From a virus (Duplodnaviria; Heunggongvirae; Uroviricota; Caudoviricetes): a stretch of 44,661 nucleotides of DNA. Position numbers and translations under genes: made by a program. Each line of letters begins with the position of its first letter. Position 1 is the stretch's first letter. The notes beneath the pieces are model-generated. The model was not told where the DNA came from, did not search any database, and saw nothing but the letters and a program-made list of their open reading frames with translations. The stretch lies in the IMG/VR virus record IMGVR_UViG_2654587540_000005; one strand, written 5' to 3'. Below, one piece after another: positions 1 through 44,661 of the stretch.

Positions 1-414
1 TTATCCTATGTATTCCTTCGCATTTATTCCATGCTTTAATAAGTGTATAAGGTTTTAGCTAAGTTGATTTTTTTATTGACTTGGCTTTTTTGTGTCTGGT
101 TTGATGGTCTAGTTATGAGTGTAGGTATTTTTCGATTAAAGCGTATATCTTGATTTTTATATTAAGAATCATTCCTGATTTCTACTGAAGCCAAGAGAAA
201 ATTATTAATATATTTCATAGGATGATTTTGAATTAGGATCTAAACAATAAGATATGGTTCACGTAAATTTATTTTGCTGGAGTGATAACTCGATTGGGTG
301 TTTATTGAGGGGGGGCAAAAATATTGGTTTGACATTATTATTACTACCTTTTTTTGTTTCTTTGCTCAGTGTTTACGTTGCTTTTTAGCGTGCAAAAAAT
401 AGAGAACTATTATA

Positions 415-1677
415 CTAATTCATTTTCTTTATTCTCTGGGCGAATTCAAACGGTGTAATGTGTTCTTTTCTGTTGGCATTAAGGTAGTCAGCCCACCATT
501 GTAACATGAGTTTTCTCTCTTCGAGATGTTCCGCTTTGTGGATATATGCTGCCCGAACCGAGTTACGCTCTTGGTGGCTCATTTGACGTTCTACGGCGTC
601 TCTTGACCATAACCCAGATTCGATTAATGCACTACAAGCCATAGTTCGAAAACCGTGACCACAAACTTCAGCTTTCGTGTCGTAACCCATGGTGCGAAGA
701 GCCTTGTTAACAGTGTTTTCGCTGATTGGTTTGTCATCGCGACTAAAACCAATGAACATAAGATCCTTTTCTCCACTTATAGCTTGGAGCCTTTTAAATA
801 ATACTACAGCCTGCTTACTTAGCGGCACAAGATGAGGGGTTTTCATTTTTGAGCCCCTATTTGAATACTTAACCCCCTCCAATTCTCGTCTTTCTGCAGG
901 GATTGTCCATAAGGAGTTTTTGAAATTCACCTCAGACCAACGAGCGAATCTAAGTTCACTTGAACGGATGAAAGTCAGTAGAGTTAATTGAACTGCTATT
1001 TGAGTGATACCTTTCCCTTTATAGGCATCAATCCGTTTGAGAAGCTCAGGAAGTCGTTCGAGGGGAAGGGCAGGGCGGTGATTACTCTTGGCAGTGGTTA
1101 CAGCGCCTGCGAGGTCGTAAGCTGGGTTTTGGTCAATCAAAGCATTGTGAACAGCATACCGCATGATGGCAGTGATTCTTTGTTGTAAACGGGCAGCAAG
1201 TTCAAGATGTCCAGTTTCCTCTGCTTTTTTCAGAGGAACAAGTAAATCACGAGTTTTAAGCTCACTAATGTTCCGCTTACCGATAACAGGAAATACATGA
1301 GTGATCAGGCTGTTTAATACGGTAGTTCTGTGACTGTCTGACCAGGTTCTGTTGCTTGAGTGCCAGTCTCTGGCAACAGTTTCAAAAATGAGTAAGCCTT
1401 TCTCTTCAATCTTTTCTGTTTTTCGCTTTTCGCCAGGGTCAACATTGTTGGCAATGAGTTGCCTTGCTTCTTCTCTTCTACGACGAGCTTCTGCTAAAGA
1501 CACTTCGGGATAAACACCAAGCGCCAACATTTTTTGCTTACCAGAAAAGCGATATTGAAGCCGCCAGTATTTTGAACCCGTAGGGTGAACCAGGAGATGC
1601 ATACCATCCCCATCTGTTAACTTGACGGGCTTTTCAGTAGGTTTCGCATTTCTGACTTTTACCTCAGTTAGTGCCAT
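415..1677 (-). CDS. int: Tyrosine site-specific integrase, P4-like family
   Basis: 420 aa ORF with ATG at 1677 preceded by GGAGG. N-terminus (KPTEKPVKLTDGDGMHLLVHP...YWRLQYRF) is a P4-type arm-binding domain and the C-terminal half has the tyrosine recombinase pattern (...HGFR...RAAYIH...). Confidence 0.85.
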   Translation of the reverse strand: MALTEVKVRNAKPTEKPVKLTDGDGMHLLVHPTGSKYWRLQYRFSGKQKMLALGVYPEVSLAEARRRREEARQLIANNVDPGEKRKTEKIEEKGLLIFETVARDWHSSNRTWSDSHRTTVLNSLITHVFPVIGKRNISELKTRDLLVPLKKAEETGHLELAARLQQRITAIMRYAVHNALIDQNPAYDLAGAVTTAKSNHRPALPLERLPELLKRIDAYKGKGITQIAVQLTLLTFIRSSELRFARWSEVNFKNSLWTIPAERRELEGVKYSNRGSKMKTPHLVPLSKQAVVLFKRLQAISGEKDLMFIGFSRDDKPISENTVNKALRTMGYDTKAEVCGHGFRTMACSALIESGLWSRDAVERQMSHQERNSVRAAYIHKAEHLEERKLMLQWWADYLNANRKEHITPFEFAQRIKKMN

Positions 1678-1853
1678 TGTGACCTCCTGATGATGGTATC
1701 TGCATTATCGAACTTACAATACCAACAGTTATACCAACAAAACAAGCTGGATGTCCGTATATCCCAACAGTCCTTGGTAGACCATGGTTAAAGTGTACTT
1801 CATTGAAATGATTGGGAAAAATAGACTTTGATATACTTCGGTAGACAGGGTTC

Positions 1854-1873
1854 TGGCGTCCCCTGCAGACATC
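1854..1873. repeat. Degenerate direct copy of the argW 3' end (putative distal att site)
   Basis: tggcgtcccctgcagacatc matches tggtgtcccctgcaggaatc at 43579..43598 in 17 of 20 positions, with an exact 11-bp core gtcccctgcag. It lies in the int/alpA intergenic gap. Confidence 0.45.
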
Positions 1874-1941
1874 TACTTGAAGCGGCAGGGGGTTGATTGG
1901 AATGGTATTTTTTAGATGTGAGAAATATTTTACCCGCTATT

Positions 1942-2142
1942 TTACCCATTGGCGCGGCTTAAGAGCTTATTTTTGAATTCACAATGGTCACGATATAACC
2001 ATCTTGCTCGCCCGTGGATAACTTTGGCTTTAGGCAGGTCGCCGGACTTAATCCGGTCGTAGATGAAGGTTTTACCAAAGCCAGTATCAGCCATGATGAA
2101 TTTCAAATCAACCAGGGAATCAGGCTGTAGTTCGTGTTGCAT
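1942..2142 (-). CDS. alpA: AlpA-family HTH protein, putative excisionase/regulator
   Basis: 66 aa ORF with ATG at 2142 and a GGAGA RBS. Small HTH protein (…FIYDRIKSGDLPKAKVIHGRARWLYRD…) typical of AlpA/Xis-like proteins at prophage ends. Confidence 0.7.
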   Translation of the reverse strand: MQHELQPDSLVDLKFIMADTGFGKTFIYDRIKSGDLPKAKVIHGRARWLYRDHCEFKNKLLSRANG

Positions 2143-2266
2143 GAGTGCTATCTCCGAATAGGGAATCGAACCTGCAAATCAGGTAATAAAAAACCGCATT
2201 GATGCGGCGATGGTAGGTCTGGATATCTTGATAAATGAAAATGCCTCATCGAGTGTGAGGCTGTGG

Positions 2267-2611
2267 TTAGTCCTTGCGTAACTCGCTAATTCTTCTGTAA
2301 GTCTCTGGTGCTTTGTTCCCGTACGTCTTCATTTCAGACTTCAACAGAGCAACGAGTGAATCCCATTCGTTGAGGATGCCTTTGAATGCTGGAACGCGCT
2401 TTGCAACCTTGTCGAATGAATCTCTTATTTCTGGAATCTGCTCAACAAGTGCAACGCATCGTCGGAAATCGGCCACATCATGTGGAGCGCCGAAGTGATG
2501 ACCATAGATATTCTTTTTCAGTCCACATGCGATTGAGGCAAGAGTTGCGCTACTGATGCCGACATCGCCAGTCGATTGCCATTTCAAAACCTTCATAGCC
2601 AAATCTGACAT
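2267..2611 (-). CDS. Hypothetical phage protein
   Basis: 114 aa ORF with ATG at 2611 and a GGAGA RBS, co-oriented with and immediately upstream of the DpdA-like gene. No domain recognised. Confidence 0.5.
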   Translation of the reverse strand: MSDLAMKVLKWQSTGDVGISSATLASIACGLKKNIYGHHFGAPHDVADFRRCVALVEQIPEIRDSFDKVAKRVPAFKGILNEWDSLVALLKSEMKTYGNKAPETYRRISELRKD

Positions 2612-2668
2612 TTCTTGTCTCCATAAAACAAAACTCGCCGTAGCGAGTTCAGATAAAAGAAATCCGCA

Positions 2669-3472
2669 TTAAGCGGCGTCGGTGAATTCAAATAAAAAAC
2701 CGGCTTGCGCCGGCTCTCTCATCTTTCTGTCTACCCATGCTGATATCGATGGCTGGTGCACCTTTTCAATAGCAGCGCGAAGTACAGCTGTACGTGCCAG
2801 TTTGTCGGTAATCTCAGGAAATCGCTTCTCAGTTTTTGGTACGTTAACGGCAACGTTAGTAGAATCTGCGCTGGCGAATGGATACATCCCAAGCACCCTG
2901 ACATCTAGCATCCTCAATCCATGGAGCTTAACCGGGGATTTTCTATTGATGTATAGCTCAGTAAACACCTCATCCATGCGCTGCTCCCACCACTTAGATC
3001 GTATATGTCTGTGCGGTCCGCAACATCCTATTGCGACCCACTCATAACGCTCAGAAAGCCTCACAAGTCGATCAATCGATTCATCAGAATGCCATACAGG
3101 TACGTCCTTGGACGCAAGCCAGTGTGGAACTAATGCTAACTGCTCATCGTTTTCTTCCTCCGTTCCTTCAATGACATCAGGTATAAGAAACCACTCAATT
3201 CGGCTGAACCATTTCCCGACAAAGTCATAAAACCTCTCACTTCGCTTCCCCCAGTCCACCGTTTTCTTTTTCTTTTTGGCTTTATCCCATGCTGAAAACG
3301 CGCCGTTATCAAGTCTGATATCACATGGGATCATTGCCACTTTCTTCATCTGCTCCGGTCTTGCAAATGAAATGAACGCTCCACCATCACGGTACAGAGC
3401 CTTTATGAGCATATCTGTAGGTGCATCTTTATCACCCCAGATAGGACTTCCGTGAAAGTGGACTGTCATCAT
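2669..3472 (-). CDS. TGT-superfamily protein, putative DpdA-like DNA 7-deazaguanine transglycosylase
   Basis: 267 aa ORF starting ATGATG at 3472. Motifs RLDNGAF (cf. TGT DSGGFQ), AIGCCG, LHGLRML and FASADST are consistent with a tRNA-guanine transglycosylase-like barrel. Its start overlaps the stop of the upstream membrane-protein gene. Confidence 0.5.
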   Translation of the reverse strand: MMTVHFHGSPIWGDKDAPTDMLIKALYRDGGAFISFARPEQMKKVAMIPCDIRLDNGAFSAWDKAKKKKKTVDWGKRSERFYDFVGKWFSRIEWFLIPDVIEGTEEENDEQLALVPHWLASKDVPVWHSDESIDRLVRLSERYEWVAIGCCGPHRHIRSKWWEQRMDEVFTELYINRKSPVKLHGLRMLDVRVLGMYPFASADSTNVAVNVPKTEKRFPEITDKLARTAVLRAAIEKVHQPSISAWVDRKMREPAQAGFLFEFTDAA

Positions 3473-3930
3473 CTCTTCCTTAAAATTAATGACCAGATAA
3501 AACCTCCGCCAACCTTAGCAATGAACTGGCCGGCAATGATTCCTGGCATAAGAGAGCCGAATGCGATAAGCGGGAACGATATAGAATCAATAACTGAAGC
3601 GGTTATGTTTGAGGCATTTGCCTTAACTGACCAAGGCTTGCGAATCAACAGTTGATAGACGCTTCCGTCTCCCAGTGATGCGAGAACGAAGGAGGCTGAG
3701 GAGGCAATGGCGATCATGCCGCCTGCAGGATTAATGATGTAACTTAAAACTCCTGACAGTACAGCAAGCCCAGTAACTTTAATAAACCCGATTCGCTCAT
3801 GGAGTACGTCACGAAGAATGAAATCAAGGCCAATCAGAGCGAAAGAATTGACGATAGACCACCATGGTCCGAACAGAAACACAAGGTAGTTAGCTGCGCA
3901 GATTGCTAATACATATACAAGTGCAGCCAT
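3469..3930 (-). CDS. Polytopic membrane protein, putative YhhQ/VUT-family queuosine-precursor transporter (short form)
   Basis: Hydrophobic ORF; preferred start is ATG at 3930 with a GAGGG RBS, whereas the ORF-track start at 3987 is a GTG. Several predicted TM helices and YhhQ-like segments by recollection. Translationally coupled to the DpdA-like gene. Confidence 0.4.
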   Translation of the reverse strand: MAALVYVLAICAANYLVFLFGPWWSIVNSFALIGLDFILRDVLHERIGFIKVTGLAVLSGVLSYIINPAGGMIAIASSASFVLASLGDGSVYQLLIRKPWSVKANASNITASVIDSISFPLIAFGSLMPGIIAGQFIAKVGGGFIWSLILRKR

Positions 3931-4083
3931 AGTTGACCCTCTGACATGTGAATGAGCGAAGAGATAGCCGCCCATGCAATAAGGCACGCTATGGCGACCA
4001 GAACTGGGTTGTAATGCATGGTGACTCCGGATAAAGAAAAACCCGCTGGGTGCGGGTTTGTTATGCGTCGAATGGGTTAGGCG

Positions 4084-4323
4084 TCATCCAAGGTATGGCT
4101 TCTTCCAGTCCTCGCTGGTAGCCAACCTCTCCATGGCAAGCAGAATCGGCAGATTAGATTCGTCTGTCTTCTTCATGATTTCCCAATGAAGCCGTTTTAA
4201 CTCGTGGACCAGCTGGTCTCTGTTTGTTTCCGCATCATTGCTGGCAAGCATCAAGCAGCACTCACCAACAATTCGACACGCTTCCCGGTACAGGTCTTCT
4301 GAAAGCTTCTCATATTCTGACAT
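4084..4323 (-). CDS. Hypothetical early-left protein
   Basis: ATG at 4323 with a GGAGGGG RBS; the ORF-track start at 4341 has a weaker context. 79 aa. Confidence 0.5.
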   Translation of the reverse strand: MSEYEKLSEDLYREACRIVGECCLMLASNDAETNRDQLVHELKRLHWEIMKKTDESNLPILLAMERLATSEDWKKPYLG

Positions 4324-4360
4324 AAGCAACCCCTCCACCATGAAGGGATTTTATATCACA

Positions 4361-4687
4361 TCAGTTTGCATCCTGCTGCTCAGCCCTCCGCGCTTCAGCG
4401 TCGTGATATCCCTGCATGTAAGCATCAGCCCAGTCTGGGTTAACACCTGCCTGAATAGCGATTTCGTCGATACACTCAGGCTCTGCGGCGGCCTTTTTCG
4501 CGTGCTCACGAATCTGCGCGATTAGCTCCTCGGCATTAACCTCAAAGCACTTCAGAGTTTCACATCCGCCAACCTTGTCACCGGAGATTCGGCACCCGCC
4601 ATCATCGTTACTTACGCAGAGGGAAAGGCCACCGGCCTGATTGTGAGATATTTCGATATAAACATTGCCTGTCTTCAATTTAGACAT
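4361..4687 (-). CDS. Hypothetical early-left protein
   Basis: 108 aa ORF with ATG at 4687 and an AGGAGG RBS. Its start overlaps the stop of the upstream gene. Confidence 0.5.
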   Translation of the reverse strand: MSKLKTGNVYIEISHNQAGGLSLCVSNDDGGCRISGDKVGGCETLKCFEVNAEELIAQIREHAKKAAAEPECIDEIAIQAGVNPDWADAYMQGYHDAEARRAEQQDAN

Positions 4688-5294
4688 TTTTAGCCTCCTG
4701 CTGCGGCGCTGCTGGTGCGGCGGCGAGCATTTTCGAGTAGCAATGCACTGTATTCAGCCAGAACCCAACCACCGATTGTCCAGCACGCAACATATCTTTT
4801 GTTGGGTCAATCGGAACAAGTTTCCATCCATTCGGAATCACCGGAGAGTTACCAGCCACCATTTTGTTGGCATCATCAGAATGGTCTACCATTTCGAGGT
4901 GTTGCTCGGTATGGTTTCCTCCCTGAAGCATGGCGGCGCGGCAGGCATTCCAGCCTCTCACCTCTGCAATAGCGGCAACAGCATCGACCGCGTACATTTT
5001 AAGAGGGTTGGGCATTGGTTTTTCTTCAGGTACTACTGGCACTGGAGGGGCGGCGTATACTTCAATTGTCCCATTATCAATAGGCCATTCTCCATCCTTG
5101 ATGTAGTCACTTGTGCCATCGACCTGCTGTTCTGCAATGTGGAAAGCACCTATTGGTTTTGCTTCCAGCGATGCCAGAGCAATTCGTGCCAGTTCTTCCG
5201 CTTCTTCTGCTGGCAGTACAACGTTGCTGCCAGGTCCGTATGTTTCGCGCCACTGCTTGATTGTCAGCAGTCGCTCTTTGGTAATAGTGATCAT
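4680..5294 (-). CDS. Hypothetical early-left protein
   Basis: 204 aa ORF with ATG at 5294 and an AAGGAA RBS. No recognised domain. Confidence 0.55.
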   Translation of the reverse strand: MITITKERLLTIKQWRETYGPGSNVVLPAEEAEELARIALASLEAKPIGAFHIAEQQVDGTSDYIKDGEWPIDNGTIEVYAAPPVPVVPEEKPMPNPLKMYAVDAVAAIAEVRGWNACRAAMLQGGNHTEQHLEMVDHSDDANKMVAGNSPVIPNGWKLVPIDPTKDMLRAGQSVVGFWLNTVHCYSKMLAAAPAAPQQEAKNV

Positions 5295-5806
5295 GCCGCG
5301 TTTCCTTCTTTCTTATTAACAATTACACCGTCATATATTTCATTAAGGTGCCCTCTCAACTCCATGCGCCTTAATGCAGATAACATGTAATCGCATTCAA
5401 CCTGCTTATTTCCAGTAAATGGCTTATCGTCAGGATTACCCCAACAGCAATTACCCTTGGGCCACCCATGTACTTTCCGTACTCTTCCGTTAACAACGTG
5501 AAGTAATCCCCAGCCAGGTGGTAAATCCTCAATTGAAATAATTCCCGGCTCACTAATAAAGAATCGCCAGTCGCCCATTCCAAGAGACGGATTTTTACGA
5601 AAACGCTTTTTTCTATCTGCTAACAAGTCAGCACGAGAACACTTCGCTTCTATCAGGCATGATGCTGAATTTCTGAATCCCATAGCATCTGGCTGTTCTC
5701 CGGTACTGGTTACAGCTATAAAGCGGTCATGAAAACAAACCTTGAACCCGTTGCGCTTAAGGAACTTATACGCAATCTGACAGAGTTCACGGTGTGTTAA
5801 CGCCAT
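5291..5806 (-). CDS. PD-(D/E)XK nuclease-fold protein (MmcB-like)
   Basis: ATG at 5806 with an AAGGAGAG RBS; the ORF-track extension to 5878 is unsupported. Motif ...GEQPDAMGF...CLIEAKCS fits the PD-x(n)-ExK signature. Confidence 0.5.
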   Translation of the reverse strand: MALTHRELCQIAYKFLKRNGFKVCFHDRFIAVTSTGEQPDAMGFRNSASCLIEAKCSRADLLADRKKRFRKNPSLGMGDWRFFISEPGIISIEDLPPGWGLLHVVNGRVRKVHGWPKGNCCWGNPDDKPFTGNKQVECDYMLSALRRMELRGHLNEIYDGVIVNKKEGNAA

Positions 5807-5807
5807 A

Positions 5808-5996
5808 TCACTCTCCTTTAGTGCGCAAGTGGTTTTTCCAGCGGTTTTGCGCCGCGCTGGGCTTTTTGCTAAAACCACAATCCATCATCCCGTAATATTT
5901 CATCAACCCCATCCGTCGGTTGCTGAGTCTCACCCACTGCCAGACGCCAGGAGCGTTTCTACGAACTAACAGAATCTTTGCTTTACGGTTTTTCAT
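5808..5996 (-). CDS. Small basic hypothetical protein
   Basis: 62 aa ORF with ATG at 5996 and an AGGAGA RBS; its stop abuts the start of the next gene. Confidence 0.4.
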   Translation of the reverse strand: MKNRKAKILLVRRNAPGVWQWVRLSNRRMGLMKYYGMMDCGFSKKPSAAQNRWKNHLRTKGE

Positions 5997-6168
5997 CGTT
6001 TTGCTCTCCTGCGTTTCTTTGCTTCGCGTCGTGCAGCCGCAATACCGGTATGGCGGCGCTTTGGTGCCGGGATGATGTTGTCAGCCATCAGGACATGCGG
6101 CTTCGCAATTAGCGCAGAAGCCCAAAAACGAGTCGGGTACGGTAACAAGCCGATACATGCCACACGCA

Positions 6169-6882
6169 TTACTCACCTCCTTTGATGCGAATGCCAGCTG
6201 CGCTTGCTGATTCTTCATATGCGCGTTTAGCAGCGTTAAGGATTGCTGCCAGTGGCGTATAGCCGCCATCCATTCGGATTGTGTTGTGGATGCCAGCCAT
6301 TGTGTCGCGCAATTTGCTGTGGCTAGCAGACAGTTCTGCTATGCGCTTCTCTGCGGATTCCAGCGCTGCAACCAATTCGTCTACAGTTCCGGCAGCTTGC
6401 AGTGCGTAATCGGTAATAGCCATCTCATGATCAATTTCAGTACCGTTCTCATTCGTTGAGGTGATAGCAAAATAATCAGAGTCGATTTCGTTATCAGCTA
6501 AGTGGCGTAGCGTATCGGCAACAAACTGACCGTTTTCGATTAACAGCTTCCCTACCGTTAGCGCAATATCCTCGTTCTCCTGATCGCGGCGTTTGATGTA
6601 TTGCAGGTTTCTTTCCCGTTCATCCAGCAGTGCCAGCACAGTAACCGGATTGGATGCGGCGATGAATTCAGCATTGGCCTGCTGTTCCATTTGGAAATCT
6701 TCATCGAAACCGCTTTCAGGATGCGCTCCTTCAATTCTGCAAATGGGAAGATATCCAACAACGTCACGATGAATTAGCGCATCATCACAATCAAATCGGC
6801 TCTCTCCATATTCGAGCGACCACACACCACACGTTGCTTTCTCTGCCTTTTCACGCAGTGCCTGATAGTCAATCTTGCTCAC
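6169..6882 (-). CDS. Ead/Ea22-like protein
   Basis: Preferred start is GTG at 6882 with an AAGGAGG RBS, overlapping the upstream stop as GTGA. Acidic protein with an Ea22-like character (…NAEFIAASNPVTVLALLDE…). Confidence 0.5.
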   Translation of the reverse strand: MSKIDYQALREKAEKATCGVWSLEYGESRFDCDDALIHRDVVGYLPICRIEGAHPESGFDEDFQMEQQANAEFIAASNPVTVLALLDERERNLQYIKRRDQENEDIALTVGKLLIENGQFVADTLRHLADNEIDSDYFAITSTNENGTEIDHEMAITDYALQAAGTVDELVAALESAEKRIAELSASHSKLRDTMAGIHNTIRMDGGYTPLAAILNAAKRAYEESASAAGIRIKGGE

Positions 6883-7292
6883 TGGTTGCCTCCTTTGCGA
6901 AGCTGTTCCGCACAATGCAGCAGGGCGTCCGTCGCTTCTTTCACCGTAACGATGTCGCCATCGTCCAGCCCGGCAACCGTCGCGTCCTTAACGAACACCG
7001 AGCAAAGGTCATTAAACGCCTGCGCCCGTACTTCAGCCAGAAAAGCATCGGTGGCTGGGGTTTCCGTGAAGTTGTCCTCCCAACCGTAGTACTCCTGACG
7101 ACAGAAGTTATTAAATTCCTTCTCCGACTGTTTAAGCGCCGCATTTTCCGCTGCCAGCGCCGCGCACTTGGCCTCCGCTTCAGCAAATTTACGCACCAGA
7201 TATTCTGCGTTTGTTTCGTTAACCTTTAAATCTCGTGGGATGCATTTACCTTTCAGAAAACCATCCATCTCAATTAGTGACATTTGTTTCAT
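6879..7292 (-). CDS. Hypothetical coiled-coil protein (Ea22-like N-terminal region)
   Basis: ATG at 7292 with a GGAG RBS; the ORF-track start at 7310 is a GTG. Alanine-rich coiled-coil segment. Confidence 0.45.
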
Positions 7293-7453
7293 TTCTTCCC
7301 ACTCCGCCACATTGCATTCAGATATTTGTTTTGATTCACTGATGGAAACGAGTTTATCTTAAGCAATTCCTCTCTCGATGGCATTGGCTTTACGCGTTGG
7401 CGAATAATCATTTCTGCCGGAAGAATGCCGGGATTGTATGCAAGTCCTCTCAT
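7289..7453 (-). CDS. Small hypothetical protein
   Basis: Internal ATG at 7453 with a GAGGA RBS about 8 nt upstream. Part of the tightly packed leftward operon. Confidence 0.3.
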
Positions 7454-7463
7454 GGTAAATTCC

Positions 7464-7757
7464 TCAGTCATTACTGATAGCGCCATAGCGTGAGCGGTAA
7501 TTACGCAGGCGCGGGTCAATTTCAGGGAAGTGGGTATATGTGGCTTTGCGGAATGGTCGGATTGATGTCTGGTAAATTCGCTCGCGTTCTTCTTTCTCTG
7601 CAAGCCATATACAGTGGCGAAATTCCTTTTCCTCTTTCGTTTCCTGCGGTAGAGCCATTATTCGATCGTAGTTTTTTCTGAATTTATCCAGCACCTCCGA
7701 TACGGAATTGCCGGAACAGCGGCGTGGGTCATCCGCACCATACAGAGGCGCTGGCAT
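7464..7757 (-). CDS. Hypothetical phage protein
   Basis: 97 aa ORF with ATG at 7757 and an AAGGA RBS. Confidence 0.5.
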
Positions 7758-7780
7758 AATTAAATCCTTATTTTTCTAAA

Positions 7781-8164
7781 TCAGAATGGGATGGAATCGT
7801 CGTATACAGGAGTGTTCTGCTGGTTACTACTTTGCTGCTGCGGGCCATTTCCTGAAGCTGCAAATCCAATTTTTGCATTCAGTAATTCAAGAGTGATTGA
7901 TTGACCATTTTGCCCCTGATAAACATCAACCCTGATGTTTTCTCCGGTAATTTCCACAATGCCACCTTCAACAAGAACACTACGGTAGTAATCCGCTTGC
8001 GCTCCCGGCTTGGCAAATACAACGGCGCTGTAGTTTGTCCATTCTTTCTTTTTTGTCTGGCGATCGTAATACTGAACGCCAGCACGGATGTTGAATCCGA
8101 TATTTTCCCCGGCCTGAAACTCTCTTGCGGGCTTGTTTAGTCTTACAGTAATCGAATGTGCCAT
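7781..8164 (-). CDS. Phage single-stranded DNA-binding protein
   Basis: ATG at 8164 overlaps the erf stop. Glycine/glutamine-rich tail ending DDSIPF is the characteristic SSB C-terminal tail. Confidence 0.65.
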   Translation of the reverse strand: MAHSITVRLNKPAREFQAGENIGFNIRAGVQYYDRQTKKKEWTNYSAVVFAKPGAQADYYRSVLVEGGIVEITGENIRVDVYQGQNGQSITLELLNAKIGFAASGNGPQQQSSNQQNTPVYDDSIPF

Positions 8165-8769
8165 TAAGCAGCCGCTCCTTCTAATTCGTCTCGTCTGATG
8201 TTGTAAACGCCATGCGCTTTGTGCTGCTCCGGTGTGCCTTCGAGCATCTTCCACGCTTTGGCGAACGCCTGTTTAAGCTCTTCTACGGTGTTTTTCTGCA
8301 TTGCTGCGTCAGTGAATGCTTTTAGAACCTGTTCAGGTGTAGGTGATGGCTTTGATTGCTTTGCTGCTGCGTTCTGCTGATGTTTATGCTCGTCGGTATC
8401 TGCATCTTTCGCATCATCAATGCCGAATAAACCATTGAGGCAATACTTGCGTGCATAAGAGCTTGTAGCTCCAGTAACTTGTGCAGAATCCATTCCTTTC
8501 TTGCTTTCTTCCTCTCGTGCAAGAGCGGTTGCCGTATGACTGTTTTCGCCATCGGTAATAGTTGCCGTGGCTTTCACGTAATACCGATCACCAATCAACA
8601 CAACTTCATCGCTGATTGATAAAAACAGGCCATTCAGTAACGGCTTAACGCCTTCAAGAATGTCTTCGCAGCTTCTGTATTTATATTTGCCGAATGAGTT
8701 GTACTGATTCTTTGGCGCGTTCAGATTCTCCTGAATAGCTGCCAGTCTTGCGTAAAATTCTTTGCTCAT
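8164..8769 (-). CDS. erf: Erf-family single-strand annealing recombinase
   Basis: ATG at 8769 (MSKEFYARLAAIQENLNAPKNQYNSFGKYKYRSCEDILE...), the conserved Erf N-terminus. Position upstream of ssb matches P22-type recombination modules. Confidence 0.8.
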   Translation of the reverse strand: MSKEFYARLAAIQENLNAPKNQYNSFGKYKYRSCEDILEGVKPLLNGLFLSISDEVVLIGDRYYVKATATITDGENSHTATALAREEESKKGMDSAQVTGATSSYARKYCLNGLFGIDDAKDADTDEHKHQQNAAAKQSKPSPTPEQVLKAFTDAAMQKNTVEELKQAFAKAWKMLEGTPEQHKAHGVYNIRRDELEGAAA

Positions 8770-9025
8770 ATTATTGTTCTCAGAATGGACACGGCCCAAG
8801 GAAATAACGCTGATTTAATACTTCGACTCGGGACAAATTAAGGCATACCCGCATCCCTTCGCGGTCACCATTATGGCGATACCAGAGAGCTTTCTGCGTG
8901 TACATGCGTCTCTGTAACTTGCTCTCCTTCACTGTGGTTGCAAGTGACATGAATATCTCCTTCGTTACCGATTAAATCTTTCATCTGACGAATGAATTCT
9001 TCGTCTGACCAGTTATCTGTAAAAC

Positions 9026-9178
9026 TCATTTCCTGCGATACCACGGAAGGTTGATAGCTGATTTCATCGCTTTATTTGCTTCAAACCACATTTTTGAATC
9101 ACCAATAAATCTGGCTATTACTGCTTTGTTCTGTGCAGCACGAAGCATCTGGTGATTAATGGCTATTTCATTGCGCAT
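9026..9178 (-). CDS. Small ORF in the kil/cIII-position cluster
   Basis: 50 aa ORF with ATG at 9178 and a GGAGG RBS 5 nt upstream; its stop overlaps the next small ORF as ATGA. Confidence 0.3.
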   Translation of the reverse strand: MRNEIAINHQMLRAAQNKAVIARFIGDSKMWFEANKAMKSAINLPWYRRK

Positions 9179-9296
9179 AACGCCTCCAGTTGTTTCTTTG
9201 CTGCTCTGATTAATTGTTTAACTCGGCGTGATAATTCAGATTCGTGCGGGTAGAAAGCGGACATGACGCCGCTACCCGCTAAAATATATTCATTCA

Positions 9297-9809
9297 TTAT
9301 TTGCTCCTGTAGAATTCGCCGTGATGCTTTCTGGCAAAGTCGCAGTAAGCTTTTTTGGCATCTTCTAATTCATTAAAGTACCCTAGATGTTTTTTCTTCC
9401 CGTTTAATTTCCCATAGGCAGCCCACTTTCTACTTTCCTTCTTCCATGTGACTCCTTTGCAACCTGATTTGTTGAGGGTATTTATTTTACTATTCATTGA
9501 ATTCTGTGAGTAAGTTGCAAGCCTCAGATTGCAAATTCTGTTATCTGTCTTTATGCCATTTATATGGTCGATAATACCTTCAGGCTCAACACCGAAAGTG
9601 ATAATCCATGCAAGTCTATGTGCAGCATAGTGTCTTCCGTTAATGAAAATCCTTAAGTAGCCGCTTGTTGTTATTGTTCCGGCAGTTCCACCTATCTTCC
9701 TTGCTCCATAAGATTTTAGCCATGTGAACTCACCAGAAATAGGGTTATATTTGACAACATTATTAATCTCACTTAGGGAAATTAATTCAAGAATCTTTAT
9801 AAGTGCCAT
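9297..9809 (-). CDS. HNH endonuclease with AP2-type DNA-binding domain
   Basis: HNH motif HINGIKTDNRICNLRL and AP2-like segment SGCKGVTWKKESRKWAAYGK. AT-rich; ATG at 9809. Confidence 0.8.
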   Translation of the reverse strand: MALIKILELISLSEINNVVKYNPISGEFTWLKSYGARKIGGTAGTITTSGYLRIFINGRHYAAHRLAWIITFGVEPEGIIDHINGIKTDNRICNLRLATYSQNSMNSKINTLNKSGCKGVTWKKESRKWAAYGKLNGKKKHLGYFNELEDAKKAYCDFARKHHGEFYRSK

Positions 9810-9893
9810 TTTATATCCTATCAACTGCGTTCATTAATCAGCGTTTACGCTCATGAATAAACACCTCTCGTGAAGCGTTATTGGTATGCATAT

Positions 9894-9917
9894 AAAAAGG
9901 CCCTCACACTGGAGGGC
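9894..9917 (-). terminator. Rho-independent terminator for leftward transcription (tL-like)
   Basis: Minus-strand hairpin GCCCTCCAGTGTGAGGGC followed by a U-run, sited between the 83-aa ORF and the HNH gene. Confidence 0.5.
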
Positions 9918-10053
9918 AAAGAAGATTTCCAATAATCAGAACAAGTCGGCTCCTGTTTAGTTACGAGCGACATTGCTCCGTGTATTCACTCGTTGGAATG
10001 AATACACAGTGCAGTGTTTATTCTGTTGTTTGTGCCAAAAATAAAGGCCACCG

Positions 10054-10305
10054 TCAGGCAGCCTTGTTGTAAATGTTGCAGGTATCAAGTAAGTAATTAG
10101 ATGGAGCGCCATAAATTATGAATTCATCGTTTGTCGGGTCCATCTCCATCTCTTGGCCTATTGCCATTCTTGCGTCAGTGTCATCAGCGGCGAAGCATAA
10201 AACAGCCCACGCACCCATTGTTTTAAACAGAACTGCAATTGGCTGTGGTTTTACTGAATTTGCGTTAGCGCGAAAATCACAAATCGCACTTTCATGAAAC
10301 TCCAT
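10054..10305 (-). CDS. Hypothetical protein
   Basis: 83 aa ORF with ATG at 10305 and a GAGGTGAG RBS. Confidence 0.5.
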   Translation of the reverse strand: MEFHESAICDFRANANSVKPQPIAVLFKTMGAWAVLCFAADDTDARMAIGQEMEMDPTNDEFIIYGAPSNYLLDTCNIYNKAA

Positions 10306-10367
10306 ATCTCACCTCAAATAAGTGGTTTGCTGCCAAAACAATGAACCATCCGGAAATTCCAGATAGT

Positions 10368-10592
10368 TCATAATTCACTCTTCAATACTTCCAACTTACT
10401 AATCGCCGATAGATATCCGCGCTGATAGGGCATCATCATTCCTTCGAGCTTGCCACTTCTTAACTCCTCCCTGAGCAATTGTATTGCTTGATCAATAACC
10501 TCTGCCTTAGCGTCCTTTATGGCTTGCTTGCGGGGCTTTGCTTTCTGCTTTGGCAGATTTCTCAAGCATGATGGAATGTATGTCTGATTCAT
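10368..10592 (-). CDS. Hypothetical protein downstream of N
   Basis: ATG at 10592 with a GAGGTAAG RBS, directly following the N stop. Confidence 0.5.
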   Translation of the reverse strand: MNQTYIPSCLRNLPKQKAKPRKQAIKDAKAEVIDQAIQLLREELRSGKLEGMMMPYQRGYLSAISKLEVLKSEL

Positions 10593-10595
10593 CAC

Positions 10596-10859
10596 TTACC
10601 TCGCTGTAACCTGCTTACTTGTACGATGACCAGCTGCGAAAAGCGCAACTTCTGGCAGGCAGACAGTACCACCTTCAACTTCCTTCTGAAGCGTTCCGGC
10701 AAGCGAAATGGCTTTTGTTACGCGTGTACTGCATGTGCTATTTGCTACCCGGCGCGAAAGAGAAGCGTCCTGCATTGCCTGCTCACGTTGAGCCTGTCTG
10801 CGTGCTCTGCGGCGATTTCTGGCGTTATCGTCAGCCAGATATGTAATGACTACTGTCAT
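10596..10859 (-). CDS. N: N-type transcription antitermination protein (P22 gp24-like)
   Basis: 87 aa with an arginine-rich motif (NARNRRRARRQAQREQ) near the N-terminus and a C-terminus (VTKAISLAGT.QKEVEGG...AAGHR.SKQ.TAR) matching P22 gp24. Sits immediately downstream of nutL. Confidence 0.7.
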   Translation of the reverse strand: MTVVITYLADDNARNRRRARRQAQREQAMQDASLSRRVANSTCSTRVTKAISLAGTLQKEVEGGTVCLPEVALFAAGHRTSKQVTAR

Positions 10860-10966
10860 GTTGACCTCCGATGATTGACTTTGGCGGTGACGCGCCGGGT
10901 GCTTATCTTCCGGTTGCCGTCGTGCAGCTGCACTTCACGTCACCCCAAAGCCAACTACTCTTTGGT

Positions 10967-11009
10967 TCCCGCATTTCGGCGGGACAATCCCATCAATGTT
11001 AAAGAGCCT
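10967..11009 (-). promoter_or_regulatory. nutL (boxA plus boxB)
   Basis: On the leftward transcript, boxA-like TGTTAAAGAGCC (10998..11009) is followed by a boxB hairpin at 10967..10984 whose sequence is identical to the nutR boxB. Confidence 0.6.
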
Positions 11010-11057
11010 GCCAATCTGTTCCGTTTGGCTTCCAGCGTCCTGCTGATGGCTAAAGAA

Positions 11058-11095
11058 TACTGTAGGTATTTTATTGTGTAAATACCCAAGGTATT
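11058..11095. promoter_or_regulatory. oL operator sites / pL region
   Basis: Two 13-bp ATAC-N5-GTAT palindromes (atactgtaggtat, atacccaaggtat) and a possible degenerate third at 11127..11139, matching the oR sites. Confidence 0.55.
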
Positions 11096-11226
11096 TATTT
11101 TTGGTGAAATAATGATAAGCAAATGAATACAAAGGATATTTATTTTTTCGGTGTCTGCTTGTTCAGTGTTTTTTATGCGGGATATGTGAAGTGGATCCCG
11201 ATAGCTATTGCTGCCGGGATTATGGG

Positions 11227-11595
11227 TTAGTCAGCGAAGGTTAAGACGAGAATTACCTTAATGATGTCTGCTACAACAGACACAGCCATAGATAAACCAA
11301 AGACGATCCAAGCCATAGAGATGTCTTCACTACCATCGTATAGCGTTCCGTAATCACTGGTGTAAGGCGTAAATGTCGCGCCTTGATACAACAGGTATAA
11401 GCTTGAACCATAGAGGATAAATGCAGATATCCCTTGTATTGCTATGATCACCAGAATCATGAAACGAGCTGATCTATGCGCCCAAGCCTGGCTTATTTTT
11501 TCTGATAGAGATTTCGCAATAAAAGCATGCGCTAAGCCGTAAATTGTCGAGATTGCCAACATCCCAAAAAAGCTTGATATAGCGGTTCCAACCAT
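11227..11595 (-). CDS. Small polytopic membrane protein at the rexAB position
   Basis: ATG at 11595 with an AAGGGG RBS, 18 nt downstream of the cI stop and co-oriented. Three to four predicted TM segments; no similarity to lambda RexB noticed. Confidence 0.6.
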   Translation of the reverse strand: MVGTAISSFFGMLAISTIYGLAHAFIAKSLSEKISQAWAHRSARFMILVIIAIQGISAFILYGSSLYLLYQGATFTPYTSDYGTLYDGSEDISMAWIVFGLSMAVSVVADIIKVILVLTFAD

Positions 11596-11612
11596 AATCG
11601 CCCCTTGCGTGA

Positions 11613-12329
11613 TCAAACCAGCCTTAGTTTTGTCTCAATTGCAACGCCTATAATCTTGCAGTTTCCATTGATTGGCACGAGAGGCCATGCAGGATTAAGT
11701 CCCTTGAGGTATTTATTTCCGCCGTCGATTATCAGCTTCTTGAATGTTGCTTCGTTAGAGTCAGAAAGTTTTGCTATGACCAAGCTGCCGTTGATCGCCT
11801 CCCTTCCGGTATCGAAAAGAACGAATGTTCCCTCTGGAATGCTTAACCCAACCGGTGCCGTCATTGAATCACCTTCCACTTTAAGCCAGAACGCATTACC
11901 TTGAATATGCGCGTCAGACTCAAGCCAAACATCTATGTCTTTAATGGTGTATGGTTCGCATGCTTCACACCACGAGCCAGCCTGGATACTGCTTAACACC
12001 GGATACCTCTTTCCTGCTCTGTATTCCCCTGCATACCTTACGTTGGCATCGCTCTTAAGGCTTTCTGCCTGTTCTGCAACCTTGGCAGCAATTGACTGGC
12101 TAAAATCAGCAATTGAGACTTGCAACAAACGTGCAAAACCAGATGCGACCTCAACGTTTAGCGCGTTTCTGCCATTAAGATAATGCCCTACCGCTCCTTG
12201 GGTGATACCCAGTTCATCAGCGATTGAGTATTGGGTTATTCCCAATTCTTTCTTTTTTGACTCATACAAAGCCTTAAGCCGCTTAGCGTCTTCGAGCTGT
12301 TCTGTCGTCAGTGATTTTTTATTTTCCAT
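11613..12329 (-). CDS. cI: CI-type prophage repressor (HTH plus S24 LexA-like peptidase domain)
   Basis: 238 aa; N-terminal HTH with the lambda-cI-like pattern TTEQLEDAKRLKALYE, C-terminal autocleavage domain (EGDSM...FKKLI). Confidence 0.9.
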   Translation of the reverse strand: MENKKSLTTEQLEDAKRLKALYESKKKELGITQYSIADELGITQGAVGHYLNGRNALNVEVASGFARLLQVSIADFSQSIAAKVAEQAESLKSDANVRYAGEYRAGKRYPVLSSIQAGSWCEACEPYTIKDIDVWLESDAHIQGNAFWLKVEGDSMTAPVGLSIPEGTFVLFDTGREAINGSLVIAKLSDSNEATFKKLIIDGGNKYLKGLNPAWPLVPINGNCKIIGVAIETKLRLV

Positions 12330-12365
12330 AGCTTAATTCTAATAGCTAAGGTACTTAAACTAAAA

Positions 12366-12403
12366 ATACCCTGAGTATTGATTGCTTTGAATACCTGTAG
12401 TAT
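12366..12403. promoter_or_regulatory. oR operator sites with divergent pRM/pR
   Basis: Two 13-bp ATAC-N5-GTAT palindromes (ataccctgagtat, atacctgtagtat) between the divergent cI and cro starts. Confidence 0.6.
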
Positions 12404-12435
12404 TCTTTGTTCATGGTTAATAACGGAGAGTGCAT

Positions 12436-12630
12436 ATGATTCGAATGACACTTGCCGATTACGCCAAAATCCATGGACAGGCTAAAGCAGCCAGTGACTT
12501 TGGTGTAATCCAGTGCGCTATCAGCAAGGCCATTCTGGCAGGCCGTAACATCATGGTTACGGTAAAGCCTGATGGCAGTGTGATTGGAGAGGAAGTTCGT
12601 CCTTTCCCAAGCAACAAGAAAAACAAATAG
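12436..12630 (+). CDS. cro: Cro repressor
   Basis: ATG at 12436 (the ORF track begins at a GTG at 12430). Close to lambda Cro (..DYA...GQ.K.A.D.GV.Q.AI.KAI.AGR.I...DGSV..EEV.PFPSNKK). Confidence 0.85.
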
Positions 12631-12636
12631 TAACAC

Positions 12637-12679
12637 CGCTCTTTAACAGTCATGGTCATCATTCCCGCCGAAATGCGGG
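12637..12679 (+). promoter_or_regulatory. nutR (boxA plus boxB)
   Basis: boxA CGCTCTTTAACA (12637..12648) followed by a boxB hairpin (stem CCCGC/GCGGG, 12664..12679). Confidence 0.65.
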
Positions 12680-12738
12680 AATACAACGCGCATAATTTGA
12701 TGCGCATAACTTCTTATTTGTTAAGGAAATACTTACAT

Positions 12739-13017
12739 ATGCAACTTACAAGTACTCGCAAGAAAGCGAATGCAATTACAAGCAACATCCTGAATCGAAT
12801 TGCTGTACGTGGTCAGCGAAAGGTTGCCGACGCGTTAGGGATTAATGAATCGCAAATTTCGCGATGGAAAGATAGCTTCATCCCCAAAATGGGAATGCTT
12901 CTGGCTGTTCTTGAATGGGGTGTTGAAGACGAGGAGTTGGCGGAACTGGCTAAGAAAGTAGCCAGAATGCTGACAAAAGAAAAAGCCCCGAAGAACGGCG
13001 AATTCTTCGAGGCCTGA
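12739..13017 (+). CDS. cII: CII transcriptional activator
   Basis: ATG at 12739 with an AAGGA RBS. Matches lambda CII (…SQISRWK…[14 protein letters not shown]…). Confidence 0.85.
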
Positions 13018-13051
13018 TGTAGAAAGACTGGATCAATCCACAGGAGTCATT

Positions 13052-13198
13052 ATGACAAAACAACTCAGTCCTTACCAGGACAAAATTCACAAACACATAC
13101 TACGTGATCGCTTCCTGTCCAGCTTCAAGCAACCTGGTCGATTCCGGGCTGAGTTGGAAAAAGTGAAGCTGATGCAGAAGGAGAAAGGTCATGAGTAA
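13052..13198 (+). CDS. Small ORF between cII and the replication gene
   Basis: 48-codon ATG ORF ([15 protein letters not shown]...) ending just inside the O-like gene start. Below the ORF-track cutoff; function unknown. Confidence 0.3.
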
Positions 13199-14051
13199 TA
13201 TTGCAACCGTAACACATTTAAGGCCTTCACAACGGCCTGTGGAGCGTCGTGTGGCAGAAGTTGAAGATGGTTATACCCGTCTTGCAAATGCCCTGTATGA
13301 AGAGCTTATCGGCGCAGATTTAACGAAAAATCAGAGCAAGGTTGCCCACGCCATATGCCGTAAAACATACGGCTACGGTAAAAAGATGGATCGCATCTCT
13401 GATAGTCAGTTAGCTCAAATTACCAGGCTGCCAAGACAGAAGGTAAACAAGGCCAAGAATGAGCTTATCGCGATGAAGGTTATCCTTCGCGAAGGCCAGC
13501 AAATCGGGCCTAACAAGAACATCGAGGAATGGCAAATAGAAGGGTGTCACTACTCTGGTGATAATGTCACTGCATTGGTGACAAAAAGTGTCACCAAAAC
13601 GGTGACAGCGCTGTCACCAAAACAGGGACACACAAAAGAAACTATTACAAAAGAAAAAAGAAATAATAAAAACACTATGTCCGAAAGTGTTCGGACGGAG
13701 TGTGAAAAATCACCTGACCATCACGAAGAAACCGACAAGGCATTCGAGGAAATATTCTGGTGTGCGGGCATGCGGAAAGCCGGGAAGAAAAACGCAGCTT
13801 CAGCATTCAGAACACAGTTCAGGGAATGGCGTAAAACTACCAGGGGTACGGCAAGCGAGTTTGCCACGATGCTGGCAGAAGACATCGCATGCAGGAATGG
13901 TAAGCAGTTCGGATTCGACAGGTTGTTACCATCGAGCTACCTGAACGGTCAGCGCTGGAACGACGAGAAGCCAGAAACCATTCAACCACAATCCAAACCA
14001 TCATCCGCAATCACCGTATCGAAAACTGGCTACGTGTTTTTCGACAGGTGA
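13191..14051 (+). CDS. O: Replication initiator, lambda O-like N-terminal domain
   Basis: N-terminus matches the lambda O DNA-binding domain ([42 protein letters not shown]...) and contains iterons; the C-terminal half differs from lambda O. Confidence 0.8.
13565..13618. repeat. Origin iterons inside the O-like gene
   Basis: Five copies of GGTGACA/TGTCACC at roughly 12-bp spacing (13565..13618), followed by an AT-rich tract (13626..13680), as at ori-lambda. Confidence 0.6.
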
Positions 14052-14158
14052 ACCATGAAATCAAAAATCAAATCGCTACTGGTCGCTGGTTATAACCACG
14101 GCTGGTTAAGTATTTCGTTTGTCGATTTCTGGTTTAAAAATCTCAATCTGAGGGAATC

Positions 14159-16039
14159 ATGAGGCCAAGTGAACTTAGCGACCTGCTTTGGGCGCAGGTT
14201 GACAGGGTGGCTCCGCACCTGTTGCCAAATGGCAAGAAAGAGGGGCATGAGTGGGTTGCCGGTAACGTCAACGGTGACAAGGGAAACAGCCTTAAGGTCA
14301 ACCTTAGCGGCAAGAAAAAATGGGCTGATTTCGCTGAGGGAGACGGCGGTGACATGCTTGATTTGTGGATGGCATGTCGTGGAATTAACCTGCATCAGGC
14401 TATGCAGGAAGCGAAAGCATTTCTCGGTATCAAGGATGACGATCACCATTTCGATGCCAGACGTGAGAAGAAATTCTCCAGACCTGATCGCAAGAAAATC
14501 GCCCGCTACGTTACCAGAACAGAATCCCATCTTGAGTACCTGCAATCGCGTGGCATATCGCCAGAAGTCGTAAAGCGCTACGAGGTTGTCAGCGGCAAGG
14601 TGTGGAATGGAGAACGAGAACTGGATGCTCTGGTGCTTCCGTACAAACGCGATGGTGAGTTGTTGCAGGTCAAGCGAATCAGCACTGAGCGCCCGGACGG
14701 GAAGAAAGTCATTATGGCAGAAGGTGATTGCGAACCTTGTCTGTTCGGATGGCAGGCTCTGGACGCTGGCGTGAGGGCGGTTGTACTTTGCGAAGGCGAA
14801 ATTGATTGTATGAGCTATGCGCAATATGGCATCTCGGCGTTATCCGTGCCGTTTGGTGGCGGGAAAGGAGCTAAACAGCAGTGGATTGAGTTTGAGTATC
14901 ACAACCTCGACAGGTTTGAGGAAATATTCATCTCGATGGACGTTGATGATGTTGGTCGTGAAGCCGCAAGGGAAATCGCAAGCCGACTCGGTGAACATCG
15001 TTGCCGTCTTGTTACTCTGCCGTACAAAGACATCAACGAATGCCTGATGAACGGTGTTACCGAGGATGAAATCTGGCAGTACATCGGCACGGCATCCTAC
15101 TTCGATCCTGAAGAACTCTACAGCGCGCGAGAGTTTTACCAGGACACTATCAACGCTTTCTACGGCAAGCAGCAGTATCTGTTTAATCCACCGTGGGAAT
15201 CTCTGGCAGATAAATTCCAGTTCCGTGAGGCCGAGTTGACGCTGGTCAATGGTGTGAACGGTCACGGAAAAACGGAGGTTGTCGGGCATATGGCACTTGA
15301 GGCAATGCGTCAGGGTGTGAAGACGTGCATCGCGTCACTTGAGCTGAAGCCTGGTATTCTCCTTAAGCGCCTTACCCGTCAGGCGACGTGCTGCAAGATG
15401 CCGCCAGTGCTGGAAATTGACTCTGCATTTAAATTTTATGACGAAAGACTTTGGGTGTTTGGCCTGACCGGAACGGCGAAAGCCGACAGGCTGATCGAAA
15501 TATTCGACTACGCTCGCCGCCGATACGGCATCCAGTTATTCATTATCGACAGCCTGATGAAATGTGGCATAGGCGACGATGACTATAACGGGCAGAAGGC
15601 GTTTGTTGACTCGATTTGCGACTTCAAAAACAAAACAAACTCCCACGTCATTCTCGTTACTCACTCGCGAAAAGGAGACAGCGAAGAAAAACCAACCGGG
15701 AAAATGGACGTAAAAGGCTCTGGAGCGATAACAGACCTGACAGACAACCTTTTCATCATCTGGCGTAACAAGGCTCGCGAGAGAGCGTTACAGAGAGTTC
15801 AGAGTGGTGAAAAGATGTCAGAGAAGGACGAACAGCTACTGGCATCTCCGGCATCTGTTTTGATGCTTGAAAAACAACGTAACGGTGAAGGTTGGGAAGG
15901 TGGTGTCCCGTTGTTCCTTGACGAGCAATCGCACCAGTTCCTGCAACTTGAATCAGGATCGCCATATAGCTACATCGCCAATATGCCGAAATCGGAATAT
16001 GACGAGGCGTGGCGACAGGAAAACGTGACAGAGTATTAA
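14159..16039 (+). CDS. Bifunctional Toprim primase / RecA-fold helicase
   Basis: 626 aa with ATG at 14159 and a GAGGGA RBS. Toprim signatures (VVLCEGEIDCMSYAQYG, ISMDVDDVGREAA), Walker A GVNGHGKT and Walker B LFIIDSL. Confidence 0.75.
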   Translation: MRPSELSDLLWAQVDRVAPHLLPNGKKEGHEWVAGNVNGDKGNSLKVNLSGKKKWADFAEGDGGDMLDLWMACRGINLHQAMQEAKAFLGIKDDDHHFDARREKKFSRPDRKKIARYVTRTESHLEYLQSRGISPEVVKRYEVVSGKVWNGERELDALVLPYKRDGELLQVKRISTERPDGKKVIMAEGDCEPCLFGWQALDAGVRAVVLCEGEIDCMSYAQYGISALSVPFGGGKGAKQQWIEFEYHNLDRFEEIFISMDVDDVGREAAREIASRLGEHRCRLVTLPYKDINECLMNGVTEDEIWQYIGTASYFDPEELYSAREFYQDTINAFYGKQQYLFNPPWESLADKFQFREAELTLVNGVNGHGKTEVVGHMALEAMRQGVKTCIASLELKPGILLKRLTRQATCCKMPPVLEIDSAFKFYDERLWVFGLTGTAKADRLIEIFDYARRRYGIQLFIIDSLMKCGIGDDDYNGQKAFVDSICDFKNKTNSHVILVTHSRKGDSEEKPTGKMDVKGSGAITDLTDNLFIIWRNKARERALQRVQSGEKMSEKDEQLLASPASVLMLEKQRNGEGWEGGVPLFLDEQSHQFLQLESGSPYSYIANMPKSEYDEAWRQENVTEY

Positions 16040-16068
16040 ATGACCATCTACATCACTGAGCTTGTAAC

Positions 16069-16100
16069 AGGCCTGCTGGTAATCGCAGGCCTTTTTATTT
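16069..16100 (+). terminator. Rho-independent terminator after the replication genes
   Basis: Stem AGGCCTGC/GCAGGCCT followed by a T-run. Confidence 0.5.
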
Positions 16101-16116
16101 GGGGGAGAGGGAAGTC

Positions 16117-16557
16117 ATGAAAAAACTAACCTTTGAAATTCGATCTCCAGCACATCAGCAAAACGCTATTCACGCAGTACAGCAAATCCTTCCAGACCCA
16201 ACCAAACCAATCGTAGTAACCATTCAGGAACGCAACCGCAGCTTAGACCAAAACAGGAAGCTATGGGCTTGCCTTGGTGACGTCTCTCGTCAGGTTGAAT
16301 GGCATGGTCGCTGGCTGGATGCAGAAAGCTGGAAGTGTGTGTTTACCGCAGCATTAAAGCAGCAGGATGTTGTTCCTAACCTTGCCGGGAATGGCTTTGT
16401 GGTAATAGGCCAGTCAACCAGCAGGATGCGTGTAGGCGAATTTGCGGAGCTATTAGAGCTTATACAGGCATTCGGTACAGAGCGTGGCGTTAAGTGGTCA
16501 GACGAAGCGAGACTGGCTCTGGAGTGGAAAGCGAGATGGGGAGATCGGGCTGCATGA
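16117..16557 (+). CDS. ninB: NinB recombination protein
   Basis: ATG at 16117 (the ORF track begins at a TTG at 16099). Protein MKKLTFEIRSPAHQQNAIHAVQQILPDPTKP... is lambda NinB-like. Confidence 0.85.
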   Translation: MKKLTFEIRSPAHQQNAIHAVQQILPDPTKPIVVTIQERNRSLDQNRKLWACLGDVSRQVEWHGRWLDAESWKCVFTAALKQQDVVPNLAGNGFVVIGQSTSRMRVGEFAELLELIQAFGTERGVKWSDEARLALEWKARWGDRAA

Positions 16558-17081
16558 CTATCAAATCAAATACGCCAGCACACGACAAGGACTGCTGGCA
16601 AACGCCGCTTTGGCTTTTTGATGCACTGGATATTGAGTTTGGATTCTGGCTGGATTCGGCAGCGAGCGACAAAAATGCTCTGTGTGCTCACTGGCTAACT
16701 GAGGCCGACGACGCGCTCAATTCTGAGTGGGTAAGCCACGGTGCAATCTGGAATAACCCACCGTACAGCAATATCAGGCCGTGGGTGGAAAAAGCCGCTG
16801 AGCAGTGCATACAACAGCGACAGACGGTAGTGATGCTTGTGCCAGAGGATATGTCAGTCGGATGGTTCAGCAAGGCTCTGGAGAGTGTCGACGAAGTTCG
16901 CATTATCACTGATGGACGGATTAATTTTATCGAACCATCGACGGGGCTGGAGAAGAAGGGAAACAGCAAAGGCTCCATGCTGCTGATTTGGCGACCGTTC
17001 ATCAGTCCTCGACGGATGTTTACTACTGTATCCAAAGCGGCATTGATGGCGATCGGGCAGGGCGTCAGGAGGTACGAATGA
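16554..17081 (+). CDS. DNA N6-adenine methyltransferase (phage Dam-like)
   Basis: ATG at 16554 overlaps the ninB stop. Catalytic NPPY motif (IWNNPPYS) in a Dam-family context. Confidence 0.8.
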
Positions 17082-17260
17082 GACGACAGCGACGAAGTAT
17101 CACCGACATCATCTGCGAAAACTGCAAATACCTTCCAACGAAACGCTCCAGAAATAAACGCAAGCCAATCCCAAAAGAATCTGACGTAAAAACCTTCAAT
17201 TACACGGCTCACCTGTGGGATATCCGGTGGCTTAGAGAACGTGCGAGGAAAACAAGGTGA
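17078..17260 (+). CDS. ninE: NinE-like protein
   Basis: ATG at 17078 overlaps the Dam stop ([29 protein letters not shown]...). Assigned by lambda nin-region gene order. Confidence 0.6.
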
Positions 17261-17427
17261 TTGACCAAAATCGAAGTTACGAACAAGGAAGTGTCGAGCG
17301 GGCTTTAACGTGCGCTAACTGCGGTCAGAAGCTGCATGTGCTGGAAGTTCACGTGTGTGAGCACTGCTGCGCAGAACTGATGAGCGATCCGAATAGATCA
17401 ATGTACGAGGAAGAAGACGATGAATGA
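17257..17427 (+). CDS. ninF: NinF-like small cysteine-rich protein
   Basis: 56-codon ORF from a GTG at 17257 ([10 protein letters not shown]...[20 protein letters not shown]...), overlapping the next gene's start. Confidence 0.5.
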
Positions 17428-18142
17428 GTTAATAAATGGCAATGCCATCAAAATGACAAGCATTGAAATCGCTGAGTTGGTTGGTAAGCGTCATGACAAT
17501 GTGAAACGTACCATCGAAACGCTGGCTAAAAATGGTGTTATCCGGCTTCCTCAAATTGAGGATCGTGGAAGAATCAATGGGTTAGGCTTAAATCAAAGTT
17601 TTTGTGTGTATGTATTCGAAGGCGAACAAGGAAAGCGAGACAGTATTGTCGTTGTAGCCCAGTTGTCGCCGGAATTCACCGCTCGTCTTGTTGACCGTTG
17701 GCGAGAGCTTGAAGAAACTGCGGTTAATATCCCCAAAACGCTACCAGAAGCGTTGCGCCTTGCTGCTGATCTTGCTGAGCAGAAAATGCAACTGGAAAAC
17801 CAGCTCGCAATTGCCGCACCTAAAGTTGAGTTTGCCGATCGAGTTGGCGAGGCCAGCGGAATTTTGATTGGAAACTTTGCAAAGGTTGTCGGTATTGGTC
17901 CAAACAAACTGTTTGCGTGGATGCGTGATCACAAAATCCTTATTGCTTCAGGTTCCCGGCGAAATGTGCCAATGCAGGAATATATGGATCGCGGCTATTT
18001 CACCGTAAAAGAAACAGCGGTCAACACAAATCACGGAATACAGATATCGTTCACTACAAAAATCACCGGACGTGGCCAACAGTGGCTGACCAGAAAGCTG
18101 CTCGATAACGGAATGCTGAAAGTAACCGGGGAGGCTGCTTAA
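17420..18142 (+). CDS. Rha-family regulatory protein with antirepressor-like C-terminal domain
   Basis: N-terminal Rha-like region (MTSIEIAELVGKRHDNVKRTIETL) and C-terminal KilA-C/Ant-like region. Embedded in the nin region. Confidence 0.7.
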   Translation: MNELINGNAIKMTSIEIAELVGKRHDNVKRTIETLAKNGVIRLPQIEDRGRINGLGLNQSFCVYVFEGEQGKRDSIVVVAQLSPEFTARLVDRWRELEETAVNIPKTLPEALRLAADLAEQKMQLENQLAIAAPKVEFADRVGEASGILIGNFAKVVGIGPNKLFAWMRDHKILIASGSRRNVPMQEYMDRGYFTVKETAVNTNHGIQISFTTKITGRGQQWLTRKLLDNGMLKVTGEAA

Positions 18143-18432
18143 TGGCTAACCTACGCAAAGAAGCACGCGGCAGAGAATGCCAGGTACGTATTTACGGCGT
18201 ATGCAATGGCAACCCTGAAACTACAGTTCTGGCACATTACCGGATGGCTGGAATTTGCGGAACGGGAATGAAGCCTGACGACCTGATCGGCGCATGGGCT
18301 TGTAGTGACTGCCACGCGGAGATCGACCGACGCACCCATAACCTCGACAACAAAGACGCCAGACTTTACCACCTCGAAGGCGTGATCAGGACGCAGGCGA
18401 TACTGCTGAAGGAGGGGAAGATTAAACCATGA
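18142..18432 (+). CDS. Small cysteine/histidine-rich nin-region protein (DUF1364-like)
   Basis: 96 aa with Cys/His pairs (CQVRIYGVCNG...CSDCHAEIDRR), coupled to its neighbours by overlapping start and stop codons. Confidence 0.5.
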   Translation: MANLRKEARGRECQVRIYGVCNGNPETTVLAHYRMAGICGTGMKPDDLIGAWACSDCHAEIDRRTHNLDNKDARLYHLEGVIRTQAILLKEGKIKP

Positions 18433-18791
18433 ACGAATATCAGTTTGTGCTTCCATACCCGCCGTCGCTGAACACCTACTGGCGAAGACGGGGAAGCCAA
18501 TACTACATCAGCGATAAAGGCCAGAAATACCGAAAAGACGTTCAGCAAATCATCCGCCAACTTAAGTTAGACATTTTCACCAAATCACGACTCCGCATCA
18601 AAGTCATCGCAGACGTTCCAGACTCCCGCCGCCGCGACCTCGACAACATCCTGAAAGGTTTACTCGATTCCCTTATCCACGCCGGATTTGCGGAAGACGA
18701 CGAGCAATTCGATGACATTCGCGTAATTCGTGGTGTGAAAGTACCAGGCGGACGGCTTGGAATAAAAATCACCGAACTGGAGAACGCATGA
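18429..18791 (+). CDS. rusA: RusA Holliday-junction resolvase
   Basis: 120 aa; N-terminus LPYPPSLNTYWRR and acidic catalytic region (DLDNILKGLLDSL) typical of RusA. Confidence 0.85.
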   Translation: MNEYQFVLPYPPSLNTYWRRRGSQYYISDKGQKYRKDVQQIIRQLKLDIFTKSRLRIKVIADVPDSRRRDLDNILKGLLDSLIHAGFAEDDEQFDDIRVIRGVKVPGGRLGIKITELENA

Positions 18792-18976
18792 ACGCCACAA
18801 TTCAAACGATACCAGAGCTTCTTATCCAGACACGAGGCAATCAGACCGAAGTGGCGAGGATGCTTTCCTGTGCAAGAGGAACAGTGCTCAAGTACAACCG
18901 AGACAGCAAAGGTGAGCGTCACGTAATAGTTAACGGCGTCCTGATGGTCAAACAGGGCAAGAGGGGAAGACGATGA
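18788..18976 (+). CDS. ninH: NinH-like protein
   Basis: 62 aa similar to lambda NinH (…YGNQTEVAR.L.C.RGTV.KY…HAIVN.VLMV…). Confidence 0.7.
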   Translation: MNATIQTIPELLIQTRGNQTEVARMLSCARGTVLKYNRDSKGERHVIVNGVLMVKQGKRGRR

Positions 18977-19491
18977 GCATAAGAGAACTAAACCTCACCA
19001 AAGAGCAGCACGAGTGGCTGAATGGCTGGCTTGAACTGTGGGGCGCATGGGTTTATTCAGGTCGTCTGGAAAAGCGCATGAGCAGCGTAATAGCGAAGTT
19101 CATGGAGAGCGTAGAGCCGGGAAGAATTATGACAAGGCCAATGTGTAATGATGATGATGGAATGTTGATTTCTCAGGTCGTCGATTCCGTCATGTACATT
19201 GACAAGAAAGCCTTTGGCATCCTCCTCAGCTACTACGCTCATGGTTCATCTAAGCGAGCAATTGCATCCTACTATCACGCGACTGCAAAGCCACGCAAGA
19301 TGTGTGGACGTGGTGGCGAGGGATGGAGAAAACCTTCACTGGCAACCTGTAGAAACGAAATTGACGACATCCTGAAAGCGTCGTTATTTGTTTTGTACCA
19401 GCCAATGCAAAATGCTTTCAAAATGCGTAAACGTGTTGAGAAAGTTAAGCATGTTGCTGTTAAAAGCCTTGACATGCAATTATCCATTTAG
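18973..19491 (+). CDS. Q: Late-gene antiterminator Q
   Basis: 172 aa in the Q position, immediately upstream of a strong promoter and terminator pair; basic, cysteine-containing protein. Family assignment rests on gene order. Confidence 0.65.
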   Translation: MSIRELNLTKEQHEWLNGWLELWGAWVYSGRLEKRMSSVIAKFMESVEPGRIMTRPMCNDDDGMLISQVVDSVMYIDKKAFGILLSYYAHGSSKRAIASYYHATAKPRKMCGRGGEGWRKPSLATCRNEIDDILKASLFVLYQPMQNAFKMRKRVEKVKHVAVKSLDMQLSI

Positions 19492-19500
19492 CCATAATAT
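19469..19500 (+). promoter_or_regulatory. Late promoter pR'
   Basis: TTGACA (19469..19474), about 18-bp spacer, then CATAAT (19493..19498), overlapping the 3' end of Q. Confidence 0.5.
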
Positions 19501-19538
19501 TCACATATGCTGCTGCTTTTGCATTCAGCAACCATCAC

Positions 19539-19565
19539 AAGCCCACCTCCTGTGGGCTTTTTTGC
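19539..19565 (+). terminator. tR' rho-independent terminator
   Basis: Hairpin AAGCCCAC-CTCC-TGTGGGCTT followed by TTTTT, about 45 nt downstream of pR'. Confidence 0.6.
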
Positions 19566-19685
19566 ATTCGCGTGCAATCAAAACAAGAGTCTTAGTGATA
19601 TGGGCCTGAGATATGGTGGTGGAAACATCGCTCCGCTCTTGGCTGTCATATCTACGCGAACAGGCTCTATCCCTAAGGTAAAGCG

Positions 19686-20198
19686 ATGAAAGAAATAAAA
19701 TTAACGCCAGAAATGGTGCTTTCTGTTGTTGATTACAATCCATCATCAGGCGACTTTCACTGGAGATGGAGGCGGGGAAGAGAGAGGACCACTTTGACAT
19801 GGAACTCTCGTTTTGCTTTCAAGAAATGCTCATCAATAAATTCTGATGGGTATTTAATGATTATGATTAATGGTAAAGCATACCCTGCTCACAGACTGGC
19901 ATGGTTGATTGTTTATGGCACCATGCCCGATGGTTTTATTGATCACATCAACAGGGTAAGAACAGATAACCGGATATCAAATCTTCGTCTTGTCACTCAT
20001 TCCGAAAATATGCAGAACAGGAAAATTCAGAAGAATAATAAATCTGGATACCGTGGCGTGTCTTGGGATGCTAAGTACGGGAAATGGAGAGCAAGAATTA
20101 ATGCGTCTGGAAAGTGTATTAACCTTGGATACCATGATACTGCCGAACTTGCCGCTGCGGCTTTTGAGGCCGCCAGAATGAAATATCATACCGTTTAA
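19686..20198 (+). CDS. HNH endonuclease with AP2-type domain (second copy)
   Basis: HNH motif HINRVRTDNRISNLRL and AP2-like segment SGYRGVSWDAKYGKWRARI. Paralogous to the 9297..9809 gene; AT-rich. Confidence 0.8.
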   Translation: MKEIKLTPEMVLSVVDYNPSSGDFHWRWRRGRERTTLTWNSRFAFKKCSSINSDGYLMIMINGKAYPAHRLAWLIVYGTMPDGFIDHINRVRTDNRISNLRLVTHSENMQNRKIQKNNKSGYRGVSWDAKYGKWRARINASGKCINLGYHDTAELAAAAFEAARMKYHTV

Positions 20199-20653
20199 AG
20201 ATGTAAGCTGCCGTTAGTGACTCTTAAGTTGCAACGGTGGCTTTTTTTATTTGCACAACAGGTAAGAGCATTGAGTCGATAATCGTGAAGAGTCGGCGCG
20301 CCTGGTTAGCCAGTGCTCTTTCCGTTGTGCTGAATTAAGCGAATACCGGAAGCAGAACCGAATCACCAAATGCGTACAGGCGTCATCGCCGCCCAGCAAT
20401 AGCACAACCCCAACTGAGCCGTAGCCTCTGGCTATCCTGAATTCATCAGTGATAGTTACGCTGCGGCATTCTACGCATGACCTTCGTGAAAGCGGGGGGG
20501 CAAGAGGCTGCGCTAACAACCTCCTGCCGTTTTGCCCGTGCATATCGGTCACGAACAAATCTGATTACTAAACACAGTAGCCTGGATTTGTTCTATCAGT
20601 AACCGACCTTATTCCTAATTAAATAGAGCAAATCCCCTTATTGGGGGTAAGAC

Positions 20654-20977
20654 ATGAAGATGCCAGAAAAACATGACCTGTTAGCCGCCATTCTCGCGGC
20701 AAAGGAACAAGGCATCGGGGCAATCCTTGCGTTTGCAATGGCGTACCTTCGCGGCAGATATAATGGCGGTGCGTTTACAAAAACAGTAATCGACGCAACG
20801 ATGTGCGCCATTATCGCCTGGTTCATTCGTGACCTTCTCGACTTCGCCGGACTAAGTAGCAATCTCGCTTATATAACGAGCGTGTTCATCGGCTACATCG
20901 GTACTGACTCGATTGGTTCGCTTATCAAACGCTTCGCTGCTAAAAAAGCCGGAGTAGAAGATGGTGGAAATCAATAA
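20654..20977 (+). CDS. S: Class I holin S (dual-start S107/S105)
   Basis: [39 protein letters not shown]... is essentially lambda S, with the Met1-Lys2-Met3 dual-start motif. Confidence 0.9.
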
Positions 20978-21437
20978 TCAACGTAAGGCGTTCCTCGATA
21001 TGCTGGCGTGGTCAGAGGGAACTGATAACGGACGTCAGAAAACCAGAAATCATGGTTATGACGTCATTGTTGGCGGAGAGCTATTCACTGATTACTCCGA
21101 TCACCCTCGCAAACTTGTCACGCTAAACCACAAACTCAAATCAACAGCAGCCGGACGTTACCAGCTTCTTTCCCGTTGGTGGGATGCCTATCGTAAGCAG
21201 CTTGGCCTGAAAGACTTCTCTCCCAAAAGCCAGGACGCTGTGGCACTGCAACAGATTAAAGAGCGTGGCGCTTTACCGATGATTGATAGCGGTGATATCC
21301 GTCAGGCAATCGACCGTTGCAGCAATATCTGGGCTTCACTGCCGGGGGCTGGTTACGGTCAGTTCGAGCATAAGGTTGACAGCCTGATTGCAAAATTCAA
21401 AGAAGCTGGCGGAACGGTCAGAGAGATTGAGGTATGA
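20961..21437 (+). CDS. R: Endolysin (lambda R-type lytic transglycosylase)
   Basis: [49 protein letters not shown]... is near-identical to lambda R. Confidence 0.9.
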
Positions 21438-21871
21438 GCAGAGTCACCGCGATTATCTCCGCTCTGATTATCTGCATCATCGTCTGCCTGTCATGGGCTG
21501 TTAATCATTACCGTGATAACGCCATCGCCTACAAAGAGCAGCGCGATAAGGCCACATCCACAATCGCTGACATGCAGAAGCGTCAACGTGATGTAGCAGA
21601 ACTTGACGCCAGATACACAAAGGAGCTTGCTGATGCTAACGCGACTATCGAAAGCCTCCGTGCTGATGTTTCTGCTGGTCGTAAGCGCCTGCAAGTCGCC
21701 GCCACCTGTGCAAAGCCAACGACCGGAGCCAGCAGCATGGGCGATGGAGAAAGCCCAAGACTTACAGCAGATGCTGAACTCAATTATTACCGTCTCAGAA
21801 GTGGAATCGACAGGATAACCTCGCAGGTTAACTACCTGCAGGAGTACATCAGGACGCAATGCCTTCGATGA
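21434..21871 (+). CDS. Rz: Rz i-spanin
   Basis: N-terminal TM segment ([18 protein letters not shown]) followed by a coiled coil; lambda Rz-like. Confidence 0.85.
21633..21818 (+). CDS. Rz1: Rz1 o-spanin lipoprotein, embedded in Rz in the +1 frame
   Basis: ATG at 21633 with an AAGGAG RBS; signal peptide with lipobox (LLVVSAC) and a proline-rich mature region. Confidence 0.65.
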
Positions 21872-22044
21872 TAGCGATAATTTTACTCATCATCCTTCAC
21901 ATCTGGCTTTGTAGACAGGGTGGTGATCACTTCTGGAGTGAATCCAGATTAAACATCTCATTGCTGATGCTTGATATTGAGCATCTGGCGCGCGGTAAGG
22001 GGCTGCGTTGAGATAAGAGCCAGTCATTACAAATACCAGGATTT

Positions 22045-22069
22045 AGCCTCGCATTTGCGGGGCTTTTTT
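22045..22069 (+). terminator. Rho-independent terminator downstream of the lysis cassette
   Basis: 8-bp stem (AGCCTCGC/GCGGGGCT) followed by TTTTT. Confidence 0.5.
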
Positions 22070-22286
22070 ACATCTGCAGTAAACCGCGCATCGCAGCGCG
22101 TAACAATCCCGAGTCTTTCAGAAAGCTGAGCCTGAGAATTGCCGTATATGGTGGCGACCATCTCGGGGACGGCTTTTCTGTGCGAACAGGCTCATCTTTC
22201 TAAAAGGTAAACGCTATGAACAACTTTGTTGAAATTACCTCAAGAAAGACATCTTAATCAAGCAACCACTCCACAGGGTCATAATT

Positions 22287-22667
22287 ATGAACGACCAGCA
22301 AATCGAAAAAGAAATCGTTGAGAAAGGCAAAACGGCACCGCGAATCACCCCGCAGCACATCGAAGACGTGATTAAAAGCGAGCATTACTTTACTGCTTAT
22401 GATGGACGTAATGGTGCCATTTCCAGCAACGAATATTGTGGCAGAGAAAAACCAGAAGAAGGCGATCGTGATTTATCGCCATTGAAGTTGCTCACTTTCT
22501 GCGTACTGGTGCTGAAGAATGGCTTCACCGTCACCGGAGAGAGTGCCTGTGCAAGTCCGGAAAATTTTGATGCAGAAATTGGTCGGAAGATTGCCCGGCA
22601 GAATGCTGTAAACAAAATCTGGATGCTCGAAGGTTACTTGCTGAAGCAGAAGCTAAGCGAACAGTAG
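22287..22667 (+). CDS. Hypothetical phage protein
   Basis: 126 aa ORF with ATG start between the lysis and packaging genes. Confidence 0.5.
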   Translation: MNDQQIEKEIVEKGKTAPRITPQHIEDVIKSEHYFTAYDGRNGAISSNEYCGREKPEEGDRDLSPLKLLTFCVLVLKNGFTVTGESACASPENFDAEIGRKIARQNAVNKIWMLEGYLLKQKLSEQ

Positions 22668-22770
22668 TTATTACAAAAGCCATTCCCTACAGAGTGGCTT
22701 TGATAATGGCTTATACCCTACACGGGATAACTTAACTGATATCCCTTTTAACGGATAAACGGAGCCAACA

Positions 22771-23013
22771 ATGGCAGAGATTATTCCCATGACTGAAGAA
22801 CAGAAATTCCAGTTAGAGATTTACAAACTGGTCATGAACCAGAACGCAGCCGCAGAAGAAGCATTTCAGTTCATTGGCACTGACGAGCTGAAGCTTGAGC
22901 TATTCAAAATTCACTTCCAGTCAGGCGGCGCTAATTCAGATATCACGACCCGCACTATCGAAGCGGTACGTAAATCGAAGGAAGCGTTAGACCTGTTCAC
23001 TACCGGAGTGTAA
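22771..23013 (+). CDS. Hypothetical phage protein
   Basis: 80 aa ORF. Confidence 0.45.
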   Translation: MAEIIPMTEEQKFQLEIYKLVMNQNAAAEEAFQFIGTDELKLELFKIHFQSGGANSDITTRTIEAVRKSKEALDLFTTGV

Positions 23014-23016
23014 GAG

Positions 23017-23304
23017 ATGACTGAACAAGAAATGCCGAGATACCAGTGCCACAAAAAAGTTCGCGCCCTGAAGATTGGCTCTATAGAACATAAGCCAAAC
23101 CCAGATCAGTCTGGTAAGACTGGCTCTTCTAGTTATGGGGCAATTATTCATCCGGATGATAAGAAATACGCAGCATTTGATGTTAGCGCGGAATATATCT
23201 GTAAGCACCGACCAATGTCTGGAGGCTATTACGTTGTCTATGAGGATGGATATGAATCATATTCTCCTGCTGAGGTATTTGAGTCTGGATATTCAAAATT
23301 ATAG
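23017..23304 (+). CDS. Hypothetical phage protein
   Basis: 95 aa ORF. Confidence 0.45.
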   Translation: MTEQEMPRYQCHKKVRALKIGSIEHKPNPDQSGKTGSSSYGAIIHPDDKKYAAFDVSAEYICKHRPMSGGYYVVYEDGYESYSPAEVFESGYSKL

Positions 23305-23313
23305 GAATCCTCT

Positions 23314-23493
23314 ATGACAAGCGTCGTTGATCTTGGTAAGGAGAAGAAATTCCCAATTACTCAAGAGCTATACGAGCGGCTTGAAAGCGTCATCCATGAT
23401 TACGATGGTGAAATCAGTTTATGCGAGGCGATTGGCACACTCGAATTGCTGAAGCAGTCACTGATTGAAGGCGCGAAAGAGTCCTCAGCCTGA
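23314..23493 (+). CDS. Small hypothetical protein
   Basis: 59-codon ATG ORF (MTSVVDLGKEKKFPITQELYERLESVIHDYDGE...), below the ORF-track cutoff. Confidence 0.35.
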   Translation: MTSVVDLGKEKKFPITQELYERLESVIHDYDGEISLCEAIGTLELLKQSLIEGAKESSA

Positions 23494-23516
23494 AATGACA
23501 ACTAAGTGAGATGAAT

Positions 23517-24005
23517 ATGGCAGCACCAAAGGGCAACCGATTTTGGGAGGCCCGCAGTAGTCATGGGCGAAATCCTAAATTCGAATCGCCTGAGGCGCTG
23601 TGGGCTGCTTGTTGTGAATACTTCGAGTGGGCTGATGATAACCCGCTATGGGAGGGTAAGGTATTTTCATATCAGGGAGAAATAATTAAGGCTAATGTCC
23701 CTAAGATGCGAGCCATGACTATTTCAGGATTGTGTACCTTCCTTGATATCACCAGGCAAACATGGGGAACCTTCCGGTCAATGGAAGGTTTTTCTGACGT
23801 CACATCACGAGCGGAAGACATCATCTACGACCAGAAATTCTCTGGCGCAGCCGCTGACCTTCTCAACGCTAACATCATCGCCCGTGATTTGGGCCTCAAA
23901 GAGCAGTCGCAAGTTGAAGACGTGACACCTGATAAGGGAGATCGCGATAAGCGACGCTCTCGTATCAAGGAGCTATTCAACCGTGGAACTGGACGCGATT
24001 CTTGA
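23517..24005 (+). CDS. Terminase small subunit (P22 gp3-like)
   Basis: [38 protein letters not shown]... matches the P22 gp3 type. ATG at 23517 has the better RBS spacing than 23511. Confidence 0.8.
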
Positions 24006-25482
24006 TAACCTGAGCGACGAAGAGCAAATCGAGTTGCTCGAGCTACTCGAAGAAGAAGAGAACTACCGGAACACACACCTGCTATATGAATTTACGCCAT
24101 ACAGCAAACAGCGTGAGTTCATCGACGCCGGGCATGACTATCCAGAGCGCTGTTTTATGGCTGGTAACCAGCTTGGTAAGTCATTTACTGGGGCTGCTGA
24201 AGTCGCGTTTCACCTTACCGGGCGTTATCCGGGAACAAAAGGCTATCCGGCTGATGGTAAATATGGTGGGGAGTGGAAAGGTAAGCGTTTCTATGAGCCT
24301 GTTGTCTTCTGGATTGGCGGCGAGACAAACGAGACTGTAACCAAAACGACTCAACGCATCCTGTGTGGTCGTATCGAAGAGAATGATGAGCCAGGCTACG
24401 GTTCCATACCTAAAGAAGACATCATTAGCTGGAAGAAGTCTCCTTTCTTTCCGAACCTTGTTGATCATCTTCTGGTTAAGCATCACACGGCTGATGGCGT
24501 TGAAGATGGAATTTCAATCTGCTACTTCAAACCATACTCGCAAGGCCGCGCTCGCTGGCAGGGTGACACAATCCACGGCGTGTGGTTTGACGAAGAGCCA
24601 CCATACAGCATTTATGGCGAAGGTCTTACCCGTACCAACAAATACGGGCAATTCTCAATTCTGACGTTTACCCCGCTGATGGGGATGTCTGACGTTGTTA
24701 CCAAGTTCCTGAAGAATCCCAGCAAGTCGCAGAAAGTGGTCAACATGACCATCTATGACGCTGAGCACTACACCGACGAGCAGAAAGAGCAAATCATCGC
24801 ATCCTATCCTGAGCATGAGAGAGAGGCGCGTGCTCGCGGTATTCCTACGATGGGTAGTGGTCGAATCTTCCAGATACCGGAAGAGACAATTAAGTGTCAG
24901 CCGTTCGAGTGTCCTGATCACTTCTACGTAATTGGCGGGATGGATTTCGGATGGGATCACCCACAGGCGCAGGTTCAGCTTTGGTGGGATAAGGACGCAG
25001 ACACAATCTACGTTTCACGCGTGTGGAAGGCGAAAGAAAAAACAGCCGTTCAGGCATGGGGAGCCGTTAAATCATGGGCGCATAAAGTGCCAACCGCATG
25101 GCCTCATGACGGAAACCAGCATGAGAAGGGCGGCGGTGAGCAGCTCAAAGGGCAGTATGCAGACGCTGGTTTTATGATGTTGCAGGAGCATGCGACATGG
25201 CCTGATGGCGGTAATGCTGTGGAGCCTGGCATCACTGAATTGCGCGACATGATGCTCGATGGTCGCTTCAAAGTATTCAACACCTGTGAGCCATTCTTTG
25301 AGGAGTTCCGCCTCTATCACCGTGATGAAAACGGGAAAATCGTCAAGCTTAACGACGACGTTCTCTCAGCCGTTCGCTATGCATACATGATGCGCCGCTT
25401 CGCAAAAATGATGCGCGACATCAAAAAACCAAAAGAGAAAAAGATACCAGCCCCAATCAGGCCCATCGCACGGAGAACTTAA
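23983..25482 (+). CDS. Terminase large subunit (P22 gp2-like)
   Basis: 499 aa, the same length as P22 gp2, with the same overlap onto terS; ATPase and nuclease halves. Confidence 0.85.
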
Positions 25483-27648
25483 ATGGCCGACGAAAACAGA
25501 CTCAATTCCATTCTGTGTAAGTTTGACGCAGACTGGATGGCGAGCGATGAAGCCAGAACCGAGGCGACAAATGACCTGTATTTTAGCCGAGTGTCGCAAT
25601 GGGATGACTGGCTATCAAACTACACTACCCTGCAATATCGCGGACAATTCGATGTTGTTCGCCCGGTGGTCAGGAAGCTGGTCGCAGAGATGCGCCGTAA
25701 CCCTATCGACGTTCTATTCAGACCAAAAGACGGCGCTAATCCTGATGCAGCCGATGTGTTGATGGGGATGTATCGTACTGATATGCGCCATAACACGGCA
25801 AAAGTTGCCGTTAACGTTGGCGTTCGTGAGCAGATAGAGTCCGGCGTTGGTGCATGGCGTCTGGTCACGCAGTACGAAGACAACGACCCAACAAGCAACA
25901 ATCAGGTAATCCGACGCCTGCCAATCCATGAAGCCTGCTCACACGTCATATGGGACGCAAACAGCAAGCAGATGGATAAGAGCGACGCTAAGCACTGCAC
26001 GGTGATTAACGCCTTGTCGCGCAATGGCTGGAAAGAGTTCGCAGAGGATTACGGTATTGATCCGGACACCTTGCCATCTTTCCAGAATCCAAACGATACA
26101 TGGCTGTTTCCGTGGGTATCGAATGATGTAGTCTACGTCGCTGAGTATTACGAGGTCGAAGAGAAGAAAGAGAAAGTCTTCATCTACCGCGACCCGCTGA
26201 CAGGTGAGCCGGTCAGCTATTACCAGCAGGATATCAAAGACGTCATCGACGACCTGGCTAATCGTGGATTCATTAAGGTAGCAGAGCGCAAGGTGAAGCG
26301 TCGGCGTGTGTATAAGTCGATCATCACCTGCACGCAGATACTGAAAGACCGCGAGAAGATAGCTGGAGAGCATATCCCAATCGTTCCTGTGTATGGCGAA
26401 TGGTCATTCGCTGGTGACAAGGAGTGCTACGAGGGCGTGGTAAGGCTGACGAAAGACGGTCAACGCCTTCGTAACATGATCATGTCGTTCAACGCCGATA
26501 TTGTTGCTCGTTCACCGAAGAAGAAACCGACCTTCTTCCCTGAGCAAATCGAAGGCTACGAATACATGTACGGTGGAAATGATGACTATCCGTACTATCT
26601 GCAGAACAAGACCGATGAAAACGGTAACGACCTTCCGATTGGTCCAATATCCTACATGGAAAACCCTGAAGTGCCGCAAGCCAACGCTTACATGCTTGAG
26701 GCTGCCACCAACGCAGTGAAAGAGGTGGCTAGTCTTGGCGTGGATGCGCAGGCAGCAAACGGTCAGGTCGCTTTCGATACCGTCAATCAACTGAACATGC
26801 GGGCAGACCTTGAGACATACGTGTTTCAGGATAACCTGGCTACCGCAATGCGACGTGATGGCGAGATTTATGCCTCAATGGTCAACGATATTTATGACGT
26901 TCCTCGTCATGTAACGCTGACACTTGAAGATGGAAGCGAGAAAGATGTTCAACTCTATGCGCAAGTTGTCGATTACCAGTCCGGCAATGTGGTCACACTC
27001 AACGACATTCGCGGTCGCTATGAGTGCTATACAGACGTCGGACCATCCTTCCAGAGTATGAAGGAACAGAACCGCGCAGAGATTCAGGAGTTGCTAACCA
27101 AGGTTCCGCAAGGTACTCCAGAGTTCCAGATGCTGATGCTGCAATACTTCACGCTGCTTGACGGTAAAGGCGTCGAGATGATGCGAGAGTACGCGAACAA
27201 GCAACTGGTGATGATGGGGCTGAAGAAACCAGAAACACCTGAAGAGATGGAGATGGTACAGCAGGCACAACAACAGCCGCAGCAGCCATCAGCAGAGCAA
27301 ATTCAGGCGCAGGGTATCCTTCTGCAAGGTCAGGCTGAATTGCTCAAGGCAGAGAACCAACAGGCGCAGATTCAGGTTGAAGCCGCCAAGGTTGAAGCCC
27401 AAAACCAACTCAACGCCGCGAAGATTGCGGAAATCTTCAACAATATGGACCTCGACAAGCAGGCAGAACTGCGTGAGTACCTCAAGCTCGTAGGTCAATT
27501 CCAGCAACAGCGCAGCAAAGATGCTCGCGCTAACGCTGAGCTGCTTCTTAAAGATGCAGACCAGACTCATTCACAACGCATGGATTTCGCGAATCTTATG
27601 CGTCAAGTTCAAATCCCCTCCGGCGGAGTAGCCGAGACACCTCAATAA
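25483..27648 (+). CDS. Portal protein (P22 gp1-like)
   Basis: 721 aa; size and gene order as P22 gp1, with a glutamine-rich C-terminal barrel region. Confidence 0.85.
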
Positions 27649-27661
27649 GAGAGAGTTAATC

Positions 27662-28573
27662 ATGAACCAAACCACCGACATTCAGGCTTCTGAAGAATTA
27701 ACCCTGCCCGGCAATCATGCAGCGGCATCTGCTGATGGCTTAGTTGTCGATAATGCCAACGACAACGCAGGTCAGGAAGGAGGCTTCGAGATTGTCCTGA
27801 AAGACGATGAGAAACCAAAACAAGACCCGGCAACTAATGCTGAATTTGCCCGTCGCCGCATCGAACGCAAACGCCAGCGTGAGCTTGAGCAGCAGATGGA
27901 AGCGGTTAAGCGTGGAGAATTGCCGGAGCACCTGCGGGTGAACCCTGAGTTACCAAAACAACCAGACCCTAACGATTATCTTTCCGAAGATGCACTGGCT
28001 AAGTACGACTATGACCAGAGCCGCGCACTGGCTGCCTTCCAGCAGGCAAACAGTGAATGGCAGATCAAGGCTATGGACGCACGAAGCCAGGCTGTCGCCG
28101 AGCAGGGTCGCAAAACTCAGGAGTTCACCCAGCAATCAGCGCAATACGTCGAGGCAGCCCGTAAGCACTACGACGCAGCGGAAAAGCTCAATATCCCTGA
28201 CTATCAGGAGAAAGAGGATGCATTCATGCAACTGGTGCCGCCAGCAGTCGGTGCCGACATCATGCGCCTCTTCCCGGAGAAATCCGCCGCTCTCATGTAT
28301 CACCTTGGTGCTAATCCTGAGAAAACACGCCAGTTGCTGGCGATGGACGGGCAATCCGCGCTGATTGAACTCACTCGACTGTCAGAACGTTTAACTCTCA
28401 AGCCTCGAGCCAAACCTGTTTCAGAAGCCCCGTTACCTGATGAACCCATTCAGGGACACGCTGTTGCTGCAAATATCTCTGCGATTGAAAAGCAGATGGA
28501 AGCGGCAGCAAACAAAGGGGATGTAGAGACATACCGCAAGCTCAAGGCGCAACTGAATAAAGGAATTCGATAA
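27662..28573 (+). CDS. Scaffolding protein (P22 gp8-like)
   Basis: 303 aa with long colinear identity to P22 gp8 (…[23 protein letters not shown]…[11 protein letters not shown]…). Confidence 0.85.
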
Positions 28574-29868
28574 TGGCATTAAATGAAGGTCAACTGGTCA
28601 CGTATGCTCTGGATGAAATCATCGAAACCGTCCAGAACCTGACGCCAATGGCGTCCAAAGTGACAAAATACACCCCTCCGGCAGAATCCATGCAGCGTTC
28701 AAGCAACACCGTGTGGATGCCTGTTGAGCAGGAAGCGCCAACCCAGACTGGCTGGGATTTAACTGGCAACGCAACCGGGATTCTGGAACTCTCCGTTAAA
28801 TGCAACATGGGCGATCCGGATAACGATTTCTTCGAGCTTCGTGCAGATGACCTGCGTGATGAGCGTTCTTACCGTCGCCGCATCCAGGCATCCGCCAAAA
28901 AACTGGCGAATAACATTGAGTCAGCAATTGCCAAACAGGCAACTGAAATGGGCTCGCTTGTTGTTCACGATACCCGCGCAATTGGTCCATCTACTGGCCT
29001 GTCTGGCTGGGATTTTGTGTCTGATGCAGAGCGCCTGATGTTCTCCCGTGAGCTAAACCGCGATATGGGCATCAGTTACTTCCTGAACCCTGACGATTAC
29101 CGCAAAGCAGGCCGCAACCTGGTAGATGGTGACATCTTTGGGCGCGTTCCTGAAGAAGCGTATCGCAACGGTACTATTCAGCGTCAGATTGCTGGCTTTG
29201 ATGAAATTCTTCGCTCACCGAAACTTCCGGCAGTTACCAAGTCAACCGCTACTGGTGTAACTGTTTCTGGTGCGCAGAAGTTTAAGCCGCAGGCATACAC
29301 CCTTGATACCGATGGTAACAAAGAGAACGTCGACAACCGTGTTGCAACGGTGACCGTATCCTCCACCACCGGATTTAAGCGCGGCGACAAAATCAGTTTC
29401 ACTGGTGTGAAATTCCTGTCTCAGATGGCGAAGAACGTGCTGACTGATGATGCTACTTTCTCAATCACCCGTGTGATCGATGGTACTCACATCGAAATCA
29501 CGCCGAAACCGATTGCACTGGATGACGCTTCACTGACAAAAGAAGAGAAGGCTTACGCTAACGTAAACACCTCTCTTGCTGATACCACTCCGGTAAACGT
29601 TCTGAACGTGGCAACAACCACCGCTAACGTGTTCTGGGCTGATGACTCAATCCGTCTGCTGTCTCAGCCGATCCCGGTAACCCATGAACTGTTTGCTGGC
29701 ATGAAAACGTCTTCCTTCAGCATTCCTGGTATTGGTGTTAACGGCATCTTCGCAACGCAGGGTGATATCAACACTCTGTCTGGTAAGTGCCGTATTGCTG
29801 TGTGGTATTCAGCATGTGCTGTACGGCCAGAGGCAATTGGTGTTGGTCTGCCTAACCAGACCGCGTGA
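28573..29868 (+). CDS. Major coat protein (P22 gp5-like)
   Basis: 431 aa, colinear with P22 coat protein (MALNEGQ.VT...DEIIET…[12 protein letters not shown]). Confidence 0.9.
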
Positions 29869-29876
29869 TAACCAGA

Positions 29877-29898
29877 GGGAGCTTCGGCTCCCGTTTTT
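29877..29898 (+). terminator. Hairpin terminator downstream of the coat gene
   Basis: GGGAGC-TTCG-GCTCCC stem with a tetraloop, then G and TTTTT, 9 nt after the coat stop. Confidence 0.55.
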
Positions 29899-29912
29899 AT
29901 CTGGAGACAAGC

Positions 29913-30150
<238 letters not shown>

Positions 30151-30173
<23 letters not shown>

Positions 30174-30651
30174 TTTAGTCCTTGCGGCATTACGTAAGCT
30201 CGGTGTGGCATCAAATGCCACGTTAACCGATGTCGAACCGCAGTCTATGGAAGACGGCGTCAACGACCTTGAAATGATGATGGCTGAATGGCTTGGAGGT
30301 GATGCGTCACCTGGTATCAACGTTGGCTACATTTTCGCTGATGCAGATGTCGCTCCAGATCCGGGCGATGAGCACGGTTTATCAAATAACGCTATCAATG
30401 CTGTTATTTTCAACCTTGCCTGCCGCATTGCACCGGATTATGCGCTGGAAGCGCCTGCAAAACTTATAACCACTGCCAGATACGGGAAAGAGCGACTCGT
30501 CAAACTGTCTGCAATGGACAGAGCAAAAGCCGCTAAATGTAAGTCCGGTTATCCAAACCGTATGCCTGTTGGTAGCGGTAACCAGTTGGCGAAGTGGAAC
30601 GGTTGGAATTACTTCCACCGAAAGGAACCTTGCGATAACGGGAGCGAATAA
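30151..30651 (+). CDS. Head completion / tail adaptor protein (P22 gp4-like)
   Basis: ATG at 30151; the ORF-track start at 30052 runs through the repeat in the wrong frame. Matches the gp4 type (…[27 protein letters not shown]…). Confidence 0.8.
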
Positions 30652-32070
30652 ATGCCGATTCAGCAACTTCCGCTTATGAAAGGTGTCGGCAAAGACTTTA
30701 GAAACGCTGACTATATCGACTATCTGCCAGTGAATATGCTGGCTACACCCAAAGAAATACTCAACAGCAGCGGATATCTTCGCTCATTCCCGGGCATTGC
30801 CAAACGCTCTGATGTAAACGGTGTATCGCGCGGAGTCGAGTACAACATGGCGCAGAATGCTGTATATCGCGTGTGTGGCGGCAAGCTGTATAAGGGCGAA
30901 AGCGAGGTCGGTGATGTTGCCGGAAGTGGTCGCGTATCAATGGCACACGGTAGGACATCACAGGCAGTAGGCGTTAACGGTCAACTGGTCGAGTATCGCT
31001 ATGATGGCACGGTTAAAACCGTCTCAAACTGGCCTACAGACAGCGGATTCACGCAGTATGAGTTAGGCTCAGTCCGCGATATTACGCGCTTACGTGGGCG
31101 TTATGCGTGGTCAAAAGACGGAACTGATTCATGGTTTATCACTGACCTTGAAGACGAATCGCATCCTGACCGCTACAGCGCACAATATCGTGCCGAGTCG
31201 CAGCCGGACGGCATCATCGGTATCGGCACATGGCGAGACTTCATCGTCTGCTTTGGTTCATCGACGATTGAATATTTCTCCCTGACTGGTGCAACCACTG
31301 TTGGTGCCGCTTTGTATGTCGCACAGCCATCACTGATGGTGCAAAAAGGCATCGCCGGGACTTACTGCAAAACGCCGTTTGCTGATTCTTATGCATTCAT
31401 CAGCAATCCGGCAACAGGTGCGCCGTCTGTATATATCATCGGCTCCGGTCAGGTATCACCAATCGCCAGCGCGAGCATTGAGAAAATACTACGCTCCTAC
31501 ACTGCTGATGAACTGGCTGATGGCGTGATGGAATCGTTGCGGTTTGATGCTCATGAGTTGCTGATTATTCACCTGCCGCGCCATGTTCTTGTTTACGACG
31601 CATCTTCAAGCGCCAATGGTCCGCAATGGTGTGTGTTGAAAACAGGCCTGTATGACGATGTGTACCGCGCTATCGACTTCATTTACGAAGGCAATCAGAT
31701 AACGTGCGGCGATAAGCTGGAATCTGTTACCGGGAAATTGCAGTTCGATATCAGCAGCCAGTACGACAAGCAACAGGAACATCTGCTGTTTACCCCACTC
31801 TTCAAAGCAGATAACGCCAGAGTTTTCGACCTTGAGGTTGAATCGTCAACTGGCGTTGCGCAGTACGCCGACCGCCTTTTTCTCTCTGCGACCACTGACG
31901 GCATAAATTACGGGCGTGAACAGATGATTGAGCAGAATGAACCGTTCGTTTACGACAAACGCGTTTTGTGGAAGAAAGTGGGGCGCATCAGGAAAAATAT
32001 TGGCTTCAAATTGCGCGTTATCACGAAGTCACCTGTAACTCTGTCTGGCGCTCAGATAAGGATTGAGTAA
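30652..32070 (+). CDS. Tail hub protein (P22 gp10-like)
   Basis: 472 aa, the same length and position as P22 gp10. Confidence 0.8.
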
Positions 32071-32918
32071 TGGCGGATTCGAATCTCAATGTGCCGGTAA
32101 TCATTCAGGCTACACGACTCGACACATCAGTCCTTCCGCGTAATATCTTCTCGCAGTCATATCTGCTGTACGTTATTGCACAGGGTACTGATGTTGGTAA
32201 TGTGGCTAACAAGGCCAACGAGGCCGGACAGGGCGCTTATGATGCACAGGTCAGGAACGATGAGCAGGATGTGATTCTCGCTGACCATGAGCAGCGAATT
32301 TCTGCTGCGGAAGCAACACTTGTTAATCATGAGGAGCGAATCAGCCAGGCAGAATCAACTCTTCAGGAACATGAAACACGAATAGCTCAGAATGAAAGCG
32401 ATATTGCGTCGCTTGATACCAGAGTTCAGTCGCTGGAATCGCAGGTTTCAGACCATGAAACGCGCATCGATGCTCTGGAGTATGCCACTACTCGCAAGAA
32501 GTCAGAGGTTGTTTACTCTGGCGTATCTGTAACCATCCCGACAGCGCCGACCAACCTTGTTAGCCTGCTGAAAACGCTAACGCCGTCATCCGGCACGTTG
32601 GCACCATTCTTCGACACCGTTAACAACAAGATGGTTGTGTTCAACGAGAACAAAACCTTGTTCTTCAAGCTGTCGATCGTCGGGACGTGGCCCAGCGGAA
32701 CCGCCAACAGGTCAATGCAGCTAACCTTTTCCGGCTCTGTTCCTGACACACTGGTCAGCAGTCGTAATGCGGCGACAACAACCGACAACATCCTGTTAGC
32801 GACGTTCTTCAGCGTGGATAAAGACGGCTTTCTTGCCACAAATGGCAGTACGTTAACCATTCAGTCTAATGGTGCGGCGTTTACTGCCACAACCATCAAA
32901 ATCATTGCGGAGCAGTGA
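32070..32918 (+). CDS. Tail needle protein (gp26-like, with C-terminal knob)
   Basis: N-terminal gp10-binding region, heptad-repeat coiled coil (…[36 protein letters not shown]…) and an extra C-terminal domain. Confidence 0.8.
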
Positions 32919-33385
32919 TGGAAATAAAGCTCATCGATAATCCGGTGAAGCTTGCAGAATTCCTCAACAACCCGGCAAACACGGGAAATATCGTAGATAG
33001 TGGAGACAAATACTACATCAAGCCTGATGCGGTATACCTCGGCATGTACGAAGGATTAGTGCTGGCTGGCGTTCATGAAGTGCGTAACTTCTGGCATAGC
33101 GTTGTTGAATGCCATGCGGTGTACGACCCCGGATTCCGTGGTGAATATGCACTGCAAGGGCATCGATTATTCTGCAAATGGCTTCTCGAAAATTCACCAT
33201 TCCTTAACAGCATCACTATGGTTCCTGACACCACGAAATACGGACGGGCAATTATCCGTTTGCTTGGCGCTACCCGTGTTGGTCACCTTGATGATGCGTA
33301 CATGAGTAACGGAAAACCGGTAGGAATCACCCTCTATCAATTACCTCGTTCGAAATATGAGGAGCTATTAAATGTTAGTACTTAG
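32918..33385 (+). CDS. gp14-position head completion protein
   Basis: Assigned by P22 gene order (4-10-26-14-7-20-16). ATG at 32918 overlaps the gp26 stop; the ORF-track start is a GTG. Confidence 0.5.
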   Translation: MEIKLIDNPVKLAEFLNNPANTGNIVDSGDKYYIKPDAVYLGMYEGLVLAGVHEVRNFWHSVVECHAVYDPGFRGEYALQGHRLFCKWLLENSPFLNSITMVPDTTKYGRAIIRLLGATRVGHLDDAYMSNGKPVGITLYQLPRSKYEELLNVST

Positions 33386-34052
33386 CGAAAGCTTCAAGAA
33401 TAAATTGCTTCCCATGAATGGGTATATGAAAGGCGGCAGCGACTCCGGATCTAAAGCCCAGGCACGCGCAACTGAAAAGGGCATCGAACTGCAGCGTGAA
33501 ATGTGGCAGACGAACATGCAAAACCTTGCACCGTTCACGCCACTCGCTCAGCAGTACGTATCACAGTTGCAGAATCTTTCCTCTCTTCAGGGGCAAGGTC
33601 AGGCGCTTAACCAGTATTACAACTCCCAGCAGTATAAAGACCTTGCAGGGCAGGCGCGTTACCAGAGTCTGGCAGCAGCAGAGGCAACGGGTGGATTAGG
33701 CTCTACAGCAACAGGAAACCAGTTAGCAGCAATCGCACCTACACTCGGTCAAAACTGGCTGTCAGGTCAGATGAACAACTACAACAATCTGGCAAATATC
33801 GGCCTTGGTGCTCTTACAGGTCAGGCAAACGCCGGACAGAACTACGCTAACAACGTGAGCCAATTGTATCAACAGCAGGCGGCAGCATCTGCGGCGAATG
33901 CTAACCGACCATCAGGACTGCAATCAGCCTTGGGAGGTGCCATGAGCGGTGCGGCATCAGGGGCGATGATTGGCTCTGTGGTGCCAGGAATAGGTACGGC
34001 TGTTGGCGCTATTGGTGGCGGCATTATCGGTGGTCTTGGATCATTGTTTTAA
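33372..34052 (+). CDS. Ejection protein (P22 gp7-like)
   Basis: 226 aa, glutamine/alanine/glycine-rich, in the P22 gp7 position. Confidence 0.7.
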   Translation: MLVLSESFKNKLLPMNGYMKGGSDSGSKAQARATEKGIELQREMWQTNMQNLAPFTPLAQQYVSQLQNLSSLQGQGQALNQYYNSQQYKDLAGQARYQSLAAAEATGGLGSTATGNQLAAIAPTLGQNWLSGQMNNYNNLANIGLGALTGQANAGQNYANNVSQLYQQQAAASAANANRPSGLQSALGGAMSGAASGAMIGSVVPGIGTAVGAIGGGIIGGLGSLF

Positions 34053-34061
34053 GGTGGGAAT

Positions 34062-35336
34062 ATGGCTACTTGGCAACAAGGAATCAACTCAGGCGGTTTT
34101 CTTGCTGGCATCGGTGCGCAAAATGAGAATGCGCCAAAGGCAAGCGACATTAACGCAACGCTTGGTCTGATCCGCGAAAACAATGAACTGGCTCGCTCAG
34201 GTGCAAATAACGTTGGTCTGACCGCGTTACGTGGTCTGGCTGGAGTTGCTGATATTTATAAGCAGGAACAGCAACAGAAAGCGATTAATGCGTTCAATAA
34301 GGTTCATGCTGATGCATGGGCTTCTGGTGAACCATCGGGACTATTTAAGTTTGCCCAGGAAAATCCAGCGTTTGTTGCACAGGCACAACAGGCGTTTTCC
34401 GGTCTTAATGATCAGCAACGCAACGATATGGGCGATTTAGCCATGAGGGCTAACGTCGCTCTTTCTCAGGGACCGGAAGCCTACAGCAAATTCATTACTG
34501 ACAACAAGGACAGGTTAAATCGCGTTGGTGCTAATGCTGACTGGATGATTCAGACAGGTATCCAGAATCCAGAGCAGCTATCACACATGCTGACTACTAT
34601 GTCTCTCGGTGCGATTGGACCAGAAAAGGCGTTTGCTGTTCAGGATAAGATGGTTGGTCGCCAGCAGGATCAGCAAAAAATTAACGAAACAATCCGTAAT
34701 AATGACATGACAAATGCCAGAGGGTGGGCAAGCAACAATATTGCGCAACAAAATGTCAATCTTCGTCGGATGGAATTAGAGGACAAGAAATACGACAGAC
34801 TCATCGCAAATGAAACTAATGCCTTAAAACTTGCTGAATTGCAGGACAAGAGATTGCAGAATCAGCAAGCTATGGAGCAGGCAAAGCGAGATAAGGCTGA
34901 TGCGTACAACTCTGGAATGGATAATCTTTCCAGAACGATAGAGACGGCTACAAAAGTTCTTAATAGCCCGGGTTTCACGGGATATTTCGGAACAAACCTA
35001 AACCCACTATCGAGTAGATTCATTCCAGGAACAGAGGCTGCTGATACAGAAACTCTGGTTGACACGCTGAAATCTCAGGGATTCTTATCTGGCATTCAGC
35101 AGATGAAAGGGATGGGGGCTTTAAGTAATGCCGAGGGGCAAAAGGTAATGGATGCTATTGGTAGTTTGTCCCCAAATCAGTCTGAAAAATCAGCCAGAGC
35201 AGCTATCAAAACAATCATAAAAACCACTGAGATGGCTCAGAAACGTATGCAACAGAAATACGGGAAGGACATACAACCGTCTCAACAGCAGCTTTCTGAT
35301 GATGACCTGATTAATAAATATCTCGGAGGGCAGTAA
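34062..35336 (+). CDS. Ejection protein (P22 gp20-like)
   Basis: 424 aa in the gp20 position. Confidence 0.65.
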
Positions 35337-37447
35337 TGGCCTATAGTCGTGAACAGTTGATGACGGCGTTAAGGAATGCTGATGCTGCCGGTGATACTGA
35401 GGGAGCACGTCGCATTGCTCAGATGCTGTCTTCTGATGATCAATCCACTCAAAACCAATCGCAGCCAGAAGAACAATCTCTGGTAGGAAAAGCTACTGAC
35501 TGGCTCACTGGTGGTCAAAGTGCAGGGCAAATTGCAGAACAGGCTGGTCGTGGTCTGGTAAACATACCATTTGACGTATTGCAGGGTGGCGCAAGTCTGA
35601 TTAATGCAATCAGCCAGGGGCTTGGTGGTCCAAAGGTTTTGGATGATGTTTATCGCCCTGTCGATCGACCTACAGACCCTTACGCGCAAGCCGGTGAAAC
35701 AATTGGTGGGTATCTCCTGCCAATTGGCACAGCGGCAAAAGCTGTTGGAGCGACAGCAAAGCTCGCTGGAGATATCGGTTCCGCAGGAAACATGATTGCA
35801 GGTTCTCTTGCTGATGCTGCAAATCAGGAGGGCGACTTTGCACAAAATGCTGCCATTAACGGTGGTATCAATATTGGTGCTCAAGGCGTTCTTTCAGGTG
35901 TCGGGCGCGTTATTGCGCCAAGAGTTTCACAGGCTCTTGGTGGTGCAGCACTGAATTCTGCTAATGATGTTTCCAGAATGGCAAAGTCAGGTGCTGGGCG
36001 TCAGTCAATTGCCAGTCAGGCCGCTAATGTGTCCGAAGATGTAGCAAAAGCGGCTGAGTCTGCTGGAATTGATATAAACGCATTAACACCAGGAATGCGA
36101 TCTGGAAGTCGTGGAATTGCACAAGCCGAAGGCGCATTGGCATCAACACCAGGAATTGTTCAGGATGCCCATCAGGCAGCATTTAACGAAATATCATCAA
36201 AGTTAAGTCGAAACCTTGATGAATTTGGGGCCGCATCTGGAACGGCATCAGAAAAAAGTGCGGCTATAAAACAAAGGATTCTTCAAAATCTTGATCAGAT
36301 GAAGGATGCCGAGCGCGCGGCATGGGATGACGTGCGGTCAACAATGCCAAATCAAAAAGCAAGAATGCTAAATGGTAATGCCGTTATTCAGGCAGAGCGA
36401 TCTGCTGGCATACCGCTTACTCCTGAAATGAAACAGTTTGTTCAGGCAAACAATCAAGGTGGAGTAACATTTGATGGCATGAAAGCATGGAGAGCGAAAT
36501 TTGCTGATGCTGAGCAAAAATATAAGCGTAGCGGAGAGGCAAATGCGGCAAGGAGAGCAGGGGAAATACGCCGGGCAATTACTGATGATATGCGCACAAT
36601 GGCGGAAAACGGCGGATTTCTTGATGACTGGCAAAAAGCTAATGATCTGTCTAAAGCGAGGCTATCCGCACAAGAGAGTGCAGAGTCTGTTTTTGGGCGT
36701 GATTTGGCAACAGATGCACTGATTACGAATGGAGTAAAATCTCTTCAATCATCGTCAGCTAAAGGTCTTAATGGTCCTGCTGGATTCCATTCTATGATCC
36801 GCGCGCTGCCAGAATCAGAGCGTGTTCCTGCTATATCATCAATGTTGCAGGATGCTATCTCGCATGGTGTACGTGGTGGCAAATCTGATGCAGCAGGAAT
36901 TAACCATATCGCAGGGATACTTACCCCACAAAATGTAAAAGCCATTAGCAGATATTCCTCAGAACTTGGAAGAATTGCTGATGCATATGGCACTCTTGCA
37001 AGAGCGGCAGTGAAGCCTCAGCAGTATATTGAAAGAACAGGGAGAACAGCCAATGTTCTACGTGATCTTGACGCTGGTTTATCCAACGTTACCTCAACAG
37101 TATTAAATGCAATTGCAAACTCAACGTCGGGTGCCATTGTTGGTGGAGCAGGTGGGGGCATTGCAGGCGCGGCCGCAGGTGCTTTAGTTGGCGCCGGGTT
37201 AAAAGGTGCTGTATCTAAAATTGCCACCACGCGTAGCGGTCGATATGCGATAGAGAAAGCAGTTCAGGAAGCCACGAAAGCAGTAAGAGCTGGCGGAAGT
37301 AAAGAAGCATTAGCGGCGGCGGAACGCAGATTTATGGCAAATAAAGCCGCCGTAAAAGCAATACGTGATGCAGTTGGAAACGAAGAGTTCAATCGCTTAG
37401 CGAGGGCTGGCATTGTAGCGTCGCTAAGCGGAATAGCACAGGAGTAA
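35336..37447 (+). CDS. Ejection protein (P22 gp16-like)
   Basis: 703 aa in the gp16 position, glycine/alanine-rich. Confidence 0.65.
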
Positions 37448-37771
37448 TTAATCATCCATGGATGGATTGAGCTTATCTCGTGTTGATGTGGCGATTTGTC
37501 CTACATTCCTAAGCCAAGATTTCAAATCCTTGATATTGTCATTGATTTCATGAATATCTTCTTTTTTTAGTCTGTTAATATTATTCTCAATAATTTCAAT
37601 GGATTGCTCAATATCAGATATAGTGAATGATAGTTTGTTCTTCTCATCTTTTATTGAGTTTTTAAGTGCTTCGTTCTCAGTCTTGAGGTCAGATATCTTT
37701 TGTTTTAAAGATGCCAGTTGGTACTGAACCACAATGAGTGCGATAGCTATCACGATAACTGTTGTATACAC
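37448..37771 (-). CDS. Membrane-anchored coiled-coil protein (moron at the sieA position)
   Basis: GTG start at 37771 with an AAGGAGG RBS; N-terminal TM helix (TTVIVIAIALIVV) then a lysine/glutamate-rich coiled coil. AT-rich; converges on the gp16 stop with no gap. Confidence 0.55.
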   Translation of the reverse strand: MYTTVIVIAIALIVVQYQLASLKQKISDLKTENEALKNSIKDEKNKLSFTISDIEQSIEIIENNINRLKKEDIHEINDNIKDLKSWLRNVGQIATSTRDKLNPSMDD

Positions 37772-37889
37772 ACCAACCTCCTTAGTTTTGAGCAGGATAC
37801 CATGAAAAAAGTAAACATCTTTTGCCTACTTCACATTTGAATGGTTTGTCATTAGGATGTTTCCGGTTTTTTCAAATATGGAAATTGAT

Positions 37890-38309
37890 ATGAAGAGGAT
37901 TATCGGCGTTGTTGCTGGCGCTATATTGTTATCTGGGTGCGCAACTATTGTTGGTGACGAAACACAGCTCGTGCAAGTGAACAGCAATCCTTCCGGTGCG
38001 AGCTTTAAAGTAAAAGACGAATCAGGCGTGATTGTTGCGCAAGGCAAGACCCCGCAAGGAGTAACTCTTGCCAAGTCAGATGGTAGTTATTTTGGCAAAA
38101 AGAGCTACCAGATCACTATGGAAAAGGATGGGTACGAACCAGTTACCCTGCCAATCAAAGCCAATGCTAATGGTTGGTATATTGGTGGAAACCTTGTGTT
38201 TGGTGGGTTAATTGGTTGGCTTGCTGTAGATCCTTTTAATGGTGGGATGTATACCTTGAAGCCAAAAGAGGCAAACGCATCTCTTATACCATCAACAAAG
38301 CAAGACTAA
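37890..38309 (+). CDS. Lipoprotein (moron at the sieA position)
   Basis: ATG at 37890; signal peptide with lipobox (MKRIIGVVAGAILLSGC). AT-rich. Confidence 0.65.
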   Translation: MKRIIGVVAGAILLSGCATIVGDETQLVQVNSNPSGASFKVKDESGVIVAQGKTPQGVTLAKSDGSYFGKKSYQITMEKDGYEPVTLPIKANANGWYIGGNLVFGGLIGWLAVDPFNGGMYTLKPKEANASLIPSTKQD

Positions 38310-38318
38310 TAAATAGGA

Positions 38319-38340
38319 CCCACCTTCAGGTGGGTTTTTT
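38319..38340. terminator. Bidirectional hairpin terminator
   Basis: CCCACC-TTCAG-GTGGG followed by TTTTTT on the plus strand, overlapping the mnt stop on the minus strand. Confidence 0.55.
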
Positions 38341-38577
38341 GTACAAATCCTTCAGCGTATCAAACACCATCTTCTTAACAAGCTCTGACTGCTCATCAGC
38401 GAGTCGTTCTGCATCGTCGCGATATCCAGTCACAGGCGATGGTTTTGATAGAGCATCTTGGACGATTTGTAACAACTCGGAGTTCATTGATCTCCCATTC
38501 GCCTCCGCCCTGAATTTTAATTTCTCCCTTACTTCCATAGGCATACGGAAGTTAAAGTGCGGATCATCTCTAGCCAT
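38326..38577 (-). CDS. mnt: Mnt repressor (immI region)
   Basis: 83 aa (MARDDPHFNFRMPMEVREKLKFRAEANGRSMNSELLQIVQDAL...) matching P22 Mnt, a ribbon-helix-helix repressor. Confidence 0.85.
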   Translation of the reverse strand: MARDDPHFNFRMPMEVREKLKFRAEANGRSMNSELLQIVQDALSKPSPVTGYRDDAERLADEQSELVKKMVFDTLKDLYKKPT

Positions 38578-38599
38578 GCCATCACTCCAAGTTGGTGTA

Positions 38600-38652
38600 T
38601 TGACATGATAGAAGCACTCTACTATATTCTCAATAGGTCCACCGTGGACCTA
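38600..38652. promoter_or_regulatory. Pant with arc operator and mnt operator; divergent Pmnt
   Basis: TTGACA at 38600..38605; the 21-bp arc operator ATGATAGAAGCACTCTACTAT at 38606..38626; TATATT at 38624..38629; the 17-bp palindromic mnt operator AGGTCCACCGTGGACCT at 38635..38651. Confidence 0.75.
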
Positions 38653-38667
38653 TATTGTGAGGTGAAT

Positions 38668-38829
38668 ATGAAAGGAATGAGCAAGATGCCGCAGTTCAAT
38701 TTGCGGTGGCCTAAAGAAGTATTGGATTTGGTACGCAAGGTGGCGGAAGAGAATGGTCGGTCTGTTAACTCTGAGATTTATCAGAGAGTAATGGAAAGCT
38801 TTAAGAAGGAAGGGCGCATTGGCGCGTAA
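38668..38829 (+). CDS. arc: Arc repressor
   Basis: 53 aa ([53 protein letters not shown]) matching P22 Arc, starting at ATG 38668 with a GAGGTGA RBS. Confidence 0.9.
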
Positions 38830-38834
38830 AGTTG

Positions 38835-38897
38835 AAGCCCCAACTGCGGGAACAGTCAGGGCTTCGGTATCAACAAATCGGATTAGGAAATATTGAC
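38835..38897 (-). ncRNA. sar: Putative sar antisense RNA (arc-ant intercistronic region)
   Basis: By analogy with P22 immI. A minus-strand hairpin (GAAGCCC...GGGCTTC) followed by a U-rich tract sits opposite the ant RBS; the ends are not defined. Confidence 0.35.
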
Positions 38898-39776
38898 ATG
38901 AAAAGTATAGCAAAGGCACAAAACGATTTCACCATCTTCAAATTCGGCGACAGTGAAATCCGCGTCATCAACAAATGCGGTGAGCCGTGGTTTGTAGCAA
39001 AAGATGTTTGTGATGCTTTAACCCTGACTAACTCACGCAAGGCGCTTACTGCACTTGATGACGATGAAAAGGGAGTAACTTTAAGTTACACCCTTGGTGG
39101 TGAGCAGAATCTAAGCATTGTTAGCGAATCAGGTATGTATACATTGGTTCTGCGCTGCCGCGATGCTGTCAATAAAGGTTCGGTCCCGCACAAATTCCGC
39201 AAGTGGGTAACAGCAGAAGTTCTACCTTCAATTCGCAAACATGGCGAGTATGTGAAAGGCAAGAAAACCACTGTTGAGGAAAGAACGCCGCTACGCGATG
39301 CAGTAAACATGCTGGTAGGAAAGAAAGGACTTCGCTATGACGATGCATACAATATGGTTCATCAGCGTTTTGGTATTGACAGCATTGATGAACTTTCAAT
39401 TGAACAAATCCCGCTGGCCGTAGAGTACATCCACAGGGTAGTGCTTGAAGGCGAGTTTATCGGCAAACAAGAGAAGAAAACCAACGAGCTTTCTGCAAAA
39501 GAAGCAAACAGCCTTGTATGGTTATGGGATTATGCCAACCGCTCACAGGCATTATTCCGCGAACTGTATCCGGCATTAAAACAAATTCAATCGAACTATT
39601 CCGGCAGATGCTACGACTACGGTCATGAGTTCTCGTATGTTATCGGAATGGCGAGAGACGTTTTAATCAATCACACACGAGATGTTGATATCAATGAGCC
39701 AGACGGACCAACGAATCTTTCCGCATGGATGAGACTTAAGAATAAAGAATTACCTCCTTCAGTTCATAACTACTGA
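38898..39776 (+). CDS. ant: Ant antirepressor
   Basis: ATG at 38898 with an [50 protein letters not shown]... matches P22 Ant. Confidence 0.85.
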
Positions 39777-39795
39777 CAGATAACCAACGCAACGA

Positions 39796-39818
39796 CCCAG
39801 CTTCGGCTGGGTTTTTTT
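39796..39818 (+). terminator. Rho-independent terminator after ant
   Basis: CCCAGC-TTCG-GCTGGG followed by TTTTTTT. Confidence 0.6.
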
Positions 39819-39876
39819 ATGCCCAAAATTCACCGTAGCCATGCTGCGGCGATTCCTTGTATCTGGAGCAAATTAA

Positions 39877-42108
39877 ATGACAGACATTACAGCCAATGTT
39901 GTGGTAAGCATGCCTTCGCAACTCTTCACTATGGCGCGTTCTTTTAAAGCCGTAGCCAATGGCAAAATTTATATCGGTAAAATTGACACTGACCCTGTAA
40001 ATCCTGAAAACCAGATTCAGGTTTATGTGGAGAACGAAGATGGTTCTCACGTTCCTGTTGCACAGCCAATCATCATTAACTCTGGCGGGTATCCTGTATA
40101 TAACGGACAGATTGCCAAGTTCGTAACTGTGCAAGGCCATTCTATGGCTGTTTATGATGCATACGGTGCGCAGCAGTTCTATTTTCCTAATGTGCTGAAG
40201 TATGACCCTGATCAGTTTAGAACAATAATAGAGTCAAATTATGGTGCGGGGCATGTTGGTACTTCGTCTGGACTAACAATTCAGCAGTTGATTGATTCTT
40301 TTATTGTAGTTACACCACAAATGTTTGGTGAATCTGGAAAGTCAAATGATTCAACAATAGCAATTAACTCTGCATTGGACTATCTTGAGTCTCTCGGTGG
40401 TGGGATTATTTATCTTCCTCCAGGTAAATATTACGTCAGCATTGAAAATTCAGGTCATAATTATTCATGCATTAGAGTTCCAGCTAACGTAACTTTCTGT
40501 GGGGCTGGTGCTGGATCTACCATCATTCAGAGACTACCCACTGAGAGGGGGATGGATGGTGTCTTGATAACAAATAAATATTATGATACTAGAACTGGCT
40601 ATGGGGCTGCGGGCAATATTGTTTTTAGAGATTTTACAATCACTGACGGTAGCGCAACCCCAACAAGGGATTATGGTGATTTAATCGGTTTAGGTCATAG
40701 CAAAAATGTAACTATAGAGAGAGTGGAGCAAGGGAGACATGATCAACATTTTGTTGATATTGCAGGATCAACCGATGTAACAGTCAAAGACTGTCACGGG
40801 TCGTGTGATATGGAGGTGGACCATATTACGTGGAATTGTGATATACAGATTGATTCCGCTCAACCAAACGCAATACTTGGAATTAAAGCTGATGGCACAC
40901 CTAGCACAAATATAATTATTAGCGGAAATAAACTTCAAAACAAAAGCTCAAATTTGCAAATTGAAACAGGACATGCTGGGGGAGTATATAGAAATATTAT
41001 TATTTCTGATAACATACTTGATGGGGCATATTTTCAAGACTCATCAGTTATTGGTTGTAACTCAACAACAGCTACCATTATCAATTTGAGCATAAATAAC
41101 AATCAAATACTAACAAATAATATAAATTCAAGAGGTGTTAATCTTTATTGTCTTGGGAATAACGAAAAACTTATTGGTATTTCTTTTAGTAATAATATTA
41201 TAAGAGGTTATGCTAGGATTGGTGCATGGTTTGGGACTAATGGTAATTATACTGGAACGAAGTTTCCTCATGATGATGTAACAATAATAGGAAATAAATT
41301 CTTTCTAACATCGCCTTCATCTGGAACATTTGTTCAAGGTGTTGTTGTTGCTGGTTGGCGATCTGTTGTATGTAGTGATAATATAGTTGAGATATATTCT
41401 GATAATGAATTTTCTTCAGGGTGTTCGGGGATATCAGTTTGGAAAAATGGTAGTGCTAAGGTAAGTGATAACAATATCTCTAGAACATGTGGTGCAACAC
41501 CTGACGTATCATCTTCAGTTATTTCGTTGATACTAATCACCCCTGAACCTTCCAGCATTGATAAGGCGTCATCAATCCATATTAATGGAAATGCTTTCTT
41601 TGGAGATATTCCTAGATATGCAATAAATCACCAAGAAGGGTGGATTGAAGGATATGACATGATAGTTGTATCAGGCTCTCATGGTAGATTTAACCAAACA
41701 TTTATAGGCACGCAAGGGGCGCATATGTATGAAACGTACCCAATTTCTGATATGACAAATTTCAATCAACCAGTGTCAATAAATGGTCAATATAGAAGGC
41801 AGGTATACAGCGGAAATAATTACCAGTCAACGTTCAATTTGAAGAAAAATGGAAGTGAAACAAGTGGGGCTAAAGTGGATTTTTTTATATCTAATGAACG
41901 CTCAAAAATAACAGGTTCTGAACAATTGAATGTAGCATATATATCTCCAACTGAGTCTGTGGGAATCACCGCTACATCAATAGATTTGTCATCAGGAACA
42001 CTTAATATAATTACTGGAACAAATGGTGTATCTATGAATTTAAATCCATCCAATAAGCAGCCTGAAATAAGAAATAGCGCGTATATAAGCGCAAGGATTT
42101 CCATTTAA
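39877..42108 (+). CDS. Tailspike: P22-type head-binding N-terminus fused to a divergent beta-helix receptor-binding domain
   Basis: The first ~115 aa match the P22 gp9 head-binding domain ([12 protein letters not shown]...[33 protein letters not shown]…VLKYDPDQ). The remainder is AT-rich and repeat-like (…IIISGNKL…IIISDNIL…LSINNNQIL…), as in parallel beta-helix proteins. Confidence 0.8.
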
Positions 42109-42235
42109 AATTCAGAAATTAGCCATAAAAAGCATGAAGTCTATCATCCAAGTGTCAATCGATCGATGACTTGCTGTGGTTGATGAGACAAAACTGAGAC
42201 ACACAAAGCTTTGCACTGGATTGCAAGGCTTTGTG

Positions 42236-43417
42236 CTATCCGATGGTGTTTAAGTTTCCTAACTCCGCCTTTTCATCAAGCCAGTCCGCCCACCACTGCA
42301 TCATTTCTCTGCGCTTATCGAGATACTGAGCATGGTTGTAAATTCCGCGCACAGATCCGCCGTTGGCATGTGCCAGTTGCACTTCAATAGCGTCAGCAGG
42401 CCATTCGTGCTCGTTCATAATCGTGCTGAATTCATGCCTGAATCCGTGACCGCTTTCCAGACCTTCATAGCCGATTTGTTTGATCACAAGCAGTACAGCG
42501 TTCTCGCAAATTGGCTTCTTCTTATCGTTGCGCCCGGCAAAAACAAACTCTGACACTGGTTTAGTGATTGAGCTTAGCGTAGTGAGAAGTTCAACTACCT
42601 GGTCTGACATCGGTACTACATGAATCTTGCGACCCTTCATCACACTGGCGTCGATGGTGATAATCCTGTTTTCAAAATCGACGTTCTTCCATAGCATGGA
42701 ACGAAGTTCTTTCGTTCTTAGGGCGGTGTAGCGTAAAACTTTAGTCGCAATAAGCGATACGATACTTCCTGAAAATGTTGCCAGTGCTTTGTTGAATGCC
42801 GGGATCTGGTCTGCAGGAAGAAACGGGAAGTTCTTCTTGCGGTATCCTTTCATGGCGTCTGCAAGGTCAGGTGCCGGGTTATATTTAGCCCTTCCGGTGA
42901 CAATAGCGTAACGGAAAACCTCTCCGCATCTTCTGCGGGCTTTGTTGGCTCGCTCCATTGCACCGCGATCTTCAAATCTGCGGATTACTTCCAGCAGTTG
43001 CATCGGCTCAATATCCTGAATTTCAAGGCCGCCGATGATGGGTAAAATGTCGTCGTCAAACATTTTGGCAAGTTCGTTTGCATAGCCTACTGACCAGACT
43101 TGCTTCTTGTGCTCGTACCATTCCTTGTAAATGGCGCTAAAGGAATTGTTATTAGACGAAGCCTTTTTCGCTTTTACCGGATCGATGCCAACCGAGATGT
43201 CTTTCCTCGCGGTCCATGCTTTATCCCTTGCCTCCTGCAAAGTCATAAGCGGATATTTTCCGACGGTCAGTATTTTTTCCTTACCGTCAATCTTGTAGCG
43301 AAGCTGCCATACCTTTTTCCCGGATACAGGAACATAAAGGTACAGGCCATTACCATCGAGAAGGCGGTATGGTTTTTCTTTCGGCTTTGCTGCTTCAATC
43401 TGCTTAACGGTGAGCAT
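42236..43417 (-). CDS. intS: Tyrosine integrase, IntS-like (argW-associated)
   Basis: P4-type integrase adjacent to argW and co-oriented with it. ATG at 43417 (MLTVKQIEAAKPKEKPYRLLDG...); the ORF-track start at 43453 is a GTG. Contains the conserved HGFRH and tyrosine regions. Confidence 0.85.
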   Translation of the reverse strand: MLTVKQIEAAKPKEKPYRLLDGNGLYLYVPVSGKKVWQLRYKIDGKEKILTVGKYPLMTLQEARDKAWTARKDISVGIDPVKAKKASSNNNSFSAIYKEWYEHKKQVWSVGYANELAKMFDDDILPIIGGLEIQDIEPMQLLEVIRRFEDRGAMERANKARRRCGEVFRYAIVTGRAKYNPAPDLADAMKGYRKKNFPFLPADQIPAFNKALATFSGSIVSLIATKVLRYTALRTKELRSMLWKNVDFENRIITIDASVMKGRKIHVVPMSDQVVELLTTLSSITKPVSEFVFAGRNDKKKPICENAVLLVIKQIGYEGLESGHGFRHEFSTIMNEHEWPADAIEVQLAHANGGSVRGIYNHAQYLDKRREMMQWWADWLDEKAELGNLNTIG

Positions 43418-43578
43418 GGGTAAAAATCCGGTGGGTAAAATTATTTTATCCACTTTTTACCCGTCATGGTGTGCGGCTGTCAACGATCTGACGCGAACCA
43501 TTACGAACTGTGAATCTATGGAAGGCTTGATATGCAGGGGATTTTGCGGACTAGTACGGATGGGAGCGAACTGATAAA

Positions 43579-43653
43579 TGGTGTCCCCTGCAGGAATCGA
43601 ACCTGCAATTAGCCCTTAGGAGGGGCTCGTTATATCCATTTAACTAAGAGGAC
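43579..43653 (-). tRNA. argW: tRNA-Arg (anticodon CCU)
   Basis: 75-nt minus-strand cloverleaf: 7-bp acceptor stem (GTCCTCT/AGGGGAC), anticodon stem AGCCC/GGGCT with loop CUCCUAA giving anticodon CCU, T-arm GGTTCGATTCC, 3' ACCA. Confidence 0.9.
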
Positions 43654-43728
43654 AATGCGGCATGAGTATACCCGCTAATGGACTGCGGGGTAAGTACGCT
43701 GCCGCTCGATTGCTTAAACCCTCGCCAT

Positions 43729-44661
43729 TTATGCTGGGTTTTTATCATTTTTCTTAATGTTTTCCGCACGTTCTGCTTTTTGGCGTGCTTCTGCTTTACG
43801 CTTGTTGCTCATGTCGTTACGAATCTGTGCATGACTCATTAACGCGAAGATAAAGGTGCCGCCGCAGATGTTCCCCGCTAAAGTAGGTAGTGCGAAGGGC
43901 CAGATGAAATCGCTCCAGTGCAGCGTGCCGTTAAACACCAGATAGAGGATTTCAACAGAACCGACAACGATGTGGGTGGTGTCACCCAGTGCAATAAGCC
44001 AGGTCATCAATATAATCACCACAATCTTTGCCGCACCCGCAGCAGGAAACATCCAAACCATAGTGGCGATCAGCCAGCCGGAAATGATCGCGTTGGCAAA
44101 CATCTCGCTGGGGGTGTTCTTCATCACATCCATGCCGATTTTGACAAATGCATCGCGAGTTTCTTCATTGAAGATAGGCATATATTCAAATGCCCATGCA
44201 GCAATACCTGTCCCGAGAATATTACCCAGCAGCACGACGCCCCATAATCGCATAAGTAAGCCGACGTTGCTCATTGTCGGTTTTTGCATGACGGGTAGTA
44301 CCGCAGTCACGGTGTTTTCGGTAAATAATTGCTGGCGGGCCATAATGACGATAATAAAACCAAAGGTATAACCGAGATTCTCCAGTAAGAAGCTGCCTGG
44401 CACTCCTTCCAGTTCGACATGAAATATCCCTTTTGCCAGTAGCGAAGCGCCCATCGACAGACCCGCCGCAATGGCTGACCACAGTAGCGCCATTGCGTCG
44501 CGTTCCAGCTCTTTTTCACCATCCTGGCGGATATGCTCATGAATTGCCATCGCCCGGGAGGGGAGTCGGTCTTCATCTATTTCTATTTTTTTGCCGCGCT
44601 CTTTTTCTTCGCTCTCAACTTCAATTTCGTCGCTGTGTTGATCAATTTTGTCGTTGTCCAT
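43729..44661 (-). CDS. yfdC: Formate/nitrite-transporter-family inner membrane protein YfdC (host gene)
   Basis: 310 aa polytopic membrane protein upstream of argW, in the same arrangement as E. coli K-12 yfdC-argW-intS; the start codon is the last codon of the window. Confidence 0.75.
   Translation of the reverse strand: MDNDKIDQHSDEIEVESEEKERGKKIEIDEDRLPSRAMAIHEHIRQDGEKELERDAMALLWSAIAAGLSMGASLLAKGIFHVELEGVPGSFLLENLGYTFGFIIVIMARQQLFTENTVTAVLPVMQKPTMSNVGLLMRLWGVVLLGNILGTGIAAWAFEYMPIFNEETRDAFVKIGMDVMKNTPSEMFANAIISGWLIATMVWMFPAAGAAKIVVIILMTWLIALGDTTHIVVGSVEILYLVFNGTLHWSDFIWPFALPTLAGNICGGTFIFALMSHAQIRNDMSNKRKAEARQKAERAENIKKNDKNPA

What the first reader, a model, noticed from the sequence alone, without database searches (positions are those of the whole stretch)
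37448..38309. AT-rich convergent moron pair replacing sieA between the ejection genes and immI
Seen in sequence: where P22 carries sieA, this prophage has two visibly AT-rich genes with strong independent RBSs. One is a minus-strand TM-anchored coiled-coil protein (37448..37771) whose stop directly abuts the gp16 stop. The other is a plus-strand lipoprotein with an LSGC lipobox (37890..38309), followed by a bidirectional terminator. Inference: the compositional contrast and the insertion at a known superinfection-exclusion locus suggest horizontally acquired, lysogen-expressed envelope proteins, for example a lipoprotein that blocks a receptor or DNA entry, or a virulence-type moron.
Basis: partly seen in the sequence, partly recalled or inferred. 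Interest (0 to 1): 0.6.

Follow-up and report, generated by a model that had tools for sequence, protein, structure and literature searches.

The report
Two swappable prophage envelope genes
Two small accessory genes for cell-envelope proteins sit where phage P22 keeps its sieA exclusion gene; the layout is already published for phage epsilon34, their function is untested, and one of them uses the same start signals as sieA.

Summary
Both ORFs are real. The 1.4 kb around them is 97.4% identical to Salmonella phage epsilon34 genes 14 (hkcB homologue) and 15. A 2008 paper already described these as unknown-function genes of the variable "ant moron" of P22-like phages.

- The two genes diverge from each other; they are not a convergent pair.
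- Only hkcB is AT-rich (33% GC). The lipoprotein gene (45%) matches the window (47%).
- Only hkcB has a strong ribosome-binding site.

hkcB is predicted to be one long helix with an N-terminal membrane anchor. It does occupy the sieA slot: 47 of the 49 bases before its GTG match those before P22 sieA. In other P22-like contigs the same 33-base leader precedes at least 12 unrelated small ORFs. Eleven of these look membrane-bound or secreted, and SieA is the only one characterised.

The lipoprotein has a transthyretin-like beta-sandwich and probably goes to the outer membrane. It is a self-contained gene-plus-terminator unit from a very large uncharacterised bacterial family. It also occurs in at least three other prophage positions, including the HK97 gp15 slot.

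The two genes assort independently. The best reading is prophage-expressed envelope cargo, possibly superinfection exclusion, but this is inference only.

The parts
35336..37447 (+). Gene 16-type ejection (DNA transfer) protein, CUS-3/epsilon34 type. It forms the 3' boundary of the cargo slot.
   Evidence: 703-aa ORF. It is 97-100% identical to gp16 homologues next to hkcB in IMG/VR contigs and about 98% identical to CUS-3 gp16. The upstream neighbours hit Pfam P22_gp7 and Inj_translocase (gp20).
37448..37771 (-). hkcB homologue (epsilon34 gene 14). 107 aa, GTG start, an N-terminal transmembrane anchor, and a helix of about 85 residues. It occupies the sieA slot.
   Evidence: - phrog_5962, E 1e-58.
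- 99% identical to epsilon34 gp14, 97% to CUS-3 hkcB, 56% to HK620 hkcB.
- AlphaFold2 gives a single helix, residues 2-101, pLDDT 80.
- GC 33.3%.
- No similarity to SieA.
37769..37801 (-). Conserved slot leader GGTATCCTGCTCAAAACTAAGGAGGTTGGTGTG, comprising SD and the GTG start. The identity with P22 sieA's upstream region extends to 37820.
   Evidence: - A single exact match in the window, with 0 expected by chance.
- 47 of the 49 nt before the GTG are identical to P22 sieA.
- The same 33-mer precedes at least 12 unrelated ORF families in IMG/VR.
37802..37840 (+). 12-codon remnant of the 5' end of P22 hkcC (MKKVN...). It marks the left junction of the lipoprotein module.
   Evidence: The P22 + strand ORF 1839/1851-2216 of L003 starts MKKVNIG. 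The window shares ATGAAAAAAGTnAACAT and then diverges to a stop.
37830..37858 (+). Sigma-70-like promoter candidate for the lipoprotein gene: TTCACA, 17 nt, TAGGAT.
   Evidence: 9 of 12 consensus match. The -10 region and downstream block TTAGGATGTTTCCGrTTTTTT is shared with the homologue that lies between tail genes I and J in a Pseudescherichia prophage. That copy has TTGAAC, 17 nt, TAGGAT. Function is not shown.
37890..38309 (+). Lipoprotein gene (epsilon34 gene 15). 139 aa, lipobox LSGC with Cys17 at 37938-37940 and Ala at +2. It has a transthyretin/PEGA-like beta-sandwich plus a conserved Gly-rich hydrophobic segment (residues 96-118).
   Evidence: - phrog_6823, E 6e-86.
- PEGA 17.6 bits, below the 20.8 cut-off.
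- AlphaFold2 pLDDT is above 90 for most of residues 30-95 and 120-135, and below 50 for 96-118.
- 3682 50%-identity clusters match at E <= 1e-3.
- dN/dS against epsilon34 is 0.03.
38316..38341 (.). Bidirectional intrinsic terminator shared by the lipoprotein gene (+) and mnt (-).
   Evidence: plus the annotation in EU570103. Homologues of the lipoprotein gene in three other prophage contexts each carry their own hairpin with a T-run within about 30 nt of the stop; the Arsenophonus copy has a hairpin with only a short T tail.
38326..38896 (.). immI control region, given as context: mnt 38326-38577 (-), Pmnt/Pant 38600-38633, arc 38668-38829 (+), sar RNA 38830-38896 (-).
   Evidence: Pfam Arc plus Repressor_Mnt. 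Promoter matches of 11/12 and 10/12. Rfam sar RF00262 at 71.6 bits. epsilon34 annotation.

Best explanation
The interval holds two separate accessory ("moron") genes in the hypervariable region between ejection gene 16 and immI of a P22-like (Lederbergvirus) prophage. The arrangement is that of epsilon34 genes 14 and 15.

**hkcB (37448-37771, minus strand)**
- It is the occupant of the sieA slot. This slot has a fixed leader, SD and GTG start on one side and the 3' end of gene 16 on the other. Between them, unrelated small ORFs are exchanged among phages.
- The product is predicted to be a single-pass inner-membrane protein: a roughly 20-residue N-terminal anchor followed by one helix of about 85 residues that probably forms a coiled-coil oligomer.
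- No positive charge precedes the anchor and KQK follows it. By the positive-inside rule the helix is probably cytoplasmic (about 65%).
- The gene runs antisense to the late operon. It is therefore expected to be made from the repressed prophage and to be run over by late transcription.
- Inferred function, at about 35-40%: a SieA-like block of incoming P22-like phage DNA delivery at the inner membrane.

**Lipoprotein gene (37890-38309, plus strand)**
- It is a self-contained unit of candidate promoter, gene and terminator.
- The product is probably an outer-membrane lipoprotein (Ala at +2). It has a beta-sandwich domain and a conserved glycine-rich hydrophobic segment.
- It belongs to a very large uncharacterised bacterial family and has been captured repeatedly by temperate phages.
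- Inferred function: it changes the cell surface of the lysogen. Phage exclusion or receptor masking is put at about 30%, and a host-fitness role at about 30%.

The two genes do not work as a pair.

**Shown:** gene structure, homology, mobility, the shared leader, the predicted folds, and purifying selection on the lipoprotein gene.
**Inferred:** cellular location, topology, expression state and all functions.
For: **Identity**
- 97.4% over 1.4 kb to epsilon34 and 99.9% to an E. coli prophage.
- The region was described as the "ant moron" with genes 14 and 15 of unknown function (PMC2629481).

**Slot**
- 47 of 49 nt upstream of hkcB equal those upstream of P22 sieA.
- The 33-nt leader is followed by at least 12 unrelated ORF families in 79 IMG/VR instances, SieA among them.
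- 11 of the 12 have transmembrane or signal-peptide-like N-termini.
- All are convergent with gene 16. Stop-to-stop gaps are mostly -4 to +63 nt, with two outliers at 250 and 403 nt.

**Accessory status**
- Of 80 contigs with this gp16 C-terminus, 42 carry hkcB. The rest carry a 161-aa lipoprotein, 112-aa or 140-aa ORFs, the PEGA-like lipoprotein alone, or nothing.

**hkcB properties**
- Fold, GC 33%, and a conserved anchor and C-terminal motif across homologues of 53-91% identity.
- In CUS-3, hkcB is the last gene of a co-oriented run starting with mnt.
- SieA with 85 bp of upstream DNA is sufficient for exclusion (PMC10883804).

**Lipoprotein properties**
- An invariant Cys and conserved motifs.
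- Homologues of 64-78% identity lie in the HK97 gp15 slot (tail chaperone T to tape measure) of E. coli and Proteus prophages, between tail genes I and J, and just after N. The location of HK97 gp15 is taken from PMC3594210.
- In three of these four other prophage contexts the copy is followed by its own hairpin plus T-run; the Arsenophonus copy has only a short T tail.
- A distant relative is fused to an OmpA-type barrel.
- dN/dS is 0.03.

**Independence of the two genes**
- hkcB is in 72 of 5426 complete E. coli genomes and the lipoprotein allele in 123. Both together occur in 9.
Against: - There is no experimental datum for either gene, and no literature on hkcB function was found.
- Neither protein matches SieA, Cor, Llp, Bor or any PADLOC defence model above noise.
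- The annotated -35 of the putative PsieA is not conserved upstream of hkcB. The scan found no consensus promoter on the minus strand there.
- All other cargo families of the slot are also of unknown function, so "guilt by association" rests on SieA alone.
- The lipoprotein family is mostly non-phage and occurs as chromosomal singletons. This fits a general envelope role at least as well as an anti-phage role.
- The lipoprotein gene is co-oriented with the late operon, so it could be a late-expressed gene.
- hkcB dN/dS of 0.3-0.8 is based on very few substitutions and is uninformative.
Confidence: 0.6

Rival explanations
1. The genes are host-fitness or virulence cargo, not anti-phage. The lipoprotein, and possibly hkcB, would alter envelope properties of the lysogen such as serum resistance, adhesion or stress tolerance. 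This would resemble lambda Bor or Lom, with no effect on phage infection.
For: - The lipoprotein belongs to a huge, mostly non-phage family, with 3682 clusters.
- It occurs as chromosomal singletons with no phage genes nearby in Enterobacter and Kosakonia.
- It appears in both podophage and siphophage prophages. This argues for a target in the host rather than in one virion type.
- Selection on it is strongly purifying.
Against: - There is no homology to Bor, Lom, TraT or any virulence factor model.
- Several of its prophage positions are classical exclusion-gene slots: the HK97 gp15 slot and the position after N.
- For hkcB, the allelic relation with sieA points towards exclusion.
Confidence: 0.25
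2. hkcB serves the phage's own cycle together with gp16. It might handle or regulate the membrane-active ejection protein. Alternatively, its transcript might act as an antisense RNA on the 3' end of gene 16.
For: - In all 63 IMG/VR loci with a complete hkcB, the gene lies against the end of a CUS-3/HK620-type gene 16.
- In the leader-anchored set the stop-to-stop gap is 0 in 14 of 14, and only this gp16 C-terminal type is seen.
- No terminator lies between hkcB and gene 16, so hkcB transcripts must run antisense into gene 16.
Against: - 38 of 80 contigs with the same gp16 C-terminus lack hkcB. Some have no gene at all there.
- hkcB subtypes (epsilon34-like and HK620-like) are shuffled relative to gp16 subtypes.
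- The slot is filled by unrelated proteins in other phages.
- Being antisense to the late operon makes co-expression with gp16 unlikely.
- The linkage is explained by physical adjacency.
Confidence: 0.08
3. The two genes form one envelope-spanning two-component device, in the manner of an i-spanin/o-spanin pair. It would combine an inner-membrane coiled-coil protein with an outer-membrane lipoprotein.
For: The architecture is superficially similar, and the two genes share a 118-bp divergent control region. hkcB gives weak PHROG matches to Rz-like spanins, E 1e-3 to 4e-2.
Against: - The genes assort independently. 12 of 64 hkcB loci have the lipoprotein, and 6 of 18 lipoprotein loci lack hkcB. 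In E. coli genomes the counts are 72, 123 and 9.
- The lipoprotein occurs in siphophage prophages without hkcB.
- The charge distribution predicts that the hkcB helix is cytoplasmic.
- The genes are divergent and lie outside the lysis cassette.
- The spanin matches are at the level expected for any coiled coil.
Confidence: 0.04
4. One or both ORFs are decaying or non-functional remnants.
For: The region is in high genetic flux and contains a clear remnant, the hkcC stub at 37802-37840. hkcB dN/dS is fairly high.
Against: - hkcB keeps its length (107-109 aa), its anchor and its C-terminal motif in most of the 64 loci, down to 50% identity. In two loci (L080, L081) only residues 19-107 or 24-107 matched.
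- It keeps a strong SD.
- The lipoprotein has dN/dS 0.03, 28 invariant columns across 38 homologues, and an intact lipobox.
Confidence: 0.03

Closest known systems
Salmonella phage epsilon34 genes 14 and 15 (the "ant moron"; Villafane et al. 2008, PMC2629481)
   Same: The genes, order, orientation, terminator and flanking mnt/arc/sar/ant are the same. Identity is 97.4% at the nucleotide level and 99% and 98% at the protein level.
   Different: The host background appears to be E. coli (99.9% identity to E. coli strain 162.2), and the tailspike differs. The paper assigns no function and does not mention the leader shared with sieA.
P22 SieA (superinfection exclusion; Leavitt et al. 2024, PMC10883804)
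   Same: hkcB has the same position and strand, convergent with gene 16. It has the same 5' leader, SD and GTG (47/49 nt). It is also predicted to be an inner-membrane protein. SieA blocks DNA injection, and its escape mutants map to gp16 and gp20.
   Different: There is no sequence similarity. hkcB has one transmembrane segment against SieA's three or four. It lacks the FxRYPxEAxxFNK motif. It is a long coiled-coil helix rather than a compact polytopic protein. Its function is untested.
HK97 gp15 moron (inner-membrane exclusion protein; PMC3594210)
   Same: Close homologues of the lipoprotein gene (68-70% identity) sit in exactly the gp15 slot, between the tail assembly chaperone and tape measure genes, in E. 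coli and Proteus prophages. Like gp15, the family has many chromosomal non-phage homologues. The unit has its own terminator.
   Different: gp15 is a small inner-membrane protein of the YebO family. The protein here is an unrelated lipoprotein that is probably in the outer membrane.
Cor (phi80/N15/HK022), T5 Llp and lambda Bor lipoproteins
   Same: All are small phage-encoded lipoproteins made by lysogens or early in infection that act at the outer membrane.
   Different: Only the signal peptide matches the Cor models (PHROG 1119 residues 1-20, E 0.003; NCBIfam 11.7 bits against a cut-off of 31). There is no match to Bor or Llp families. The mature domain is a transthyretin-like beta-sandwich with a Gly-rich hydrophobic segment, which is a different fold class from these proteins as far as I recall.
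Rz/Rz1 two-component spanins
   Same: They also combine a membrane-anchored coiled-coil protein with a lipoprotein.
   Different: The genes here are divergent, assort independently and lie outside the lysis cassette. hkcB topology is predicted to be N-out/C-in. The spanin matches are at noise level.

Membership tests
Moron (Juhala/Hendrix definition, as summarised in PMC3594210) | Present in some and absent from other otherwise syntenic related phages | tested here: met
   hkcB is in 42 of 80 contigs with the same gp16 C-terminus, and the lipoprotein is in 18 of 80. Some contigs have no gene between gene 16 and the tailspike.
Moron (Juhala/Hendrix definition, as summarised in PMC3594210) | Own terminator | tested here: met
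   Met for the lipoprotein gene: hairpin at 38316-38341 with a T6 run. Homologues in three other prophage contexts each have their own hairpin with a T-run; the Arsenophonus copy has only a short T tail. Not met for hkcB, which abuts gene 16 with no terminator.
Moron (Juhala/Hendrix definition, as summarised in PMC3594210) | Own promoter active in the repressed prophage | tested here: inconclusive
   Lipoprotein gene: a 9/12 consensus match at 37830-37858, partly conserved in a second phage context. hkcB: it shares the leader and the -10 end of the putative PsieA but not its -35. Activity cannot be tested with these tools.
Moron (Juhala/Hendrix definition, as summarised in PMC3594210) | Base composition different from neighbouring genes | tested here: met
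   Met for hkcB: 33.3% against 46.9%, z -2.97. Not met for the lipoprotein gene in this window (44.8%). It is met for its homologue in the E. coli ED1a siphoprophage (43% against 56-58%).
SieA (P22 superinfection exclusion A, types A/B/C) | Sequence homology, including the FxRYPxEAxxFNK motif, and three to four transmembrane segments | tested here: not met
   BLASTP of hkcB against P22 SieA finds nothing significant. hkcB has one hydrophobic segment and SieA has four.
SieA (P22 superinfection exclusion A, types A/B/C) | Location between genes 16 and 9, opposite strand, directly after gene 16 | tested here: met
   In addition, 47 of the 49 nt before the start codon are identical.
SieA (P22 superinfection exclusion A, types A/B/C) | Blocks DNA injection by P22-like phages when expressed alone | not testable with these tools
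   This needs plating, K+ efflux and DNA-entry assays of the kind used in PMC10883804.
Bacterial lipoprotein (Lgt/LspA substrate), outer-membrane sorted | Signal peptide with lipobox [LVI][ASTVI][GAS]C, and no Asp at +2 | tested here: met
   MKRIIGVVAGAILLSGC|ATIVGD. Cys17 and Ala18 are invariant in 38 homologues. Lipidation and sorting themselves were not tested.
Cor / Llp / Bor phage lipoproteins | Homology of the mature domain | tested here: not met
   Cor models match only residues 1-20 or 1-30 (the signal peptide) and score below cut-off. No Bor or Llp family appears in the Pfam or PHROG output.
PEGA domain (PF08308) | Score above the Pfam gathering threshold | tested here: inconclusive
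   17.6 bits against a cut-off of 20.8. Two distant relatives score similarly. The predicted fold is a transthyretin/CnaB-like beta-sandwich, which is compatible with PEGA.
Two-component spanin (Rz/Rz1) | Co-oriented, overlapping or adjacent genes in the lysis cassette that are inherited together | tested here: not met
   The genes are divergent, lie outside the lysis cassette and assort independently.

The most novel reading that the evidence does not exclude
The sieA position of P22-like phages would be a cassette-exchange hotspot. It has a fixed 33-nt leader with SD and GTG on one side and the end of gene 16 on the other. Between them at least a dozen unrelated small membrane or secreted proteins are swapped. 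On this reading they are alternative prophage-expressed blocks to DNA delivery that co-evolve with the variable C-termini of the ejection proteins. hkcB would then be a new type of exclusion protein, built as a membrane-anchored coiled coil. The neighbouring lipoprotein would be a broadly distributed outer-membrane exclusion factor shared by podophage and siphophage prophages.
Probability: 0.3. Interest if true: 0.6.

Novelty: already known. Interest (0 to 1): 0.38.

Why it matters
Only 22 of 66 sequenced P22-like phages carry sieA (PMC10883804). What the others carry in its place has not been studied.

If the other occupants of the slot, hkcB included, are exclusion proteins, they would be a ready-made set of natural inhibitors of the gp7/gp20/gp16 DNA-delivery conduit. 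The shared leader means each one can be tested in the same single-copy construct that was used for sieA.

The lipoprotein is a member of a very large, entirely uncharacterised family of bacterial lipoproteins. A phenotype in the phage setting would give that family its first functional handle.

As it stands, the locus is an ordinary and previously described moron region.

Tried and rejected
- **PADLOC:** no credible defence-system match for either protein; only coiled-coil noise.
- **NCBIfam and Pfam:** no family above cut-off.
- **PDB sequence-profile searches:** nothing specific; hkcB hits designed coiled coils.
- **Genome-contig scan with the hkcB profile:** nothing found.
- **Literature:** no paper on hkcB function. 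"ant moron" appears only in the epsilon34 paper. Nothing on PEGA-type phage lipoproteins. The Cumby 2012 paper is not held, so its commentary was used instead.
- **RNA structure:** folding of the conserved leader gave no structure beyond shuffles, z +0.6 and -0.7. Rfam finds only sar.
- **Functional coupling of hkcB to the gp16 type:** rejected as unproven, because phages with the same gp16 type often lack hkcB.
- **Spanin-like pair:** rejected because the genes assort independently.
- **Homology between hkcB and the 109-aa transmembrane coiled-coil protein in the same slot of other prophages (L004):** only 33% over 67 residues with gaps, and they fall in different PHROGs. I treat them as analogues.
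- **Structure prediction with alignment A2:** It was rerun with A3.
Full report
**1. Observation**

- The minus-strand ORF 37448..37771 encodes 107 aa from a GTG. An AAGGAGGT lies 5 nt upstream.
- Its stop codon touches the TAA of the 703-aa gene 16 homologue, which ends at 37447.
- The plus-strand ORF is best started at 37890 (139 aa), because all 38 aligned homologues begin MKK/MKR there. It has the lipobox LSGC.
- A hairpin at 38316-38341 folds on both strands (-14.5 and -12.0 kcal/mol). A T6 run follows it on the plus strand.

Four details are wrong or overstated.
- The two genes are divergent, not convergent. Their starts are at 37771 and 37890.
- Only the first gene is AT-rich: 33.3% GC, z -2.97 against the window. 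The second has 44.8%, against 46.9% for the window.
- Only the first gene has a strong Shine-Dalgarno sequence.
- Only the first gene replaces sieA.

**2. Identity and context**

The window is a P22-like prophage.
- gp7, gp20 and gp16 homologues lie upstream.
- mnt, arc, the sar antisense RNA (Rfam, 71.6 bits), ant and a tailspike with the P22 head-binding domain lie downstream.
- The 1.4 kb spanning the finding is 97.4% identical to Salmonella phage epsilon34 and 99.9% identical to a prophage of E. coli strain 162.2.
- In epsilon34 the two ORFs are genes 14 and 15, annotated as "conserved hypothetical". Gene 14 is noted as a homologue of HK620 hkcB.
- The epsilon34 genome paper calls the region between genes 16 and 9 the "ant moron". 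It lists genes 14 and 15 as being of unknown function and stresses the high genetic flux there (PMC2629481).
- No paper on hkcB function was found.

The layout is therefore already published. The function is not known.

**3. hkcB**
- The protein falls in phrog_5962, a family of unknown function.
- It has only 21 90%-identity clusters in the large protein database.
- Among isolated phages it occurs only in epsilon34, CUS-3, SEN22, HK620 and one further E. coli phage.
- AlphaFold2 models a single uninterrupted helix, residues 2-101, with pLDDT 80. Residues 4-22 are strongly hydrophobic.
- The anchor and a C-terminal motif (W-L-K/R-N-V-G..A.S.RDK.NPS) are conserved down to 53% identity.
- No positive charge precedes the anchor and KQK follows it. 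The HK620-type variant and an analogous 109-aa protein have Glu before and Lys-Lys after. By the positive-inside rule (established knowledge) the long helix should therefore be cytoplasmic. This is a prediction, not a result.
- hkcB has no similarity to SieA and no match to any defence model.

**4. The sieA slot**

This is the most informative result.
- The 49 nt before the hkcB GTG match the 49 nt before the P22 sieA GTG at 47 positions. The matching stretch includes the SD, the GTG itself, and the -10 end of the promoter that the P22-pbi record annotates as PsieA.
- The annotated -35 is not conserved.
- I searched IMG/VR for the 33-mer GGTATCCTGCNNAAAACTAAGGAGGTTGGTGTG.
- In the 80 loci returned, the terminal GTG opens at least 12 unrelated ORF families. 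These are hkcB types (15), SieA (10), a 129-aa signal-peptide protein (10), and nine others of 62 to 149 aa.
- Eleven of the twelve have a transmembrane or signal-peptide-like N-terminus.
- All are convergent with gene 16. Stop-to-stop gaps are mostly -4 to +63 nt, with two outliers at 250 and 403 nt.
- Of ten further slot proteins checked (nine of these families plus the 161-aa lipoprotein), all are PHROGs of unknown function or have no PHROG.

hkcB is thus an allelic alternative to sieA in a cassette-like slot with fixed translation signals. The leader shows no RNA structure beyond chance.

The conserved block also contains the start and the first five codons of the divergent P22 gene hkcC. 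In the window this survives as a 12-codon stub (37802-37840), after which the lipoprotein module begins. Boundary sequences between modules are already annotated in CUS-3, so the principle is not new.

**5. Linkage with gene 16**
- In all 63 IMG/VR loci with a complete hkcB, the gene lies directly against a CUS-3/HK620-type gene 16.
- In the leader-anchored set the gap is 0 in 14 of 14.
- SieA is seen only with the P22-type gp16 C-terminus (9 of 9).

This could suggest functional coupling, but three observations argue otherwise.
- Of 80 contigs with the window-type gp16 C-terminus, only 42 have hkcB. The others carry a 161-aa lipoprotein, 112-aa or 140-aa ORFs, the lipoprotein of this finding directly, or nothing before the tailspike.
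- hkcB subtypes are shuffled against gp16 subtypes.
- Several cargo families occur with two gp16 types.

Physical adjacency is a sufficient explanation.

**6. The lipoprotein**

Family and fold:
- phrog_6823, unknown function. PEGA scores below threshold.
- Cys17 and Ala18 are invariant. So is a C-terminal block, NGWYIGGN.VFGGLIGW..VDPFNGGMY.
- Ala at +2 predicts outer-membrane sorting by the Lol rule (established knowledge).
- AlphaFold2 gives a confident beta-sandwich (residues about 22-95 and 119-135) and a low-confidence Gly-rich hydrophobic segment (96-118).
- Fold searches return only generic transthyretin, CnaB and carboxypeptidase-regulatory sandwiches. None indicates a virion protein.
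- The family is very large: 3682 50%-identity clusters at E <= 1e-3, reaching other phyla, all unnamed.
- One relative is fused to an OmpA-type barrel.

Genomic contexts of homologues of 64-78% identity:
- Between the tail chaperone T and tape measure genes of HK97-like and lambda-like prophages in E. coli and Proteus. This is the slot of the HK97 gp15 exclusion moron (PMC3594210).
- Between tail genes I and J in Pseudescherichia.
- Just after N in an Arsenophonus prophage.
- As chromosomal singletons.

Unit structure and selection:
- In three of the four other prophage contexts the copy carries its own hairpin plus T-run; the Arsenophonus copy has a hairpin with only a short T tail.
- The promoter-proximal block with TAGGAT is shared between the window and the Pseudescherichia copy.
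- dN/dS against epsilon34 is 0.03.

This is a textbook moron with strong constraint on the protein.

**7. Independence of the two genes**
- Among 64 hkcB loci, 12 have the lipoprotein.
- Among 18 lipoprotein loci in the gp16-anchored set, 6 lack hkcB.
- In 5426 complete E. coli genomes, hkcB is in 72 and the lipoprotein allele in 123. The two occur together in 9.

**8. Mechanism**

Best-supported reading: two independent prophage cargo genes for envelope proteins.

For hkcB I commit to a SieA-like role. This means a prophage-expressed inner-membrane protein that interferes with the incoming ejection-protein conduit or with DNA passage.
- Probability is about 35-40%.
- The basis is the allelic relation to sieA, the membrane anchor, and the orientation antisense to the late operon.
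- In CUS-3, hkcB also lies downstream of mnt on the same strand, which supports expression in the lysogen.

For the lipoprotein I commit to an outer-membrane surface-modifying role in the lysogen. Phage exclusion and host fitness are about equally likely, at roughly 30% each.

Rivals are a spanin-like pair, a role in the phage's own gp16 biology or antisense control, and decay. They are listed with their evidence and are less likely.

**9. Comparison and verdict**
- The genes are members of the published epsilon34/HK620 gene set and of the moron class.
- They are not members of the SieA, Cor, Llp, Bor or spanin families, because defining features were tested and not met.
- The finding itself is already known and ordinary.
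- Two observations may go beyond the literature I could search. One is the shared leader with many alternative envelope-protein cargos. The other is the multi-slot distribution of the lipoprotein moron. Both make a concrete experiment possible.

Interest: 0.38.

Noticed in passing
window 415-1677 (-), 42236-43453 (-), 43579-43653 (-), 43729-44661 (-): There are two tyrosine integrases, one at the left end and one directly after the tailspike gene. The second is followed by tRNA-Arg(CCT) and a formate/nitrite-transporter-family gene. This resembles the E. coli yfdC-argW-intS neighbourhood. The right end of the prophage should therefore lie in 42109-42235.
   Followed up: partly
window 37802-37840 (+): A 12-codon ORF shares its start and first five codons (MKKVN) with P22 hkcC and then diverges. 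It is a recombination scar marking where the lipoprotein module replaced hkcC/orf59a.
   Followed up: yes
L167-L246 (IMG/VR contigs with the 33-nt leader): At least 12 unrelated small ORF families start at the same GTG behind the same leader. Eleven look membrane-bound or secreted, and only SieA has a known function.
   Followed up: partly
L120-L126, L130-L134, L114, L138, L139 (about 3756-4241, minus strand): A different lipoprotein of 161 aa (MKKSLLIIPLLLAGC...; phrog_6067, unknown function) occupies the same position directly after the same type of gene 16. It has a diverged version of the leader (CAAAACTAAGGAG).
   Followed up: partly
L069 (= HK620) versus L002 (CUS-3): tblastn gives about 77% identity between the gp16 homologues of HK620 and CUS-3 over the full length. 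The text of PMC10883804 states 26%. I did not resolve the discrepancy.
   Followed up: no
L002 2649-4289 (CUS-3): In CUS-3, hkcB is the last gene of a co-oriented, tightly spaced run of mnt, a 199-aa ORF, a 140-aa ORF and hkcB. There it could be transcribed from Pmnt in the lysogen.
   Followed up: no
window 38600-38896: immI looks intact. Pant matches 11/12 and Pmnt 10/12, placed back to back. arc is at 38668-38829. sar RNA is at 38830-38896 (Rfam RF00262, 71.6 bits).
   Followed up: yes
window 40200-42000: The receptor-binding part of the tailspike gene is much more AT-rich than anything in the finding. Local GC is 28-38%, and the whole gene has 37% GC with GC3 of 27%. This is consistent with a recently exchanged module.
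   Followed up: no
L006, L008, L009, L010 (about 10261-11424): The E. coli siphoprophages that carry the lipoprotein homologue before the tape measure gene also carry a porin-family gene (Porin_1/Porin_4). It is inserted between the minor tail genes M and L, making a second envelope moron in the same tail operon.
   Followed up: no

Follow-up and report, generated by a model that had tools for sequence, protein, structure and literature searches.

A P22-like prophage at argW with a rare, apparently exchanged tailspike beta-helix cassette, probably directed at Escherichia coli O82, and an empty lysogenic-conversion slot

Tailspike receptor modules decide which serogroups can be reached by a phage, an engineered phage or a diagnostic protein. 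Catalogues that assign such modules to E. coli O-groups (e.g. PMC10408124) do not contain O82, O48 or O131, and the only tailspike shown experimentally to be O82-specific is TSP2 of the Agtrevirus AV101, a beta-helix protein (PMC10791037). Kapi1, a P22-like phage of the argW site, has kept the head-binding domain while the rest of its tailspike is novel; it carries no recognisable gtr or oac gene, yet it alters the O-antigen by an unknown route (PMC8787464). P22-like prophages usually have their serotype-conversion genes, gtrABC or oac, between the tailspike and att (oac of Sf6 stands between tailspike and int), and in the CPS-53 prophage of K-12 intS is followed by yfdG, yfdH and yfdI, that is, gtrA, gtrB and gtrS; both points had served as background in a preliminary description of the locus studied here, and both proved accurate. 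We have analysed the tailspike end of a prophage contained in a 44,661-nt stretch of viral DNA (IMG/VR record IMGVR_UViG_2654587540_000005), hereafter called the window. The features mapped in it are collected in Table 1.

Table 1. Features of the prophage ends, the tailspike gene and the region between tailspike and intS (positions in the window)
Feature	Position	Strand	Basis
attR core TGGCGTCCCCTGCAG, other prophage end	1854..1868		Differs from the argW 3′ end at one position
torI, excisionase partner of IntS	1942..2142	-	100% identical to K-12 TorI and Sf6 gp18
Terminator-like hairpin between ant and the tailspike start	39794..39813	+	Scan: 8-bp stem, T-run
Tailspike CDS, 743 aa	39877..42108	+	ORF list; final late-operon gene
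P22-type head-binding (particle-anchoring) domain, residues 1-113, VLKYDPDQ at its end	39877..40215	+	PF09008
Linker/neck, common only to HK620-type tailspikes; second, nested recombination joint	40216..40259	+	BLASTP, blastn
Exchanged cassette: receptor-binding module plus 16 nt past the stop codon, 36% GC	40222..42124 (about)	+	blastn breakpoints
Confidently modelled right-handed parallel beta-helix with N-terminal cap motif	40342..41511	+	AlphaFold2 model
H288-D-Q290-H291-F-V-D294 loop, candidate catalytic rung	40738..40758	+	Conservation; AlgE alignment
C-terminal domain, ~residues 602-743	41680..42105	+	Kept in full-length homologues
16-nt joint, tailspike stop to conserved spacer	42109..42124		blastn
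Conserved spacer downstream of intS; the empty lysogenic-conversion cargo slot starts at its far end	42125..42235	-	blastn
14-bp perfect hairpin right after the intS stop	42202..42235		Folded on both strands
intS, KplE1/CPS-53/Sf6-type tyrosine integrase	42236..43393 (K-12 length; ORF 42236..43453)	-	Pfam
argW, tRNA-Arg(CCU); the 15 nt at its 3′ end, 43579-43593, form the attL core	43579..43653	-	ARAGORN

The window holds a complete P22-like (Lederbergvirus-type) prophage, integrated at argW by an IntS/TorI module. The same 15-nt att core is present at both prophage ends with 1 mismatch (chance expectation 0.08), and at the attR end it lies 74 bp past torI, in the geometry known from K-12 pawZ. 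Cores at these two positions give a prophage of ~41.7 kb. A 16-bp exact repeat (2162-2177 and 43593-43608) had also been considered as attR/attL; torI lies to the left of it, and the repeat was therefore dropped in favour of the core at 1854-1868. As in modules of the KplE1/CPS-53/Sf6 type, IntS reads away from argW and TorI is located at the opposite end. IntS contains the Pfam domains Arm-DNA-bind_3, Phage_int_M and Phage_integrase and shares 98% amino acid identity with K-12 IntS and Sf6 Int. On the other side, the tailspike gene closes the late operon, after the needle, the ejection genes and an immI region, as in P22-like phages. The ORFs upstream of it include Sf6-like proteins (needle, 98%; gp7-like, 76%; gp20-like, 41%), two small AT-rich ORFs, and mnt/arc-like repressors with Ant (P22AR_C and Bro-N), which make up immI (mnt/arc/ant); the search of the ejection proteins against NCBIfam gave no match. 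The hairpin that follows ant corresponds in position to tANT of HK620.

The tailspike protein is labelled ‘phage tailspike protein’ by PGAP in 7 genomes, and one cluster of identical proteins (P0001) represents 190 member sequences. A P22-type N-terminus of about 115 amino acids had been recognised in the preliminary description, in agreement with the only Pfam domain found in the protein, Head_binding (PF09008), which is matched at full length over residues 1-113 (E 8.2e-67). The solved head-binding domains of Sf6 and P22 were matched as well, with E values from 2e-63 (solved Sf6 tailspike) to 1e-50, and the 5′ ends of the tailspike genes of Sf6, MB06022 and CT02 show 89-96% DNA identity to this part. 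Residues 1-113, of which VLKYDPDQ occupies residues 106-113 (nt 40192-40215), would anchor the trimer to the tail. GC content is 0.432 in the head-binding part and 0.362 in 40222-42108, with local minima of 0.29, compared with 0.472 for the whole prophage. The remainder of the gene (36% GC vs 47% for the prophage, a drop of 9-11 points) is thus AT-rich, as first described, and the tailspike stop at 42108, the end of intS at 42236 and the 127-bp gap between them were all borne out.

To locate the breakpoints, the window was aligned with six relatives by blastn. At the left joint, homology stops at 40214 in the E. coli prophage MB06022, at 40217 in Sf6 and at 40221 in CT02, another E. coli prophage. 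These ends correspond to residues 113-115. Homology to HK620 extends to 40259, that is, to residue 128, after GAGHVG, and BLASTP against HK620 is near-identical up to the same residue. The switch had been placed near VLKYDPDQ; this position holds against Sf6, MB06022 and CT02, but the HK620-type joint falls at residue 128 and not at 115. The CUS-3 tailspike record, which is matched over residues 1-144, bears the annotation ‘bsq1; boundary sequence’. At the right joint, homology restarts at 42125 in K-12, 42127 in HK620 and 42129 in MB06022. The short stretch between the stop codon and this point (42109-42124) showed no homology to K-12, MB06022, HK620 or CT02 and accompanies the cassette in all carriers. 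Both recombination joints of the cassette are cleanly mapped in this locus.

The module was found at an identity of at least 99.7% in three contexts: argW/IntS prophages, among them a tandem double lysogen in strain ET729; prophages inserted between sbcB and dacD; and a prophage with another integrase. In the sbcB-dacD prophages the spacer is retained along with the last 85 bp of intS, a remnant which implies transfer from an IntS-type phage. The sharp breakpoints on both sides, the drop in GC, the three backbones and integration sites and the distant relatives of the module agree with the horizontal acquisition put forward in the preliminary description, which as judged from these comparisons is well supported. 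The exchange would have taken place by recombination via two recurrent module joints. One may be the boundary sequence that closes the head-binding domain, at VLKYDPDQ or, in HK620-type genes, 13 codons further on; the other may be the point where the conserved post-intS spacer ends on the side away from intS. Residues ~116-743 would have arrived as a single cassette made of a receptor-binding, polysaccharide-degrading right-handed beta-helix and, after it, a C-terminal domain.

For the receptor part, we built an AlphaFold2 monomer model of residues 116-743 (pTM 0.74). The model predicts a right-handed parallel beta-helix over ~residues 156-545, with block-mean pLDDT mostly of 75-97 that falls near the helix end, and the short repeated beta-strand-like segments noticed beforehand are the rungs of this predicted helix. 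The C-terminal domain was modelled with pLDDT <50 and shows a conserved pattern in the alignments (...IITGxxGVSxxINxSTxQPxIRT...). A C-terminal right-handed parallel beta-helix as receptor-binding domain, here predicted, is also what characterises P22-like tailspikes. The receptor part had no Pfam or NCBIfam match; it matched PHROG 2234 ‘tail spike protein’ (E 6e-14) and, at the sequence level in the PDB, only the A-modules of AlgE4 and AlgE6 (E 1e-8). Besides these alginate epimerases, the closest folds include the VPS lyase RbmB and the lyases of the K1 and K5 capsules. The preliminary description had held a non-enzymatic fold to be the result that would speak against it; the structure predicted is a beta-helix, and the model supports a receptor-binding fold of enzymatic type.

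Conservation in 37 homologues (27-70% identity) points to a candidate active site. D294 is invariant, and R219, N233, Y242, H288, Q290, H291, Q324, D326 and H366 are conserved in at least 90% of the homologues. The loop around D294, with the family signature H288-D-Q290-H291-x-V-D294, aligns to the catalytic YGFDPH loop of AlgE, and it reads H-F-V-D-I-A/C (H-F-V-D-I-A-G in the aligned loop), so that the Asp alone is kept. In the AlgE-type A-modules the catalytic loop is YG(F/I)DPH(D/E), with Y149, D152 and H154 in AlgE4; the positions of Y149 and H154 are taken in the tailspike by His and by Ala/Cys. The beta-helix and the N-terminal cap motif are common to the tailspike and to the mannuronan C5-epimerase A-modules of AlgE4 and AlgE6 (PDB 2pyg, 5lw3); unlike AlgE, the tailspike is a phage virion protein with an additional C-terminal domain. 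The loop residues of AlgE other than Asp are missing, and therefore we do not class the protein as a member of the AlgE family. The conserved polar set suggests an enzyme outside the AlgE family, and alginate is an implausible substrate in E. coli.

The module is rare. Seven of the 5,426 complete E. coli genomes contain its DNA, with at least 99.7% identity in each case. A word-indexed search of 5.8 billion proteins returned nine clusters, one identical, one at 70% and the others at 42% identity at most, and a profile scan of 1.84 billion representatives gave 42 sequences with E<1e-30. Among 50,697 phage records, none of them a coliphage with the module, the single strong match was a Vibrio phage protein with 37% identity; the other phage matches were weak (~26-27% identity, E from 3e-6 to 3e-4 among the matches listed) and came from Brevibacterium, Bacillus, Rhodococcus and Synechococcus phages. 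The relatives are metagenomic proteins, the Vibrio phage protein and proteins of further podovirus-like contigs. In one such contig, unrelated to the prophage, a homologue with 37% identity comes directly behind the genes for the ejection proteins; the 70% homologue adjoins a different integrase in a P22-like context. By these searches, the module is a rare beta-helix family without earlier characterisation.

To assign serogroups to the carriers, O-types were read from the PGAP names of wzx and wzy. Strains 2017.18.04CC, MSHS 472, ET729 and GDSC2BY4G are O82, VE-T2 and VE-T10 are O48, and OHT76-1 is O131. Four of the seven carriers are therefore O82, compared with 7 of the 5,426 genomes overall (Fisher p 3.4e-11, on genomes that are not fully independent); two of the four O82 carriers do not differ in their gnd and ugd proteins. 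In the O48 and O131 strains the module resides in heavily deleted prophage remnants. In OHT76-1 only ~7.7 kb of the prophage is kept, and in VE-T2 all head genes are gone, an IS3 lies upstream of the tailspike and the O-antigen cluster is ~40 kb away. Such non-O82 remnants are compatible with vertical retention after a replacement of the O-antigen that followed lysogeny. An O48 phage had also been considered, the first host checked (VE-T2) being O48; the later carriers turned out to be O82 and O131, the O48 probe matched just four genomes, two of which are carriers, and the finding that the O48 and O131 copies are remnants undercut this reading further. The receptor module had been proposed to set the O-antigen or capsule specificity for the host, and the enrichment gives this proposal statistical backing. 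The beta-helix would most likely bind and cleave the O82 O-antigen of E. coli, and recognition of O82 would determine to which cells the phage can adsorb. Enzymatic activity and O82 as its substrate are what we infer from the fold, the conserved residues and the hosts. The locus is in this way a testable O82 candidate, with the prediction of an O82-specific module and of an O82 strain as its source.

The target could instead be a surface polysaccharide that is distinct from the O-antigen and that strains of several O types have in common (a K capsule, colanic acid or a further exopolysaccharide, for example), and the enrichment in O82 would then be a lineage effect. O48 and O131 strains among the carriers, colanic acid loci in all the carriers examined, closest folds and PDB sequence matches that are exopolysaccharide enzymes, and the pairing in CUS-3 of the same head-binding domain with a capsule-specific endosialidase would all fit such a target. 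We nevertheless judge it unlikely. Rather more probable, and still tentative, is a narrower version of the O82 reading, in which the module would be the first member of an uncharacterised depolymerase family that cleaves the phosphoglycerol-type O82 O-antigen, works with a His/Asp loop that structurally takes the place of the active site of alginate epimerases, and evolved independently of AV101 TSP2.

That the beta-helix is an adhesin which only binds, with no depolymerase activity, we consider improbable. Homologues down to 27% identity keep, on successive rungs, a cluster of His, Asp, Gln, Arg and Tyr residues that vary little or not at all, and this cluster centres on the AlgE active-site loop; to our knowledge, moreover, the P22-family tailspikes characterised to date (P22, Sf6, HK620 and CUS-3) are all enzymes, which counts against mere binding. 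Least credible of all is that the tailspike is a decaying passenger of a cryptic prophage with no present role. Several carriers are indeed deleted remnants (OHT76-1, VE-T2), but the prophage of the window still has its two att cores, intS and torI, the immI region, an unbroken tailspike ORF of 743 aa and a full-length set of ORFs of late-gene size, among them the Sf6-like needle and ejection genes. The tandem double lysogen of ET729 likewise signals recent integration, and the module is at least 99.7% identical in every copy. The reading that we regard as likely as a whole is that of a complete ~41.7-kb P22-like argW prophage with a modular tailspike, a swapped polysaccharide-degrading beta-helix cassette and an empty slot, probably directed at O82.

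The stop-to-stop gap downstream of the tailspike (42109-42235, 127 bp) consists nearly entirely of the conserved post-intS spacer. The K-12 blastn alignment that holds this spacer (42125-43700) is 95% identical, and K-12 homology of the spacer stops 18 nt short of the ATG of gtrA (yfdG). The preliminary description had placed the slot before the att site; as a refinement, the att core sits within argW, on the far side of intS, and the order is tailspike, spacer, intS, attL. The hairpin right after the intS stop is conserved in K-12 and MB06022 (z -2.7 and -2.1 on the two strands), and the terminator scan found no canonical T-run at 42202-42235, so that its function as a terminator between the convergent genes, though probable, is one that we infer.

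Conversion genes had been reported as missing from the gap, and this is true not only of the 127 bp, which offer no room for them, but of the entire window: tblastn with GtrA, GtrB and GtrS of K-12, Oac of Sf6 and HkcF of HK620 against the whole 44.6 kb gave a best E of 0.3. In relatives the contents of the slot vary: K-12 CPS-53 carries gtrABC there, Sf6 carries oac, HK620 has a wzy-like gene, and other strains keep decayed gtr fragments. Decay is seen in MB06022, where 63 bp of gtrA are left, and in CT02, where a fragment with DUF2142 (GtrC-like) was found. The K-12-type gtrA junction is intact in 538 of the 2,059 complete genomes that match a probe of intS end, spacer and gtrA, and in most of the top-ranked argW prophages the tailspike directly adjoins intS, in a ranking biased toward short gaps. 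The lack of conversion genes is thus not unusual. The right joint was also considered as the scar of a gtr deletion; HK620, with a different cargo, and MB06022 diverge at the same point as K-12, which makes the point a recurrent module boundary and not proof of deletion. The cargo slot is empty here, and loss and original absence are alike compatible with the locus. Kapi1 alters the O-antigen with neither gtr nor oac, and hence an empty slot is no proof that conversion is absent. In these terms, the locus is an example of how the variable slot for lysogenic conversion, downstream of intS, looks when it holds no cargo.

Among described systems, Sf6 has the same order of tailspike, convergent cargo slot, int, attP and TorI-type xis, with the att core beyond int. 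Its Int and Xis are 98% and 100% identical to the proteins of the window, and its head-binding domain is near-identical up to ...KYDPDQF. The slot of Sf6 holds oac whereas that of the window is empty, and its receptor domain, an endorhamnosidase, has no significant similarity to that of the window past residue ~115 except for the generic beta-helix cap. HK620 carries a wzy-like cargo gene (hkcF) in the slot, which the window lacks, and its tailspike (gp9) has no sequence similarity to that of the window past ~residue 130; the HK620 helix is an O18A1 endo-N-acetylglucosaminidase. CPS-53/KplE1 of K-12 has the argW site, IntS (98%), TorI (100%), the att cores and the post-intS spacer as in the window, but gtrA-gtrB-gtrS come right past the spacer and tail-fibre remnants stand in place of a P22 tailspike. 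Kapi1 differs in having small ORFs between tailspike and int, and in the search of phage records only its N-terminal part was matched, its receptor-binding part giving no match to the module. AV101 TSP2 possibly has the same substrate as the module described here, the O82 O-antigen, but it is anchored by a different domain and belongs to a lytic myovirus, unlike this prophage tailspike; no homology between the two was found at E<=1e-3, the AV101 genome being present in the phage collection searched. In CUS-3, finally, a head-binding domain of the P22 type (81% over residues 1-144) is joined to a receptor module of foreign origin, which is a K1 endosialidase and not a member of the beta-helix family of the window. 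Set beside these systems, the locus is normal modular biology of P22-like phages and leaves current understanding unchanged, and what it adds are the precise limits of a cassette, an uncharacterised beta-helix family and a testable O82 prediction.

The tailspike in the sbcB-dacD prophages of E. coli VE-T2 (L007 7850-8058) and 2017.18.04CC (L011 48429-48637) is followed by the same spacer as in the window and by 85 bp of intS, a fragment of its 3′-end. In neither prophage does the annotation show an integrase gene in the interval from the tailspike to dacD. Together, the spacer and the intS fragment are the footprint of a module that an IntS-type phage donated. In strain 2017.18.04CC, the 743-aa tailspike is present in two copies. 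A different arrangement was seen in E. coli ET729 (NZ_CP100927.1 1492477-1506325), where the gene order tailspike-intS-torI-early genes shows that two prophage copies lie in tandem at argW; this tandem also reveals the circular order of the phage genes across attP.

The interval between ant and the tailspike also varied. Relatives carry ∼356 bp that are absent from the window (L001 3078-3533 versus window 39777-39876), and at the left edge of this insert the region around the tailspike start is duplicated over 58 bp (window 39832-39889). The homologue P0002, 70% identical to the receptor module and encoded in a JGI metagenome contig (L016 689-2476), was called without a head-binding domain, its start coinciding with the position of tailspike residue 149. 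Its prophage may be degraded and the tailspike truncated, or the start may have been mis-called. A convergent Arm-DNA-bind_2 integrase is found 350 bp from P0002.

Near the prophage ends, the 16-bp sequence GGAATCGAACCTGCAA, identical to the argW T-arm, is exactly repeated at positions 2162-2177 and 43593-43608. The first copy lies inside the prophage, immediately upstream of the torI start, and is separated from the true attR core by ∼300 bp. The repeat may be what remains of a longer stretch of the tRNA in attP, or may have arisen by chance, the expected number of 16-mer pairs in 44 kb being roughly 0.4.

Additional features of the window
Feature	Position	Strand	Location or match
P4-type integrase, 420 aa	415-1677	−	NCBIfam PRK09692, E 3e-69
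Perfect (CAGAGC)n hexanucleotide array, ∼46 bp	30058-30103		start of ORF 30052-30651, late region
Two moron-like ORFs, AT-rich (39% GC)	37448-38309		between gp16-like gene and mnt

The P4-type integrase gene, the second integrase gene of the window, starts ∼180 bp outside attR and is oriented away from it, at a place where K-12 has dsdC instead. It is probably the mark of a further integrative element that entered the pseudo-argW site in tandem. The hexanucleotide array codes for a short dipeptide repeat.

The moron-like ORFs encode a 107-aa coiled-coil/TM protein (phrog_5962) and a 150-aa lipoprotein (phrog_6823) that has an LSGC lipobox and matches PEGA weakly; both are candidate exclusion or surface-modification factors. 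They occupy the same position as the hkcB/hkcC ORFs of HK620 and as sieA of P22.
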